Shown here piece by piece: positions 1-64,000 of a stretch of 64,000 nt of DNA. Within the stretch, counting starts at the first letter, position 1. Each line of letters begins with the position of its first letter. The notes under the pieces are model-generated. The model worked only from the letters and a program-made list of their open reading frames with translations, made no database searches and was not told the origin of the DNA. A program made the translations under genes and the position numbers. Location of the stretch: the IMG/VR virus record IMGVR_UViG_2926068284_000002, positions 20,745-84,744 of that record. The stretch is one strand, 5' to 3'. Source of the DNA: a virus. Lineage: Duplodnaviria > Caudoviricetes.

Positions 1-2
1 CC

Positions 3-335
3 GACAACGCCGTCATCGTCAGCCGGCCGTCCCGCTTCGGCAACCCGTTCCTGATCAAGGACGCCATCGAGGCCGAGATGGGCGAGCCCCGCAGCGCCTG
101 CGCCTCCAACTATGCCGACTGGCTGCGGGTCGGCACCGCAGGCGGCTGGTACGAGGAGACGTACCGCGTCGGCCGCCAGGTTTTCGACCGCCGCCGTGTC
201 CTCGACGAGCTGCACACGCTGCGCGGCCGCGACCTCGCCTGTACCTGCCCGCTCCCCGAACCGGGCGAGCCGGACCACTGCCACGCCGCCGTCCTCCTCG
301 ACCTCGCCAACCGCCCCGCCCCTGCTGCCGGGTGA
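3..335 (+). CDS. DUF4326-like phage protein (5' truncated by window)
   Basis: Frame open from position 3: VSRPSRFGNPF ... LRGRDLACTC ... CHAAVL, matching the DUF4326 pattern. Confidence 0.8.
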   Translation, partial: DNAVIVSRPSRFGNPFLIKDAIEAEMGEPRSACASNYADWLRVGTAGGWYEETYRVGRQVFDRRRVLDELHTLRGRDLACTCPLPEPGEPDHCHAAVLLDLANRPAPAAG

Positions 336-361
336 TCCCGGCCCACACCACGGAGACCCAC

Positions 362-592
362 ATGGACGACACCACCGAACACCACTGCACCTGCATCGAC
401 ACCCCCGAGGTCGACGACTCCGGCGAAGTGCTCCACCACTCGTACTGCATGGTCGCCGACGACGAACCGATCTGCGGCGACCGGTACGACGGCGAGGCGT
501 GCGAGCTGGAGCCCGGCCACGACGGTGCCCACTGCGCCGGGAACCTCTGCTGGGACTACGGCCGAGCCGAGCCGACCACTCCCGCCGCCTGA
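362..592 (+). CDS. Small Cys/His-rich hypothetical protein
   Basis: RBS ggag before ATG; CxC, HxxC and C..C...HxGxH motifs. Confidence 0.6.
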   Translation: MDDTTEHHCTCIDTPEVDDSGEVLHHSYCMVADDEPICGDRYDGEACELEPGHDGAHCAGNLCWDYGRAEPTTPAA

Positions 593-655
593 CCCCTGTC
601 TGCTGTGTGGCCGCCCCACCACCGGGGCGGCCCCCAACCCCGGAAGGACCCGACC

Positions 656-946
656 GTGCGCCTGCCGACCGACGTCATCGAAGCCCGCCTCAACCACCTC
701 ATCGACCGAGCCCGACGCCACCGGCTCCTCGAGGAGGAAGCCGACCGGTTCACCACCGAACTCCGCGACCTCGTCCGCCGCCTGGAGGACGAGGAAGACG
801 CCAGCCGCCGACTCCTCGTCCAGCGGCAGGAGATGGCCGCAGAACGCTGGGCGTGGCAGGAGCGCGGCGACCGCGCCCAGGCCCGTGTCCGCGAGCTGGA
901 GGCCGAGGGGGCCCGCCTGACCGCCGGGCGCGCGCCCACCACCTGA
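656..946 (+). CDS. Coiled-coil hypothetical protein
   Basis: GTG after aagga RBS; E/R-rich heptads. Confidence 0.6.
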   Translation: MRLPTDVIEARLNHLIDRARRHRLLEEEADRFTTELRDLVRRLEDEEDASRRLLVQRQEMAAERWAWQERGDRAQARVRELEAEGARLTAGRAPTT

Positions 947-959
947 CCCCGGACACACC

Positions 960-990
960 GCAGCCCCCACCCAGACGGGTGGGGGCCGCT
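960..990. terminator. Hairpin between convergent genes
   Basis: gcccccaccc-agac-gggtgggggc inverted repeat. Confidence 0.6.
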
Positions 991-1003
991 TCGCGCGTGG
1001 GGT

Positions 1004-1879
1004 TCACCGGCGCCAGACGTTGACCCTCTCCGTCGACAGCAACGGAGCCCCCTCCGGGCCCTTCATATGCGCCGGCACCCACGTCTGGCGGCGCAACGAC
1101 CGCTCCGGTCCGTAAGCCTGGTTCCGCCAGTGACCGGACACGATCCACCGGTTCCTGTACGTCCGCTGATCCGTACCGGCGTCCGGGTCACGGTCCTGCG
1201 GGGTGTACTGGCGGCGCAGGTCCACAATGCTCACCTCGGGGGCAGGCTGGCCGTCCCGGGCGTAGGCGCGTGCGGTCGGCTTGTCCGCGCGCTCTTGGGT
1301 CCGGTCGATGAGGAGCGGCTGCTGCATCATCAGCCAGGCGGCAGCGAGCGCGGCCACAACGGGCTGCGGCAGACCCGGGTCGAGGTCCGCCAGAGACAGT
1401 GGCTCGCTGGTCACGGGAAGCGTCGCGCCATAGATCGGAATCAGGGGCGGGACTTGATCCTCAACGATTTCGAAGTGCCCGCGGCGCGCCGTTTCCGCAG
1501 AGAGCCGGGCACGGGACATCAGCAACCAGAGCAGCATCCCGCCCTCGCATGGACCCCAAGCGCACGCCTCAACGGGGATCTGCACCCCCTGCGCATCGAT
1601 ATGCCCGATGCCGTCCTGCCAGTACAGCAGCCCGCACGCCGATGGCCGATCTGCTGTTGCCCACCGGGCCGCAGCAAGCTGCGCCCCGGAATGGACGGCG
1701 AGAGCAGCCATGTCCTGGCCAACCCAGAACAGGTTGGCCTCTTCAAGGCTGAGGGTGAGCGCGTCAAGGCCGGACTTGGTTGCTGCGCTGGTTTTTGATC
1801 GGAGATGTGACTCCGGATCGTTCAGGAAACGCAGCGTCTGGCGCCGCACCTTCGGCATCTGTGAGGGCCGCATCGTCAC
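1004..1879 (-). CDS. Hypothetical phage protein with C-terminal RWIVSGHWRNQ motif
   Basis: 291-aa ORF translationally coupled to the upstream HTH gene. Confidence 0.7.
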   Translation of the reverse strand: MTMRPSQMPKVRRQTLRFLNDPESHLRSKTSAATKSGLDALTLSLEEANLFWVGQDMAALAVHSGAQLAAARWATADRPSACGLLYWQDGIGHIDAQGVQIPVEACAWGPCEGGMLLWLLMSRARLSAETARRGHFEIVEDQVPPLIPIYGATLPVTSEPLSLADLDPGLPQPVVAALAAAWLMMQQPLLIDRTQERADKPTARAYARDGQPAPEVSIVDLRRQYTPQDRDPDAGTDQRTYRNRWIVSGHWRNQAYGPERSLRRQTWVPAHMKGPEGAPLLSTERVNVWRR

Positions 1880-2307
1880 GAAGCGCCCTTGTCGCTATCC
1901 GGCTGCGGGTAGGCGATGGCGAGGCCCGGCACGTCCTGTGCGATACGGGCGACGACCGCTCTGTGCCAGGACGCGGGGAACGGGATCTCGGGGTGCGCGG
2001 CGTGGTACTCGGCATCCGTCCGGTACGTGAACACCCCGGGGTCGGGGACGTCGAGGAGCTTGCTGACGACGCCCGAGATGAACGCCGCGGTCCGGGCCTC
2101 CAGGTCTTCCATTTCCAGGCGCACCCCGTCCGGGATGGCGTACTTGCCGGCCTCCCAGTGCCGGACCGTCCGGGCGGACACTTTGAGGTGATCGGCCAGC
2201 GCCTCGGGGGTGAACCCCAGGTACTCGCGGACGACCCGGAGTTCGGCGTCCGTCATCCGCTCGTCCTCGGGCATGCCGGGCGGGTCGGTATAGGCGGGGC
2301 TGGTCAT
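1876..2307 (-). CDS. Aca2/YdiL (DUF1870)-like HTH regulator
   Basis: MTDAELRVVREYLGFTPEALADHLKVSARTVRHWEAGKYAIP HTH, followed by a C-terminal Y...W.RAVVAR region as in the Aca2/YdiL family. Confidence 0.7.
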   Translation of the reverse strand: MTSPAYTDPPGMPEDERMTDAELRVVREYLGFTPEALADHLKVSARTVRHWEAGKYAIPDGVRLEMEDLEARTAAFISGVVSKLLDVPDPGVFTYRTDAEYHAAHPEIPFPASWHRAVVARIAQDVPGLAIAYPQPDSDKGAS

Positions 2308-2374
2308 CGTGAAGCCTTCCGGTTACGAAGTGTGGCCCCCAGCCGGTAGCTGGGGGCCAGGCGGCGGTGTGGTG

Positions 2375-2890
2375 TCAGTCGTCGTTGGTGTGGGTGTGCC
2401 GGTCCAGCTCGGCTGCCATCTTCGTCAGCTCCTCGATCCCCTGCGCGTAGGCAATCTTGGCGGCCTCGACCGTGTCGTAGGGGGTGGTCTCGCTGAAGGA
2501 GTCCCCGTCCCACACGGTGACGAGCCGGTGGTCGCGGATGACGCCGCAGGTCGCTTTCCGGCAGTCGTCCTCGCACTCCTCGGCGTCGCCCCATGCCTCG
2601 TAGTCCGCCGGTGTCCAGTGCGCGGCCAGGGCGGCGACTGCGGAGTTACGGACGTGCTCGCAACCGGACTTCTTGCCGCCGCAGTACGTGCCTGCCGGGG
2701 AGAAGCGGATGGCGGGCCCGTCGGTGAGGGCGAGGGTGGTGGCGGTGGTGGCGGTGGTGTCGACGTTGTAGAGGGTGCCCTCGACCCAGAGGCCGCCGGT
2801 CCAGTCCAGGGGGCCTTCGGCGGCGTCTTCGGCGGTGGCCGGCTGGTGGGTGTTCATCAGGTAGGCGAGCGAGGAAGAGCTGGTGATCAT
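2375..2890 (-). CDS. Hypothetical protein with SWIM-like zinc finger
   Basis: RBS ggaaggaa; YCGGKKSGCEHV plus additional Cys residues. Confidence 0.6.
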   Translation of the reverse strand: MITSSSSLAYLMNTHQPATAEDAAEGPLDWTGGLWVEGTLYNVDTTATTATTLALTDGPAIRFSPAGTYCGGKKSGCEHVRNSAVAALAAHWTPADYEAWGDAEECEDDCRKATCGVIRDHRLVTVWDGDSFSETTPYDTVEAAKIAYAQGIEELTKMAAELDRHTHTNDD

Positions 2891-2949
2891 GTCCGGTTCC
2901 TTCCGGGTGAGCCCGGGGCTGTTCCCCGGGCTGGGGTGGGTGGTGTGAC

Positions 2950-3465
2950 TCAGAGGGCGGCGGTGGCGGTACGGATGCCAGCGATGACGGCGGACCAGAC
3001 CTCGTCGCGGGAGGCGACGCGGGACTCGTCGTACCCGAACCGGCCGTGGATCTTGCCGTCTGCGGAGTCGAACCACACCTTGTCGATCGAGCCGAGGAGC
3101 TTGTACGCCTGGGAGTTCGAGATGCCCTCGCCCTGGTAGGAGGCGGAGGAGATGTTCCCGGTGTTGTAGTGGGTGGTCTCGATGCCGGCGAAGGCGGCCC
3201 AGTTGTTGATGTAGACGCGGTCCATGCCGTTGCGCTGCCACCGGTTTCCGCCGATCGCGACCATCGTCTCGATGGAGTAGACGATCGGGCGGGCGGTGCG
3301 CTTCATGGCGCCGATGGCAATGCGGCGGGCAAGGGAGGTGGTGTCGATGATCCACCGGCCGGCGGTCTTGGTGGCGGCGATGACACCGCGGCGGGCCCAG
3401 GTGCGGATGGTTGCGACGGTGACGTTCGCGGTCTGGGCGGCCTTAGCGGCAGTGGTGGTGTTCAT
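2950..3465 (-). CDS. MerR/excisionase-type HTH fused to unknown domain
   Basis: N-terminus TAAKAAQTANVTVATIRTWARRGVIAATKTAGRWII. Confidence 0.75.
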   Translation of the reverse strand: MNTTTAAKAAQTANVTVATIRTWARRGVIAATKTAGRWIIDTTSLARRIAIGAMKRTARPIVYSIETMVAIGGNRWQRNGMDRVYINNWAAFAGIETTHYNTGNISSASYQGEGISNSQAYKLLGSIDKVWFDSADGKIHGRFGYDESRVASRDEVWSAVIAGIRTATAAL

Positions 3466-3518
3466 CGCCGGGTCCTTCCGGTGGGGTCTGGGGCTGTTCC
3501 CCTGACCTCATGACAACA

Positions 3519-3548
3519 ACAGTAGCTTCCAGATCTGGAAGCTGGCAA
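3519..3548 (-). promoter_or_regulatory. Sigma70-type promoter with perfect 20-bp palindromic operator
   Basis: Minus strand TTGCCA-18 nt-TACTGT; palindrome AGCTTCCAGATCTGGAAGCT at 3524-3543 fills the spacer. Confidence 0.8.
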
Positions 3549-3646
3549 GGGGTGTCACCCAAAAGAGTGAGAACCCATCAGAAAACCCAGCTCACAGCCC
3601 TAAACCTGCCAAGCTCACCCCGCCCAGACCCCAACCAGGAGCCCTC

Positions 3647-3895
3647 ATGACCCCCTACGCCGAGCTCGCCCAGCACCTCGACACTGCCCTCGCCGACGAC
3701 CCCACCCCGCAAGCCGCCGCACACCGCGCAGCCATCACCACCTGTACCCAGCTCCTCGACATGGGCCACCCCGAAGACGACCCGCTCGTCACCAGGTACC
3801 GGGAAGGCATCCTCGGCGGCATCCTCACGCCCATCGCCACCCTCTACGCCCACACCCCCGGCTTCCCCACCGCATGGCGGCACGCCGGTAGCTGA
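3647..3895 (+). CDS. Hypothetical protein
   Basis: aggag RBS; 82-aa ORF. Confidence 0.6.
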   Translation: MTPYAELAQHLDTALADDPTPQAAAHRAAITTCTQLLDMGHPEDDPLVTRYREGILGGILTPIATLYAHTPGFPTAWRHAGS

Positions 3896-3979
3896 GGCCA
3901 CACCAAAGCCGCGCCACCTGGCGACCGCCGAGGAGGAAACCGCTGACAGGGCGGCCGAGGCTGCGGTAAATATGCGCCC

Positions 3980-4597
3980 ATGCCTGTCACCGCACTAGAT
4001 GCAGCCACAGATGTCCTTACCCGAGCCCGTCAGCTCATGGCTCTGGATGCTGCGCCCACCCCGGCCGCTACTCGCGAAGACATCAGACGTGCCGCCCTAG
4101 CCCTCGGCGTCGCAGCCGTCGACACATACATGCACTGGGCTATTCGCAAAGTCGCCTTCGCTGACCCTCTGCCCAAGGAACTGGCCAGACTTGAAGTCCC
4201 CTTTGGGGCCATGCTGGACATCGCGAACGCCTCGGTCGAGGCGCGCAAGCAGGGCATAGCCCACCGCCCTCAGGTGAAGGCCCGAAACGTCATGAACGAG
4301 AAGCTCCTCACCATGACGTTTCAGTCCCCAGCCGGCGTCGAGCGAGGCCTGCAGATGCTGGGTATCTCGAAGTGCTGGGCAAAGCTGTCCGCCGCCATCC
4401 AGCCTCAGGCCACAACAACGGACCTGAAGGCACGGCTGGGGCAGATCGCGCACCGCCGCAACAAGATCGTGCACGAGGGAGATTTGGCCCGCCAAGACAG
4501 GCCCCGGGAAGTTAAACGGGAGACCATCAGTGCAAAGGAAGTCCACGACGACCTCAACTGGATTGAATCTTTCATTAAGGCCCTGGCCTCCCTTTGA
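3980..4597 (+). CDS. HEPN-domain protein (RiboL-PSP-HEPN-like)
   Basis: R-x4-H motif RNKIVH near the C-terminus of a helical protein; visibly lower GC than neighbours. Confidence 0.7.
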   Translation: MPVTALDAATDVLTRARQLMALDAAPTPAATREDIRRAALALGVAAVDTYMHWAIRKVAFADPLPKELARLEVPFGAMLDIANASVEARKQGIAHRPQVKARNVMNEKLLTMTFQSPAGVERGLQMLGISKCWAKLSAAIQPQATTTDLKARLGQIAHRRNKIVHEGDLARQDRPREVKRETISAKEVHDDLNWIESFIKALASL

Positions 4598-4601
4598 AAC
4601 C

Positions 4602-4640
4602 CAAAGCGCCCCTGCCCGCCGTAGCGGGAGGGGCGCTTCG
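4602..4640. terminator. Bidirectional terminator-like hairpin
   Basis: aagcgcccct...aggggcgctt between convergent genes. Confidence 0.65.
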
Positions 4641-4650
4641 CGTTGGCGTG

Positions 4651-5058
4651 TCAGCGGGGGAGCGCCTCGTCGAGGTACTCCTGCACGGGCCCGAACAGCC
4701 CATACGGCACGTACTCCGGGATCTCCCCGTGCCCGATCCACGCCACTGCGGCAATCTCCTCAGCGTCCCCGACGACCGCATCCCCGGAGATCAGCTCGCA
4801 CGCCACATACGACATCGGCACCCCAGTCTGCGGGTGCACCCGGTCACCCAGGACCCGGGCAGCCTTAACCTCCAGGCCGACCTCCTCCGCCGTCTCCCGC
4901 ACCGCAGCCTGCTCCGGGGACTCCCCTGCCTCGATGCCGCCGCCAGGGAACGCCCACAGCAGCTTCCCCTCCCGCTGCCGCCGCCGGATCATCAGCACCC
5001 TCCCGCCGTCGACGATGATCGCCGTGGAGACGGGGGGCTGGACACTCTGCTCGGTCAC
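4651..5058 (-). CDS. Nudix hydrolase (pSAM2 Pif/MutT-like)
   Basis: Canonical Nudix box GGGIEAGESPEQAAVRETAEEVGL. Confidence 0.9.
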   Translation of the reverse strand: MTEQSVQPPVSTAIIVDGGRVLMIRRRQREGKLLWAFPGGGIEAGESPEQAAVRETAEEVGLEVKAARVLGDRVHPQTGVPMSYVACELISGDAVVGDAEEIAAVAWIGHGEIPEYVPYGLFGPVQEYLDEALPR

Positions 5059-5693
5059 GCTGCCTCCAAGGCACTCAAGATCGGCGGGTAGATGTTCTCG
5101 GCCGGGATGAAACGGGTCAGGCTGGCGAGGGGCACCCAGGCGACGTCCATGTTCTCGACCGCGTCCAGGTTGCTGGCCTCGCCGGCGAGATAGTCGCAGA
5201 GGACGTAGCTGGCCAGCACCCGGGTTTTCGGGTGGACCCGTGTGCCGAGCTCCTCGCGGACCGCGACGTGCACCCCGGTCTCCGCGTGGGTTTCCTGCAC
5301 CGCTACCGACGCCGCGGCGGCGCCCGGCTTGCACATCCCGGCCGGGAACTGCCAGGACAGGTTGTCGTCGCCGCGCCGGCACACCAGGAGCACCTCGGTG
5401 CCGCGCAGCACCACGGCGATAGCAACCCGGAGCGCCTGCGTCTCCGCCTCGGCAGGCTCCTCGGGCGGGCGGGACAGGAGGGTGAAGCGGCGTCTCACGT
5501 GTTCGTTGGCCCTCTCGTAGGTGGTGTCGAGGGCCTGCTGCATCTCGGTGCGCGGCACGATCTCCGGGTTCCTGTGCCAGCCGGCAACGGTGCGAACCGC
5601 CACCCCGAGCTTCGCGGCGAAGCCCTCGTTCGTCATGCGGAGCGCGGCCTGCAAGGCGCAGGCGGTGCGGCCGGTCCACGTGGTGACGTTCAC
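5055..5693 (-). CDS. XRE-HTH fused to degenerate Nudix domain
   Basis: N-terminal HTH (MTNEGFAAKLGVAVRTVAGWH); Nudix-like FPAGMCKPG...AVQETHAETGV. Confidence 0.8.
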   Translation of the reverse strand: MNVTTWTGRTACALQAALRMTNEGFAAKLGVAVRTVAGWHRNPEIVPRTEMQQALDTTYERANEHVRRRFTLLSRPPEEPAEAETQALRVAIAVVLRGTEVLLVCRRGDDNLSWQFPAGMCKPGAAAASVAVQETHAETGVHVAVREELGTRVHPKTRVLASYVLCDYLAGEASNLDAVENMDVAWVPLASLTRFIPAENIYPPILSALEAA

Positions 5694-5845
5694 TATCCGG
5701 CTCCCCGGGTCGTGGCGCTGCGGTTCTGCATCACTGCTGCACTGCTACTGCACTAGGGGCCGATCCGGTGCACTGCCACCGCACTGGAAGCTCATCGCCC
5801 GGTAAGCCGGCCGCCAGTTGACTTGAGGGCATGGAGATCAGCCGT

Positions 5846-6085
5846 TCACCTGGAAGCCCGCGAGATCTGCTCCGCTCTGGAGCCGGTCACCCCAAGCAGG
5901 TCGCCGACCTGCTGCCAGGAGCGCCCTTCGTGGAGGCTCCGGGCGATCTCGGCCTTCACGTCCTTGAGGTCGCCGCCGAGTTGCAGTTCGAGCTTTTTGA
6001 CCGCCTGGTACCGCTCGACGTCGTCGCTGATCTCTTTGATGGCTGCGATCAGCGATGTCGCGCGCGCTTCCAGGGTGTCGGTCAT
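5846..6085 (-). CDS. Small HTH repressor (Kor-like position)
   Basis: C-terminal SWQQVGDLLGVTGSRAEQI HTH; divergent from the transfer operon. Confidence 0.7.
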   Translation of the reverse strand: MTDTLEARATSLIAAIKEISDDVERYQAVKKLELQLGGDLKDVKAEIARSLHEGRSWQQVGDLLGVTGSRAEQISRASR

Positions 6086-6116
6086 GGAATGAGAGTAGGG
6101 GCCAATCCGGGCCACT

Positions 6117-6184
6117 TCAAGCAGTTGCTTGACGCGGGCCGGATGGGGGCCTACTGTCTAACTCAGCACTCCAAGCACCGCTTG
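6117..6184 (+). promoter_or_regulatory. Transfer-operon promoter with two palindromic operators
   Basis: TTGACG (6129-6134)-17 nt-TACTGT (6152-6157); TCAAGCA-GT-TGCTTGA at 6117-6132 and CAAGC-ACC-GCTTG at 6172-6184. Confidence 0.75.
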
Positions 6185-6308
6185 AAGCGCCGTTCACTCC
6201 TACCGGGCATGCCCGCGAACGGCGCGACAACAAAAACGGGCCGGACGCCAGCGACTCCTACATCGCGCAGCATCCGACCCTCACCGCCAAGGTCCTAAGG
6301 AGACCCCG

Positions 6309-6488
6309 ATGGCTGTGCAGAACTCTACCGTCGAGCGTCCGACGCTCCACGACCTGTCCCCGGCTGACATCGCCGCCCATGAGGCTGCGTCTTATGTCCG
6401 CCGGGCGGTGACCCCGACCCGCGAGTCGGTCACCCTCCCCGCCGAGACCCCGGCTCGCCGCCGGCTGATCGCTCTCCGGCGTCTCTGA
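6309..6488 (+). CDS. Small hypothetical protein (59 aa, not in ORF track)
   Basis: aaggag RBS; MAVQNSTVERPTL...; TGATG coupling to the next ORF. Confidence 0.55.
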   Translation: MAVQNSTVERPTLHDLSPADIAAHEAASYVRRAVTPTRESVTLPAETPARRRLIALRRL

Positions 6489-6625
6489 TGCCCGCCGACG
6501 ACCAGCCTCGCGACAACAAGGTCGTTTCCGAGCCGGCCACTCCGGAGGCTTGCCGCCGCGATTACCAGGCTGGTGCGAGTACTCGGGCTGCGATGGCCCG
6601 GCAGGAAGCCCGCCGCCGCAAGTAG
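6488..6625 (+). CDS. Small hypothetical protein (45 aa, not in ORF track)
   Basis: TGATG-coupled; MPADDQPRDNKVVSEPATPEACRRDY...; followed by a hairpin at about 6640-6685. Confidence 0.5.
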   Translation: MPADDQPRDNKVVSEPATPEACRRDYQAGASTRAAMARQEARRRK

Positions 6626-6729
6626 CACCCCACAGTCCGCCGCTCCCGCCCGGTGTCACCCCCCGTCCCGGGCGGGAGCGGCTCCCCACCCCACTTCTTC
6701 ATCCCACCACTCACTCGAAGGGCACCTCC

Positions 6730-7032
6730 ATGTCTCCGTTCGTTTCGTCCGTGACCAGCCTCCTGTCCGCCGATCTCGCCTCGGTGTCCGCCGAGATCCA
6801 CAACTTGCGGGCGGCGCTCCTCACCTCCGACGTGCAGGTGACGTGGGAGGAGGCGGAGGGCCTCACCCCGGGGGAGATCGTCACCCGGTACGTGGCGGCC
6901 CGGGGTGATTACGGCACCCAGTACTGGCTGCGGGGCCTGGCCGTCGAGCACGACGCGGGGCAGCCGTTCGGGTCGCGGCTCGTGGACGAGCTCGACCAGC
7001 TCGACGGGCGCACCGAGCCGGCTGCGGCCTGA
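6730..7032 (+). CDS. Hypothetical protein
   Basis: gaaggg RBS; MSPFVSSV... in the operon direction. Confidence 0.6.
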   Translation: MSPFVSSVTSLLSADLASVSAEIHNLRAALLTSDVQVTWEEAEGLTPGEIVTRYVAARGDYGTQYWLRGLAVEHDAGQPFGSRLVDELDQLDGRTEPAAA

Positions 7033-7122
7033 CTCCCGGCCTGCCCTGTCGTCCCCAACCCCGCGGTTGGTGGCGGCGGAGTGGCCCGGATTCACCCGGA
7101 CCCGAACCCAGGAGAGAAACCC

Positions 7123-7287
7123 ATGGCCCGCAAGATCACCGAGTCCTTCATTCCCTGTGCCCCCGGCCCCCGGTTCACCGTCGATGGCGCCCACCCGTGG
7201 GACCACCACTCCACCCGGGAGGACGCCGAGAAGCAGGCCGCCGAACTCGACGCGAAGGACGCCGCCGAGGCGGAGGGGCAGAGCTGA
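7123..7287 (+). CDS. Small hypothetical protein
   Basis: aggaga RBS; coupled to the next gene. Confidence 0.55.
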   Translation: MARKITESFIPCAPGPRFTVDGAHPWDHHSTREDAEKQAAELDAKDAAEAEGQS

Positions 7288-7667
7288 TGCCCGCCGTCAC
7301 GATCGTGTCGTTCGGGTTTCTGCACGGTGACCCGCCGCCCGCGCACCTGACCGTTGACCTGAGGCAGCACTTCCGGGACCCGCACGTGTCCCCGGGACTG
7401 CGGCACATGACCGCCCTGGACGAGCCGGTGCAGCAGGCGGTGCTCGGCACCCCCGGCATCACCGGGCTCGTCACGGCGGTCGCCGCAGCGGTGGACGCGT
7501 TCACCGCGGGCCCCAGCGCCGGGCCGGTGACTGTGGCCGATGGGTGTGCGGGCGGCCGGCACAGGGCCCCCGTTTTCGCCCAGGCGCTCGCTGACCAGCT
7601 GACTGCTGCCGGGCACACCGTCACCGTTCAGCACCGCGACCTGCACCGACCCGTCGTCAACCGATAG
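7287..7667 (+). CDS. RapZ C-terminal domain-like protein
   Basis: IVSFGFLHG...DLRQHFRDP...GCAGGRHRA...HRDL motifs. Confidence 0.85.
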   Translation: MPAVTIVSFGFLHGDPPPAHLTVDLRQHFRDPHVSPGLRHMTALDEPVQQAVLGTPGITGLVTAVAAAVDAFTAGPSAGPVTVADGCAGGRHRAPVFAQALADQLTAAGHTVTVQHRDLHRPVVNR

Positions 7668-7681
7668 AGGAGAACGAACCC

Positions 7682-7885
7682 ATGAGCGACCAGCCCACCG
7701 CGCAGACCGTCGGCACCCACGCCCTGGCCAAGGCCGTCGAGTACGCCGACAAGGCCCACGCCCACACCGTCAGCGCCTACGGGGAGCGGGCGTTCAACGA
7801 GGCGAAGGTCGCCGAGAACATCCGCTTCGCCCAGCTCTACGCCGACATCGCCAAGGCCGCCGGCCTCCTCGCGAACAACACCTGA
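7682..7885 (+). CDS. Hypothetical protein
   Basis: gaggag RBS; 67 aa. Confidence 0.6.
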   Translation: MSDQPTAQTVGTHALAKAVEYADKAHAHTVSAYGERAFNEAKVAENIRFAQLYADIAKAAGLLANNT

Positions 7886-7905
7886 CCAGGAAGGACACCG
7901 CCCCA

Positions 7906-9291
7906 GTGACGACCAGCCCGCCCCAGGTGAACGGCCACCGCCGGATCCCCGTGATCACGAACTGGCAGACGCTACTGGCGCCTGCCGAGGAGCCGGCCGT
8001 CACCACCACCCCCGAGACCCTCACTGAACCCGGCGTCGACCTCGTCGCCGAGGCCAAGGCCGACGCGATCCGCACCAAGGCCTACGCCGACGCCGAAGAG
8101 CAGCGCGCCCGAGCCGAGGCTGAGGCCGAGGCCCTGCGCATCAAGGCCGAGGGCGAGGCCAAAGCCGCCGAGATCAAGGCTGCCGAGGAAGCCCGGAAGC
8201 TGAAGCTTGCCAACGACAAAGCCGCATCCCGCGCCATCGAGGAGCAGGCCGCGCGGGACGCCCGGATCGCCGAGTCCGAGCGGAAGCGGGCCGCCGCCGA
8301 GCGTGGCCAGCAGGAAGACGAGCGCGCCCACTGGGAGCAGCAGCAGAATGCTGCCGCCGTCGAGGCCGACATTGCCAAGGCGGCCAAGACGTGGCGGAAG
8401 TACGCCATTGCGTTCTACGCCGTGTGCGCGGTCGTTGCCCTGCCGGTGCAGATCGCGGCGTTCTGGGACCGCGACGCGCCCTGGCTCGTGATTGCCCCGC
8501 TCATGCTCGAAGGTGCCGCCCTGGTCGTCACCAAGGGTGCTGCTGCGGCCGTCGCCGCCGGGCGCCCGCACTGGCACTACCGCGCCGTCGCCTGGCTGTT
8601 CGCGTTCATTGCCGCCGGGATCAACTTGAAGCACGGGCTCGACGCTTTCGACCCCGCGACCGCGATCGGCACGGCGTTCGCATCTCTCGCCGGCCCTGGG
8701 GTGTGGGATCTCCACGAGCACGGGCGGATCCGACGCCGTGATGGTGTGCCCACCCGGCGGGAGCGGCGCGCGGCGAAGAAGGCGGCCGAGCGGGAAGCCG
8801 CCGAGCAGACCCAGGCGCGGCTGGTCGAAGCCGAGCGGCAGGCCCACCTGGAGAACGCCGCACGGAACGCCGCCGAACGCCTGGACGCCGACCGCAAGCA
8901 GATGTTCCCGAGGGTTCACGAGCACGCCTTAAAGCTCGCTGCAGACCTTGGCGAAACGGCCATCACCCCAGCCATTTGGAAGCAGGCGAAGCTCGACGTC
9001 GACGGTGCGCTGCCGGGGGAGTCCGACGAGATCCTCCGCATGCGGAATGCGGCTGCGGCGAAGGTCGAAGCGGCCCGCCTAAACAAGCCCGTCAGCACCC
9101 TCAGCAAGACCACGAACGCGCAGCGTGCCGCCCATCTCCCCCCTGCCTCCACCAAGCCACGCCCGAAGCCGATTCCGCCCCGCCGCACCCGCGGCGACAG
9201 CACCCCGTTTCACCCCGCCGCGAAGCGTCTCGCAGCCGACACAGCGCGCCGCTCCGTGACCACCCGAATCACTACCACTGAGGAGAACTGA
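7906..9291 (+). CDS. Spread (SpdB/DUF2637-like) membrane protein
   Basis: Coiled-coil N-terminus, about four TM helices, basic C-terminus; upstream of traA/traB. Confidence 0.7.
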   Translation: MTTSPPQVNGHRRIPVITNWQTLLAPAEEPAVTTTPETLTEPGVDLVAEAKADAIRTKAYADAEEQRARAEAEAEALRIKAEGEAKAAEIKAAEEARKLKLANDKAASRAIEEQAARDARIAESERKRAAAERGQQEDERAHWEQQQNAAAVEADIAKAAKTWRKYAIAFYAVCAVVALPVQIAAFWDRDAPWLVIAPLMLEGAALVVTKGAAAAVAAGRPHWHYRAVAWLFAFIAAGINLKHGLDAFDPATAIGTAFASLAGPGVWDLHEHGRIRRRDGVPTRRERRAAKKAAEREAAEQTQARLVEAERQAHLENAARNAAERLDADRKQMFPRVHEHALKLAADLGETAITPAIWKQAKLDVDGALPGESDEILRMRNAAAAKVEAARLNKPVSTLSKTTNAQRAAHLPPASTKPRPKPIPPRRTRGDSTPFHPAAKRLAADTARRSVTTRITTTEEN

Positions 9292-9292
9292 C

Positions 9293-9865
9293 ATGAGCAC
9301 TGCTGCCGACCAGGGATGGGACTGGGCTGGACCCCAGACGAAGCAGCCCACCATCCCGCCCAGACCCCGCACCGAACCCACCAACGGGCCGGGCGTGAAC
9401 AACTCGACGAACCGCACCGGAGGTGCGTTCGCCCCGTCCCTCGGCTTCGCCGTCAACAAGACCACCGTCGTCAACGGCGGCCCCGGCGGAACCCGTGGCC
9501 CGGGGCGCGGTGCCGGCGGGAAGGTCCCCGGCTCCGACTTCATGTCCAACGAGGACATCAGGGCGTTCTGCGAGTACCTGCGGAAGGACTCCCGGAACCG
9601 GGCCACCGAGCGGGCCATGGACGCCGACCACCTCGAAGCCGTCCTCCGCACCATCCCCGACGCCAGCGGCAACCTTCACGGATCCCGCGCCCGCGCCCGG
9701 CGGGTGGCCCGCTGGCTGAGGAAGGTTGCCGCCGCCGAGAAGGCCATCCAGAAGTACTCGGCGATGATCTACGGCACGTTCGAGCGGGAGTACGAGTCCG
9801 ACCTGCGGAAGGTCGGCAAGGGCCGCCACCAGCCCCCGCGCGCCACCAAGTTCGGCTGGCGCTAA
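9293..9865 (+). CDS. traA: Streptomyces plasmid transfer protein TraA-like
   Basis: Gly-rich linker then FMSNEDIRAFCE...ARARRVARWL...FEREY; directly upstream of traB. Confidence 0.65.
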   Translation: MSTAADQGWDWAGPQTKQPTIPPRPRTEPTNGPGVNNSTNRTGGAFAPSLGFAVNKTTVVNGGPGGTRGPGRGAGGKVPGSDFMSNEDIRAFCEYLRKDSRNRATERAMDADHLEAVLRTIPDASGNLHGSRARARRVARWLRKVAAAEKAIQKYSAMIYGTFEREYESDLRKVGKGRHQPPRATKFGWR

Positions 9866-9897
9866 CACCCCGACCACCACTTCCCCTGGAGCCCGCT

Positions 9898-10122
9898 GTG
9901 AAGCAGACCTGGACCGCTACCACGATCGCCGAAGCCATCAACATCCTCGACGCCGCTACGAAGCAGCTCGAAGCGCAGGCCCTGGCCCTGGAGCCCGGCG
10001 GCTTCCACGAGCGCAAGGAAGCCGAACGCCAGACCCCCATCCACCTCGCCATCGAGTTCGACCTCACCGACCTCATCCGGCGGATCACCGACAAGCACCA
10101 GGCCCGAGCCCTTAACGGCTGA
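9898..10122 (+). CDS. Hypothetical protein
   Basis: ggag RBS with GTG start; 74 aa. Confidence 0.5.
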   Translation: MKQTWTATTIAEAINILDAATKQLEAQALALEPGGFHERKEAERQTPIHLAIEFDLTDLIRRITDKHQARALNG

Positions 10123-10150
10123 CCACCCCACCTGATCAGGAGCTATCCCC

Positions 10151-12148
10151 GTGGCTGACAGCCAGAAGGCCGACCTGTGGAAGGCCATCAAGCACCCCCG
10201 CATGAGGCCCTGGCTGACAGTCGCCGCCGAGGTCCCCGCCACCTTCGCCTCCCACCACTACTGGGGCGACTCCGTACCCGCCGCGATCGGCCTCACCGTC
10301 GCCGCAGGTGTACTCACCGCCGCCACCTGGTGGGCAGGCGAGGGGACCCGGCCCGGCCGGCGTATCCACGCCACCCTGTCCACCGGCCTCGGCACCTCCT
10401 ACCTCGTCGTCGGCACCGCCGTCGGCCCGTTCGACCCGGCGCTCGCCTCCACACTCGTCATCGGCGGCGCAGTCGCCGCCGGGTCGTGGAACATCCGCCA
10501 AGCGTTGCGCGTCAACGTGGACCCGCAGAAGGAAGGCGGCAACGCCGAGACCGGTGTCCTCGTCAAGGCCATCGGCGACGCCAAGGTCGCCCTCCGCGGC
10601 AAGCCGAAGGTCGAACCCAACAAGGTCACCGTCCCGCTTCAGCTGTCCGCCGGGCAGGTCACCTCCGACGACCTCGGCAACCGCATCAAGCACATCGCCG
10701 GAGAACTCGGCGTGTCCCCGACCAGCATCCGTGTCATCCCCGACCCCGACGACGCCGCCCGAGCCACCCTCGTCGTCGTCCCCAAGGACGAACTCAAGCA
10801 GCCCACCACCTGGCCCGGCCCATCCGCTCCGGGCGGCAGCATCACCGAGCCCGTCATCCCCGGCATCTACGAGGACGGCGAGGAGGCCCAGCTGTGGTTC
10901 CCCGCCGGACCCGGCCGGAACGCCACCCACTTCCTCACCGCGGGCATGAACGGCTCGGGGAAGTCCGCAGGTCAGTCCGTCGCCATCACCGAAGCCCTGA
11001 CCCGCCGCGACGCCATCGTGTGGGCCGTCGACCCCAGCAAGGGAATGCAGACGTTCGCTCCGTTCCTCCCTCACCTGGACTGGGTCGAGATGACCGAAGC
11101 TGGCGGCAACGAGATGATCGACGCCCTGTCGCAGGTCATCACCGCCCGCGCCAACGAGCTCGGCCGTCACGGCTTCAAGAACTGGACTCCGCAGGCCCAC
11201 GACCAGCTCGGCATGCCGTACATGATCGTGTGGATCGAGGAGGCTGCGAAGTTCTTCCGCAACGGCACCGAGATGGAAGGCTTGGTCATGGAGGCCCGGT
11301 CCGCCGGGATCAGCGTCATCATCAGCCTCCAGCGTCCCTCCGCCACCAGCATGCCGACCGACGTTCGTGAGCAGCTCGGCGGTGTCCTCTGCTTCGGCGT
11401 CAAGGGCTCCACCACCGCCGACATGGCCCTCCCCGACGACGTCCGCGACGCCGGCGCCCGACCCGAAGCGTGGGAGAACCGCAAGCCCGGCTACGCCTAC
11501 CTCGTCGCCCCCGGCGTCGACGAAGACCGCTACGCCACCCCCCTGCGCACCTACCTCATCGACGACGACCAGATCACCGGGGCCCTCTCCATCCTGCCCC
11601 GCACCCCCATCGACCCCGTCACCGCCGCAGCAGCCGGTGACGCCTACGCCAACCGCACCCGATACGACGCTGACACCCCTCTGACCAGCAGTGACAGCCC
11701 ACGACAGGAGACCGTCACCATGACAAAGGACGACGCCCAGGCCGCCGAGAAGGCGCTACTGGAGAAGCAAGTCGACCGCGAGATCGACGCCATGGTCGGC
11801 GACGACCCCGACGACGACGGGTACGTGCCCGACGTCGACGCCGACCAGGAGATCGCCCCACCGGCCGAGGTGTGGTCGTTCGGGCCGCCCCAAGCCCCCG
11901 TCGAGGAGAAGACGCCGGAGGCCGGCATGGAGGCCCTGATGGCGATGCTCGCCGAGTTCCGGGCGGAGGAGCGGGAGTTCATCGGCCCGAAGGACTTCGG
12001 CCCGTTCGGGAAGGGCCAGCGCATCGGAAGGTCCCGTTCCTGGGTGTCAGGAGCCCTCGGAGACCTGTCAGATGGCGGGATTCACCTGTCAGAAACCGAC
12101 GATCCGGGGGTCTACAGGCTGCTGTACCCGGAGCTGGCGGAGGTCTGA
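10151..12148 (+). CDS. traB: TraB FtsK/SpoIIIE-family conjugative DNA translocase
   Basis: N-terminal TM helices, Walker A GMNGSGKS, Walker B IVWIEEA, ARSAGIS...LQRP, C-terminal winged HTH. Confidence 0.92.
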   Translation: MADSQKADLWKAIKHPRMRPWLTVAAEVPATFASHHYWGDSVPAAIGLTVAAGVLTAATWWAGEGTRPGRRIHATLSTGLGTSYLVVGTAVGPFDPALASTLVIGGAVAAGSWNIRQALRVNVDPQKEGGNAETGVLVKAIGDAKVALRGKPKVEPNKVTVPLQLSAGQVTSDDLGNRIKHIAGELGVSPTSIRVIPDPDDAARATLVVVPKDELKQPTTWPGPSAPGGSITEPVIPGIYEDGEEAQLWFPAGPGRNATHFLTAGMNGSGKSAGQSVAITEALTRRDAIVWAVDPSKGMQTFAPFLPHLDWVEMTEAGGNEMIDALSQVITARANELGRHGFKNWTPQAHDQLGMPYMIVWIEEAAKFFRNGTEMEGLVMEARSAGISVIISLQRPSATSMPTDVREQLGGVLCFGVKGSTTADMALPDDVRDAGARPEAWENRKPGYAYLVAPGVDEDRYATPLRTYLIDDDQITGALSILPRTPIDPVTAAAAGDAYANRTRYDADTPLTSSDSPRQETVTMTKDDAQAAEKALLEKQVDREIDAMVGDDPDDDGYVPDVDADQEIAPPAEVWSFGPPQAPVEEKTPEAGMEALMAMLAEFRAEEREFIGPKDFGPFGKGQRIGRSRSWVSGALGDLSDGGIHLSETDDPGVYRLLYPELAEV

Positions 12149-12326
12149 CACCTCGGGGTGTCAGCGCTGACACCCCCTCTGACCTGCGGTGACACCGTTC
12201 TGACACGGTTCTGACACCCCGAAGGCGTCAGAACCGGTGTCAGAAGCCCTCCGGAGGGCCGATCTCTATAGGTCATGCGCGTGCGCGCGCGTGACCGCCC
12301 TCCGCTGACACCCACCCACTGACACA
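12145..12326. repeat. clt-like locus: array of TraB recognition sequences (CTGACACC)
   Basis: Direct copies at 12145, 12167, 12189, 12200, 12211, 12305, 12319; inverted copies at 12157, 12224, 12236; immediately downstream of traB. Confidence 0.85.
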
Positions 12327-12338
12327 GGAGACAAACCC

Positions 12339-12770
12339 GTGAAAAGCCCCGAACCGGACGGAGGTCGGGCCAAGGTACTCGCCGCAGCACTCCGCACCTG
12401 GACCACCGTCGACAACGACCTCGAACCCCCCGTCGCACGCCTCGAAATCCGCTACCCACCCCACTGGGCGTTCGCCTCCACCAACCCCATCACCGCAAGG
12501 CAACAGAAGCGGCTCCTGGCGTTCCTCCGCGATGACCTCGCTGAGAACCGGCCCGGGTACTCCACCCCCGAGCGTGCCGCCGCGATCATCCACGGGCTCA
12601 TCACCGAACATGCCGCCGCCGGCCGTACCCGCATCACCACCGCGGACCTTGCCGAAGCCGCTCCCCGGATCGGCCGGTCCCGTACCTGGATCGCCGCCCA
12701 CGTCACCGACCTCATCGACGGTGGTGTGCTTCGCGAGACCAGGCGCCCCGACACCTTCCGCATCAACTAG
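12339..12770 (+). CDS. Protein with C-terminal wHTH paralogous to the TraB C-terminus
   Basis: RIGRSRTWIAAHVTDLIDGGVLRETRRPDTFRI aligns to TraB RIGRSRSWVSGALGDLSDGGIHLSETDDPGVYRL. Confidence 0.8.
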   Translation: MKSPEPDGGRAKVLAAALRTWTTVDNDLEPPVARLEIRYPPHWAFASTNPITARQQKRLLAFLRDDLAENRPGYSTPERAAAIIHGLITEHAAAGRTRITTADLAEAAPRIGRSRTWIAAHVTDLIDGGVLRETRRPDTFRIN

Positions 12771-12780
12771 GAGCCGTTCA

Positions 12781-13260
12781 ATGCAGCTGCCCGAGCAGCC
12801 CGTCGCCGGGCAGCCCGACCCCACCATCCAGCAGAACGCCACCCGGTTCCTCGCCGCCGTGGACGAGGCCCTCCTCGCCGGCCAGGCCACGTCGTACCGC
12901 GACACCACCCCGCTGCCCGCAGTGGGCGCTACACCGCCTGTGCCGCAGCCGGGCCCGCCCCCGATGTCGCAGTGGGCGATCGACGCCAGCGGGGTCCTCA
13001 AGGCCGTGTCTGTGGCGTCCCTCCCGATCGGCGGGGCCCTGTGGATCGTCGGCCAGGTCGACCCGCTGACCTTGGGCATCATCCTCGGGTCGCCGGCCGC
13101 CGTCGCCTTGGCCGTGGCCCGGCTGGTCGCGAAGGTCAAGGACGCCAACCAGGCTGCCCAGCCCGTCGTGCAGAACTACTACGGCACCGTCCACCACGAC
13201 GAGCGCACCGTCACCAGCACTACGCGCGGTGTCATCGCGAAGACGCAGAACCGAAACTGA
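12781..13260 (+). CDS. Spd-like two-TM membrane protein
   Basis: Pro-rich N-terminus, two TM segments, tail VVQNYYGTVHHD. Confidence 0.65.
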   Translation: MQLPEQPVAGQPDPTIQQNATRFLAAVDEALLAGQATSYRDTTPLPAVGATPPVPQPGPPPMSQWAIDASGVLKAVSVASLPIGGALWIVGQVDPLTLGIILGSPAAVALAVARLVAKVKDANQAAQPVVQNYYGTVHHDERTVTSTTRGVIAKTQNRN

Positions 13261-13401
13261 GCGCCTCGGACTTCAGTCCGAGTAGCCAGCAGGCGTCACA
13301 CCAGCCACGAACTTCGACTCGCCACCACACGCCCCCGCCCGCCCGGACTCCATCGAGCCGAGCGCGGGTAAGGCGACCAATACCAGATGAGAGGACCCAC
13401 C

Positions 13402-13572
13402 ATGACCCAGTTCTACACCGATGACCACGAGCCGGACGCTCACGCCGACACGCTCCTCGGCCGTCCCTTCCCCGGCCTCAGCCCGGAGGCCGCCGACTCG
13501 CTGCGCGCCGAAATGGCCCGCCGAGAAGCCGCCGGACTCCCGGCCGTCCCCGACATGTCCTGGGACGACTGA
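13402..13572 (+). CDS. Small hypothetical protein
   Basis: gagga RBS; 56 aa. Confidence 0.5.
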   Translation: MTQFYTDDHEPDAHADTLLGRPFPGLSPEAADSLRAEMARREAAGLPAVPDMSWDD

Positions 13573-13573
13573 C

Positions 13574-14005
13574 ATGACCGACTGCACCTACGCCTGGCGG
13601 ATCACCGACCAGGACTCGCGCGGCCCCCTGCTGGCCGCCGGATTCACGTCGTTCGACGAGCCGCTCGCCGAGTGGGAAGCCGCCGAACTGATCGTCGACC
13701 AATTCCGCAAGGAACATGCCGCCGGGACAGTCAGCATCCAACTGTGGGTCACGGAGCACTTTCTCCCTGCCGATTTCCCGGTTGCCTGGGAATCCGACCG
13801 GGACCCGCACGGCACCGACCCTGTGCCCTCCGACGCCTGGGAATGGACATACACCTACGACCCGCCCGTCGACGAAGACCCCGACGACCGGGCGCGCGCC
13901 GACGACCTGGCTGCAGCACTCAAGGGGCACGACGAAGCCGTCGGGCGGGTGGCCGTCGAAACGGCCTGGACCGCGGTAGCTGCCCTCGATTCTCGCGACG
14001 ACTAG
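13574..14005 (+). CDS. Acidic hypothetical protein
   Basis: 143-aa ORF directly after the previous stop. Confidence 0.55.
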   Translation: MTDCTYAWRITDQDSRGPLLAAGFTSFDEPLAEWEAAELIVDQFRKEHAAGTVSIQLWVTEHFLPADFPVAWESDRDPHGTDPVPSDAWEWTYTYDPPVDEDPDDRARADDLAAALKGHDEAVGRVAVETAWTAVAALDSRDD

Positions 14006-14006
14006 T

Positions 14007-14189
14007 TCACCGCACGGCAAGGCCCCGGACCTTCTGGTCCGGGGCTTTGCGTGTGGCGCGGGCGATCCATGCCCCGCCAAGCCGGTCGGTGGGCGGCAGG
14101 GTCACCTCAACGTCCAGCAGCCGGCGCAGGTCATCCAACGCCTGCTGGCACTCCTGCTGGGTGCGGCCGTGGATTGTGAACCTCGCCAT
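14007..14189 (-). CDS. Small hypothetical protein
   Basis: MARFTIHGRTQQECQQALDDL...; 3' end overlaps the terminator. Confidence 0.5.
   Translation of the reverse strand: MARFTIHGRTQQECQQALDDLRRLLDVEVTLPPTDRLGGAWIARATRKAPDQKVRGLAVR
14019..14048. terminator. Bidirectional terminator
   Basis: aaggccccggacc-ttct-ggtccggggcttt. Confidence 0.7.
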
Positions 14190-14233
14190 GAGCACAGTCT
14201 GCCGGGGGAGCGGCGGTGGTGGGGGAGGAACGG

Positions 14234-14779
14234 CTAAGGCCGCCACTCCGGGAGGTAGTCGGGGTGGTCGGCGTAGGGCAGGGCGAGGAGGTGCAGGGTG
14301 CGGCGGAGCCGGGCGTCCCGGCCGCATGACTCCCAGCACTGCGGCTCGACACCGTCTTCCTGGCGGCGTTCCTCGTTGAGTGCTTCCAACGCGGCGAGGG
14401 TGTTCGTGTCGAGTCCGTCGGTTGCTGTGGCGCGCGGGCATGTCTCGTACTGGTCGGCGCTCACGTGGTGGCGGTCGGACAGTGCGGCATCGAGCAGCCC
14501 TCGCTTCGCTTCGACTTCCCGCAGGGTGCGGGCCGGGTCCTGGCGGGCGATGTACTTCGCGTCCGCGTCGTAGTCCGTGACCGCAACACAACCGAACGGC
14601 ATCAAGGAGTGGTCGCGCTCCAACAGGACCTTCAGGGACTGGTCATAAGCCCCGTACTCGTTGAAGCCCTCCGCCATCACGACACGCGACCCAGGGGAGT
14701 GCCACTCCAGGGCACCCTCCGGGATTGCGGCGTCTTCGTCGAGGCGGGCCCGGAGGAACGCCGTCAGGTCAGCTGTCAT
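14234..14779 (-). CDS. DUF6221-like protein
   Basis: MTADLTAFLRARLDED...DPARTLREVEAKRGLL...LALPYADHPDY. Confidence 0.75.
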   Translation of the reverse strand: MTADLTAFLRARLDEDAAIPEGALEWHSPGSRVVMAEGFNEYGAYDQSLKVLLERDHSLMPFGCVAVTDYDADAKYIARQDPARTLREVEAKRGLLDAALSDRHHVSADQYETCPRATATDGLDTNTLAALEALNEERRQEDGVEPQCWESCGRDARLRRTLHLLALPYADHPDYLPEWRP

Positions 14780-15087
14780 GCGGGGCTCCCAGGCTGATCG
14801 TGCGGGTAGTCGTTGTGCTCGACGTAGGGGGCGGCGAGGAGCCGCAGCTGGTACTCGGCGGTCCGGCCAGCCTCCCCGCCCGCGCCCAGGTGCGGGATCA
14901 CGGTGTCCTCCAGCAGTGTCAGGTGCACCTCTGCGGTGGCAACGGAGAACCGGGCGTGCTTCTCGGCGTCCTCGGGGTCGACACCGAACCGTTCGGGATC
15001 CCGGGTCACTGTGCCGCTCGCGAACCGGGCCTTCTCCAGTTCCTCGGCGAACCGGGTGCGGAGGAAGGCCGCCAAGGCGTCGGTCAT
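14776..15087 (-). CDS. Short DUF6221-like paralog
   Basis: MTDALAAFLRTRFAEE...LLAAPYVEHNDY. Confidence 0.65.
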   Translation of the reverse strand: MTDALAAFLRTRFAEELEKARFASGTVTRDPERFGVDPEDAEKHARFSVATAEVHLTLLEDTVIPHLGAGGEAGRTAEYQLRLLAAPYVEHNDYPHDQPGSPA

Positions 15088-15608
15088 GAGGGCTCCTGGT
15101 TCTGGCGCTCGCGGAGTTCGTCAAGCAGCGACGGGTTGACGATGCGGACGATGGTCGCGATGTCCCGGGCCTCGACAGCAGGCCACAGGATGTCCCGGGC
15201 CGCCCGGTACTTCGCAGCCAGCCGGGTCCGCTGCTCCTCGGACAGCATGACCGACCGGTCGGGGTGGCAGTTGTGCGCGTTGTCCGCGACCTTGAGAAGG
15301 ACCGCGTCGCGGCCGTGCCCGGTGATGCGGGCCACCTTCTCCTCGTAGGGCACCCCGCGCTCGTTCGTGACCGCCTCCACCAGCGCGACCACATGATCCG
15401 GGGCCCCCGCCTCGCGCAGGCCATCGGCGGTCCAGTCGGTGTCCTCGATGGCATCGTGCAGCAGCCCGGCCATCACCAGGTGATCACCGAACGGGGCGAG
15501 CCCGGCCGCGACCGCGCGAACGTGCTCGATGTACGGGATCCCGATCTTGTCGAACTGGCCGGCGTGCGCAGCGGACGCCAGGGCGTCGACCTCGGCGACG
15601 GTCTTCAC
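15084..15608 (-). CDS. HD-domain hydrolase of SpoT/Mesh1 (small alarmone hydrolase) type
   Basis: AHAGQFDK.G.PYIEH...GLLHDAIEDT...KVADNAHN. Confidence 0.85.
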   Translation of the reverse strand: MKTVAEVDALASAAHAGQFDKIGIPYIEHVRAVAAGLAPFGDHLVMAGLLHDAIEDTDWTADGLREAGAPDHVVALVEAVTNERGVPYEEKVARITGHGRDAVLLKVADNAHNCHPDRSVMLSEEQRTRLAAKYRAARDILWPAVEARDIATIVRIVNPSLLDELRERQNQEPS

Positions 15609-15847
15609 GCTTGCTCCTCCTCGGTCTGCTTGGCGGCTCGCTCCCTGTCGATGCGGTCGGCAATCTTGCGTGCCCACTCGCGGCTGTACGGCGTGTGCTT
15701 GGCGATCGTCATAAGCGGCACGCCGGCCGCTCTGGCGTCCGCAACTAGCTCGTCGAGGTTCGTCCGCGCCCTCTCGTGAGCGGAAGTGGCGCGGTCGAGG
15801 CGGCGGAGCCAGGAAGCTTCGACGTCGGGTTCGGGGCGTGGCGTCAT
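15605..15847 (-). CDS. Small HTH repressor
   Basis: ARAAGVPLMTIAKHTPYSREWARKI. Confidence 0.7.
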   Translation of the reverse strand: MTPRPEPDVEASWLRRLDRATSAHERARTNLDELVADARAAGVPLMTIAKHTPYSREWARKIADRIDRERAAKQTEEEQA

Positions 15848-15871
15848 GCCGTCGATGATCTCACGCGGTGC

Positions 15872-15993
15872 TGCCAAGTTGGTGGGCAGTGTTCCGCCAA
15901 CCTTGTGGGCACTCGCTCTTGGATTCGTCATGCCAACTATGTTGCACCTTGGTGGGTGCCTGTGTCACTATCGAAGTGCCAAGAAAGTTGGCA
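15872..15993. promoter_or_regulatory. Four 17-bp operators TGCCAA-N5-TKGGCA in a divergent promoter region
   Basis: Sites at 15872, 15895, 15931 (degenerate) and 15977; TTGCAC-18-CACTAT promoter-like element at 15942-15971. Confidence 0.75.
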
Positions 15994-16013
15994 GTCGAAA
16001 CCGAGGGGGACCC

Positions 16014-16394
16014 GTGAACATCGCCCGCCGTATCGCCCGCATCCACACCGCCGCCCGCCGCATGGCGAAGGCCCTCCGCTACCGGTGCCTCTCCGGTCTC
16101 ATTGCCGTCGCCATCGACGCCGGCACCCTCATCCGCACCGGCGACATGCTCGACCGCCTCGGCGCCGACGACCTCAAGGACGGGTACAAGTCCTGGTACG
16201 GCCGCCACGTCAAGAAGGCGTACATCGCCGCGAACGGCCGCCCGCCGGTCATGGTGTGGGCGCAGCACCGCACCACCGGCCGGTGGATCCACGTCGCCGC
16301 CTACAGCCCCCTCGACCGGGCCCTGTTCGTTGCCCTCGCCTCGTACAAGCAGACCCGGCACCTGGTCGCCTTCGACTTCGCGGAGTGCGCCTAA
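16014..16394 (+). CDS. Hypothetical phage protein
   Basis: gagggg RBS with GTG start; first gene of a small-ORF operon. Confidence 0.65.
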   Translation: MNIARRIARIHTAARRMAKALRYRCLSGLIAVAIDAGTLIRTGDMLDRLGADDLKDGYKSWYGRHVKKAYIAANGRPPVMVWAQHRTTGRWIHVAAYSPLDRALFVALASYKQTRHLVAFDFAECA

Positions 16395-16430
16395 ACCAAC
16401 TTCACGGCGCACCAGACGAGAGGGGTTTCG

Positions 16431-16586
16431 ATGTCCGCCGAGATCCAGCAGCAGATCGACGCCCAGGCCGCCGCCGACCGCATCCGCGCCTACGAGGACC
16501 GGGAACTGCCGGACCTCGCCTACGACGACGGCTTCGACATCAGCAGCCTCGGCTGGGACGACACCACCCCGGAAGGAGCCCGATGA
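16431..16586 (+). CDS. Small acidic hypothetical protein
   Basis: gagagg RBS; MSAEIQQQIDAQ...; ATGA coupling. Confidence 0.55.
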   Translation: MSAEIQQQIDAQAAADRIRAYEDRELPDLAYDDGFDISSLGWDDTTPEGAR

Positions 16587-16756
16587 CCACCAAGGACGTC
16601 GAGTCCCGCTTTGTCGTGGAGAAGCACGGCCGGGGCAGCTTCTACGTCTTCGACAAGACCACCGGCCTCAGCCGCTACCCGAGCTTCACCCGCCGGGGCG
16701 CCCAGAAGATCGCCGACCGGAAGAACGCCGAGTGCACCACCGGAGGCACCCGATGA
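16583..16756 (+). CDS. Small hypothetical protein
   Basis: aaggag RBS; ATGA coupling on both sides. Confidence 0.6.
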   Translation: MTTKDVESRFVVEKHGRGSFYVFDKTTGLSRYPSFTRRGAQKIADRKNAECTTGGTR

Positions 16757-17289
16757 CCGACACCCCGATGACCCCGGACCGTGACCCGTCTCGCCGTGAG
16801 GAGCTGTTGTTCATGCTGCTCCACGGCGGGGCCCGCGACGCGGCCATCGCCCAGCGGGTCGTTGACCTTGCACTGGCCGAGGCGCGCGCCGAGCAGAAGG
16901 CCGAGGCCGACCGGCTGCGGAAGGCCCTGTCCGACGCGGCCGACCAGGTGGCCGAGCTTGAAAGCGACCTGGGTGGGGCGACCGCCCATGTCGCGAGCCT
17001 GAAGGCATCCGTCTGCCGCTGCTTCGATCCGTCCCACCACAACCCGGACTGCGAGCGGGCCGTGGTCGTCTGGAACGGCGTCAAGTACAACGCTGCCGCC
17101 TGGTACCGCGACACCGAAGGCGAGTGGTGGATGACCTACGCCATCGACGACCAGGGGCAGCCGCTGATGCGGGTCTGGAACGACCCGAGCAACGAGCCGG
17201 TGCCCGCCAGCGAAGTCGAGTCGGACTACGGGCCGCTGTACCGATCCGACGACGGGCCGGACGAACTGCGGCAGCCCGAGGGCTTCTGA
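16753..17289 (+). CDS. Hypothetical phage protein (coiled coil plus Trp-rich domain)
   Basis: ggagg RBS; MTDTPMTPDR...WYRDTEGEWW...YGPL. Confidence 0.65.
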   Translation: MTDTPMTPDRDPSRREELLFMLLHGGARDAAIAQRVVDLALAEARAEQKAEADRLRKALSDAADQVAELESDLGGATAHVASLKASVCRCFDPSHHNPDCERAVVVWNGVKYNAAAWYRDTEGEWWMTYAIDDQGQPLMRVWNDPSNEPVPASEVESDYGPLYRSDDGPDELRQPEGF

Positions 17290-17407
17290 TGACCCCGCCG
17301 CCGGCTCCGGCCCCGTTGCCGCCGTGGGAGGACACCGCACGCGAAGTGGCCCGCCGTGACCGCGAATGGTTCGAGCGGGACTATGACAACGACAACGAGG
17401 ACTGACC

Positions 17408-17578
17408 ATGAACGGGTACCCGTACCTGCCCGCCGAGTGCCGCAACAGCCGCTGCGACCACGAACCCAACCGGTGTGTCCGCTACCGGTCCCGGCGTTGC
17501 CTGTCTGGTGAGTGCACCCACGCCCGGAACAACCAGATCTGCGCCGTCAACTACACCACCGTCACGAAGGCCGCCTGA
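17408..17578 (+). CDS. Small Cys-rich protein (56 aa, not in ORF track)
   Basis: gagga RBS; MNGYPYLPAECRNSRCDHEPNRC... Confidence 0.5.
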   Translation: MNGYPYLPAECRNSRCDHEPNRCVRYRSRRCLSGECTHARNNQICAVNYTTVTKAA

Positions 17579-17772
17579 TGGCCACCCCGACACCGAACGG
17601 GTGCCGTCACGACGGCATCGACCAGCGCACCCACGCCCGCCAGTGGACCCAGGACGCCGGATGGCATGCCTGGGAGCAGCCCACCCAGGAGCAGATCAAG
17701 GACCGGATGCGCGCTCGGCGGGCAGCCCGCACGGAACGCATCCGGCACACCGGACCCGACAACGAGGAGTAG
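17578..17772 (+). CDS. Small hypothetical protein
   Basis: TGATG coupling; PNGCRHDGI...HARQW...WH.W..PT. Confidence 0.6.
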   Translation: MATPTPNGCRHDGIDQRTHARQWTQDAGWHAWEQPTQEQIKDRMRARRAARTERIRHTGPDNEE

Positions 17773-17776
17773 ACCG

Positions 17777-18076
17777 ATGAGCATCCGACTCGCAGACCTC
17801 AACATCAGGTGGACCGGCACCGACGACACCACCCCCGACGGGCACGTCCTCGCTCTCGGCACCGGCAGTGCCGGGCTCCTCCGGCTCTGCCTGTACGCCG
17901 GGGTGTCCCCGGCCGACGACCAGTTCCGGGGCTCGCTCCTGCTCCCGCCGGACGGCCACCAGCAGACGTTCCTGCCGGCCCGAACGACCGCCTACGGGCC
18001 GGGCGGCGCATGGGTCACCAGCAGCGGCGACCAGACCAGCATGCTTGCCCGACTCGCCAACCTCGACCAGGAGTAG
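17777..18076 (+). CDS. Hypothetical protein
   Basis: aggag RBS. Confidence 0.6.
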   Translation: MSIRLADLNIRWTGTDDTTPDGHVLALGTGSAGLLRLCLYAGVSPADDQFRGSLLLPPDGHQQTFLPARTTAYGPGGAWVTSSGDQTSMLARLANLDQE

Positions 18077-18080
18077 ACCG

Positions 18081-18293
18081 ATGGTCACCAGGAAGCCCCG
18101 GAAGCCGTGGCGGGTCATTGTCACCGGCCCGGACGCGAACGCCACCTCCGACCACACCAGCGAAGCCAACGCCTACACCCTGGTACGTGCCGCGCTCGGA
18201 GGTGACAGCCCCGCCGAGCAGGCCCGTGTCGAGTACTGGGAGAGAGGCGAGTGGCGGTGGTTCGAGACCGTCACCGCCGACGAAATCCCCTGA
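18081..18293 (+). CDS. Hypothetical protein
   Basis: aggag RBS. Confidence 0.6.
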   Translation: MVTRKPRKPWRVIVTGPDANATSDHTSEANAYTLVRAALGGDSPAEQARVEYWERGEWRWFETVTADEIP

Positions 18294-18348
18294 CCGCCCC
18301 TGGGCTGCTGTGTACGGCACGGCAGCCCACAACCCGAAGGAGAACACC

Positions 18349-18747
18349 ATGCCGTACCCGCAGTACCTCACCGCCGAAGAGAAGCTCGCCCAGGCCAAGC
18401 AAGGCCTCGACCTGCCCCGCATCGTCGTCATCTGCGGCAGCACCCGGTTCATGGCCGACATGCACGAGGCGAACCTCCAGGAGACCGCCGCCGGCCGTAT
18501 CGTCGTCGCGCCGGGCTGCAACATGAAGGAGCCCCACGCCCTGTGGGGCACCCCCGAGCAGGCCGAGCCGCTCAAGGCCCGCCTCGACGCCCTGCACCGG
18601 GCGAAGATCCGGTTGGCGGACGAGGTCCTGGTGGTGGGGGACTACATCGGCGACAGCACCCGCGCGGAGATCCGGTACGCCGCGTCGCTGGGTATGTCGA
18701 TCCGCTACACCCACCCCGAGGTCAACCCCCTGCTGAAGGAGAGCTGA
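18349..18747 (+). CDS. Nucleoside 2-deoxyribosyltransferase-like fold protein
   Basis: IVVICGSTRF...LHRAKIRLADEVLVVGDYIGDSTRAEIRYA. Confidence 0.6.
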   Translation: MPYPQYLTAEEKLAQAKQGLDLPRIVVICGSTRFMADMHEANLQETAAGRIVVAPGCNMKEPHALWGTPEQAEPLKARLDALHRAKIRLADEVLVVGDYIGDSTRAEIRYAASLGMSIRYTHPEVNPLLKES

Positions 18748-18749
18748 CA

Positions 18750-19076
18750 ATGCCCGAATCCCCCTTGGATGCGGCGGTGGCGTACTTCGAGAACCAGTAC
18801 GTGAACCAGTTCTACGGCCACGAGGTCGCCGCCCGGCTGCGTGCACTCGCCGCCGAGGAGCCCGTACCTGCCGACCGGGCCGCGACCCTCACCGAGGAGA
18901 ACACCCGCCTCCGCGGCACCCTGGACCGAGTACGCGCCCTGCAGGACGAACTGGGGCAGTACGACGAGTTCGCCTCCCCTGAGGACGAAATCACGCGCGG
19001 TGTAGCCGCCGAGAGGATCGCTCACGCACTGGACGGCCTCGCCGCCGACAACACAACCCAGGAGCCCCCGCGATGA
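18750..19076 (+). CDS. Hypothetical protein
   Basis: aaggag RBS; coiled coil. Confidence 0.55.
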   Translation: MPESPLDAAVAYFENQYVNQFYGHEVAARLRALAAEEPVPADRAATLTEENTRLRGTLDRVRALQDELGQYDEFASPEDEITRGVAAERIAHALDGLAADNTTQEPPR

Positions 19077-19330
19077 TCCAGCCCGGACAGACCTACCGCA
19101 GCCTCAGCAACCGTCACCACCCGTCAGATGGGCCCACCCGCATCCGGATCACCAACGCCCCGATCGGCGCCACCGACATCGACGGCATGCGGAAGGTCTA
19201 TGTCGCAACCGTCACCCGCGACGGGCGCGAGATCCGCCCCCGCTGGATGCGAGCCGACAAGCTCCACACCACACCCACCACCCGCGACGGGGCAGCCCGC
19301 CGCACCGGATACGTCCTGGAGAACACGTGA
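19073..19330 (+). CDS. Hypothetical phage protein
   Basis: MIQPGQTYRS...RRTGY; ATGA coupling. Confidence 0.6.
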   Translation: MIQPGQTYRSLSNRHHPSDGPTRIRITNAPIGATDIDGMRKVYVATVTRDGREIRPRWMRADKLHTTPTTRDGAARRTGYVLENT

Positions 19331-19548
19331 CGGCCAGCTACCCGCGCATCAACCTGCCCCGAGACCAGGTCCTCGCCCTACTCGCCGAGCACCGGGACCC
19401 CGACGCCGACCACCGAATCCACCTCCGCCCCGACGGCGGATGGGTCATCGTCACCGCCACCCACGTTCTCCCCGACGGCACGGTCGACCAAGCGGCAAGC
19501 ACCGACGACACCCTCGCCATGCACAACGAAGACCTCCAGCAGATGTAA
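19327..19548 (+). CDS. Hypothetical protein
   Basis: GTGA coupling; followed by a hairpin at about 19562-19590. Confidence 0.5.
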   Translation: MTASYPRINLPRDQVLALLAEHRDPDADHRIHLRPDGGWVIVTATHVLPDGTVDQAASTDDTLAMHNEDLQQM

Positions 19549-19652
19549 CCACCCCCAACCTGGGCCCGCCCTGAACCATCTGGCGGGCCCGAGGCGTTGT
19601 GCGGGCGCGGCCAGCGGGAACACTCCAAGCAGGTCAACGAACGGAGAACCCC

Positions 19653-19817
19653 ATGGCCAGACAACGCGGCAAGGTCCGATCCCAAGCCCAATGGCGCTGG
19701 GCCTTCGCCACCCGGCAGCGCTTCGCACACCGCTGGGCCCGAGCCCGGAAACGCAGCCACGGCAAGGCCACCGGCTACCGCACACTCCCCGCCCGCAAGG
19801 GCATCCGCCGCCGCTAA
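19653..19817 (+). CDS. Small, highly basic protein
   Basis: ggaga RBS; MARQRGKVRSQAQWRWAFA...RKGIRRR. Confidence 0.6.
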   Translation: MARQRGKVRSQAQWRWAFATRQRFAHRWARARKRSHGKATGYRTLPARKGIRRR

Positions 19818-21514
19818 GCCGCCACCTCAGGCCGCGAGCCCCCGCCCACCGGCTCCTCCTCGTCCTCGTCCGGCTCCTCCGACTGGCCCTCGTCGTACCC
19901 GGGCTCCACATCGTCGTCCGGCTGCTCCTCGTCCGGGCCCTCGGTGCGCGCGCTGAACGGATCCCCGGCCGGCGTCTCCTGCGTCTTGTCGTCCCTGATC
20001 CGCCGCACCTCCGTCAACACCTCCGCGTCATCCCAGGCCGGCTCCCGCATCTTCACCTTCATGAACGTCGAGATCGCCCCCGCCGCGTCCAGCAGCGACA
20101 AGGTGCGCGCCGTTGCCTCCGGGTCCGGCTGCACCGCCTGAGGCCACGACGCGGTCAACTCCACCGCCGGGTCCACACCCTTCGCCCCGCAGTGCCTCAC
20201 GTCGACCTGCATCAGCGTCGTCAGGTGCTCCAGCAGCGCCGGCCGCTGATACAAGACCTTCAAGCCGCGGGTCGTCAGCGACTCCTCCTTGCGGGCCGCG
20301 ACCTCCGTCGCCGTCACCGCCACCGACCCCTCCTCCCCATACGACTGCGCCGAGTAGCCGGCCGACGCCAAGATCTGCCGGCGCAACGCCTTCGTCGTCC
20401 GCTCATGCTCCTCGACCCGGATCTTGAACTGGACCTCGGTAATCGAGTCCTTCATCGTCTCCGCACCCAGCAGCCCCGTGAGGGCCACGATCAGCTCCCT
20501 GTCAAAGTCGAAGCTGGCACCCGACCCAGGGCCGTCCGTGTCGAGCATTGACTGCGGCACCACAACCTTCGCCTTGCCCAGCCTCAGGTCCCGCATCCAG
20601 GACGTCCAGCTCTCATCGAGCGCGTCCATCATCGGCTCGATGCCCGCATAGTCGGAGCGCCCGAGCGGGGCGGTGTCCGGCACCCCGTCCCAGATTCTGT
20701 TGGGCAGCACGTTCGGCATGTGCGTGATCAGCAGCCGGTCGATGCCCGTCGCCTGCCGGCCGTGGGGGTCGGTGCGCTGCACGAGGAACTCGGTCTCATG
20801 ATGGTCGGCGAACGACATCAGCATGCCGAGAGTGGTGGCATCGCCCCTGTACACCCCGTACTCGATCAGCCCCGGGGTGTGGTACTCCAGCAGCCGCCAC
20901 ACACCCTCGCCGTCATCCAGTGGCTCCAGCTCCCGCCACACCGTCGCCGCGGCGAGCATGCCCCACCGCCACTCCGGGACCACAGCGGTCGCCTGAATTA
21001 CGTCCGACCACGGGCGAGGGCGCAACGTCTTGTCCCACACCACTCGCAGGTACACGTTCGACAAGCCGGCGGCCAGCTCGGCGGCCTCCCGCATCTTCGC
21101 GTGACCCCGGTCGTCGAGGTACCGGCCGATCTGCGCCTGCGTCGACACGGCCGTCGCCCTGTCCGTCGAGTCCAAGTCGACAGTCACCTGCGGCACCTCG
21201 GCCCACAGCAAGTTCGCGGACATCTCCGCAATGTCCCCGCCGATCGGCACATGCAGCTTTGCCGCCTGCTGGCCTGGTGACGGGTCCTGCCCCCAGAACA
21301 TCCGCAACTCATCACCGCCCACCGCACGGCGCCGGTCCACGTCGAAGTACGCGCGCGCCATCCCGTTCCGGGTGTAGGCGGCCGTGCCCCCGTACACCTG
21401 CGCCAGATGCCCGGTGTCGCCGGCGTACCAGGCCCGCCACATGTCCATGTCGGCATGCGGAATCTCCAGGCGAGGGGGCGGCCACGGGGTGTTCCCAGAC
21501 GGAGGCAGCGGCAT
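19814..21514 (-). CDS. Phage portal protein (SPP1/A118-like)
   Basis: 566 aa downstream of terL; PLGRSDYAGI, TATEV motif, acidic tail. Confidence 0.9.
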   Translation of the reverse strand: MPLPPSGNTPWPPPRLEIPHADMDMWRAWYAGDTGHLAQVYGGTAAYTRNGMARAYFDVDRRRAVGGDELRMFWGQDPSPGQQAAKLHVPIGGDIAEMSANLLWAEVPQVTVDLDSTDRATAVSTQAQIGRYLDDRGHAKMREAAELAAGLSNVYLRVVWDKTLRPRPWSDVIQATAVVPEWRWGMLAAATVWRELEPLDDGEGVWRLLEYHTPGLIEYGVYRGDATTLGMLMSFADHHETEFLVQRTDPHGRQATGIDRLLITHMPNVLPNRIWDGVPDTAPLGRSDYAGIEPMMDALDESWTSWMRDLRLGKAKVVVPQSMLDTDGPGSGASFDFDRELIVALTGLLGAETMKDSITEVQFKIRVEEHERTTKALRRQILASAGYSAQSYGEEGSVAVTATEVAARKEESLTTRGLKVLYQRPALLEHLTTLMQVDVRHCGAKGVDPAVELTASWPQAVQPDPEATARTLSLLDAAGAISTFMKVKMREPAWDDAEVLTEVRRIRDDKTQETPAGDPFSARTEGPDEEQPDDDVEPGYDEGQSEEPDEDEEEPVGGGSRPEVAA

Positions 21515-21529
21515 GACAGATCCTTTCGA

Positions 21530-22777
21530 TCAGGCGGCCAGGGCGAGCTGGCGCTGCCACAGGGCACGAGTAGTGAAGATCGCGTAGCGGAGGGCGTCGA
21601 CACCATGGTCGGCAACCTTGATGGGCTTGTCCTCACCCTTCTCAGCAGCCTTGTCATCCCAGGCGTAGCCCGGCATCTCGCCGATCAGCGCCTTGCAGGA
21701 GGAGTGGACGACGAGCTTGCCCGCAGAGAGAAGACTCGACATGGTGCGTATGCCATCCAGCACGGCGTTGTTCGCCGGCGTCGGGGTGAGCCTGTCGCGC
21801 CGCAACTGGGCAGAGAACGAAGCCGCCGAAGGGTCCACCGTCACGAACTGAGGCCGGACCGGGCCTATGCCAGCGACGTTCGACAGCCAACCCCGCATGC
21901 GCTCCGAATACTCAATATCCGTGAGCTGGCGCCGCTGCTGGCGGCCGTCGTACCGCCACTCGGAAGCCGCGTACAGCCGGCGGTCCCGTCCTAGGCCGAG
22001 GAGGGTGGCGTGGAACGGGTTGGTCTGGCCATAGTCCACGCCAACGCTGATCCACTTGGCGATCTCGGGCAGCGTGTCGACGACGTGCTTCTCCTCATCC
22101 CACATGTCGAAGATCGAACCTTCGGCAGCAATCCACTCCCCGAGGACGAAGCGGCGGTACCAGAGGCCCACGAACTCGTTTTTGATCGAGTTCTTGTAGT
22201 CGTCGCCCAGAGACGGGTTGTCGTCGAGCACGTAGTGCCAGTACCGGATGCCTAGTTCGTCACGGCGGTCGATGAAGTCCCGCTTTAGCCAATGGGCCGG
22301 CGACCCGGGATTGGTGGAGGCAAAGAGCTTCGCCCCGGGCACGCTCATGCGGCCCAGCAACTGTGTCCAGAACTCTTGCGGTACGAGCGTCGCCTCGTCG
22401 ACGAGGGCGCCTGCGCAGGTCATGCCTCGCAGGCGCTCCTCCGCTCTGCTGTCATTCGCGCCGATGACCCGGACCTGCCGACCCAGGATGGTCGCGGTCG
22501 GCGCACCCCGCGTGTAGTGCACGTGCTGCGCCAGCGGGCCGAAGAGGTTCGGGTCCTGGAGAGGGATGAAGACGTTCGACGCCGCGGTGTTGGTGGTCTT
22601 CGCGATGACCGCGAGCTCCCCACCGGAGGGTGCCGTGGCCACGTACATGATCCACCGCAGCAGCGTGGAGATAGTTTTGCCAGCACGGATTGACCCGGAA
22701 GCGATGTTGATTCGTGCGTTGCTGTTCGCGACGAAGTCCAACTGCTTCCGGGACATCCCAAGCTCGGCTGCTTTCAC
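21530..22777 (-). CDS. terL: Terminase large subunit (PBSX-like)
   Basis: GSIRAGKT Walker A, LVDEA Walker B, STNP motif, GVDYG and DHGVDALRY nuclease motifs. Confidence 0.95.
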   Translation of the reverse strand: MKAAELGMSRKQLDFVANSNARINIASGSIRAGKTISTLLRWIMYVATAPSGGELAVIAKTTNTAASNVFIPLQDPNLFGPLAQHVHYTRGAPTATILGRQVRVIGANDSRAEERLRGMTCAGALVDEATLVPQEFWTQLLGRMSVPGAKLFASTNPGSPAHWLKRDFIDRRDELGIRYWHYVLDDNPSLGDDYKNSIKNEFVGLWYRRFVLGEWIAAEGSIFDMWDEEKHVVDTLPEIAKWISVGVDYGQTNPFHATLLGLGRDRRLYAASEWRYDGRQQRRQLTDIEYSERMRGWLSNVAGIGPVRPQFVTVDPSAASFSAQLRRDRLTPTPANNAVLDGIRTMSSLLSAGKLVVHSSCKALIGEMPGYAWDDKAAEKGEDKPIKVADHGVDALRYAIFTTRALWQRQLALAA

Positions 22778-23319
22778 GTGGCGGACTCGCTGCTGCCGCC
22801 GGTGTCGTCGTTGACCAGGGCGCTGATGCCCTGTGCGAGCTTCCCGAGCATCGACTTGGCCTCGTCGGCGCCGCCGGTGGCCTGCTCCGGGGGTGCGAGC
22901 TTGAGGCTGCGGTCGATGGCGGCGCCGGCGGCCATGATGAGGATGCGCCGCTCGGCGTGGGGGGCTTCGGGGAAGGTCTCGGAGTTGAAGCTGTTCTCCT
23001 TGCCGCCGAAGGCGTACACGGTGGTCGGCTCGTGGATCTTCTGGAGCGACTCCTCGGCAATGTCGGTCAGCTTCTCGGCGAGGAGGGATCGGCGTTCGGC
23101 GAGGTCGGCGACGCGCGCCACTGTCGCTGCCTGGATGGCGGACCGGTCGAAGGTGAGGCCGAGGTGTTCTGCGGTGCGGGATACGCAGCCCGTGGCTATG
23201 CCCATCTCGCGGGCGATGACGTTGCGGCCCTTCCCTTCGGCGTGGAGTTCGCGGAGTTGGTCCCACCGGTCGCGTGCCATCGTCCCTCGGGGCTTCGGGG
23301 CCTCCTGCTTGTTGGCCAT
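22774..23319 (-). CDS. Putative terminase small subunit (N-terminal HTH)
   Basis: LHAEGKGRNVIAREMGIATGCVSR; coupled to terL. Confidence 0.75.
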   Translation of the reverse strand: MANKQEAPKPRGTMARDRWDQLRELHAEGKGRNVIAREMGIATGCVSRTAEHLGLTFDRSAIQAATVARVADLAERRSLLAEKLTDIAEESLQKIHEPTTVYAFGGKENSFNSETFPEAPHAERRILIMAAGAAIDRSLKLAPPEQATGGADEAKSMLGKLAQGISALVNDDTGGSSESAT

Positions 23320-24188
23320 CAGGCCCTCCTATCGGTTTGTGCGGCCCGGCGTAGCAGGGTGGGTAGTGGTGTGCCGTCGACGGGCCAGGTGGGGGAGTAG
23401 GGGATGGTCCAGCACCGGCAGTGCGGGTGCAGCGGGGGACCTGTGGGGGCGGTGGCGAACACGGTGCGCCGCGGGTCGAGGCTGAGGGCGGCGGGGAACC
23501 GTTGGCCGGCGGTGACGCTGCGCCCGGCGTAGGCGGCGCAGGCGGGGCAGGCTCCGGGTTCGGCGACCCAGAGGAGCCGGGTGGTGGGCCCGATAGCGCG
23601 GGCGACTGCTGTGGCGGCGTGTGCGGCAGCACTGGTGACGGCGACTGCGGCGTGGCGGGCGATGCGGGTGACGGCGTGCCGGGCCCGGTTGAACACCCCT
23701 GTGACGCCTGCGAATCCGAGGGCGGTGACGCTGGCCGCCGTGAGGAGCGCCAGGGCCCGCTGGTGCTCGTCTTCGACTGCTGCGGGTACGGCGTCGGCCG
23801 TGGTGGCGGCTTCCGATCCGATGGTGGGTCGTACCGGCGGGGTGGGGGTGCCGCTCATGGTGGCGGCGAGCGCGGAGGCTTGCCGGGCGCTGAGCTGGGC
23901 GGAGTTGAACGCGGCGATACGGATGGTGTCTGTGGCCAGCTTGCCTTTGCCTCGGAACGCGTCGGCGAGCGCCTGCTTGATGGCCGTGATGAGCCGGTCC
24001 AGGGCGCTGGGCGAGGGGAGTGCCTGCCGGTCGGTGGCGTGGAGCCATTGCCGTGTGGCGGTCTTCTGTGCGTCGGCGAGTGCGCGGGCGAGGGGGGCTG
24101 CGGCGTCGTGGGCGGCCTGTTGCTCGATGCGGCGTAGTGCGGCTGGGAGTTGCCGCGCGGTGTCGGCTATGCGGTTGCTGCTGACCAT
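23319..24188 (-). CDS. MuF/gp7-like minor head protein
   Basis: C-terminal WVAEPGACPAC...PPLHPHCRC. Confidence 0.8.
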   Translation of the reverse strand: MVSSNRIADTARQLPAALRRIEQQAAHDAAAPLARALADAQKTATRQWLHATDRQALPSPSALDRLITAIKQALADAFRGKGKLATDTIRIAAFNSAQLSARQASALAATMSGTPTPPVRPTIGSEAATTADAVPAAVEDEHQRALALLTAASVTALGFAGVTGVFNRARHAVTRIARHAAVAVTSAAAHAATAVARAIGPTTRLLWVAEPGACPACAAYAGRSVTAGQRFPAALSLDPRRTVFATAPTGPPLHPHCRCWTIPYSPTWPVDGTPLPTLLRRAAQTDRRA

Positions 24189-24343
24189 CCCCCACCACCC
24201 CTTGATCCTTGGAATCTAAGGACATCTTGCGCTATGACCTTTGATTGTGCAGCATTGTGGTGGGTTCAGGGTTAACATCTGGGCTAACACGCCAGCGGAC
24301 AAGGCGCCGCCAACGCGTGCAGGCCGCCCAAGGAGGCACCGAG

Positions 24344-25144
24344 ATGACGACCCCCGCCCCCGCAGCACCCGAGGGAACCACGGCAGACCCCGGCACCCAG
24401 TCGGCCACCCCGCCCAACCCCCCGGCCGCACCAGCCGCACCGGCCCAGCCAGAGCCGGCCGCACCCACCACCCCCTCCGGGCCGGTCACCGAACCGAAGC
24501 CCAGCGAACCCAAGGCCAAGGCGCCCAAGTTCGAAGGCGACTTCGACCCCGCCCGGTTCGAAAAGCTCGTCGAGAACCTCCGCGGCGACGTCGCAGCCGA
24601 GAAGGCCAAGCGCGAAGCCCTGGAACAGAAGGCCAAGGACGACCAAGACACCCTCATGAAGCGGGTGGCCAAGGCGTTCGGCCTGGAGACCGACGAGGCC
24701 AAGCCGCCCACCCCCGAAGAGCTCGCCCAGCAGCTGGAAGAGGCGCAGACCCGGACCAAGGCGTCCGACGATCGCGCCCGCCAGCGAGAGGTCGAACTCG
24801 CCGTCTACAAGACGGCGTCGAGGCACGGCGGCGACCCCGACGCACTGCTCGACTCACGCAACTTCGCCAACGCCATCTCGAAGCTCGACCCGACCGCGGC
24901 CGACTTCGACGACCAGGTCGGCAAGGCAGTGAAGACGGCAGTCGACAGCAACTCCAAGCTCGCGGCCAAGGCGCCGCAGCCCAAGGAGCCGGAGCCCACC
25001 CCCGCAGGTGGTGCACCGATGGACGGGGCCGGTGGGAGCAAGAAGCAGCTGGGCGAGGCGGATCTATCTCGCATGACTCCCAAGCAGATCAACCAGGCCA
25101 TGGCCGAAGGGCGGTTCGACCGCTACCTGGGCAGGGCCGGATAA
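24344..25144 (+). CDS. Capsid scaffolding protein
   Basis: aaggagg RBS; Pro-rich N-terminus, coiled coil, precedes the major capsid gene. Confidence 0.8.
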   Translation: MTTPAPAAPEGTTADPGTQSATPPNPPAAPAAPAQPEPAAPTTPSGPVTEPKPSEPKAKAPKFEGDFDPARFEKLVENLRGDVAAEKAKREALEQKAKDDQDTLMKRVAKAFGLETDEAKPPTPEELAQQLEEAQTRTKASDDRARQREVELAVYKTASRHGGDPDALLDSRNFANAISKLDPTAADFDDQVGKAVKTAVDSNSKLAAKAPQPKEPEPTPAGGAPMDGAGGSKKQLGEADLSRMTPKQINQAMAEGRFDRYLGRAG

Positions 25145-25153
25145 GGACCCACC

Positions 25154-26014
25154 ATGTCGGTCGCGCTGTTCAAGCCCCAGATCTGGTCCGCCCAGATCCT
25201 GGCCGGTCTGGACGAGGCACTCGTCTACGCGCAGCCCCAGATCGTCAACCGCGACTACGAGGGTGAGATCACCTCGCAGGGCCAGTCGGTGCGGATCGTC
25301 ACCATCGGCGACCCGTCGATCTTCCCCTACAAGTCCGGCGACACGATCAACTACGAGGACATCGACACCGCCGGGCTGGACCTGCCCATCGACCAGGGCG
25401 ACGCGTTCGCGTTCAAGCTCGACGACGTCGACAAGGCGCAGGTCGCCCTCAACCCGATGGCGAAGACCACCCAGCGCGCGGCCAGGAAGCTCGCCGCCCA
25501 GGCCGACCGGTACGTCGCCTCCCTGTACACCGGGGTCGCCCCGTCCAACGTCGTCGGCTCTTCCGGCTCCCCGGTCAACATCGTGTCCAACCCCAAGGAC
25601 GCCTGGGACAAGGTCCTGATCCCGCTCCGCACCAAGCTGAACAGGGCCAACGTCCCCGGCATGGACCGGTACGTCGTCGTCAGCCCGGAGTTCACCGGGG
25701 CGCTCCTCCAGGACGACCGGTTTGTCCGCGTCGACGCCTCCGGCAGCGAACAGGGCCTCCGCAACGGCATCGTCGGCCGCGCCGCCGGCTTCGACGTCCT
25801 GGAGTCCAACGTCACCCCGAACCCGTCGTCGGACACCCAGGTCATCCAGGCCGGCTACCCCGGTGCCCTCACCTTCGTGGACCAGATCCTGGAGACCGAG
25901 GCGCTGCGACTGGAGTCGACGATCGCCGACGCCGTCCGTGGCCTTCACGTGTACGGCGCGAAGCTGATCCGTCCCGAGGGCATCGCCGTCGCCTACGTCG
26001 ACCCGTCCGCCTGA
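25154..26014 (+). CDS. Major capsid protein
   Basis: FKPQIWSAQIL...NRDYEGEI...AVRGLHVYGAKLIRPE. Confidence 0.9.
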   Translation: MSVALFKPQIWSAQILAGLDEALVYAQPQIVNRDYEGEITSQGQSVRIVTIGDPSIFPYKSGDTINYEDIDTAGLDLPIDQGDAFAFKLDDVDKAQVALNPMAKTTQRAARKLAAQADRYVASLYTGVAPSNVVGSSGSPVNIVSNPKDAWDKVLIPLRTKLNRANVPGMDRYVVVSPEFTGALLQDDRFVRVDASGSEQGLRNGIVGRAAGFDVLESNVTPNPSSDTQVIQAGYPGALTFVDQILETEALRLESTIADAVRGLHVYGAKLIRPEGIAVAYVDPSA

Positions 26015-26054
26015 TCCCTCCCACCACCTCGTCGGCGTTCTCTCTGGAGGAATC

Positions 26055-26429
26055 ATGCCGCGCACTGCTCTCACCCCGACCAACCTCGGCGTCACCGACG
26101 TCGCCGACCCGACCGGCACCACGATCGACTCGACGCTCGTGACGAACGGCGTCGTCATCAACACCGCCGACCCGTCCCGCACCGTGCTCCGCGTCGCGAA
26201 CTCGGCCGGCTCCGCGAAGAAGGTCACCGTCCGCGCCGGCGGCAAGGACGGCCCGGCCTGGATGCGCACCCAGGGCGACACCGAGGTGTCCGTCGGCGCC
26301 TCCGGCACCCGGTGGATCGGCCCGTTCTCCGAGGCCCGCTACCTCCAGCACGGCGGGAAGCTCCACGTCGACTTCGAGTCCGGGTTCACCGGTACCGTCA
26401 CCGCGTTCAAGCTCGCCCGGAGCCTGTGA
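26055..26429 (+). CDS. Putative capsid decoration/structural protein
   Basis: Beta-rich 124 aa directly after the major capsid gene. Confidence 0.6.
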   Translation: MPRTALTPTNLGVTDVADPTGTTIDSTLVTNGVVINTADPSRTVLRVANSAGSAKKVTVRAGGKDGPAWMRTQGDTEVSVGASGTRWIGPFSEARYLQHGGKLHVDFESGFTGTVTAFKLARSL

Positions 26430-27112
26430 TGGCAGCCCGCGAGTACGTTGGCGCGGGTGGCATGCGGGTCCTGCTCGACGAGCCGCTCGACCCGATGATG
26501 GTCGCCCAGGTGTCCCGGGGGGAACTGCGCCTGGCGGAGGACGGTGACCCGCTGCTGGACCCGGACCAGGCGGTGCTGCCGCAGGTCATCCAGCATGGTG
26601 CGGACGCCCCCGTTGCCACCTGGGTCGGGAAGAACGTGCATGGGGCTGCGGAGAAGCCGGAGCCGGGCGACCACACCGGGGCGTGGGCCACCTACGCGGT
26701 ACGCCTTGGGCTCCTCGCGACGAAGGCGTCCACCATGTCCCGCCAGCAACTGGTGGAGTGGGTTGACGCCGTCGAGGAGACCGACACGGGTGTCGTTGGC
26801 GACGCGGGCGAGGGCGCTCGCGGCCCGGAGCACGCGAGTGTCGACGGCCGCCCCAGCGAGGCGCGCGGCGACGTGCATTCGAAGTCGGAGCCCCGGACCT
26901 CCGAGGCGCCGGCCGGCGACGACGGTCCGGCGGCGGACCTGCCGAAGAAGCCTGCGGCGAACGCGAAGGTCGACACCTGGCGGGAGTACGCCATCGCCTT
27001 GGGCATGGACCCGGATGAGGCGAAGGACGCCACCAAGCAGGAGTGCCAGGACTACGCCCAGGTCGTCGAGGACGCCCGCGAGGACAGTGCCCAGACCGAG
27101 GGCCAGGAGTAG
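26429..27112 (+). CDS. Hypothetical virion-associated protein with duplicated helical domain
   Basis: Two copies of KP......W..YA..LG.....A.... Confidence 0.6.
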   Translation: MAAREYVGAGGMRVLLDEPLDPMMVAQVSRGELRLAEDGDPLLDPDQAVLPQVIQHGADAPVATWVGKNVHGAAEKPEPGDHTGAWATYAVRLGLLATKASTMSRQQLVEWVDAVEETDTGVVGDAGEGARGPEHASVDGRPSEARGDVHSKSEPRTSEAPAGDDGPAADLPKKPAANAKVDTWREYAIALGMDPDEAKDATKQECQDYAQVVEDAREDSAQTEGQE

Positions 27113-27115
27113 CCG

Positions 27116-27487
27116 GTGCCCTACGCGACCGTCCCCGACCTTGCCGCGTGGCTGGCCCCCGAGCCGGCCCCGCCGAATGCTGTGCGCCTGCTGACTCTGG
27201 CGTCGCAGCGGGTCGACCGTGCCCTTCTGGGGGCGTGGTACGACCCTGCTGACGCCGAGGTTGTGGAGGTGTTGCGGCAGGCGGCGGTCCAGCAGGTGCA
27301 TTGGATGCTGGAGCGGGGTGACGAGACTGAGGCCCAGTCGGACTTGCAGTCGATGTCGACGGGGATCAGGTCGTTCTCGAAGCGGGCGCTGCGGGACGGC
27401 GAGCAGACGCAGAAGCTTGCCGCGTCGGTGGTGGATCTGCTGCGCACCTGTGGTCTGTTTCGGTTCGATCCGCTGGTGGTGGGCTGA
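27116..27487 (+). CDS. Head-tail adaptor
   Basis: MPYATVPDL...LL..AS..VD; position. Confidence 0.75.
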   Translation: MPYATVPDLAAWLAPEPAPPNAVRLLTLASQRVDRALLGAWYDPADAEVVEVLRQAAVQQVHWMLERGDETEAQSDLQSMSTGIRSFSKRALRDGEQTQKLAASVVDLLRTCGLFRFDPLVVG

Positions 27488-27825
27488 TGCCGGGCCACAT
27501 CGGACGCCAAACCGTGGTGCTCGTCGATGCGCCGCTGGTCGCCGGGGACTACAACACCGTGGTTCGGGACTGGGCGCACGCCACCCGCACACCGGTGTAC
27601 GGGTGCACCGTCGACTACGCGTCGTCCACGGAGTCGAAGGAAGCCAAGGACCAGACGGTCACCGCAGCGCAACTGTGCATGCCTCGCCGCGCGCCATGGG
27701 TGTCGGAGTGGCAGCGCGTTGAGTGGGACGGCCGTACCTGGGAGGTCGACGGGGTTCCGCTGGATGTTCAGGAGGCTGGTCCGCTGTCGGGGCAGACGGT
27801 GCGCCTGCTGGAGGTGGCGGGATGA
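27487..27825 (+). CDS. Head closure/stopper protein
   Basis: RVEWDGRTWEVDG; position. Confidence 0.7.
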   Translation: MPGHIGRQTVVLVDAPLVAGDYNTVVRDWAHATRTPVYGCTVDYASSTESKEAKDQTVTAAQLCMPRRAPWVSEWQRVEWDGRTWEVDGVPLDVQEAGPLSGQTVRLLEVAG

Positions 27826-28157
27826 GCCGCATCCGTATCGACCTCGATGAGGACGCCATTGCCGACCTGGTCCACGACCCGGCGGTCCGGGCCGACATGG
27901 CGGCCCGTGCGGACGCAGTGGTCGCCGCGGCAAAGCTGTCCGCCCCGGTCGACACCGGCCTGTACCGGGACACCATCCACCGCGTCGACCTTCCCGACCC
28001 GGATACGGGGGCGGTGCATGTGGATGCCCCGGTCCACTACGCGGTCTACGTGGAGTACGGCACCCGGCAGACCGACCGTAACGGCCGCCGTATTCATCTG
28101 CCTCAGCACGTGCTGGGCAACGCTCTCGACGCCGCAGGAGGCAACCACCATGTCTGA
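27822..28157 (+). CDS. HK97 gp10-like tail completion protein
   Basis: APVDTGLYRDTI...YAVYVEYGT. Confidence 0.85.
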   Translation: MSRIRIDLDEDAIADLVHDPAVRADMAARADAVVAAAKLSAPVDTGLYRDTIHRVDLPDPDTGAVHVDAPVHYAVYVEYGTRQTDRNGRRIHLPQHVLGNALDAAGGNHHV

Positions 28158-28353
28158 CGCCGTGAAGATGAAGCTCACGTTCTGGCGTGGCGACAAGAAG
28201 CCCGGCGACACCGTCGACGTCCCCGCCGACGAGGTCCACCGCTGGAAGGGCTTCGCCGAAGTCGTCGACAAGAAGGGCGACGACGCCGCCAAGACCGCCG
28301 GGGAGAAGAACCCCACGACCGGCAACGTGCCGCAGAAGGCCGCAGGCAAGTAG
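28150..28353 (+). CDS. Small structural/hypothetical protein
   Basis: ggagg RBS; KPGDTVDV. Confidence 0.6.
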   Translation: MSDAVKMKLTFWRGDKKPGDTVDVPADEVHRWKGFAEVVDKKGDDAAKTAGEKNPTTGNVPQKAAGK

Positions 28354-28355
28354 CC

Positions 28356-28784
28356 ATGGCCGCACTGGTCCTGCCCGACGCCAAGCAGATCGCCGTCGAC
28401 CTGCTCGCCGCCGCCATGCCCGGCGTGCGGGTGGCCTCGAAGCTCCCCGAGGGCAAGGCGTTCGACGCCGCGCTCCCGCTCGTCAGAGTGCTCCGTGTCG
28501 GCGGGACCAGCGACATGCGCGGCTGGTCCGACCCTGCCACGCGGGACCGGCCCCGGTTCTCCGTCGACTGCTACGACACCACCGAAGGCGCGGCTATGCG
28601 CCTCGCGCTGCGCGTGCGGGCCGAGTGGGAACTGCTGCCGGGCCGGCCCACCGCTGACGGGATCGTCGCCGGGATCTCCGAGGAGACCGGCCCGCAAGAC
28701 CGACCAGAAGAGCCCAACACCGGCATCAGCCGTGTCGGCATGATCCTGGGGATGAGCGTCCGCCCACCCCTCCCGAACAGCTAG
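28356..28784 (+). CDS. Tail terminator
   Basis: LPLVRVLRVGG...PRFSVDCY; precedes the tail tube gene. Confidence 0.75.
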   Translation: MAALVLPDAKQIAVDLLAAAMPGVRVASKLPEGKAFDAALPLVRVLRVGGTSDMRGWSDPATRDRPRFSVDCYDTTEGAAMRLALRVRAEWELLPGRPTADGIVAGISEETGPQDRPEEPNTGISRVGMILGMSVRPPLPNS

Positions 28785-28794
28785 GAGGCCCGTC

Positions 28795-29385
28795 GTGGGC
28801 GACTCGACCAACATCATCGTGGCCACAGCGGGCAAGGCGTATGCGGCCCCCGTCGGCAGCACGTTCCCCCTCGGCCCCGAACTCGCCTGGGGCACCGACT
28901 TCGTCGACATGGGCTTCATCACCCCGGACGGCCTGGAGGAGGCCATGGCGGAGGAGCGCACCCAGCTCGACGCCTGGGGCGAAGACGCCCCCGTCGTCGA
29001 CCTCGCGAAGAAGCGCACCCAGACGTTCAAGCTCACGTTCCGGGAGACCACCGCCCAGCTGCTGTCCCTGTACTACCAGGTGCAGATGTCGAAGATGACG
29101 AGCACCCCGGCGGCGGTGGGTCCGCCGGCGAAGAAGCAGTTCATCAGCTTCGGGTCCGGCAGCACGCAGGACACGGTGGAGATCGCCCTCGGCCTGGACG
29201 TCATCTACGGCGGCAAGCGCCACCGCATCATGATCGCCCGCTGCGGCGTGTCCGACCGTGGCGCCCGCAAGCACTCGGCGGAAGACAGCTCCAACTACGA
29301 GCTGACCTTCACCGCGCTCAGCGCCCCGGGTGGCGCCCAGTCCGTCCAGCACATGATCACCGACGTGGCGCTCCCCGAGGACTAA
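28795..29385 (+). CDS. Major tail tube protein
   Basis: APVGS..P...DMGFITPDG...YELTFTA. Confidence 0.85.
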   Translation: MGDSTNIIVATAGKAYAAPVGSTFPLGPELAWGTDFVDMGFITPDGLEEAMAEERTQLDAWGEDAPVVDLAKKRTQTFKLTFRETTAQLLSLYYQVQMSKMTSTPAAVGPPAKKQFISFGSGSTQDTVEIALGLDVIYGGKRHRIMIARCGVSDRGARKHSAEDSSNYELTFTALSAPGGAQSVQHMITDVALPED

Positions 29386-29489
29386 CCCCCCGACTGGTGG
29401 TCCGTCGCGCTCCAACCCTGGGCGGGGGCGGCACGACGGGCCACCTGCAAGCCCCCGCCCCGCCCCTGCCCAAGTAAGGAACCCACACC

Positions 29490-29903
29490 ATGTCCAAGCC
29501 CAACCGCAAGGTCATCCGGCTGCAGCAGATGCGCGCCCAGCGCGCCTCCGCCGCCAAGGTCCAGTTCCTCGACGTCGTCTTCGAGAACGCCGACGGCATC
29601 GAGGAGACCTGCAGCTTCCCCGTGCAGGACAACTGGCCCCTGGAGGTCATCGAAGAGGTTGAGGAGAAGGGCGGCAACGCCAACCTCAACGTCCTCCGAG
29701 AGATCGCCCGACCCAAGGACGCCTTCGACCGGCTGGTGTCCGTCGCCAAGCTCACCGTAGGCGAACTCAAGGACATCCTCGACGAGATGGACGGGGAGGC
29801 AGGCACCACCCAGGGGGAAGACTCTGGCTCCTCCAGCTCCTCCGAGAGCATCCAGGAGCCGTCCGCGCCGACCTCCAGCGGTACTACCCAGGCCGCCGCA
29901 TAG
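29490..29903 (+). CDS. Tail assembly chaperone (G)
   Basis: Between tube and tape measure genes; slippery G GGG GAA at 29813-29819. Confidence 0.85.
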   Translation: MSKPNRKVIRLQQMRAQRASAAKVQFLDVVFENADGIEETCSFPVQDNWPLEVIEEVEEKGGNANLNVLREIARPKDAFDRLVSVAKLTVGELKDILDEMDGEAGTTQGEDSGSSSSSESIQEPSAPTSSGTTQAAA

Positions 29904-30307
29904 AGGAGGTCTGGGCCATGTCCTGGGGGGAGGGGTCCATGACCTGGGCGGAACTCCGGGACCTGGTCGAGCACCTGCCGGAGGACTCCGCGACGAAGGC
30001 CGCCACCGCCGGGGACTTGGACGGGCGCCGGTGGACACAGGGCACCTACCTGCAAGCCGCCCAGTACAACGCCCTCCTCCTCATGATCCGGGTCCTGTGG
30101 GCCGCCCACCTCAAAGGCGACCCGCCGGACATGCCGCCGGTCGAGTCCCCGGCCACAGCGGTTGACGAGCGGCAAGCCGAACTCGAAGCCGCCGGGACGG
30201 CCTACTCCGAGGCAGTCCTCAACCAGTTCTCACCCGGCGCCCAGGCCGATCAAGCGGAGATCGACCACTGGGCCAGCAAGCTCCGCGAACTCGAAGCAGC
30301 ACCGTAG
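29813..30307 (+). CDS. Tail assembly chaperone (GT) -1 frameshift extension
   Basis: -1 frame open from the slip site (GGRLWLLQLLREHPGAVRADLQRYY...) through ORF 29918-30307. Confidence 0.8.
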   Translation, partial: GGRLWLLQLLREHPGAVRADLQRYYPGRRIEEVWAMSWGEGSMTWAELRDLVEHLPEDSATKAATAGDLDGRRWTQGTYLQAAQYNALLLMIRVLWAAHLKGDPPDMPPVESPATAVDERQAELEAAGTAYSEAVLNQFSPGAQADQAEIDHWASKLRELEAAP

Positions 30308-30321
30308 GAGGGGAGGGCAGC

Positions 30322-33300
30322 ATGGCCGAGCCGACACTCGTCGGGTCCACCCGGGTCTCCGTCATCCCAGACACGACCCAGTTCGGCGACCGGCTCCGTG
30401 TCGAGCTGCCCTCCGCGATCCGCCAGCCCGCCAAGCTCGCCGGCGAAGTCGCTGGTGACCAGATCCTCGACGGGATCCGCCGGAAGCTCGCCGCCGCCAC
30501 CCCCACCGTGCGAGTTGGTGTTGACCTCCTGACGACGGTGGCCGAGGCCAAGCTCACCAAGCTCACCAAGGCGCGCACCCTCAAGGTGACCGCCGAGCTC
30601 GACGACAAGGCCGCCACCACCGCCCTGACCCGCCTCACCCGCGACCGCACGGTCAAGGTCCGGGCCGAGCTCGACGACACCGCCGCCCGAACCGCACTCG
30701 GCAAACTCACCGACCAGCGGACCGTCAAAGTCACCGCACAGCTCGACGACACCGCGGCGAAGGCGGCACTCGGGAAGCTGACCGCCGACCGCACCATCAG
30801 GCTCACCGCCCGCGTCGACAGCACCGCAGCCGAGCTGGCGTTGGGGAAGCTGACCCGGGACAGTGCCGTCGACATCACCGTCTCCGCGAAGATCAACGAT
30901 GCGGCGTACAAGCGAGTTGAGAGAGCCCTCGACAAGTTGACCGCCGACCGGTTCGTCCAGCTCCGGGCCACCCTCGACACCAGGGTTGCCGCGAACGAAC
31001 TCCGTGGCCTCACCCAGCGTCAGCGTGTCCGTCTCGGTGTCGACGTTGACACCCGGGTCGCCGCGAACGACTTGGCCAACCTCACCCGGCGGCGCACTGC
31101 CCGCATCGCCGCTCACGCCGACACCGCCGCAGCGAACACGGCGCTCAACCACGCCGCGCGCGACCGCACCGTCAACATCCGCACCCGCATTCTCGGGCTC
31201 GCCGGAATCACCAACGCTCTTGGAGGCTTCGGTGGGAGCGGCGGCAACGCCGCCGCTCAGGCAGGCATCCTCTCCGGGCGCATAGCAAAGATTGCCGCTG
31301 CGGCGTTCCTGGCCACACCACAGCTCTCCGCGATGGGGTCAGCGGTCGGGCAGCTCGGGCCGCTCGCCGCCGTCGCAGCCCCCGGCGTCCTCACTCTCGC
31401 CACGGCCTTCGGCGCCATCAAACTGGGCACATCGGGGGTCGGCGACGCCATCAAGGCTGCTCTCAACCCCGCCCCCGCCGAAGCGAAGGCTGCGGTCACT
31501 GCGACCCGGCAGGTCGAAACCGCCCAGCGGTCCCTCGCCAACGCGCAGCGCGGTGTTGCCGACGCTGAGCGCAACCTGTCCCAAGCCCAACGTGCCGCCC
31601 GGCAAGCCCAAGCGGACCTGTCCGCCGCCCGACGGCAGGCCATCCGCGACCTAGAGGACATGAACCAGCGGCTCCGCCAAGGTGCCCTGGACCAGAAGCA
31701 GGCTGCGCTCGACATCGAGCAAGCCGAACTCGACCTCGCCAAGACCCGCTCCGACCCCACCGCCACCCAACTCCAGATCCAGCAGGCCAACCTTGCGGTA
31801 GAGCGGGCACGGGCGGCGGCCGAGGAGCAGTCGAGGCAGCAGAAACGCCTCCAGGTCGACACGGCCGCGGCGAACAAGGCCGGCGTGTCGGGCTCGGACG
31901 CGGTGGTGCAGGCGCAAGAACGAATCCGGGCGGCGAACGAGCAGGTCGCCGAGCAGCAGCGCGGCCTGGCCGACGCCCACCAGGCAGTCGCCGACGCCAC
32001 TAGGGCTGTTGCCGACGCCCAGCAGAGCGCAGCCACGCAGACCACCAAGCTCGACACCGCCATCTCGAAGCTCAGCCCCAACGCCCGCAGCTTCGTCAAC
32101 ATCCTCAAAGAGATGGCCCCCGCTTGGCGGGCGATGAAGCTCGACGTCCAGGACGCCCTGTTCGACGGGCTCGGCACCCGCCTTCAGACTGTCGGCACCC
32201 GCATCCTGCCCGCCGTTCGGGCCGGATTCGTCGGGGCTGCCAGCGAGCTTGGCGCCATGGGGCGGAACGCGCTCACTGCCGTCGGCAACCTGGAGAAGTC
32301 CGGGCAGCTTAAGGGCACGTTCGATGTCATCCGTAACGGGCTCGGCAACATCAACAAGATCCCTGGCCAGATCGTCACCGGCCTGTCCCAGCTCACCATC
32401 GCCGCAGGGCCCGCCTGGGACCGCATCACGGGCGGCGCCGGCGAAGCCATGGACCGGGCCATGGACAAGCTCGCCAAGGGCCTGGAGAACGGGCGCCTCG
32501 AAGAGGCCATCAACACCGCCCTCGACGTCGCGGTCCAGTTCGGGGGAGTCCTGGCGGACCTGGGTGGCATCATCAAGAACGTCTTCGGGGCGGCGGCCGA
32601 CGGGGGCGGCGACTTCTTTGCCGTCTTCGGGGCGGCGCTGGAGGAGATTCGCCGGGTCACCGCACTGCCGGAGATTCAGGCAGCACTCAAGGCGATCTTC
32701 GGGGCTGTGCAGGCTATCGCCGGACTCATCGCCGGAACGCTCGGTGCGGTCCTCCAGGCGGTCCTGCCGCTCCTCGCGGCCCTGGCCCCGACGATCACCG
32801 CCCTGGCCAAGGCGCTTGGCCCCGTCCTGGCCCAGCTCGCCCAGACTCTCGGCGAAGCACTCATGCCGATCATCACGGCCCTGCTGCCCGTCATCGACAT
32901 GATCGGCCAAGGGCTCATCGCGGTAGTCACCGCCCTGATGCCGCTGCTCAAGCCCATCGGCGACCTGCTCACGGCGATCATCACCGCGCTCGCCCCCGTG
33001 CTGGCGGTCATTGCTGAGGTGATCGTCGAAGTCGTGGGTGCGCTCGTCGGCCCGCTGACGTCGGTCATCACGTCGCTGATTCCCATTGTGGAGCTGATCG
33101 GCGGTCTGATCGGCGACGTCCTCATGGCGCTGATGCCTGCCATCACTCCGCTGATCGCGCTCGTCGGCCAACTGGCGGCAACCTTCGCCGGGGTGTTCGT
33201 CCAGGCTATTCAGGCGCTCATGCCCGCGATCATGCCGCTGGTGCCGGTGATCGTGCAGATCGTCACGATCCTCGCCCAGCTCCTCACCGCGGTGCTGACG

Positions 33301-36300
33301 CCCCTCGCTCCGATCATCACCCAGTTCGCCGGCCTGTTCGGGCAGCTTCTGACGGTGGCGATTGGGGCCCTCGCCCCCATCATCAAGATCGTCGCCGACA
33401 CGTTCGCACAGTTGTTGCCCGCGTTGCAGCCCTTGTTCCCGATCATCGGGCAGCTGGTGGGCGCCGTCGGACAACTCCTTGCCCCGCTCCTCGGCTTGGT
33501 GACGCTCGCCCTGCGCCCCCTCCTGGCAGTCGTCGGGTTTGTCGCCGGGCTCCTCGTCAAGGGCCTCGGGGCCGCACTGGCGTTCCTCATCCCGATCGTC
33601 GTGAAGGTGCTGGGGTGGATCGCACAGCTCGCCACGATCGTAGGGAAGGTCGTCAAGGGCATCGTCGCCGGGTTCAAGTGGCTGTTCGACGTCCTCCTCG
33701 GCCACAGCATCATCCCCGACATCGCACGCGGCGCAGTGCGATGGTTCACCGACCTCAAGGACAAAGCACTCCGGATCTTCACGTGGGTCAAGGACGGGAT
33801 CCGCGACAAATGGGCCGAGCTCTGGGGGAACGTCAAGCGCACCGCCACCGCCGCCTGGGCCCTGGTCCGTCGGGGCTTCGACACCTTCGCCGAAGGGCTC
33901 ACAAGCGCATTCGACGGAGTGAAGAGAGGCATCGGAAAGATCTGGGACGGGCTCAAAGCCCTCGTCAAAGCCCCCATCAAGTTCTGGATCGACGTCGTCT
34001 ACAACAGAGGCATCGTCTCCGTCTGGAACAAGACCGCAGCGAAAATCCCCGGTGTCCCCGACCTCAAGCCGATGAGCATGCCAAAGGGCTTCGCCCGCGG
34101 CGGGATCCTCCCCGGCCAGTCGTCGTGGCGGCAGGGCGACGACCAGCTGGTGCCCATGCGCCGCGGCGAGGGCGTGTACGTCTCCGAGGCGATGCGCGAC
34201 CCGTATGAGCGGGCCCGGCTCCACGCCGTCAACCAAGCCGCCATGCGCGGCCAGTCCCTCCGCCAGTTCCGTGGGTTCGCGGAGGGCGGCATCTTCGACG
34301 GCATCACCAACGCCGTCGGCAGCGTCCTCTCCAAGGGCGCCGATGTTGCTCGGGGTGGTCTCGCCGACCTGGCCGAGTCCGCGTTCTCCCCGGTGAAGAA
34401 GGGCATCATCAAAGCCCTGGGGAAGAACAAGTCCGGCTGGCCCGGCATGATCGCCCAAGCCCCGATCGGGCTGATCGACAAGGCCATCAACTACATTCGC
34501 GGCAAGGACATCGTCGAGGGCACCGGGCAGTGGCTCAAGCCCGTTTCGGCCCCCTACGGCACCCCGTTCGGTAAGCCGGGGCTGATGTGGTCCAGCGGCC
34601 GGCACACCGGTCTCGACTTCCCGGCGAAGACTGGCACGCCGATCCGGGCGGTGGACTCCGGGGTCATCCGGCAGGCGGTCGACTCTGGGCCTTACGGCAA
34701 GCACATCGAGATCAACCACGGCAGCGGATTGTCGTCCCTGTACGCCCACATGTCGGCCATGCTCGCGAAGGCGTCGGACACGGTGAAGCGCGGCCAGCAG
34801 ATCGGCCGTGTCGGAGCCACCGGCAACACCACCGGCCCCCACCTCCACCTCGAAGCCCGCATCAACGGCAAGACCGTCGACCCCATGCGGTACCTCGACG
34901 GAGGCGAGGGTGGCAGTGGCGGTGCTGGGGTGGAGCGGTTCCGGGGTGTCGTCACCCAGGCCCTCGGGCAGGTCGGCCAGTCGCTGTCCCTCGTGAACAC
35001 GACGCTCCGCCGCATGAACCAGGAGAGCGGCGGCAACCCTCGGGCCGTCAACCGCAACGACATCAACTGGATCAACGGCACGCCCAGCGTCGGGCTCATG
35101 CAGGTCATCGAGCCGACGTTCAACGCCTACGCCGGGAAGTACCGTAAGACCGGACCCAAAATGTACGGGGTCAGCGTCGACCCGATGGCGAACATCTACG
35201 CCTCCATGCGGTACGCCCTGTCCCGCTACGGCTCCCTGTCCAGGGCGTACAACCGGCCCGGCGGATACGCCCTCGGCGGCATCGTCGGCGGCGGGATACA
35301 GATCAACACCGGGCTCCGCCGCGGCCCCGGGTACGCCACCGGCGGCATCATCCGAGTCGGCGGCAAGAGCATCGACACCGGCCCCATCGCAGCGTCAGTC
35401 GGCGCGAACTTCCTCAAGTCCCTCGCCGGAACAGCGTCCGCGATCGACAAGGCCATGACCACCGTGGCCACCGCGGTGAAGAACGCGTTCAAGGGCGTCA
35501 AGACGACCCTCGACGACCGACTCATCAAGAACCTCAACGCCCAGAACAAGACCCTCCAGAAGCTCGCCGGGCAGCGAGACGCCCTCACCGCGAAGATCGC
35601 CCAGGCCAAGGCGTTCGCCGCCGAAACCACCGCGAACGCCAGCAACTTCACCGCCCTCACCAGCCTCCCGAACTCGGGTCTCCCGTTCGGTGCGGACGGC
35701 ATCCTGTCCGGCCTGCAGGTACGCCTCGGCCAGCTCCAGTCCTTCTCGGCGAATCTGGCGACCCTCGGCAAGCGGGGCCTGTCGAAGGAATTCCTCGGGC
35801 AGCTCATCGCCGCCGGCCCGGACCAGGGCGCGCCCTACGCCGCGGCCCTGGTGAAGGCGACCGACGCCCAACTCAAGTCGATCAATGCCACTCAGGTGCA
35901 GATCGGGAAGGCCGCTACCGCCTACGGGCAGTCCGCCGCCGACGTCATGTACGACGCCGGGGCGATGTCGGGGAAGGGGTACCTGGCCGGACTGAAGGCG
36001 CAGGAGTCGGCGATCGTGAAGGCGATGGCGGACCTGGCGAAGAAGATCCAGAAGACCATCAAGGTCGAACTGCGCATCAAGTCCCCGTCGCAGGTGCTGC
36101 GAGCCCTGGGCCGGTTTACCGGGCTCGGCTATGTGGGCGGCGTCCGCGAGACCATCCCGCAGGCCGCAGCAGCCGCCGTCTCCATGGCCCGCACCGTCCG
36201 GTCCGCCGCCGCAGCCACCATGGCCCGCACCGAGGTCAGCACCGTCAACAACACCGCCGGTGACCGGATCTTGAACTACCACGCACGGACAACCGAGGTG

Positions 36301-36378
36301 GCCTCCAGGCGGAGCATCCTTGACGCGCTTGACGCCCAGGACTTGCTCCACCGCCCCGTCATGAGCGGAGCCAACTGA
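30322..36378 (+). CDS. Tape measure protein with M23 peptidase and lytic transglycosylase domains
   Basis: 2018 aa with amphipathic repeats; HTGLDF...YAHM...GPHLHLE (M23); QESGGNP...GLMQ (SLT). Confidence 0.95.
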   Translation: MAEPTLVGSTRVSVIPDTTQFGDRLRVELPSAIRQPAKLAGEVAGDQILDGIRRKLAAATPTVRVGVDLLTTVAEAKLTKLTKARTLKVTAELDDKAATTALTRLTRDRTVKVRAELDDTAARTALGKLTDQRTVKVTAQLDDTAAKAALGKLTADRTIRLTARVDSTAAELALGKLTRDSAVDITVSAKINDAAYKRVERALDKLTADRFVQLRATLDTRVAANELRGLTQRQRVRLGVDVDTRVAANDLANLTRRRTARIAAHADTAAANTALNHAARDRTVNIRTRILGLAGITNALGGFGGSGGNAAAQAGILSGRIAKIAAAAFLATPQLSAMGSAVGQLGPLAAVAAPGVLTLATAFGAIKLGTSGVGDAIKAALNPAPAEAKAAVTATRQVETAQRSLANAQRGVADAERNLSQAQRAARQAQADLSAARRQAIRDLEDMNQRLRQGALDQKQAALDIEQAELDLAKTRSDPTATQLQIQQANLAVERARAAAEEQSRQQKRLQVDTAAANKAGVSGSDAVVQAQERIRAANEQVAEQQRGLADAHQAVADATRAVADAQQSAATQTTKLDTAISKLSPNARSFVNILKEMAPAWRAMKLDVQDALFDGLGTRLQTVGTRILPAVRAGFVGAASELGAMGRNALTAVGNLEKSGQLKGTFDVIRNGLGNINKIPGQIVTGLSQLTIAAGPAWDRITGGAGEAMDRAMDKLAKGLENGRLEEAINTALDVAVQFGGVLADLGGIIKNVFGAAADGGGDFFAVFGAALEEIRRVTALPEIQAALKAIFGAVQAIAGLIAGTLGAVLQAVLPLLAALAPTITALAKALGPVLAQLAQTLGEALMPIITALLPVIDMIGQGLIAVVTALMPLLKPIGDLLTAIITALAPVLAVIAEVIVEVVGALVGPLTSVITSLIPIVELIGGLIGDVLMALMPAITPLIALVGQLAATFAGVFVQAIQALMPAIMPLVPVIVQIVTILAQLLTAVLTPLAPIITQFAGLFGQLLTVAIGALAPIIKIVADTFAQLLPALQPLFPIIGQLVGAVGQLLAPLLGLVTLALRPLLAVVGFVAGLLVKGLGAALAFLIPIVVKVLGWIAQLATIVGKVVKGIVAGFKWLFDVLLGHSIIPDIARGAVRWFTDLKDKALRIFTWVKDGIRDKWAELWGNVKRTATAAWALVRRGFDTFAEGLTSAFDGVKRGIGKIWDGLKALVKAPIKFWIDVVYNRGIVSVWNKTAAKIPGVPDLKPMSMPKGFARGGILPGQSSWRQGDDQLVPMRRGEGVYVSEAMRDPYERARLHAVNQAAMRGQSLRQFRGFAEGGIFDGITNAVGSVLSKGADVARGGLADLAESAFSPVKKGIIKALGKNKSGWPGMIAQAPIGLIDKAINYIRGKDIVEGTGQWLKPVSAPYGTPFGKPGLMWSSGRHTGLDFPAKTGTPIRAVDSGVIRQAVDSGPYGKHIEINHGSGLSSLYAHMSAMLAKASDTVKRGQQIGRVGATGNTTGPHLHLEARINGKTVDPMRYLDGGEGGSGGAGVERFRGVVTQALGQVGQSLSLVNTTLRRMNQESGGNPRAVNRNDINWINGTPSVGLMQVIEPTFNAYAGKYRKTGPKMYGVSVDPMANIYASMRYALSRYGSLSRAYNRPGGYALGGIVGGGIQINTGLRRGPGYATGGIIRVGGKSIDTGPIAASVGANFLKSLAGTASAIDKAMTTVATAVKNAFKGVKTTLDDRLIKNLNAQNKTLQKLAGQRDALTAKIAQAKAFAAETTANASNFTALTSLPNSGLPFGADGILSGLQVRLGQLQSFSANLATLGKRGLSKEFLGQLIAAGPDQGAPYAAALVKATDAQLKSINATQVQIGKAATAYGQSAADVMYDAGAMSGKGYLAGLKAQESAIVKAMADLAKKIQKTIKVELRIKSPSQVLRALGRFTGLGYVGGVRETIPQAAAAAVSMARTVRSAAAATMARTEVSTVNNTAGDRILNYHARTTEVASRRSILDALDAQDLLHRPVMSGAN

Positions 36379-37316
36379 TGCCGATCCTGGTCGCCTCATC
36401 AACTCCGCCGCAGGAGCAGCCGCCGTGGGAGTGGCCGCCGCGTCTCATCGAGATGCCCCTGGTGTCCTTCACCGACCCGGCGGGGGTGACGACGCTCCTC
36501 ACAGACTGGGAGCACGGCTGGGTGGTGCAGCCCGGCATCAAGGGCCTCGACATGCCCGACTACGCCATGGCCACCGACGAATCCCCTGGGATCGACGGCT
36601 ACGAGGTGCGCCAGGTCCGCGCCCAAGGCAAGACGATCACTCTGCCGGTCGCGTTCTGGGCCAACGACAGCAGGGCCGCCTACCTGGCCCGCCGGCGCAC
36701 GTTCATCCGCGCCCTCAATCCCAAGCGCGGGCAGGGCACCCTGACCCTGACCCAGCCGGACGGAAGCACCCGCAGCATCGGCGTCCGCTACCAGGACGGC
36801 ATGGAAGGCGACGAGTCCCTCGACGCCGCGGGCGCCCGGTGGTGCATCGCGGTGATCACCTTCGCCGCCCCGTCCCCGTACTGGACCGGGGGAGAGGTCA
36901 CCACCGAATGGAAGAACGGCACGGGCGGCGACTTCTTCCCGTTCCTACCGCTGACCGTGGGCGACTCGCAGGTGCTGGGGTCGGTCACCGTCGACAACGA
37001 CGGCGACGACGACGCCCTCCCCGTGTGGACGATCACCGGACCGGCCACCTCGATCACCCTCACCAACACGACGACCGGGCAGACCCTCGCCCTGACCCGC
37101 ACCATCACCGGCACGGACACCATCGTCATCGACACCCGCGAACGCCAGCAGACCGCGCTCCTCAACGGGGTCACGAACCTGTGGCCCAACCTCTCCGACG
37201 CCTCCTCCTTGTGGGCGCTGGAGACCGGCGTCAACGACCTCACCCTGACCGTGGCTGGCTCCACGTCGGCCACCTCGGTCCGCATGACGTACCAGCCCCG
37301 CTACCTGGCCGCCTGA
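36378..37316 (+). CDS. Distal tail (Dit) protein
   Basis: Directly after the tape measure gene; typical size; F.APSPYW. Confidence 0.8.
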   Translation: MPILVASSTPPQEQPPWEWPPRLIEMPLVSFTDPAGVTTLLTDWEHGWVVQPGIKGLDMPDYAMATDESPGIDGYEVRQVRAQGKTITLPVAFWANDSRAAYLARRRTFIRALNPKRGQGTLTLTQPDGSTRSIGVRYQDGMEGDESLDAAGARWCIAVITFAAPSPYWTGGEVTTEWKNGTGGDFFPFLPLTVGDSQVLGSVTVDNDGDDDALPVWTITGPATSITLTNTTTGQTLALTRTITGTDTIVIDTRERQQTALLNGVTNLWPNLSDASSLWALETGVNDLTLTVAGSTSATSVRMTYQPRYLAA

Positions 37317-37329
37317 GAGGAGGACCCCC

Positions 37330-38502
37330 ATGCCAAGCCCCGCACTCCGCGTCTACGTCCGCAACCCCGCCCTGGAGCGAATCGGGCAGGTCGACGACTA
37401 CACCAGCCTCACCGTCATACCCCGCTACAACGCCATCGGGTCCTTCGTCCTGGAGATCTCCGCCGACTCCGGGAAGGCGAACCTGCTGGCCGAGGGCAAC
37501 GGGCTCATCATCCGCACCGCCGACGGCACACTGGTCGACTCGGGGCCGATCCGCACCGTCGACTGGTCCCGCTCCAAGGACGACTCAGGGGCCGGGAAGC
37601 TCACCATCGGTGGAGTCTCCGACACGGAGATGCTGGCCCGCTACACCTGCTGGCCCGCCCCCGGCAGTGCCATCGGGTCGCAGGCGGACGCCGTGTACAA
37701 GATCAGCGCGACGGTGGCTGAGACCGCCATGCGGACCCTCGTCAACGTGAACGCCGGCCCCGGGGCGCTGGCGTCCCGCAAGAACGCACTGCTGACGCTC
37801 GCGGCCAACGGGAACCGCGGGCCGGCGATCACCCGGCAGCTCAACCAGTTCGACTCGCTGTTCGCCGTCCTCCAGGACATCGCAAACGCCGCCGGGCTTG
37901 GGTTCCGCGTCGTCCAGGTCGGGAGCGGCCTCCAGTTCCAGGTGTACGAACCCACTGACCGCAGCGGCACTGCCCGGTTCGCGTTCCGGCGGGGGAACCT
38001 CACCGACGCCAACTACACCACCACGCCACCGACCTGCACCCGGGCCGTCGTCGTCGCTGGCGGGCAGTCCTCGCCCCGCCAGTGCAAGACCTACGACCGG
38101 ACGGATGCGTTGTTCCCCGGTCTGGTCCTGGAGCAGTTCGTCGACCTCACCTCCGTCGACACCGCGTCCGTCGACCTGGCCGCGCAGATGGACCAGGCCG
38201 CCGAGGAAGCCCTCACCTCCGGGGCGGGACAAGGGTCGCTGGCCATCAGCCCGATCGACATCCCGCAACTCCGCTACGGGCGGGACTACCAGGTCGGCGA
38301 CACCGTGTCCGCAATGGTCCGCGAATCGTGGATGACCGACGTCGTCCGCGAAGTCACCCTCGCCTGCGCTGCCACCGACGGGGTGACCGTGAAGGTGGCC
38401 GTCGGGTCCAGCGACGGCGACGGCACAGTCGCCCGCATCTACAAGTTCCTCGCCCAGCTCAAACGAGACCTGGGCAGAGTCAAGACCCGGAAGGCGGCCT
38501 GA
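37330..38502 (+). CDS. Baseplate hub/Tal (ReqiPepy6 Gp37-like)
   Basis: YGRDYQVGDTV; position. Confidence 0.8.
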   Translation: MPSPALRVYVRNPALERIGQVDDYTSLTVIPRYNAIGSFVLEISADSGKANLLAEGNGLIIRTADGTLVDSGPIRTVDWSRSKDDSGAGKLTIGGVSDTEMLARYTCWPAPGSAIGSQADAVYKISATVAETAMRTLVNVNAGPGALASRKNALLTLAANGNRGPAITRQLNQFDSLFAVLQDIANAAGLGFRVVQVGSGLQFQVYEPTDRSGTARFAFRRGNLTDANYTTTPPTCTRAVVVAGGQSSPRQCKTYDRTDALFPGLVLEQFVDLTSVDTASVDLAAQMDQAAEEALTSGAGQGSLAISPIDIPQLRYGRDYQVGDTVSAMVRESWMTDVVREVTLACAATDGVTVKVAVGSSDGDGTVARIYKFLAQLKRDLGRVKTRKAA

Positions 38503-38503
38503 G

Positions 38504-39511
38504 ATGGCTGAGTTCTCCGCGCCGTTCGACGGCTCCCCGATCGCCACCCAGTCCCAGTGGTCCCGCATGGCCCGCAGGTGGGGGATCGACGGGGTCCACG
38601 CCTCCGACCCCGCCGACACCGCCCTCAAGATCAGCGGCAACGGCAGCGGCAACGTCGTCCTCCAGGCCGGCGAGGCGTTCGTCAACGGCTTCTACTACCT
38701 CAACGACACGACGAAGAACATCCCGATCACCGCGAACCTGGGCACAACAGCCCGCGTCGACATGGTCGTCCTGCGGGCCTCCATGAGCGCCAAAACCGTC
38801 CGCGCCGCCTACAAGACCGGCGGCAGCAGCGCCCCAACCCTCGCCGCCGACGAGAACGGCGACTACGAAATGCCGCTCGCCCAGTGCACCGTCGCCGCCG
38901 GATCCTCCGTCGTCACCGCCGTCAACGTCCTCGACCGCCGCTGGTTCACCGACCGCGGCGCCGTCCCCGGCCTCCCCGGCGCCCGCCGCCCGAGCGTGAG
39001 GGGGCAACTCCTCGTCGAGGGCACGAAGCTGTACGTCGGCGACGGGGCCGGCTGGCAGTGGCTCACGTCACCGGGTGTTGAGGAGGACACGTACACCCCG
39101 CAGTGGACCGTCGGCAGCACCACCATCCAATGGGGCGCGTCAGCAACGAACTTCGGCCGGTACACGGTGCGCGGCAAGCGGGTCGACCTCCTCATCCACC
39201 TGGTCCCGTCCGCGAACCCGATCTCCTCCACCGAGCCGATCATGGTGTCGCTGCCGCCCGGATACCCGGCCGCCTCCAACCACCGGGCAATCCTCAACTG
39301 GGCATTCACCGGGACCAACGGCGACGGCATCGGCAGCGCCGTCATCTACCCCACCCTGTCCACCACGAAGATCGCCCGCCTGCGGTACGCCATGAGCAAC
39401 AGCGTCAGCAGCACCACGCCGCCCGAAGTGTTCACCATGCACACCACCCAACCGTGGCCCATGCGCGCCGGGGACGTCCTAACCATCGACGGCTCCTACT
39501 GGCTCGCCTAA
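38504..39511 (+). CDS. Minor tail/baseplate protein
   Basis: GEAFVNGFYY...RVDMVVLR...YEMPLA. Confidence 0.75.
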   Translation: MAEFSAPFDGSPIATQSQWSRMARRWGIDGVHASDPADTALKISGNGSGNVVLQAGEAFVNGFYYLNDTTKNIPITANLGTTARVDMVVLRASMSAKTVRAAYKTGGSSAPTLAADENGDYEMPLAQCTVAAGSSVVTAVNVLDRRWFTDRGAVPGLPGARRPSVRGQLLVEGTKLYVGDGAGWQWLTSPGVEEDTYTPQWTVGSTTIQWGASATNFGRYTVRGKRVDLLIHLVPSANPISSTEPIMVSLPPGYPAASNHRAILNWAFTGTNGDGIGSAVIYPTLSTTKIARLRYAMSNSVSSTTPPEVFTMHTTQPWPMRAGDVLTIDGSYWLA

Positions 39512-39529
39512 CCCCCGAAAGGACACACC

Positions 39530-41305
39530 ATGCGACACCTCTTCGGGGGCACCACCTCGGACTACGCCATGCAGCAGGTCGGCAACCAGCTCCTGCTCCG
39601 CCCCGGCGCCACCGGCCAGGTGTGGAACGCGGTAGTCGGCGGCACCCAGCTCACCGACCTGACCGACACCAGCGGTGTGCCGATCACCAGCGTAGTCGCC
39701 GCAGCCGACGGGTCCGTGTCCTTCTACGGACCTGAGGACGCCACCGAATGCTTCATCGACTTCGGGTTCGGCCGCCGCTACACGCTGATCGCCTCCGACA
39801 TCGCGAGCACTGTCTCCGCCCGCCTCAACAGCCTGGTGGCGACGGCCGCCGACGACGCGGCGGCAAAGGCGACCGCAGCACAGGCGGCGGCCACTGCGGC
39901 TGCCGCGTCGTCGGCGGCAGCCCTGTACCTGCCGAACGCCGTCCAGACCATCGACACGCTCCTCAGTGGGGCAACACCGTCATCCCCCGTGTACTTCGGG
40001 CACCGTGGTGGGGGCATGGTGCGCCCGGAGCACACCCTGGCTGGATACCGGGCTACCGCGGCGATGCGGTACCCGCTGGAGATCTCCGTCAACGTCGACG
40101 CGTCCGGGGAGTTGTGGTGCTTGCATGACCCGACTGTGGACCGGACGACGAACCGGACGGGGTTGCTGAGTTCGTTCACGACGGAGGAGGTTGCCCAGCA
40201 GATCCAGACGAACGCCCGGCCGCTGCTGGGGGCCGGGTGGGCGGAGCAGCGGCTTGTGCCGCTACGGCAGGTGCTGGACGAGTTCCTGGGGCGGGTGCCG
40301 ATCCTGCTGGAGCCGAAGGCCAACGACGCGGTGGTGCCCACCCAGCAGCTGCTGGACGCCTCATACCCGCATGCCCCGCGCAGCGTGATTTGGAAGGCGC
40401 ACATCGGGACGCTGAGCCTGCCGTGGGCTAAGGCGCGCGGGTACCGGACGTGGGTGTACCTGGACTCGGGCACCACCGACGCGACGATGGACGCCAAGGA
40501 CTCCCTGGTGGACTACTGGGGTGTGAACACCACGTTCTCGGATGCGCGGATCACCCAGGTGAAGGACCGGGGGAAGCCCGTGTTCGCGTGGGCGGTGTAC
40601 CGGCGCTCCCAGGTTGCCCGCCTGACTGGTCTGGGTGTGGTCGGGATGATGTCGTCGGACCCCCGGTACGTGTCGACGTCGGCCCCTCAGCGGACCGCGT
40701 CCCGGTGGGATCTGCAGGTCAAGGAGTCGGGGTGCACGCCGACGATCGACTACGACGAGACCTACGCTTTGCAGTTCGCCCCGTCTCCGGATGTGGGCTG
40801 GGTTTCGGTCGCGGCGGTGCCGTTCCAGTCGGTGGGGTTGGGCACGTACTGCCCGATCGCGGTGGGGGCGGGCGGGTACCGGATCAGCTTCGACATGAAG
40901 TTCAAGGTGCTGCCGTCGTCGACACTGCACGGGGGGATCTACTTCGGGAAGCAGTCGGACGATCCGTACCGGTTCTCCCAGTCGAACGCCACGGGCGGGT
41001 ACCACTTGGTGATGCGGGCGAACGGCCAGATGCAGCTGAACAAGCACACCGCTGGGGTGACGTCGGGAACGACGATGGGCTCAGTGATCGCAACGACAGC
41101 ACCGACAGCTGACGGGGTGATGAGCTTCCAGGTAGACGTGACCCCCACAACGGTGGAGGTTCGGCGCACGGACGGCACGGGGTGGACGACGGGGGCCTTG
41201 GCGGATACGACGTACCGGGGCGGCTACTTCGGGCTGTCGAATGGGTCGATCACGGATGTGGCGACCCGCCCGTACTGGCGGAACCTGGTGGTCACCCAGC
41301 TGTGA
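39530..41305 (+). CDS. Tail fibre/spike with glycerophosphodiester phosphodiesterase (GDPD) domain, copy 1
   Basis: GHRGG...PEHT...CLHDPTVDRTT...GVVGMMSSDP followed by a beta-sandwich C-terminus. Confidence 0.85.
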   Translation: MRHLFGGTTSDYAMQQVGNQLLLRPGATGQVWNAVVGGTQLTDLTDTSGVPITSVVAAADGSVSFYGPEDATECFIDFGFGRRYTLIASDIASTVSARLNSLVATAADDAAAKATAAQAAATAAAASSAAALYLPNAVQTIDTLLSGATPSSPVYFGHRGGGMVRPEHTLAGYRATAAMRYPLEISVNVDASGELWCLHDPTVDRTTNRTGLLSSFTTEEVAQQIQTNARPLLGAGWAEQRLVPLRQVLDEFLGRVPILLEPKANDAVVPTQQLLDASYPHAPRSVIWKAHIGTLSLPWAKARGYRTWVYLDSGTTDATMDAKDSLVDYWGVNTTFSDARITQVKDRGKPVFAWAVYRRSQVARLTGLGVVGMMSSDPRYVSTSAPQRTASRWDLQVKESGCTPTIDYDETYALQFAPSPDVGWVSVAAVPFQSVGLGTYCPIAVGAGGYRISFDMKFKVLPSSTLHGGIYFGKQSDDPYRFSQSNATGGYHLVMRANGQMQLNKHTAGVTSGTTMGSVIATTAPTADGVMSFQVDVTPTTVEVRRTDGTGWTTGALADTTYRGGYFGLSNGSITDVATRPYWRNLVVTQL

Positions 41306-41379
41306 TCACTTGCCTGGTGCGCCGACTTTCCTGCACGAGGGAAGCGGCGGACCAGGCAAGCTAGCCGTCTTCCTGCTGC

Positions 41380-41691
41380 TCATAGGTGATCCCGCCAGTT
41401 CATGCCGTAGGCAAGTGCGCCTGGGTCTGCTGCAGGTTCGCCGTTGTCGTACTGGGCGACGGTGAGGGTCATGCCGTCGCCTGTGCGGTCCACTTCGGTG
41501 ACCTTGCCGAGGGCCATTACCTTGCCGGTGGCGGGGTCGGTGCAGGCGACGAGACGGCCGACGAGCGGGTCCCGTTCGGGCTCGGTGCGCGAGGTGCACC
41601 CGCACGCCCGGCCGTTGATCAGGAGGAGCCCACAGTCCGGCTTGGTACAGCGGATGGCGGACTGGATGGGGCCACCCAGGCGGTAACTCAC
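41380..41691 (-). CDS. Hypothetical protein (Cys motifs)
   Basis: ggagg-like context; last gene of the reverse block. Confidence 0.45.
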   Translation of the reverse strand: MSYRLGGPIQSAIRCTKPDCGLLLINGRACGCTSRTEPERDPLVGRLVACTDPATGKVMALGKVTEVDRTGDGMTLTVAQYDNGEPAADPGALAYGMNWRDHL

Positions 41692-41821
41692 GGCGTCCAC
41701 CCTTCGACGGCGGCCCAGATGAGGCTGACAGCAAGGAGGGTAAGCGCGATGGCCAGCCATGTCATCGGGAGGGTGATGAGGTCCGCCACGAACTGGCGGC
41801 AGGCGCTACGGGGCCTCTCGG

Positions 41822-42130
41822 TCACTTCGCCTCCTTCGTCATTGCGGTCGGTGGTTCGACGAGGCACGGCGTGGTGCACCGTTCCGTCAACGGCTCACCC
41901 GTGTCGTTGGGGTCGACGCGGATCTGCCCGTCGGCACTGAGCACGAACGCGGTGTAGTAGATGGTGCGGTTGCCGGGCGGGCCCGTGACGGTGATGTCCC
42001 GACGAGGGATACGCAAGGGGATGTTGTTCGCCCGGAGCCAGTCCTTGACCTGATCGTGGAGCGGGCTGCCCCAGAACGGGTCGTCGTCCGAAGGGGCAGG
42101 CACGGTAATGGTCGGGTCGGTGTCGGTCAC
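41822..42130 (-). CDS. Hypothetical phage protein
   Basis: ggagg RBS with GTG start; WLRANNI. Confidence 0.55.
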   Translation of the reverse strand: MTDTDPTITVPAPSDDDPFWGSPLHDQVKDWLRANNIPLRIPRRDITVTGPPGNRTIYYTAFVLSADGQIRVDPNDTGEPLTERCTTPCLVEPPTAMTKEAK

Positions 42131-42516
42131 GTTGCCTCCCGCATCTGAAGGTCGAGTTCGTCCCCCAGTCGCAGGAGTCGTTCCCACGGCCAGCACGTGG
42201 TGTACGCCTTCTTCACGGCCGCCTCTACGAGCGGGTCCGTCGTCTGGTAGCCGGCGGCGAGGACCCGCAGCCAGTCCCGGTCGACCCAGCTTGTACCGCC
42301 GTGGCAGCACGGAAGCTTGGCCGGCTGATGGCGGCTCGCGGGGCAGCCGACTTCGACGAGGGGGTAGGAGAACGCTCCGATGATGAGGTCACAGTGCGGG
42401 TGCCCGCCGATCCCGGCGGCCACCGCTTCCTCGGCGTCTTCGCGGCGGTGCCAGTCCTGGTCGATGACGATGGCCGGGTCGTGGGACAGGCACAGCACAC
42501 GGTAGGTACTGCTCAC
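42127..42516 (-). CDS. Hypothetical Cys/His protein
   Basis: SSTYRVLCLSHDPA...HPHCDL; coupled. Confidence 0.6.
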   Translation of the reverse strand: MSSTYRVLCLSHDPAIVIDQDWHRREDAEEAVAAGIGGHPHCDLIIGAFSYPLVEVGCPASRHQPAKLPCCHGGTSWVDRDWLRVLAAGYQTTDPLVEAAVKKAYTTCWPWERLLRLGDELDLQMREAT

Positions 42517-42630
42517 CGACTTCTCCTCGGGTTGAGCCAGGCCGCCCGCTGAAGGGTCAGCCGCCCGTCGGGCTGCCGCTCCCACCAGTACGGCTTGCCG
42601 AACAGCCACACAGTGCGCAGCCTGTCGGGA

Positions 42631-43023
42631 TCACGCATCGTCGGTCTCCTCGTCGTCGAGTCCGTAGCCCTCGGCGAGGGCGAGAATGGTGGGACAGTTG
42701 CCGCGTCCTTCGGTGTCCGTGCCGCCGTACTCGTCTGCGGTGACGTGGCAGGTGACGCACCCAAAGTCGGCACCCTTGGCCCGGTAGAGGGGGCTGACGA
42801 CTTCGTCGGTGTACGGGTGCGCTTCGAGGATCTTGCGGTGGGCGGCACACCACCGGTCCTCTACTGACCCGATCTCCGCTGCTGCTTGGGCCTTGTCGAG
42901 GAGGCCGCTGATCCAGTCGTGGAGGCCGGGGGTGACGTCGAAGGTCACCTTCTCGTAGTCGAAGTCGGGGTCGCCGTCTGAGAGGCGCCGGAGGTCGGCC
43001 AGGCGCAGCTTCTTAGGGCTCAC
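42631..43023 (-). CDS. Hypothetical protein (DUF6221-like C-terminus)
   Basis: HRKILEAH...C..C...CPTILALAEGYG. Confidence 0.55.
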   Translation of the reverse strand: MSPKKLRLADLRRLSDGDPDFDYEKVTFDVTPGLHDWISGLLDKAQAAAEIGSVEDRWCAAHRKILEAHPYTDEVVSPLYRAKGADFGCVTCHVTADEYGGTDTEGRGNCPTILALAEGYGLDDEETDDA

Positions 43024-43696
43024 GGGGTGCCTCCTTGCGGAGCACGGCCAGCACTGCCGTGGCTACGTGCCCGCCCATGTCGCCGGGGAGATCCTGGTTC
43101 AGCACGGTGCGCACGGCCAGAGCGACGCGGGCGTGTACGGGGTCCCCGTCCTCGTCGAGGGCGGCGTCGATGATGTCGGCTACGGGGTCCCATGTGCGGG
43201 TGGTGGCCCGGATGAAAGCGGAGGCGTCACGTACCCGTCGGATGGTGGCCTCGGCCTCCTCTGCGCGGGCCACGGCCTGGGCGCGCTCGAACTCGGGCAG
43301 GTTCACCGTCGTGGGGGCGGCCACGTCCAGGTGGATACGTGCCGTGGCGACCACGGGCGGCTGCCGCTGGGATTCCCCAGGGGCCTGCGCTGGAAACGCC
43401 CGCCTGATGGTCGCGAGGGATGTGTCGCCGATGCCGGGCACGGCACGGAACTCCTCGTCGGACATGCGGCGCACGTCGGCGAGGGAGTGCCCGTGGACGG
43501 TCAAGGTGTGGGCGATGATGTGCGCGGTGCGGCCCCCGCCCAGGGCTTGTACGAGCGCCTCCTCGCCGCCGTGCAGCAGGTCGTCAGCGGCGGTCGGGTT
43601 CGGGCAGTCGGTGCGGGAGCAGGTGACGTGCCCGCCCTCCCCGAGGAACAGGCTGGCGGCACCACACGCCGGGCAGTGGCCCTGAACGTCAGGCAT
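43013..43696 (-). CDS. Zn-ribbon plus helix-hairpin-helix (RNAP alpha-CTD-like) protein
   Basis: CPACG...C...C; SDEEFRAVPGIGDTSLATIR. Confidence 0.65.
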   Translation of the reverse strand: MPDVQGHCPACGAASLFLGEGGHVTCSRTDCPNPTAADDLLHGGEEALVQALGGGRTAHIIAHTLTVHGHSLADVRRMSDEEFRAVPGIGDTSLATIRRAFPAQAPGESQRQPPVVATARIHLDVAAPTTVNLPEFERAQAVARAEEAEATIRRVRDASAFIRATTRTWDPVADIIDAALDEDGDPVHARVALAVRTVLNQDLPGDMGGHVATAVLAVLRKEAPREP

Positions 43697-44327
43697 CGGA
43701 ACCTCCCAGGCCGATGAAGTGGTCGCCCTCGACGCAGTGAGAGGACATGCAGCGACCGACCGGAGTCGCATCCAGCGCCGCCTGCACAGCCCGCCAGATG
43801 ATCGCGTTGCGGTGCGCGGTGTCGGGCGGCAGGTACTCCCCGAGGCTGCGGATGCTCTCGTACACGGCGTCGTAGGCGGGCTGGCGCGGGTCGGGGCGAA
43901 CCGGCACGGTGTCGGATGAGGGCTCCGGGCTGCCCTCTTCGCTTGGGGCGTTTGCCGTGCGGGCCTGGGCTTCCTGAATGATTCCCTCAGTAGTCCACTT
44001 GCGGTTTCGGCCGAAGCGCCCGTCGTAGCTGTCGGTGACGTCGGCTACCACCTCGTGGATGTCCGACCACAGGCGGTGCACACGGTCCTCGCTGGCTGTG
44101 TGGACGTGGCCGCACGGCTTCACGGTGAGCTGGATGTCCCTCAGCAGGCGGTCGGTACGGTCGGTGGTGACCTGCCACGCCGCCTCAACAGGCTCCCCGC
44201 AGGTGGGGCACGGAGGGTACGGCAGCAACAGGACGCCGCGTCCCTGCCGCGCCCGGTGCGTAAGCACGACCGCCCACGCCAGCAGGTTCGCGTCGGAGAG
44301 AGGCTGAACGTCGGGAGCGTCAGGCAT
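43689..44327 (-). CDS. Hypothetical protein with Zn ribbon
   Basis: CPTCG...PCGH. Confidence 0.6.
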   Translation of the reverse strand: MPDAPDVQPLSDANLLAWAVVLTHRARQGRGVLLLPYPPCPTCGEPVEAAWQVTTDRTDRLLRDIQLTVKPCGHVHTASEDRVHRLWSDIHEVVADVTDSYDGRFGRNRKWTTEGIIQEAQARTANAPSEEGSPEPSSDTVPVRPDPRQPAYDAVYESIRSLGEYLPPDTAHRNAIIWRAVQAALDATPVGRCMSSHCVEGDHFIGLGGSDA

Positions 44328-44733
44328 CGGGGGCCTCCTCGGTGATCAGTCGTATGCCGAGGATGCGGGCGGTAGGGGCGAGGAACACTCGGGATTCCCG
44401 TAGGTAGAACGACGTCCACGTGTCGCCTGGGTCGACGGTGTCGGCGGCGAACGACTGGGTGTGCCCGCCGTCCACGGTCACCTCGTACACCGGGGGGCGG
44501 CCCGCCTCCGGGTCGTCGGACATCATTTGCTCGGGCGTTACGCCGAAGGCTTTGGCGAACTCGACCAGGTCGTTTACGGTGATGCGCCGCTTGCCGCCCT
44601 CGGTGGTTGCCACGACCTGCGAGAACTTGTGCCCCATCTCCGCGGCTAGCTGGTTCTGGGTCCAGCCACGGCGGGTGCGGAGCAGCTTCACGTTCGCAGC
44701 CACCCGCTCGACGGCGGTGAGGCGGTCAGACAT
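44320..44733 (-). CDS. XRE-family HTH regulator
   Basis: NVKLLRTRRGWTQNQLA...EGGKRRITVNDL. Confidence 0.85.
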   Translation of the reverse strand: MSDRLTAVERVAANVKLLRTRRGWTQNQLAAEMGHKFSQVVATTEGGKRRITVNDLVEFAKAFGVTPEQMMSDDPEAGRPPVYEVTVDGGHTQSFAADTVDPGDTWTSFYLRESRVFLAPTARILGIRLITEEAPDA

Positions 44734-45073
44734 TCGCTTCTCCTTCGGCGGTGACCCCGCAGGAGAGACACGAGAAGCCGATGGGTGGAGCACCCTGACA
44801 GGAGGTGCATGGCGGCGGAGGCTCGATCAGCTGCGCATACGGAACCTGGAGAGCTTCGGCTAGCACCAGTAGGTCGTCCACATCGACCCGTCGCTCACCC
44901 TTCTCGATGCGCGTGATTCCGGTCGGAGGAATGTAGCGCCCGAGCCGCTTGCAAGAGTCAGCAAGAGCGCGTGTGGATAGCCGCCGCACGGTGCGGAGCC
45001 GCAGCAGGTTCGCGCGTACCTGATCGCCAGTCGTGCCCACGATGATTGCCTTGCGTCCCGTGGCCCCACTCAT
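44726..45073 (-). CDS. XRE-family HTH regulator with C-terminal CxxC...CxxC
   Basis: ITRIEKGERRVDVDDL...CTSC...CLSC. Confidence 0.85.
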   Translation of the reverse strand: MSGATGRKAIIVGTTGDQVRANLLRLRTVRRLSTRALADSCKRLGRYIPPTGITRIEKGERRVDVDDLLVLAEALQVPYAQLIEPPPPCTSCQGAPPIGFSCLSCGVTAEGEANV

Positions 45074-45666
45074 GCGCTTTCCGCCCTCTGTTGCTCGCGG
45101 GCAAACAGGTCGACTTCAACCAGTGCGCGCTCCAGGGCCAACCGGGCACGACTGGCGTTGTCCGGCTGCGTGAGCGTCCTCACGACTTCCTCGCATGCGA
45201 CCTGGGCTGCCCTGGCCGCCGGGTGCAGGAAGCTCTCCCGCGCCCCCGGTGGCAGCGAGGAGAGCGCGTACTCCAATGAGTCCGTTGCCCCGACGCCAGG
45301 CAGCGGCCACTGGCTATTGGCCCACGCCCATGCGGAGACAGCCGAGACGAGCCCAGCCCCCGTGACCTCAACCGATTCGTCACGGGAGTCCTCAAGGGGG
45401 AGCAGGAGTGCGCCGGGTGAAACGCCGAGTGCCACAGCGAGAGCGGCGAAGTCGTCCACGTTCACCTGCCGTTCAAGGCGCTCGATCTTCGCGATCCCCG
45501 ACGCGACGACGGGGCGCCCGGCGACCCGCAACCTCTCGGCAAGGTCGTGAATGGTCAGTCTCCGACGCCTACGTAGACGGCGAACGTTTTTGGCTACCTG
45601 GCCACCGGTCGGCCCGTACTCAACTGCTGGGCGCGGACTGCGCGGGGCTCTGGGTTCGTCGACCAT
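45070..45666 (-). CDS. XRE-family HTH regulator
   Basis: IAKIERLERQVNVDDFAALAVALGVSP. Confidence 0.85.
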   Translation of the reverse strand: MVDEPRAPRSPRPAVEYGPTGGQVAKNVRRLRRRRRLTIHDLAERLRVAGRPVVASGIAKIERLERQVNVDDFAALAVALGVSPGALLLPLEDSRDESVEVTGAGLVSAVSAWAWANSQWPLPGVGATDSLEYALSSLPPGARESFLHPAARAAQVACEEVVRTLTQPDNASRARLALERALVEVDLFAREQQRAESA

Positions 45667-45873
45667 GGCGACTCCTTGGCAAGGGTGTTGGCAAGGGTGG
45701 CGGCGGGCTCGCCCCTTGCCAGAAGGAGCCCGCCGCTGGGTGAACCGGTGAAGCGGCGACCCGAGGCCAGCATAACCCCTACACCTTGGAATCGTAGGCA
45801 TATGCGAATCCAAAGCCTATGATTCAAAGGTCAACGGTCATGCTGACGCCCTGACGCTACGCAGGAGACCCAC

Positions 45874-46686
45874 ATGAAGCTCGTCACCAGAGCCCAACTC
45901 GGCTGGCCCGCCTCCGCCGCGCCCTCACAGCCCACCGCCCGAGGCGTGAAGGTCCACTACGAGGGGACACCGGTCAGCACCAAGCTGCTCACCAACCACG
46001 ACGCATGCCTCGCCGAGTGGAAGGCAATCCGGGCCTCCCACCTAGCGAACAAGGCCGAGGGCTACAGCGACGTCGCCTACAACTACGCCGCCTGCCCCCA
46101 CGGCTACCTCCTCGAAGGGCGCGGCCTCCGCAAGCGCACCGGCGCCAACGGAAACCAGGCGCTCAACACCGCGCACTACGCGATCGTCGGGCTCGTCGGC
46201 AGCAGCGGCCTCACCAAGCCGACCGACGCCATGCTGTCCGCAATCCGCGACGGCATCGACCTACTGCAGCGCAACGGCGCGGGCAACGAGATCCGAGGGC
46301 ACCGCGACGGGTACGCCACCGCCTGCCCCGGCGGCCCCCTCTACACCTGGGTGAAGGAGGGCGCACCCCGGCCCGACGGCGACAACGAACCCAGCACCAA
46401 GCCCCCCGCCAACAAGCCGAAGTACGAGCCGTACCCCGGAGCCAGCTTCTTCCTCAACGGCACCCGACCCGCCCTCGGCAAGAAGTCCCCCATCTTCACC
46501 GCCATGGGCAAACGCCTCGTCGCCGCCGGCTGCGGCAAGTACAAGGTCGGCCCCGGCCCCGAACTCGGCCAAGCCGACGTCACCTCCTACGAAGCGTGGC
46601 AGCGCAAGTGCGGCTACACCGGCGCCGCCGCCAAGTGGCCCCCCGGCAAAACCACCTGGGACAAGCTCCAGGTCCCCAACACCTAA
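45874..46686 (+). CDS. Endolysin (amidase_2 with C-terminal cell-wall binding domain)
   Basis: VHY...YSDVAYN...EGRG...GHRD...TACPG. Confidence 0.9.
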   Translation: MKLVTRAQLGWPASAAPSQPTARGVKVHYEGTPVSTKLLTNHDACLAEWKAIRASHLANKAEGYSDVAYNYAACPHGYLLEGRGLRKRTGANGNQALNTAHYAIVGLVGSSGLTKPTDAMLSAIRDGIDLLQRNGAGNEIRGHRDGYATACPGGPLYTWVKEGAPRPDGDNEPSTKPPANKPKYEPYPGASFFLNGTRPALGKKSPIFTAMGKRLVAAGCGKYKVGPGPELGQADVTSYEAWQRKCGYTGAAAKWPPGKTTWDKLQVPNT

Positions 46687-46708
46687 CCCAGCCAGAAACG
46701 AGACCACC

Positions 46709-47053
46709 ATGAAGATCTTCGGCCGCGAGCCCGCCCTCATCATCGCCACCGTCTCCGCCGCCCTCTCCCTCCTCGTCTCCTTCCAGTTCGGGCTCGACGC
46801 CGAACAGGCCGGCGCGATCGTCGCCGTCATCAGCGCCGTGTTCGCCGCAGCCACCGCAGCAGTCACCCGACCCATCGCCCCATCCGCGTTCACCGGACTC
46901 GTCGCCGCCGGGGTCGCCCTCCTCGCCGCATACGGCATGAACGTCTCGACCGAGACCGTCGGCACCCTCAACGCCGTCGTCCTCGCCATCCTCGGCCTCA
47001 TGACCCGCGCCCAAGTCACCCCCGCAAAGCCGACCACCCCCACGGCCAACTGA
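46709..47053 (+). CDS. Holin
   Basis: Small multi-TM protein after the endolysin; IFGREPA. Confidence 0.8.
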   Translation: MKIFGREPALIIATVSAALSLLVSFQFGLDAEQAGAIVAVISAVFAAATAAVTRPIAPSAFTGLVAAGVALLAAYGMNVSTETVGTLNAVVLAILGLMTRAQVTPAKPTTPTAN

Positions 47054-47496
47054 TGCGGCAGGCGGCCCGGCGGCTCCGCAAACGGCTGGGCCGCCGCGGG
47101 CAAATCCTTCTCATCTTCGGCATCGGGAAGGTCTGCTGGGGAGCCGGCTTCATCGTCACCCCCGTGACAACCGCCCCCGGCCTGAAACTCCTCACCGACC
47201 GGTGCAGCCTCGCCTCCTGGGCCTGGCTATGGATCATCGCCGGAACGGTATGCATCACCTCCGCGTTCCTCCGCATCGGCCGCGACTGGCTCGGCTTCCT
47301 AGCCGCCCTCGCACCCCCCTCCCTCTGGGCCCTCGCTTACGGGTACGCCGCCATCACCGGCGAATACACGCGCGGAACCACCGTCGCGATCTGGTACCTC
47401 ACCTCGCACGTCGGGGTCATCATGTGGGCCGCAACGGTGCCCGAATACTCGGTCCCCTCACCACCGCGCCGCGCCCGGAAAGGTCAGGCCCCGTGA
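47053..47496 (+). CDS. Lysis-cassette membrane protein
   Basis: About four TM segments; basic N-terminus LGRRG. Confidence 0.7.
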   Translation: MRQAARRLRKRLGRRGQILLIFGIGKVCWGAGFIVTPVTTAPGLKLLTDRCSLASWAWLWIIAGTVCITSAFLRIGRDWLGFLAALAPPSLWALAYGYAAITGEYTRGTTVAIWYLTSHVGVIMWAATVPEYSVPSPPRRARKGQAP

Positions 47497-47858
47497 GCAC
47501 CACCACGGAGATCGCGGCACTCGTCGCCGCGGCCGTACCCCTCCTTGGCGGCGGTGGCTACTTCGTCGCCCGCGCAACAGTGCGAGCAGCCCGGGTCACC
47601 GCCCAAGCAGACGAGGCCATCGCCCGCCTCAACGCCGCCCCGCAGGCCAAGGCCCAGGACTTCGCCGTACTGCAAGCAACAGTCGCGAGGGTCGACGAGG
47701 AGAACGGGCAACTGCGCGGCAAGCAGGCTCGACTCGAAGCGCTCCTGCGCGCCTTCTCCTGGACTGTCGACCGGTGGGCCGGCCAAATGCACCGGGCCAA
47801 CATCGACCCCGAACCCGTCCACCCCCTCGTCGACGAGTACAACCGGACTGGAGTCTGA
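47493..47858 (+). CDS. TM plus coiled-coil lysis-cassette protein
   Basis: N-terminal TM segment, coiled coil. Confidence 0.65.
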   Translation: MSTTTEIAALVAAAVPLLGGGGYFVARATVRAARVTAQADEAIARLNAAPQAKAQDFAVLQATVARVDEENGQLRGKQARLEALLRAFSWTVDRWAGQMHRANIDPEPVHPLVDEYNRTGV

Positions 47859-47860
47859 CC

Positions 47861-49975
47861 ATGCCGTTCCCTACGGGCGTCCCGTCCGTCCCCGTCCGCT
47901 ACAGCATCACCTCCCCGGCCGGCGGCGGCCCCGGCGAAGGCACCCTCCAGCTCATGCCGACCGTCCCCGCCATCCGTATCCCCGGGCAGGAGGGCGTGTT
48001 CACCGGCGGTGGTTCGTACCGATTCGTCGACGGCGAGCTTGTCGACGGCGAAGGGGAGCGGGTGCGCCTCCTCCCCACCAACGTTGACGGCGCGAACCCC
48101 GCGGCGTGGGCGTGGCTCGGCATCGAATCCGTGAACGGCGCCCAGCCCCGCCACTTCTACTTCGCCCTGGACGCCGACGCGGACGAGGTCGACCTCGGGG
48201 CCGTCCAGCAGCTCGCCCCGGACCTGGCCCAGTACCTCGCCGTACCAGGGGAGTCCGCCTACGACGCATGGCAGCGCGCAGGGAACGACGGTGACGAGGC
48301 CGACTTCCTCGCGAGCCTGATCGGCCCGCCCGGTGACATTGCCGCGGCCAACGACTACACCGACGAGCAACTCGGCCTCGTCGTCGCCGCCGAGGTGCAG
48401 CGCGCGGATGCCGCCTACGACCCCGCCGGCGCCGCCACGGCAGCCCAGGCCGCAGCCGTCAGCGCCGCGGCAGCAGACGCCGCCGCGAAGGCGAACACCG
48501 CGCGGGACGCCGCCATTGCCGCAGCCTCCTCCGACGCCGCCTCCAAGGCTGGCGCCGCTCAGAGTGCCGCCGTGCTGGCGGCAGCCGCTGCCGCCGCCGG
48601 GCTGTACCTCCCCAAGGCGATACTGACCGTCGACAGCTTCATGGGTCAGCCCGGCACGAAGGTCTTCGGCCACCGGGGAGCTGGGATGGTCTGCCCGGAG
48701 CACACCGAAGCCGCCTACGACTACGCCATCGCCCACGGCATCCAGGCCATGGAGCTCAGCGTCAACATCGACTCCGAGGGGCAGCTGTGGTGCCTCCACG
48801 ACCTCACCCTGGACCGGACCACGTACAACACGGGGGCCCTCAACACCTACCCATCGACCGGGGTCGCCCAACGCATCCTGACGAACGGCCGGGTGATGCT
48901 CGGACAGGGGTGGACGGACCAGCCGATGGTGCCGCTCCGACGCATGCTCGACAAGTACCTCGGGAAGGTCGTTCTCTTCCTGGAGCCCAAGGGCAACGAC
49001 GCCGTCGTCCCCCTCCAGAACCTCCTGTCCACGTCGTACCCGCACGCCCCGGCCAGCGTCATCTGGAAAGCCCACGTCGGCACGTCCTTCGTATGGCCCA
49101 AGCAGCAGGGGTACCGCACCTGGTGCTACGTCGATGACGGCTCCAGCAACGCGGTCCTCGACGGCAAGGACTCCCTGGTGGACTACTGGGGGGTCTCCAC
49201 GTCCATGTCGTCCGCCCGTCGCAAAGAGATCGTCGCCCGCGGCAAGCCCGTCTTCAGCTGGCCCGTCTACCGCCGATCCCAGCGGGCCGCCCTGGAAGCC
49301 GACGGAGTCGTCGGGCTCATGTCATCGGACCCGGTGTACGTGCGCGGCACCACCGCCCAAGCCACCGCATCCCGGTGGGACCAGCAGGTCAAGGAATCCG
49401 GCGGCACCCCGCAGACCGACTACAACGTCGACGCGGCGTTGAAGTTCAGCGAGTCCGACGGGTGGGTGTCCATCAACCGGGCGCGCGGCACCTACGGGCT
49501 CGGCCGGTACTGCCCGATCGCCCCCGGGGCCGGCGGGTACCGCATCACGGTCGAGATGAAGTACGACCAGATCAACACCAGTGACCTCAACGTCCACGGC
49601 GGCCTGTACTTCGCGAAGGGCAGCGACGACCCCTACGAGTTCAACACGATCAACCCCAGCGCCGGCTACCACCTCATCCTCCGGCACAACGGGATCCTCC
49701 GTCTCTACCGGCACGTCACCACGCAGACCGGCGGGATCCAACTTGGCGCTGCCGACATTCCCACCGACGCCCCCGTCGCCGGACAGTCCATGGCCATCCA
49801 GATCGACGTCACCCCCACCACGATCGAAGCCCGCCGCCTCGGCAACGCCGCCTGGACCACCGGCCCCATCAACGACACCACCAACCGCGGCGGGTACTTC
49901 GGACTGTCCAACGGCAGCATCAGCGACACGGCGGTGCGCCCGTTCTGGCGGAACCTCGTCATCACACAGCTCTGA
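47861..49975 (+). CDS. GDPD-domain tail fibre/spike, copy 2
   Basis: GHRGAG...PEHT...CLHDLTLDRTT; clearly paralogous to 39530-41305 with a different N-terminus. Confidence 0.85.
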   Translation: MPFPTGVPSVPVRYSITSPAGGGPGEGTLQLMPTVPAIRIPGQEGVFTGGGSYRFVDGELVDGEGERVRLLPTNVDGANPAAWAWLGIESVNGAQPRHFYFALDADADEVDLGAVQQLAPDLAQYLAVPGESAYDAWQRAGNDGDEADFLASLIGPPGDIAAANDYTDEQLGLVVAAEVQRADAAYDPAGAATAAQAAAVSAAAADAAAKANTARDAAIAAASSDAASKAGAAQSAAVLAAAAAAAGLYLPKAILTVDSFMGQPGTKVFGHRGAGMVCPEHTEAAYDYAIAHGIQAMELSVNIDSEGQLWCLHDLTLDRTTYNTGALNTYPSTGVAQRILTNGRVMLGQGWTDQPMVPLRRMLDKYLGKVVLFLEPKGNDAVVPLQNLLSTSYPHAPASVIWKAHVGTSFVWPKQQGYRTWCYVDDGSSNAVLDGKDSLVDYWGVSTSMSSARRKEIVARGKPVFSWPVYRRSQRAALEADGVVGLMSSDPVYVRGTTAQATASRWDQQVKESGGTPQTDYNVDAALKFSESDGWVSINRARGTYGLGRYCPIAPGAGGYRITVEMKYDQINTSDLNVHGGLYFAKGSDDPYEFNTINPSAGYHLILRHNGILRLYRHVTTQTGGIQLGAADIPTDAPVAGQSMAIQIDVTPTTIEARRLGNAAWTTGPINDTTNRGGYFGLSNGSISDTAVRPFWRNLVITQL

Positions 49976-49994
49976 CCAGGCCCCGCCGCGCGGT

Positions 49995-50618
49995 CTACTT
50001 GATCGTGCCGGTGAACTCCGGGAACACCTCGAACCCGTCATCCGTCGCCCGCTGCACCGTCACCACGATGTCCTTCCCGTACCGCTTCTCCAGGGCGTTG
50101 TCGTCGGTCTTCACCGCCGACACCCCGGAGGCGATACGGCCCTCAAGCGGGGCACTGCCCTTCGTGAAGGAGCTGCTCGCCGCCGTCCCACCGTTCGTGG
50201 CCCCGTCGACCAAGATGGACAGCTGATCGAGGTCGACGGAACCTTCACTCTTGTTGTCGATCTTGAGGCGGATGCGGAACTCGTTGCTCTTCGGGTCCGG
50301 CTCCTCGTACTCGTCCCAGTCAGTGAAGACCTTCGCCTCCAGGACCGTGACCTCCAGGCCGTCCGGCCAGGCATACACCTTCCCGAATGGCAGATCCGTG
50401 GAAGGCCCGCCATCACCGCCCGTTCCAGCCCCATCCGCCTCGGAGCAGTGCTCCATCCAGTCCGCCTGATCCAGCGACGTATCCGAGCAATCCACCTCAT
50501 GCCCCGGAGCCGACGCCTTCACCGTCGACTTCGGTACGGCCGGCTTGTCGCCGCCCCCGCAGGCCGCGAGGGCGCAGGCGAGCAGAAGAGCTGCCGCGGC
50601 AGCAGTGCGGGTACGCAT
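49995..50618 (-). CDS. Lipoprotein (DUF4352-like Ig fold)
   Basis: Signal peptide with lipobox LAAC. Confidence 0.75.
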   Translation of the reverse strand: MRTRTAAAAALLLACALAACGGGDKPAVPKSTVKASAPGHEVDCSDTSLDQADWMEHCSEADGAGTGGDGGPSTDLPFGKVYAWPDGLEVTVLEAKVFTDWDEYEEPDPKSNEFRIRLKIDNKSEGSVDLDQLSILVDGATNGGTAASSSFTKGSAPLEGRIASGVSAVKTDDNALEKRYGKDIVVTVQRATDDGFEVFPEFTGTIK

Positions 50619-50822
50619 CAGATCCCCCAGAGGTGGTCCGGAGGCCCGACCGTAACCACCCGGCCACGCGCCGGGGAGCGACTTGTTCCGGAGGTGACGG
50701 AGTTGTGACCAAACAGCGGGGGAGAGGTGAGATGGTGGCGGCGCGATGCGCGAACTCGATCTAAGGTGGCGCCCAGGGTCAAGGCTGACGAGAGAGCCGG
50801 GCACGTAGCTGGGGGGGGGCGA

Positions 50823-51557
50823 ATGTCGCAGGATGAGAAGCTGCTGTCCTATGTACGGAAGCAAGCCGACTTGATGGACCGGGACATCAGTTGGGTCGGC
50901 CCCGGGCATCTCCGTGATGAGGGCTACTGGACGGCAGACAAGGACAGCTACGAGCCCGTGATCCATAGCCGAGTTGTCACAGGCTTGGAGATCCTTCGCC
51001 AGTACGCAGGAGACGGCAGCCACTGGTACAAGCGTGCCGCCGATGCTTATGGGACCTACAGTGACCGCCGGTCTCCCGCCGCCATCGCGCGGCAGGTGGC
51101 GGAGATTCTCCGGGCTTGGGCGAGCCAGGTAGAAGATGGGTTTGCGGAGATCTTGGGAGCGCGGGCGCGAGCCGAAGTAGAGGCTGTCAGCACTGATGTG
51201 ATGGGACAGGTTCGACGACTGGTAGAGGACCCGACTGCGCACCCTGCAGCAGCGATCGTTCTATGCGGTGCAGCACTTGAGACTGCTCTGCGCGCCACGG
51301 CGGACGCACGTAACCTTTCCCTCCCGGAGAAGCAACGCCCGTCGCTCAGCTCCTATAGCCAGCTGCTCAAAGCTGCGGACCTCTTCACGAAGCAAGACGT
51401 GAAGGATGTTGAGCAATGCGGCGGCCTCCGCAACTCCGCAGCGCACGGGCACTTCGACGACCTCAGTCGCGAGCGCGCCGGCCTCATGGAGCAGCAGACC
51501 AACCTGCTGCTCCGGAAGCTGTCTGAGCTCGCGACGGTGGGAGGCGAGCACGGCTAG
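50823..51557 (+). CDS. HEPN-like protein
   Basis: AAIVLCGAALE...LRNSAAH (R-x4-H); lower GC. Confidence 0.65.
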   Translation: MSQDEKLLSYVRKQADLMDRDISWVGPGHLRDEGYWTADKDSYEPVIHSRVVTGLEILRQYAGDGSHWYKRAADAYGTYSDRRSPAAIARQVAEILRAWASQVEDGFAEILGARARAEVEAVSTDVMGQVRRLVEDPTAHPAAAIVLCGAALETALRATADARNLSLPEKQRPSLSSYSQLLKAADLFTKQDVKDVEQCGGLRNSAAHGHFDDLSRERAGLMEQQTNLLLRKLSELATVGGEHG

Positions 51558-51621
51558 CTCCCGTCGCGCGCCTGCGCCCCGCTCTCATCCGAGGGTGGGG
51601 CGCTTCGTCACATTCCGGGGG

Positions 51622-52407
51622 CTAGCTCTCCGTGCGCTTGGCGATGGTGAGCTGCTCCTTGGCGGATATGTAAACGGGGAAGTCCGTGCTCTTGTTGATG
51701 TGGGTGTCGACGGCGCCGGACGGAGCCTGTACCTGGGCGACCGTCTCCACGGTGACGGCCCGGCCTGTGTCGAGGTAGATGGTGTCGCCCACGCGAAGGT
51801 CGGCAGCAGCGATCTGCTCGGTGCCGAAACGGGGCGGCTTGCCCACGGTGTGTGGCTTCGGCCGGAACGAGTGGATGCTCGCACCGGCAGCACGGGCGAA
51901 GCGGGCGGCAGCTTCACGGGTCACGGGTCGCTCGCGGTCTCCGGCGATAAGCGGCCCGGCGTCCCGACCGGCCGTAGCTTCGCGGACCAGTTTCGCGGTG
52001 CGGTCGCTGATGGGAATGCGGCGCGGGTCAGTCTCCAGCTTCGGGTGGTCGAGCTGGGCGACCCCCTCGTCGGGGTCGACGTCGCGAACGTCCATGGAGA
52101 GGACGTCTGCGATGCGGGCGTGACCGTCGCGGAGGAGGGACCACAGTGCCCGGTGGGCCACGGGGATGGTGTCGTCGGCGAGGAGCTGGTCGACCTGTTC
52201 GGCGGGCATGACGTCTGAGGTGAGGTCGGTGCGGGTGCCGCGTCCGGGCCGGCTGTTGTAGGCGGCGTCGGCTGCGTCCTGGTCGTAGACCTTGGCACCG
52301 GTTTCGAGGTCGCGGTCGATGGCGTCGACGTCGGCGAGTACGCGGCGGGCGAGGGAGTCGCTGACACCCCAGCGGGCGGCGGCTTGGCGGGCGGTGATGT
52401 TCGGCAT
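51622..52407 (-). CDS. HTH plus truncated tyrosine-recombinase-like domain plus beta-barrel tail
   Basis: ALWSLL.DGHARIADVLSMDVRDVD...K...IHSFR, but no downstream H/Y catalytic segment. Confidence 0.65.
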   Translation of the reverse strand: MPNITARQAAARWGVSDSLARRVLADVDAIDRDLETGAKVYDQDAADAAYNSRPGRGTRTDLTSDVMPAEQVDQLLADDTIPVAHRALWSLLRDGHARIADVLSMDVRDVDPDEGVAQLDHPKLETDPRRIPISDRTAKLVREATAGRDAGPLIAGDRERPVTREAAARFARAAGASIHSFRPKPHTVGKPPRFGTEQIAAADLRVGDTIYLDTGRAVTVETVAQVQAPSGAVDTHINKSTDFPVYISAKEQLTIAKRTES

Positions 52408-52519
52408 GGGATCCCCCTCGGTCGTCGGTACGGCAAGACTTGTGCACGGGGTGTGCATAAGTCAAGGGGGTGCGCCGTGGGGCCCCATGCGGGTCGGGCT
52501 CCGCATGCGAGTCGCATAA

Positions 52520-52660
52520 GGGCGTTCATCAATCGGTCGGGACGTGAACCTGAACGCACAGCCTTGGAACTACCCAATTCTTGCCCTAAGTTGTTCATCA
52601 ATCCGTTCATCTAGGTGGTACCGTTCAGATTGCGCACCGAGACGTTTGATGAACGAAGGG
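52520..52660. promoter_or_regulatory. Putative res site of the resolvase
   Basis: GTTCATCAA at 52524 and 52593, CGTTCATC at 52604, inverted TTGATGAAC at 52646; AT-rich. Confidence 0.65.
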
Positions 52661-52667
52661 AAGTTGT

Positions 52668-53276
52668 ATGGCCCTAGTCGGCCTCGTCCGAGTCAGCACC
52701 GACAAGCAGAACACTCAACGGCAGCACGACGCGCTCGACCCGATCTGCCTCAAGGTCTTCGAAGAGAAGATCAGCGGCAAGCTCGCCGTTGACGACCGCC
52801 CCACGCTCAAAGCCGCCCTCGACTACATCCGCGAAGACGACATGCTCTGCGTGCAAGAGGTCGACCGCCTCGGTCGGAACCTCCTCGAAGGGCTGATCGT
52901 CCTCAACGACCTCTTCGAGCGAGGCGTCGCCGTCAAGGTCCTCGAAGGCATCGCGGCCGGCGACCACACCGAGCGATCCTTCATCCTCGACCTCGCACTC
53001 GCCCTCGCCGAAGACCGGCGCCGAGACATCGTCAAGAAGACCAAGAACGGCCTTGAAGCAGCGCGGAGGCAGGGGCGCGTCGGTGGACGCAAGCCGGTCA
53101 TGACGGACGTCCTTGTGGCCCAGGCGGTAGGGCTACGCGACCGGGGCTTCACCATTCGGCAGATCCAGCCCCACCTCCGCATCGCCGACGGCAAGAGCAA
53201 GGGGAAGAACCCCAGCGTGGGCGCCATCTCGCAGGCGCTCCGCGCTCACGATGCGGCGAAGGGGGGAGCAGAGTGA
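52668..53276 (+). CDS. Serine recombinase (resolvase/invertase)
   Basis: VRVSTDKQ...Q...EEKISG...DRLGR...GRVGGRKP plus C-terminal HTH. Confidence 0.92.
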   Translation: MALVGLVRVSTDKQNTQRQHDALDPICLKVFEEKISGKLAVDDRPTLKAALDYIREDDMLCVQEVDRLGRNLLEGLIVLNDLFERGVAVKVLEGIAAGDHTERSFILDLALALAEDRRRDIVKKTKNGLEAARRQGRVGGRKPVMTDVLVAQAVGLRDRGFTIRQIQPHLRIADGKSKGKNPSVGAISQALRAHDAAKGGAE

Positions 53277-54586
53277 CGGATCGATCGAACAGCCAGACGC
53301 AGCCGTGGGACATCAGCTCGAAGGCCACCGTCCACATCGCTGCGCTGATGGATCTGTTTCGCCAGGCATGCCAGCGCCAGAAGTTGGTGCCGAGCGCGGA
53401 GCGAGGGCTGGCCGGTTGGACCGATGTCAGGTGTAAGGAAGGGCACGAGTTCAGCCTCAGGGCGCTGGACGTTGTGTCGACCTCTAGGCCCTTTGGGCTG
53501 GAACCGGACGAGCCGTGGTGCAAGAAGTGCAGCAGCGCCGAGTGGGTCAAGGAGTGCCTGGCCGTTCTGCAGTCTGTAGCTGCAGTTCAGGGTGTAGAGC
53601 TCAAGGCGACGGAGAGGGATGACGAGAGCGGTGAGGGGCACGTCGTGTTCGCGGCGAAGTGCCCGAAGGGGCACCGGTTCGACGCGACAGGGCGTGACGC
53701 GAACTGGCGCGGAGGACCGGTTGAGGTTCTATGCCCCGACTGCTATCAGGCCGCGAAGATCGCCGAAGGGTTCGCCAAGGTCGAGGCGGTCCTTCGCGAG
53801 ACTCGGTCCACCATGGCAAAGAGATACCGAAACGCCGCTGAGATCAGGTGCCGCCGCGGCCACCCGCACACGTTCCGCGTGGACAGTCCGGACGGGCGGC
53901 AGGCCATACGCCCGAACTTCTGCGGGCCCTGCGCCAAGCTGGTCACGTTCCAGGAGTTTTCGGAAGCGGCTAAGGACCTCGGCATCACGGTGCTTGAGCC
54001 GCAGTGGATAGCCAAGTCGCGCTCCCACCGGGCAGTCTGCTTCGCCGGACACGAGTTCGGCCTCGTCCCGAACAAGATGAAGCGCGGATGCCCCGAGTGC
54101 CCGCGAGGGATGTATGGCGGCGCTGTCCCGCCTCACGACGTGTACTACGTCGTGAGCGGGTTGGACGCTACGACAGGCAAGGAGACCGTGAAGCCAGGCA
54201 TCAGCTCCGGGGTTGGCTACAACCGGCTTCGGCAGCACGCCGAGGAAGGGCTGACCGTCCAGCATCTCCGAATCTGCGGAATGCCCCTCGGCATGGCGCG
54301 AGCGCTGGAAAGGTTCGTCCTGGGCGGGCTCGACGGTGAAGGCTGGCTCCCCATCCGCGGTGTCGAGTACTTCCCCGCAGAGGCGCTGCAGGACGTCATG
54401 GACTTGGTGGGCGAGTGGTTCACAGACCAGCCAGGCCTGACCATCCGCTCGGTGGTCGTTGACATCGACGAGGCGTACGGCGTCGCAGAGGCGGCAGCAG
54501 CACGCGAGGTCGTCGACCTCGATGTTGACGCAGCCGTGGTGTTCGACTCCGGAGACCTGACACCTGTTGCAGCATTGACGCGCTGA
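53273..54586 (+). CDS. Four Zn-ribbon repeats plus GIY-YIG (T5orf172-like) domain protein
   Basis: Four C-x2-GH...C-x2-C units; VYYV...KPGIS...RL..H...LE...EYF. Confidence 0.65.
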   Translation: MTDRSNSQTQPWDISSKATVHIAALMDLFRQACQRQKLVPSAERGLAGWTDVRCKEGHEFSLRALDVVSTSRPFGLEPDEPWCKKCSSAEWVKECLAVLQSVAAVQGVELKATERDDESGEGHVVFAAKCPKGHRFDATGRDANWRGGPVEVLCPDCYQAAKIAEGFAKVEAVLRETRSTMAKRYRNAAEIRCRRGHPHTFRVDSPDGRQAIRPNFCGPCAKLVTFQEFSEAAKDLGITVLEPQWIAKSRSHRAVCFAGHEFGLVPNKMKRGCPECPRGMYGGAVPPHDVYYVVSGLDATTGKETVKPGISSGVGYNRLRQHAEEGLTVQHLRICGMPLGMARALERFVLGGLDGEGWLPIRGVEYFPAEALQDVMDLVGEWFTDQPGLTIRSVVVDIDEAYGVAEAAAAREVVDLDVDAAVVFDSGDLTPVAALTR

Positions 54587-54792
54587 ACGCACCCCGATCA
54601 ACCATTTCCGGTCACACCTCTACCCTTGTGGCTGAAACGGGTGCATCGTTGTCCACGTGAGACCCCTCCTTCCAGGGCGAGGTTTCCGCTCTCAGGCCCT
54701 GCCCGCGCCCCCCGTCGCGGGCGGGGCCTGCCGCTCCTCCCGGCTCCCCACGGGAGGCCAAGCGGCTGGCCGGGATCGGTTCGGGCCAGGCG

Positions 54793-55089
54793 TCACTTGG
54801 ATGCCGCGTAGGCGATGACGATGATGATGAGGAGGAGGATCCAACCGCCTCCGGATCCGGATGAGGACTCGCTTTCGGCGATCGGTTCCCGCCGGAGTTC
54901 GACTTTCTCGATGCTGTCGCCGGCGCGGGGTCGGAGGCCGCCGTGCTTGCGGTCGCGGTGCTTGTCCTGCTCGGCCTGAGCGGCTTCGACGGTCTCGTGG
55001 ATTTCTCCCTCGGCGTCGCATGCGTCGCAGGTGTACCGGTGGCCCCAGATGATCTTTTCTTTGGGAGTTTGCTCCCGTTCGTCTTCCAC
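54793..55089 (-). CDS. Small C2H2-like protein with C-terminal TM
   Basis: CDAC...H...H; WILLLIIIVIAY. Confidence 0.55.
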   Translation of the reverse strand: MEDEREQTPKEKIIWGHRYTCDACDAEGEIHETVEAAQAEQDKHRDRKHGGLRPRAGDSIEKVELRREPIAESESSSGSGGGWILLLIIIVIAYAASK

Positions 55090-55262
55090 GGCGGGAGCGT
55101 AGCGAGGCCGAGATGTTGCGCAGGGTGGATCTGCCGCAACGTGATGGATGACACAGCGTCAGTCAATGTCGCTCTCGGTGTGCGGTACGACTTCCCACTC
55201 GGCAGGGTGAAGCGGTTGCGGTTCAGCGCTGGTTGATGTCGGCTGACCGGTACCAAGGCTGC

Positions 55263-55916
55263 ATGATCAAGAAGACTGTGCGGGGCCTTGCCGCTGCCGC
55301 GCTCACCGTCCTGCCCCTGCTTTCCGCCGCGCCGGCCCACGCCGCCGAACCCCTGTCCCTCGCTGATGCCGTCCAACAGCTGCCGCTCGCCGCTGAGTCC
55401 CGCGAGGGCTACGAGCGCACGTCGTTCAAGCACTGGGTGGACGCCGACAAGGACTCCTGCAACACGAGGATGGAAGTCCTGATCGCCGAGTCCCGGGTGA
55501 AGCCGACGATCGAGGGTGCCTGCAAGGTCGTGGCTGGCGAGTGGTACTCGTACTACGACGGGTTCACCCTCACCGCCCCGGGCGGACTGGACATCGACCA
55601 CATGGTGCCGCTGGCCGAGGCCTGGGACTCCGGGGCTTCCGGCTGGACGGCGGCTCGGCGTGAGGCTTACGCGAACGACCTGGAGGCCGATCGGAGCTTG
55701 GTCGCGGTGACCGCCCGGTCGAATCGCTCGAAGTCGGACCAGGACCCGTCGACGTGGCTGCCGCCGCTGGCTGACGCCCGCTGCACCTACGCCGCGGACT
55801 GGGTGGCGACGAAGCTCCGCTGGGGGCTGTCCGTCGACCAGGCGGAGGCGGAGGCCCTCGCCGAGCTGGCCGAGGGCTGCGGGCAGGAGACCGTGGAGTA
55901 CGAGCCGGCCGCCTGA
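55263..55916 (+). CDS. Secreted HNH endonuclease (DUF1524-like)
   Basis: Signal peptide AHA; DIDHMVPL...N.SKSD. Confidence 0.88.
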   Translation: MIKKTVRGLAAAALTVLPLLSAAPAHAAEPLSLADAVQQLPLAAESREGYERTSFKHWVDADKDSCNTRMEVLIAESRVKPTIEGACKVVAGEWYSYYDGFTLTAPGGLDIDHMVPLAEAWDSGASGWTAARREAYANDLEADRSLVAVTARSNRSKSDQDPSTWLPPLADARCTYAADWVATKLRWGLSVDQAEAEALAELAEGCGQETVEYEPAA

Positions 55917-55961
55917 CCTGCTGCTCGCGCCCTTCCTCGGTCGGTCCGGGGGAGGGCGTTC

Positions 55962-56171
55962 CTATGCCGCTTCGTAGTGGTGGGCCCGCCCGCCGCGCCA
56001 TTCGACCCAGTCGGGTTGGTCGAGGAGGTCGTGAGCGTCGGGGAGCCCGGCCCGGCGAAGGAACTCGACGACGTCCCCATCGGTGTGGGCGAGGCCGACG
56101 ATCTGCCCTCGGATGGTGACTCGCCGGCCGCCGGTGGGGGAGGGGTGGTGGATGACGATGGGTGCGCCCAT
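55962..56171 (-). CDS. Small conserved hypothetical protein
   Basis: GGRRVTIRGQIVGLA...FLRRAGL...VEWRGG. Confidence 0.65.
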   Translation of the reverse strand: MGAPIVIHHPSPTGGRRVTIRGQIVGLAHTDGDVVEFLRRAGLPDAHDLLDQPDWVEWRGGRAHHYEAA

Positions 56172-56197
56172 GGTTCCAGGGTGCGCCCGGTGCGGGG

Positions 56198-57067
56198 TTA
56201 CCGCATGCGGGTGACGGTGAGGGTGCCGTGCCTGCCGGATCCGGCGAGCACCTCGACGGTCAGGTCCGACTCGACCCGGGTGTACGTCTCTCCGTTGGCC
56301 CGGCGCTCTCCGAGTGTTTCGGCCGCGGCGAGCGCGTCGGCGATCCGCCCGGCAAGTACGGGGTCGAGGCGTGCGGACAGCCGAATGGGTCCGCCTTCGT
56401 CGCCTACTGCGAGTGCGAGCCGGTGGGGCCGGCGCCGGGGTCCGAGGTAGCCGACGACGAGGGCGTCTTCGGTGTCGGCGTGCCGGACCTTGAGCCACGC
56501 GCGCCGGTTCATCGGGTAGGGGGCTGCACCCTTCTTGACGACGATGCCCTCGATCCCCTGCTCCTGGAGGCCCTCGTACCAGGCGACGGCTACTGCACGG
56601 TCGTCGGTGGCGGGTACGGCTTGGATTGGGGGCGGGATGTCGTGGATGAGGTCTAGGAGCAGTTGCCGCCGCTCCGTGTAGGGGAGAGCGGTGGTCTGTC
56701 CTCGCGTGGGGTGTTCGAGGATGTCCCACACCAGGTAGGAGGCGGGGTGTTGTGTGGCGAGTGCCCGTGCGCGGCTGACGCTGGATGCGGCCCGTGATTG
56801 GGCGGCGGCAAAGTCGATGCGCCCGTCCTTCCAGATGACGGCTTCCCCGTCGAGTGTGGTGCCGGGCGGCAGGCCCATTCCGGCGACGGCGAGGTCCATC
56901 CAGTGGGCGGTGACGACCCGGCCTGAGCGCGCGTACAGGATGACGGTGTCCTCGGTGCGCCGGAGGATCATCCTGTGCCCGTCGGCCTTGGGCTCGTACC
57001 ACCAGCCGGGGCCATCAGGGATGGTGGGTACGGCTTGGGCGAGGGCGGGTCGGATGGGGTACTCCAC
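56198..57067 (-). CDS. ATP-dependent DNA ligase (LigC/LigD-type ligase domain)
   Basis: YEPKADGHR, LDGE, EGIVVK, WLKVR motifs. Confidence 0.9.
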   Translation of the reverse strand: MEYPIRPALAQAVPTIPDGPGWWYEPKADGHRMILRRTEDTVILYARSGRVVTAHWMDLAVAGMGLPPGTTLDGEAVIWKDGRIDFAAAQSRAASSVSRARALATQHPASYLVWDILEHPTRGQTTALPYTERRQLLLDLIHDIPPPIQAVPATDDRAVAVAWYEGLQEQGIEGIVVKKGAAPYPMNRRAWLKVRHADTEDALVVGYLGPRRRPHRLALAVGDEGGPIRLSARLDPVLAGRIADALAAAETLGERRANGETYTRVESDLTVEVLAGSGRHGTLTVTRMR

Positions 57068-57186
57068 GATCCGATCCTGCGCCGGGGTGGTGATGGCCGC
57101 GCGGTGAACTACTCCCTTTTCAAGCCAAGGGAAGTCTTGAGTTTCCAAGGATTGTCTTGAGTCTGGACCCCCGCTATGGTCTACCC

Positions 57187-57495
57187 ATGAGCAACGAACT
57201 CCCCGAACCGAACGGCACCTGCTGGTGCGGCTGCTCGGACACCCCCGGCTATGGCCGCTACTTCGCCCCCGGCCACGACAAGACCGCCGAGGCCGCATAC
57301 ATGGCCGTCCACCACGGCGGATCGGTCGCCCAGCTGCTGCACGACAAGGGCTTCGGACCGGGTGGCAAGGAGACCATCCGCGCGGCTGCCCTCGACCGTG
57401 GGGGCTGGGAGCTCTGCCCCCGGGGCTGTGGGTATGCCGGGGCCCCGGCCAGCATCCGTAACCACGTCAACCGACACCACGACAAGGAGAACTGA
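57187..57495 (+). CDS. Small Zn-binding protein
   Basis: CWCGC...FAPGHD; C..GC...NH...H. Confidence 0.7.
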   Translation: MSNELPEPNGTCWCGCSDTPGYGRYFAPGHDKTAEAAYMAVHHGGSVAQLLHDKGFGPGGKETIRAAALDRGGWELCPRGCGYAGAPASIRNHVNRHHDKEN

Positions 57496-57497
57496 CC

Positions 57498-57695
57498 ATG
57501 AGCGACCGGCTTGAATCCCGGCCGGGAGGCCACCCGCACCTGGACACGATCCTGGCCCACGGCGAGAGCCCCCGCCACCTCCTGATGGACCACCTGTGCC
57601 GCCCGGCCCGCCTCGACCGGGCACTCACCGAGACCTACGCGCGGCAGCTCATCAACGCCGTGATCACCGAAGCGAACCCCCAGGCCGAACAGTGA
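57498..57695 (+). CDS. Hypothetical protein
   Basis: aaggag RBS. Confidence 0.5.
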   Translation: MSDRLESRPGGHPHLDTILAHGESPRHLLMDHLCRPARLDRALTETYARQLINAVITEANPQAEQ

Positions 57696-57706
57696 GGACC
57701 ACAACC

Positions 57707-57982
57707 ATGGCAGACATTGACGAGGAGATCCCCGGGGCCACCGGTTCCCTGCGTGAGCGCATCGCCGACGTGATCGAGAACGAGGTACCCCCGAGTTACG
57801 TGACGCTGGCCACCGCGCGCACCGCTGAAGTCATCGATGCGTGGGAGGCCGAGGCCCGCGAACGAGCCCGGCTGGTCACGCACCAGATGTTCGCTGGGCT
57901 GATGCCGGGAAGGACCGGCGAGAACATGGCAGACGAAGTAGCCGATCGGGTATTGGCCGCGATCTGCTCTTCGGGGCAGTAG
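57707..57982 (+). CDS. Hypothetical protein
   Basis: gagga RBS; followed by a hairpin at 57991-58030. Confidence 0.55.
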   Translation: MADIDEEIPGATGSLRERIADVIENEVPPSYVTLATARTAEVIDAWEAEARERARLVTHQMFAGLMPGRTGENMADEVADRVLAAICSSGQ

Positions 57983-58416
57983 CCGCACAGCGCGACGCCC
58001 CGGCCAAGGTCTAGTTGGCCGGGGCGTCGCCGTGTCAGCGTATCGCCCACCCCGCCACCGCCTGCCCTGCCACACTGGGTCTGCCCCCGTCGCCTCCCCC
58101 GTCGATGGGGGCACACCGAGGAGGACACCGTGAACGACTGCGGCATCAGCGAGACGAACGACCCGCGCGTCCGGGTGCTCTGGGAACGGGAAGCCAAGAT
58201 CGTGACCCTGCACCTTGTAGTGGAGCCGACACCCGCGCCCCGGATCGCTACGACCCTGCCGACCTCGCCACGCCGGGGCTGATCGAGCCCGGGTTGTCAG
58301 TGCCCGGTCGTAGGCTTGTCACATCAACCCCCAGGGCCCACGGCCCGCGAACAAGGGGATTGCTCACCGCCCCCGCCTGGCTGCTCCCAGGACGGGGGCG
58401 GGGCTGCATCCTGGGG

Positions 58417-58614
58417 CTAGTCCGAGGGCGCGCCCAGTCGCTTCGCCAGCCGCTCGAACAGTGCGGCGGCGGCCTGCCTATCGGCCTCGGACGGTGACCC
58501 GTCGGCCCGTGCAACGCTGAGCGCCGCCCGCAGCTCGCGCTTCGTGAAGTACAGGGTGTATACCGCGTCCTCGTCGGCTTCGGCGGCAGCATGGGCCTCT
58601 GCGAAGGTCGTCAT
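58417..58614 (-). CDS. Small hypothetical protein
   Basis: 65-aa ORF with plausible composition. Confidence 0.45.
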   Translation of the reverse strand: MTTFAEAHAAAEADEDAVYTLYFTKRELRAALSVARADGSPSEADRQAAAALFERLAKRLGAPSD

Positions 58615-58648
58615 TACCCGCTAACGGCGCTACCAGCGGAAGGTCACC

Positions 58649-58885
58649 TCAGCCGTCCGAGGCTTCCTCCGGGTGCAGCACGGCCTTCTTCACCGCCTGC
58701 TCCAGCTTGGCCCGGTCCTGCTTCGGCTCCTCAGCGGCCTCAGCAGTCACCGCAGCCTGGAACACTGCTGCGGCCTCCATCCACGCCGCCCAGCCCTCCT
58801 GCGTGTACACCTCAGCCGTCGCCACACGCTCAGCCTCGACAGCAGCACGACACAGATCGATCAGGTTCTCACTCGGATTCGCCAC
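58649..58885 (-). CDS. Small hypothetical protein
   Basis: W..AAA.FQAAVT...R.KLEQAVKKAVLHP. Confidence 0.55.
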   Translation of the reverse strand: MANPSENLIDLCRAAVEAERVATAEVYTQEGWAAWMEAAAVFQAAVTAEAAEEPKQDRAKLEQAVKKAVLHPEEASDG

Positions 58886-58940
58886 GGCCGGAAGCCTAAA
58901 CGGCACCACTGACAACGACCGGTCTGCCATGCTGGTGAGA

Positions 58941-59106
58941 GCGGCATCCGGGTGCGAGACCCGGCCTTCACGCCTTGCGCTGTTTGAAAGGCGGCCCGAC
59001 TGCCCTAGCGGAGTCGGAGGACCCCTGTGCCGCAGTGGGCTGAACCCGCCCTCCATGGTGGGGTAGGCCCACGATCAAGGCCCCCACTCGTGGCGGGGGC
59101 CTCTTT
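58941..59106 (+). ncRNA. Candidate structured non-coding RNA
   Basis: Four-way junction (58941-59033), further stem 59035-59072, terminator 59078-59106; pairings read by eye. Confidence 0.45.
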
Positions 59107-59122
59107 CGTGGGAGGGAAGAAC

Positions 59123-59314
59123 ATGGCCTATGCAGACGATCCGCAACGTCTGGCGCGACTCCTGCGCGACTTGGCGAACGCACTGGAAGAGTCCGGGGTC
59201 AACCCGTCCGGGAGTAGCGACTCCCGGCATTTGATGGACGAAGCCCGAAGTGCAGCCCGAGAGCTCGACCCGGGAGACGGCCCGAAGAAGCGGGGACGCC
59301 TAGTCGGCTTCTAG
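59123..59314 (+). CDS. Small hypothetical protein
   Basis: ggaggg RBS; MAYADDPQRLARLL... Confidence 0.5.
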   Translation: MAYADDPQRLARLLRDLANALEESGVNPSGSSDSRHLMDEARSAARELDPGDGPKKRGRLVGF

Positions 59315-59411
59315 TCCGTCCTGCGCCCGCCCTCATACGCAGCGCGGGCGTTCGCTCGTCGGGATCTACTAGTCGAGCGATCGCTAGTAGATCTGCTGGT
59401 AGCAGTAGGAG

Positions 59412-59588
59412 TTACGCCGCTTCGGTGACGTCGCCGCGCACCGCCGCAGCCCACTCCACCAGCAGCTCCTCATACCGGCGGCGGGCCTCCACAGTCATCA
59501 ACCCGCCCGCCGACAGCAGACCCCGGATCTCCTCATTCACAGCCGACAGCGACCGGGCGCACGGCGGCTGGGCAGGAGGAGTCGGCAT
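59412..59588 (-). CDS. Small hypothetical protein (58 aa, not in ORF track)
   Basis: RSLSAVNEEIR.L...RRRYEELLVEWAAA. Confidence 0.55.
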   Translation of the reverse strand: MPTPPAQPPCARSLSAVNEEIRGLLSAGGLMTVEARRRYEELLVEWAAAVRGDVTEAA

Positions 59589-59597
59589 GCCCGAAGT

Positions 59598-60143
59598 CTA
59601 CGGGCGGCCACCGACAACCGCCTCGACCGCATCCAAAGCACGCGACCACGGGAACGCCTTCGCGTCGCCCTGCTTCGGCGGATGCGACTCATACCCGCCC
59701 GGCCCATCCAGATACACCACACCCTGCGCCCGCAGATCCGCGATGCTCCGAGCCACCGCCGGCTGCGCCCCCTGCGCCCGGTTGAAATACGGCATCGCCA
59801 GCACCGGCACCCCCAGATGCACGCCCTCCGACACCAACCCGAGCGCCACCGTGTCCGCGATCCCCGCCCCCCACTTGTTCAAGGACGTACACGACAACGG
59901 CGCCACCAGCATCGCGTCAGCCTTCGGCAACGCATCCCCCTCGCCCGGCAGCTTGTACCGTGACCGCACCCGGTGCCCCGTCAACGCCTCCAGCTCGCCC
60001 ATGCGCGGCTCCCACCACCGGGCAGCCGACGGGGTCAGGATCAGGCACACATCCCACCCACGGGCCTGCGCCAGGCGCACCCCTTTATCAACGTGTTCGG
60101 TGGGGCCGGCGGCACAGGCGATGAGGTACAGGACTCGGGTCAT
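59598..60143 (-). CDS. HFCD-family flavoprotein
   Basis: ILTPSA...ADAMLVAPLSCTSLNKWGAGIAD...MP. Confidence 0.88.
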   Translation of the reverse strand: MTRVLYLIACAAGPTEHVDKGVRLAQARGWDVCLILTPSAARWWEPRMGELEALTGHRVRSRYKLPGEGDALPKADAMLVAPLSCTSLNKWGAGIADTVALGLVSEGVHLGVPVLAMPYFNRAQGAQPAVARSIADLRAQGVVYLDGPGGYESHPPKQGDAKAFPWSRALDAVEAVVGGRP

Positions 60144-61351
60144 GCCTGGAGTCCACAGCGTGCGGCCAGTGCACGCAACTCCCCGCCTGGTTTGGCGGTT
60201 GCCCCGAGCACGTCCTTCACCAGGTTCACCGTGGCTGGCCTGCCCTTGAACTCCTCCGGCGCCAACCGGGCCGCCTTGGCGAGCGACTTGGCTGCGTCTT
60301 CCTTCCGCCGTGTCAAGAGCTGAGCGCGTGCCATCGTAATCAGGTGCCCGGCCTGCCGTTCCGCCTTGAGGCCCTGCACCGCACCACTGTCCAGGTCGTC
60401 GGCGGCTTCGAGGGCCGACCAGCCGTCCTCGAACCGGGCCAACACATCCACCCGGTGGAGGGTGACGTTCGTCGGCCCGAAGTTCGTCCAGTCCGCGTTG
60501 AGGTCTGCACCCTGCTGTCCGGCAACCTCCTGCGCCTGGTCGACGTGCTCCACAGCGTCCCGCACACGATCCGGGGTCCGCCCCATCGATGACGCCGAGA
60601 TCGCCGCCGACAGATACAGCATGCCCAGCGTCGACAAGCCGAGCGGCCCGGCCGCCGTCAGATCGGCGTGGAGACGACGCGCGGACCCTATGGCGAACTC
60701 CACCGCAGCAGCAGGCTGACGCTGGTTCGACAGGGACTTCGCGACCCGGCGGGACGCCGCCCCGATCGCCACCGGATCCCCCGCACGCTCAGCCGCCGCC
60801 AACGCCCGGTCCGCCACCACCGCAGCCGGCGCCGCGGCAGGCTGCCCGTACTTGTGGAGGAACGACGCGGCGAGCTGCAACACCCGGGAGTTCAGGACGT
60901 GGACCTCCTGCGCGCCCACCTCCGCCGCACCGGCAGCCCGGCTGGCACCGACGATCAGGTCCGGAAGGTCGCGGCCGAGCGCACCGTAGTGGCACGCCTG
61001 GAACGCCTCACAGCAGTAGGTGAGCCGACGGCGAAGAACATCGACGGGCAGCGCCGGAACCTCACCAACATCCCGGTAGAGGACGTCGATAACCGCGGCA
61101 GCCTCGGCTGGCGGGCGGGTGGCCGCATCCTCCTCCGGTGTGGAGTCGGTCAAGAGCTGCTCCAAGGGGATCCGCAGTGCCTCCGCCGCCCGGACGAGGA
61201 CAGACAGGCGCGGGTCCTGCTGCCGCTGCCCGCCCTCGAGATCCTGCACCCACCGGCGGGTCTGCCCCATGAGCCTGCCGAAGTCGGTCTGGGTGAAGCC
61301 CCGCCGGTCACGCCAGTACGCGATCCGGCGGCCGATGCGACCAGTGTCCAT
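60140..61351 (-). CDS. XRE-HTH regulator with helical (TPR-like) C-terminal domain
   Basis: GRRIAYWRDRRGFTQ...VQDLEGG; NFGPTNV motif. Confidence 0.85.
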   Translation of the reverse strand: MDTGRIGRRIAYWRDRRGFTQTDFGRLMGQTRRWVQDLEGGQRQQDPRLSVLVRAAEALRIPLEQLLTDSTPEEDAATRPPAEAAAVIDVLYRDVGEVPALPVDVLRRRLTYCCEAFQACHYGALGRDLPDLIVGASRAAGAAEVGAQEVHVLNSRVLQLAASFLHKYGQPAAAPAAVVADRALAAAERAGDPVAIGAASRRVAKSLSNQRQPAAAVEFAIGSARRLHADLTAAGPLGLSTLGMLYLSAAISASSMGRTPDRVRDAVEHVDQAQEVAGQQGADLNADWTNFGPTNVTLHRVDVLARFEDGWSALEAADDLDSGAVQGLKAERQAGHLITMARAQLLTRRKEDAAKSLAKAARLAPEEFKGRPATVNLVKDVLGATAKPGGELRALAARCGLQA

Positions 61352-61450
61352 GTGATGCCCCCGAGTAAGGCACGCAAAGTGCGTGCATCCCCCTGTTGTA
61401 CCGCGACCTACCGTGCAAACACAGCAGGTCGTCAACACCAAGGGGCAGCC

Positions 61451-61660
61451 GTGAGCACCAGAGCCTTACCACCCATCACCACCCTGACCGAGGCACAGCA
61501 GCGCGGCTGGGCATGCGTCTGGTGCCAGGCCGGGCTCGGCATCGGCCTCGGCGTCGACCTCGGGGAACAGCGGGTCCGGCCGGCCGACGGGGCGGCGTAC
61601 AGCTGGTTCCCGCGGCAGTGCCCGGACCCAGCTGCCTGCGAGCAGCGGGAGACGACGTGA
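61451..61660 (+). CDS. Small Zn-finger protein
   Basis: LTEAQQRGWACVWC...WFPRQC...C. Confidence 0.65.
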   Translation: MSTRALPPITTLTEAQQRGWACVWCQAGLGIGLGVDLGEQRVRPADGAAYSWFPRQCPDPAACEQRETT

Positions 61661-61839
61661 TCTGCGCCCGCTGCGACCAGCCCCTCGACCAGGCTGCGGC
61701 GGTCCGGCTCGACCGTTCGGACTCCATGTCCGGGGCCCGCCCTGACGAGTGGGCGCATCGAGTCGGGGATCCGGTGTGCCGCCCGTATCCGGCCAAGAGC
61801 TCGCCGCTCCGGGCTGCACTCCGGCATCACAAAAGGTAA
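61657..61839 (+). CDS. Small Zn-binding protein
   Basis: ICARCDQP...H...C; GTGA coupling. Confidence 0.55.
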   Translation: MICARCDQPLDQAAAVRLDRSDSMSGARPDEWAHRVGDPVCRPYPAKSSPLRAALRHHKR

Positions 61840-61984
61840 GGCCCGCCTTGCTCCTGGCCTGGAGTTATACGCGCGGTGACCCTGACGGACGGTTAGGTCA
61901 TGAGTTGCCGTCAGGCACTAGTTTTTCAGTCAAAAGTGAGCAAGGCTCGATACGCTGCTGACCCTCTGGTCAGTAGCTCGCCGA

Positions 61985-62221
61985 TCAGTTGAGGAGGTCC
62001 CGCACATGCACTCGAAGCGCACGCGAGATCTTCAGCAGGTGGCTGATCTTCGACTCTTCCCCGTACTCGATCCGCTGGATTGTGCTGCGGTCTATGCCGG
62101 CCGCTTCGGCGAGACGTTCCTGGGTCATGTCGAGGTGTATGCGCCGCACGCGAACCTGATCGCCGATCGCTCGTCGGGCATCGAGGATCCATTGGTCATC
62201 TGTGGGGGGCACGGGAGCCAC
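61985..62221 (-). CDS. Small XRE-family HTH regulator
   Basis: MTQERLAEAAGIDRSTIQRIE. Confidence 0.85.
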   Translation of the reverse strand: MAPVPPTDDQWILDARRAIGDQVRVRRIHLDMTQERLAEAAGIDRSTIQRIEYGEESKISHLLKISRALRVHVRDLLN

Positions 62222-62343
62222 GCTCCGCCGAAGATCATCTTATGTCCGCAGCAGTTTTGCGGCATTATTTGATCTTGCTCGCCCGACGGGTAGCCGGACT
62301 CGCTGCCTGCAGTTCCACTCAGCGGTAGAGTGGGCGGCTTTAA

Positions 62344-62359
62344 TCGAACTCGTGTTCCC
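62344..62359. promoter_or_regulatory. Possible actinobacterial LexA (SOS) box
   Basis: TCGAAC-TCGT-GTTCCC versus consensus TCGAAC-N4-GTTCGA. Confidence 0.4.
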
Positions 62360-62666
62360 GTTTGAGCTACCAGCGAGCCGCGACCGCGACCGTTGGGCAC
62401 ATCGCCGACCCCGGATCGTCAGTCCACACCCCCCAAGGTGCAGCGATCCGGGGTCGGTTCTATGTCATGGTGAACCGATGCTGCGACCCCGTGCGCGAGT
62501 TGCTGCCACTTCCGCCGTGGGGGAAGTGGGAGACACCTGGGAGATGATCATGGTGAGCATGGGCAAACTGGAGCTAACTAGGGCTGAACAATGGTGAGGC
62601 CCCAGCAGGGTGAAACCCAAGGGGCGCCTCGTCGCCAGCCATTACGCAATCGGAAGAGGTGGAGGG

Positions 62667-63107
62667 TTGAACATCCCTTTCTTGGACAACTGGCGTAAGC
62701 GCCAGGGTGGTACGCAGGGAGCCGCGCTCGCCGCCGCGGTCGAGGCCGACCCCGACGGGGTGGCCGAGCTGCTCGCCGAGTGCGAGCTGCTGCGTGTCCG
62801 GGCGGGGCAGCAAGGGCTCGAACTCGATGACAGCGTCGCCTCGTTGGACTCCCTGGACCAGTTGCCGCCGCGCTGGCGCGAGGACGCCGAGGAGCTTCCT
62901 TGGCTCGGCAACGACGCCGGGCTCTACCTGGGCACGGTGATCGTGCGGACCGTCCCCGGCGCCGCGTGGGACGTGTGGCCGAGCGGGCAGCCCGTGGTGC
63001 GGCTGGAGTCCGGCCGGGAGATCGACGTCGTCGCGGCCGGGCTGGACTGGGCCGTGTCCGGCAGCCCCGAGCTCTCCCAGATCTACGCGGAGTCGGCCGA
63101 GAACTGA
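62667..63107 (+). CDS. Host conserved protein (DUF6278-like)
   Basis: ggagg RBS with TTG start; NIPFLDNWRKR...GNDAGLYLG. Confidence 0.75.
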   Translation: MNIPFLDNWRKRQGGTQGAALAAAVEADPDGVAELLAECELLRVRAGQQGLELDDSVASLDSLDQLPPRWREDAEELPWLGNDAGLYLGTVIVRTVPGAAWDVWPSGQPVVRLESGREIDVVAAGLDWAVSGSPELSQIYAESAEN

Positions 63108-63256
63108 CCTCCCGCAGCGGGAAGCGGCCACGGAGTTCATCACCAAGAGAGATAAACAGCCTTATGCGCCATATACGCGTGTCGGGTGCGAAGTCCCTTT
63201 TCGCGATGGATAGTTTGCGCTGACCTCGACACAGCGACAAGTGGGTAGGGCAGCGC

Positions 63257-64000
<744 letters not shown>

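Follow-up and report, generated by a model that had tools for sequence, protein, structure and literature searches.

A free TraB-type winged helix encoded beside traB and its repeat array in a phage-plasmid of the pCQ3/pCQ4 kind

The transfer region of the element

The window is the whole stretch of DNA that was analyzed, 64,000 bases in length, and it comprises bases 20745-84744 of a provirus record of 84,744 bases that is rated 96% complete. Virion genes were identified for the portal, the large terminase, the major head protein, a Dit-like protein, and tail fibre proteins, and the same window also contained a Streptomyces-type conjugation module with traA and traB. The nearest annotated records were two circular plasmids, pCQ4 (NC_019307.1, Streptomyces sp. 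W75, 84.8 kb, with terminase and portal genes) and NC_013449.1 (a pCQ3-type plasmid of Streptomyces sp. W9). Both showed about 76% identity to the window across traA-traB and the small gene that follows traB. Based on the virion genes, the tra module, and these plasmid relatives, the element is a phage-plasmid of the pCQ3/pCQ4 kind. The features of the transfer region are as follows.

9293-9865, plus strand: traA, encoding the plasmid transfer protein TraA (NF041213, 108.9 bits, cut-off 80; syntenic in 9 of 10 loci)
10151-12148, plus strand: traB, encoding an FtsK-like dsDNA transfer pump of 665 aa (NF041214, 830.4 bits, cut-off 800, match over residues 9-664)
11912-12121, plus strand: traB segment for the C-terminal winged helix of TraB (residues 588-657), to which the small protein is homologous
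12043-12326, no strand assigned: clt-like array of (C)TGACAC(C) words in both orientations, starting inside the 3' end of traB and ending at the ribosome site of the small gene
12247-12260, no strand assigned: perfect palindrome of 14 bases (hairpin), preceded by the distal repeats and followed by the conserved block, partly conserved in a 12-locus alignment
12267-12295, no strand assigned: conserved non-coding block, made up of TAGGTCA and then alternating GC/GT; it contains a near-palindrome of 24 bases at 12272-12295
12305-12311 and 12319-12325, plus strand: two proximal CTGACAC copies directly before the ribosome site
12339-12770, plus strand: small gene of 143 aa, an N-terminal domain without known relative plus a TraB-type winged helix
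12339-12557, plus strand: N-terminal domain (residues 1-73), helix-strand-strand-helix according to the models
12558-12767, plus strand: C-terminal winged helix (residues 74-143), basic, pI 10.4, assigned by homology and fold
12781-13260, plus strand: next gene, a 159-aa membrane protein, spd-like by position (phrog_19266 at 1.8e-58)

The small gene starts with GTG, and an AGGAGA ribosome site was located at 12326-12331, seven bases before this start codon. It opens an operon with the membrane protein gene at 12781-13260, and the translation signals of the two genes overlap, the ribosome site of the second gene covering the stop codon of the first. A homologue of the membrane protein was present 3' of the small gene in 4 of 10 loci.

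Homology, fold, and conservation of the small protein

The small protein was compared with TraB at the sequence and profile levels. BLASTP aligned its residues 76-142 with residues 588-657 of TraB, with 25 identities in 70 positions (36%) and 42.7 bits; the E value of 1e-9 is the value for that pair. The NCBIfam model of TraB, NF041214, matched residues 74-142 at profile positions 564-632 of 639 (E 1.7e-9). A profile-profile comparison of 42 family members with 15 TraBs gave a probability of 98.6% and an E value of 1.3e-15 over 70 columns; the C-terminal part alone aligned with TraB, and the N-terminal half did not. The phage family phrog_24831, which holds TraB-like proteins, matched the C-terminal part as well. 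The initial annotation had proposed that the C-terminus aligns with that of TraB in a protein without an ATPase or transmembrane region, and both points were confirmed. Pfam returned no family at E <= 1 on the small protein, the FtsK/SpoIIIE-type ATPase motor included. No membrane segment was detected, the maximum 19-residue hydropathy being 0.51, compared to 2.01 for the 12781-13260 product with its hydrophobic segments.

The feature shared with TraB was the C-terminal winged helix with an R-S-R-x-W recognition helix. The small protein scored 36.7 bits with NF041214 against the full-length cut-off of 800. It is a true relative of the TraB head but, as it lacks three of the four features that define a TraB, not a TraB. 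The term "paralog", used earlier for this protein, is right as far as homology to the TraB head goes; at 36% identity it applies in a loose sense only, to an old copy. In a profile search over 1.84 billion representatives, the small protein matched TraBs of other lineages at least as closely as its own.

Structure prediction had been named as a check, and it was carried out. An AlphaFold model from 42 sequences (pLDDT 86) contained two domains. The modelled N-terminal domain consists of a helix at residues 6-24, strands at 33-39 and 44-51, and a helix at 53-69; the modelled C-terminal domain consists of helix 77-93, a short strand, helices 101-111 and 115-127, and a two-stranded wing. Compared with solved structures, residues 74-143 gave a best Z of 9.3 (rmsd 2.1, 65 residues aligned). 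The best ten matches reached Z 8.1-9.3 over 61-73 aligned residues, with an rmsd of 1.6-2.7 Å in nine and 5.1 Å in one. The winged-helix matches included 4esj_A, 6l0o_A, and 1cf7_A. As modelled, the C-terminal domain has the winged-helix fold and superposes on solved winged helices. The whole model gave nothing at E <= 0.001 with Foldseek against the PDB, and the best matches there were winged helices of the CRP, MarR, and IclR types at E >= 0.03. No FtsK gamma chain was among the matches listed in the PDB sequence search, the Foldseek search, or the structure search with residues 74-143.

The N-terminal domain, folded alone, reached a pLDDT of 82 in one model and 56-70 in the other four. Against all 48,161 chains its best Z was 3.9, with none at Z >= 5. 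The N-terminal half had no match in Pfam, PHROG, or NCBIfam, and a feature-based Atlas search gave no usable match. The domain therefore has no detectable relative or known fold. A profile of residues 6-75 matched residues 160-227 of a triosephosphate isomerase (4g1k) at E 0.0017, a P-x-W-A motif being part of the matched stretch. This match was judged to be probably due to chance, because a barrel piece of 70 residues cannot fold alone and no structural match supported it.

A word-indexed search returned 72 homologues of 126-147 aa with 55-97% identity, and every named one was a Streptomyces "hypothetical protein". An exhaustive profile search yielded 8 clusters at 50% identity that contain both domains, down to about 38% identity. 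At E <= 0.001, the search over 1.84 billion representatives gave 31 proteins. These were the 8 family clusters, TraBs and TraB fragments, other short head-bearing proteins, and five large proteins (1,495-4,395 aa) with several matched stretches each. Family members lack cysteines and share a conserved helix-strand-strand-helix domain of their own. The best-conserved stretch of the family is the recognition helix plus the wing, and R110, G112, R113, R115, W117, I118, A119, E133, T134, and R135 were invariant in 42 family sequences.

A decaying, functionless remnant of a partial traB duplication, which the initial annotation had considered in the form of a non-conserved copy, would fit two observations: only the last 70 residues are common with TraB, and the small gene is split in one locus (L027). 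However, the 72 homologues keep a constant length down to 55% identity, and the 8 clusters extend to about 38%. All 8 pairs compared gave dN/dS values (Nei-Gojobori) of 0.17-0.49, and neither half reached 1 in any pair; the small gene's start codon and ribosome site aligned across loci, and the two-domain model reached a pLDDT of 86. A remnant is therefore highly improbable; the small gene is a working gene under purifying selection.

The co-occurrence with traB was confirmed. In each of the 22 loci (10 plus 12 fetched), the gene immediately before it in the same orientation matched TraB; this set includes some elements more than once (L013 and L025 look like L002, L014 equals L021, L015 equals L010, and L022 and L029 equal L007). 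The gap between traB and the small gene was 160-250 bases, with the exception of L002, L023, and L025, where about 0.85-1 kb is inserted. The TraBs adjoining family members were 59-93% identical to the TraB of the window. In L005 (3820-5806), traB is split by a frame change, and in L027 both traB (3814-5807) and the small gene (6001-6427) are split; these are decaying copies or sequencing errors.

The distribution was further analyzed in 401 evenly sampled genomes of Streptomyces species, and a TraB match at E <= 1e-30 was present in 62 of them. The small protein was found in 3 of the 62 TraB-bearing genomes and in none of the 339 TraB-less genomes. Since 59 of the 62 lack it, the small gene is an accessory gene of one TraB clade. 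In 72,556 plasmid records, tblastn detected the small protein in two, NC_013449.1 and pCQ4. No match to it was found by tblastn in phage records, and a related-locus search of viral contigs with the family alignment A3 returned nothing.

The repeat array and the recognition helix

The word CTGACAC had 16 matches in the 64 kb compared to 10.9 expected, with eight within 12145-12325 and a ninth at 12044. TGACACC had 17 matches, 8 of them within 12043-12312. In the whole 84,744-base record, 7 of the 12 matches of CTGACACC fell within the 270-base stretch 12043-12312, and no second CTGACACC cluster was found in that record. The two CTGACAC repeats that had been noted upstream of the ribosome site are indeed present and are the last of this dense cluster. 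In the report on plasmid pWTY27, the TGACACC repeats of its clt, the same word CTGACACC, were footprinted by the TraB homologue of that plasmid (TraA) (PMC3583192). The clt of pWTY27 is described there as needed for transfer and as beginning inside the tra gene, as the array does here (PMC3583192).

Between traB and the small gene, the CTGACACC word was kept in 11 of 11 regions examined, and its flanks drift. In all 12 aligned loci, the elements of the gap stand in one fixed order, namely words, a GC hairpin, the conserved block, two or three words, and the ribosome site, and the two or three proximal word copies stand at the same place in most loci. The transcript of 12140-12275 is predicted to be strongly structured (-72.8 kcal/mol, z -5.4) through inverted word copies and the 12247-12260 palindrome, which pairs in the predicted fold. 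This hairpin is a possible end of the traB transcript, though it has no T-run. Outside the repeats, the columns of the 12267-12295 block are the most conserved across all 12 loci. The block is a candidate promoter or operator for the operon that follows, and such a signal would be common to TraB elements. A scan for sigma-70 promoter and terminator consensus over 11900-13400 gave nothing, and Rfam gave nothing below E 0.67.

Loci of another TraB lineage (L016, L017, L018, and L020) contained CTGACGC-type words, a similar block, further words, and a ribosome site, followed by a different next gene; the genomes holding them had no match to the small protein. In the relatives of the L023 type, an inserted gene takes the place of the proximal repeats. 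Because the proximal repeats occur in TraB elements without the small gene and are replaced in the L023 type, autoregulation through them is not required. The proximal repeats are not special to the small gene.

The small protein could instead be an ordinary winged-helix regulator that reads an operator unrelated to the TraB repeats, such as the near-palindrome at 12272-12295. The block lies just upstream of the small gene and is conserved in all 12 loci, many small winged-helix proteins are dimeric repressors, and the fold matches IclR, Fur, and MarR types. However, a similar block stands behind traB in the 4 loci whose genomes have no small-protein match, so its reader should be common to all of these lineages. 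Furthermore, the nearest relatives of the head are TraB heads, not regulator families. We regard this alternative as quite improbable.

The motif R-I-G-R-S-R-x-W is common to the small protein and its own TraB. In all 15 aligned TraBs, including those with 27-40% identity, R627, R629, W631, and G643 were invariant and S628 was nearly so. R-S-R-x-W is thus a constant of the TraB family and says nothing either way on specificity. The initial annotation had pointed to altered helix residues; these are no sign of changed specificity, since the motif is family-wide and the helix positions that do differ prove no altered specificity. In 14 elements, the TraB helix varied at several positions with the word unchanged, and the small-protein helix was almost constant. 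No co-variation of the small-protein helix with the TraB helix or the word was visible in these 14 elements, as the word is identical in all of them.

Both arginines of R-S-R-x-W are replaced in a distant branch of the family (L021, P0075, and P0077-P0079). Despite this, the repeat words in L021 are unchanged and stand in the same places. The protein of this branch reads DNA differently or does not read these words. Members of the branch (L021, 5950-6417; P0077-P0079), at about 38-40% identity, also gained a proline-rich tail of about 15 residues.

The small-protein head has a pI of 10.4 and the wing E-T-R-R-P, compared to a pI of 4.6 and the wing E-T-D-D-P in the TraB head. A basic head is expected where DNA is bound without the avidity of a hexamer. 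It has also to be considered that the head mimics a protein contact and binds the partners of the TraB head, such as Spd membrane proteins or TraB itself, thereby linking or uncoupling the spreading apparatus. In two-hybrid assays reported for pSVH1, the C-terminal recognition domain of TraB interacted with Spd198 and SpdB2 (PMC4447253). A membrane protein gene with overlapping signals follows directly 3' of the small gene, and the distant branch keeps the gene though two helix arginines are lost. However, main-branch proteins are best conserved in the helix and wing, and their domain has become strongly basic, which fits DNA contact. A role in protein contact thus appears unlikely.

Possible roles and other free TraB heads

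FtsK gamma is a winged helix that ends a hexameric dsDNA pump and reads 8-base chromosomal polarity words. By analogy, the small protein may be viewed as a free version of the plasmid counterpart of gamma. The TraB head is described as related to the FtsK gamma domain (PMC4447253), and the C-terminal winged helix of Streptomyces TraB, for example that of pSVH1, reads the 8-base repeats of clt (Vogelmann et al. 2011, as given in PMC3583192 and PMC4447253). The small protein is like the TraB head in its homologous domain, its place in the element, and the adjacent repeat word, which is the footprinted site of pWTY27. It differs from TraB as a soluble protein of 143 aa without a membrane part or an FtsK-type motor. 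Moreover, its N-terminal domain is unrelated, its head is basic rather than acidic, and the identity is 36%.

The small protein was also compared with SpdA and SpdA2, which are described as small (117-163 aa) DNA-binding proteins of conjugative Streptomyces elements, sometimes encoded next to traB and with a mild or unclear phenotype (Thoma et al. 2014, PMC4170104). SpdA was proposed in that report to link plasmid DNA with the transfer apparatus (PMC4170104). As described there, these proteins resemble the small protein in size, setting, and proposed role. The conserved DNA-binding part of SpdA is N-terminal, comprises about 38-50 aa, and targets a 12-base palindrome, sps (PMC4170104), whereas the putative DNA-binding part of the small protein is C-terminal and TraB-type. 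The sps palindrome had 0 matches in the window with up to 1 mismatch. No protein named SpdA was returned by the family profile searches, in which most matches are unnamed. Transfer of pZL12 is cited as needing tra and two adjacent genes (in PMC3583192).

A stand-alone, soluble TraB-type winged helix next to traB and the repeat array, as the initial annotation had described it, is upheld by homology, fold, and conservation. The two-domain protein that carries it is conserved, had no name before, and falls within the known TraB-clt system. For this protein, we infer DNA binding, a target word, and an effect on transfer. Its most likely role would be that of a soluble reader of clt words that tunes its own operon and the access of TraB to the site, a reading drawn from sequence to which we give about an even chance. 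The winged helix descends from the TraB domain that reads the 8-base clt repeats, and the small protein would bind the (C)TGACACC words in the 190-base gap between traB and the small gene, including the two leader copies. Occupancy of these words would set the expression of the operon of the small gene and the spd-like membrane protein. The small protein would further modulate the engagement of the element's DNA by TraB, acting as a brake or, alternatively, helping by marking or presenting clt. Through the N-terminal domain, it would associate with itself or contact the transfer machinery.

This soluble reader is favoured by the homology to the TraB head, the fold, the conservation of helix and wing, the basic pI, the purifying selection in both halves, the linkage to traB, the restriction to TraB-bearing genomes in the sample, the retention of the word in a cluster that is the only one in the record, and the footprinted word of pWTY27. 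It is weakened by the constancy of the motif, the loss of arginines in the distant branch, the proximal repeats that occur without the gene or give way to an inserted gene, the absence of the gene from 59 of 62 TraB-bearing genomes, and the lack of visible co-variation. Streptomyces conjugation relies on a single FtsK-like pump that reads short repeats, and a soluble copy of the reading head encoded at the transfer site provides a simple experimental handle on site control, especially in elements that are phages too. It also adds a protein family that has no Pfam entry and whose N-terminal domain reaches a Z of 3.9 at best against solved structures. If the small protein merely autoregulates its small operon, it would be a minor addition to plasmid biology.

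The small protein may also act against TraB, its head competing for clt during packaging or coating the word on rival elements and thereby blocking transfer. Its homology to the TraB head and its location at the repeats suit such a role, and the window, which is related to pCQ4, comes from a phage-plasmid and carries genes for portal, terminase, head, and tail. In addition, TGACACC is common to the unrelated plasmid pWTY27, so that cross-talk between elements is conceivable. However, the tra module with the small gene occurs on different backbones. Among 10 host genomes with the small gene, the portal of the window was detected in 1, and a phrog_2 terminase was detected in 2 of 5 carrier genomes; tail genes lie next door in L006, and the locus in L021 is flanked by a helicase and an integrase. 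The small gene therefore belongs to the tra module and not to the virion module, and it runs in the direction of the tra/spd operon, outside the lytic module. A link to the lytic cycle, which the initial annotation had suggested, is thus not indicated. A lytic-cycle switch or an inhibitor of rivals, as first put forward, is speculation; competition with TraB or inhibition of rival elements is a possible role, and as an explanation of the gene we consider it rather improbable.

Other free TraB heads were observed. In the close relative L023 (5165-6004; also in L002, L025, and L013), an inserted gene separates the conserved block from the small gene, and its stop codon overlaps the start of the latter. 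Its product combines a MUG113/T5orf172 domain (PF13455, 1.2e-8; PF10544, 2.3e-6) with a TraB-type winged helix that is 36% identical to its own TraB over 74 aa (E 2e-7). This gene may be a selfish, nuclease-like one aimed at clt. P0094 has the same build of T5orf172/MUG113 plus head. P0086, P0088, and P0095 are short head-only proteins, and P0097 and P0100 (243-244 aa) carry a TraB-type head at the N-terminus and a C-terminal part without an assigned family. These proteins are like the small protein in having a TraB-type head without the pump, right behind traB where the context is known; they differ from it in their N-terminal partners.

A search limited to the accessible literature yielded no description of a free TraB head. 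The free heads may together form a recurrent, undescribed class of clt-directed proteins that control the use of the transfer site. The reading domain would then have been captured several times by different partners, namely the novel alpha/beta domain of the small protein and, in sister elements, a T5orf172 nuclease-like domain inserted exactly at clt. In the family of the small protein, the soluble head would act as a gatekeeper and decide between pumping by TraB and packaging or replication of the double-stranded element, and it could exclude rival elements that share the TGACACC word. Taken jointly, these propositions have a low probability.

Several other genes were recorded in the window. 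The tra module is flanked by genes for a NUDIX protein (5055-5693, minus strand), a protein with a RapZ C-terminal domain (7197-7667, plus strand), and an HD-domain protein (15084-15677, minus strand). No match to a GntR-family regulator was found among the ten window ORFs scanned; pCQ4 has one upstream of its tra genes. Two paralogous tail-fibre genes are located at 39530-41305 and 47774-49975 of the window, and both match phrog_16641 and the phosphodiesterase-like phrog_17803.
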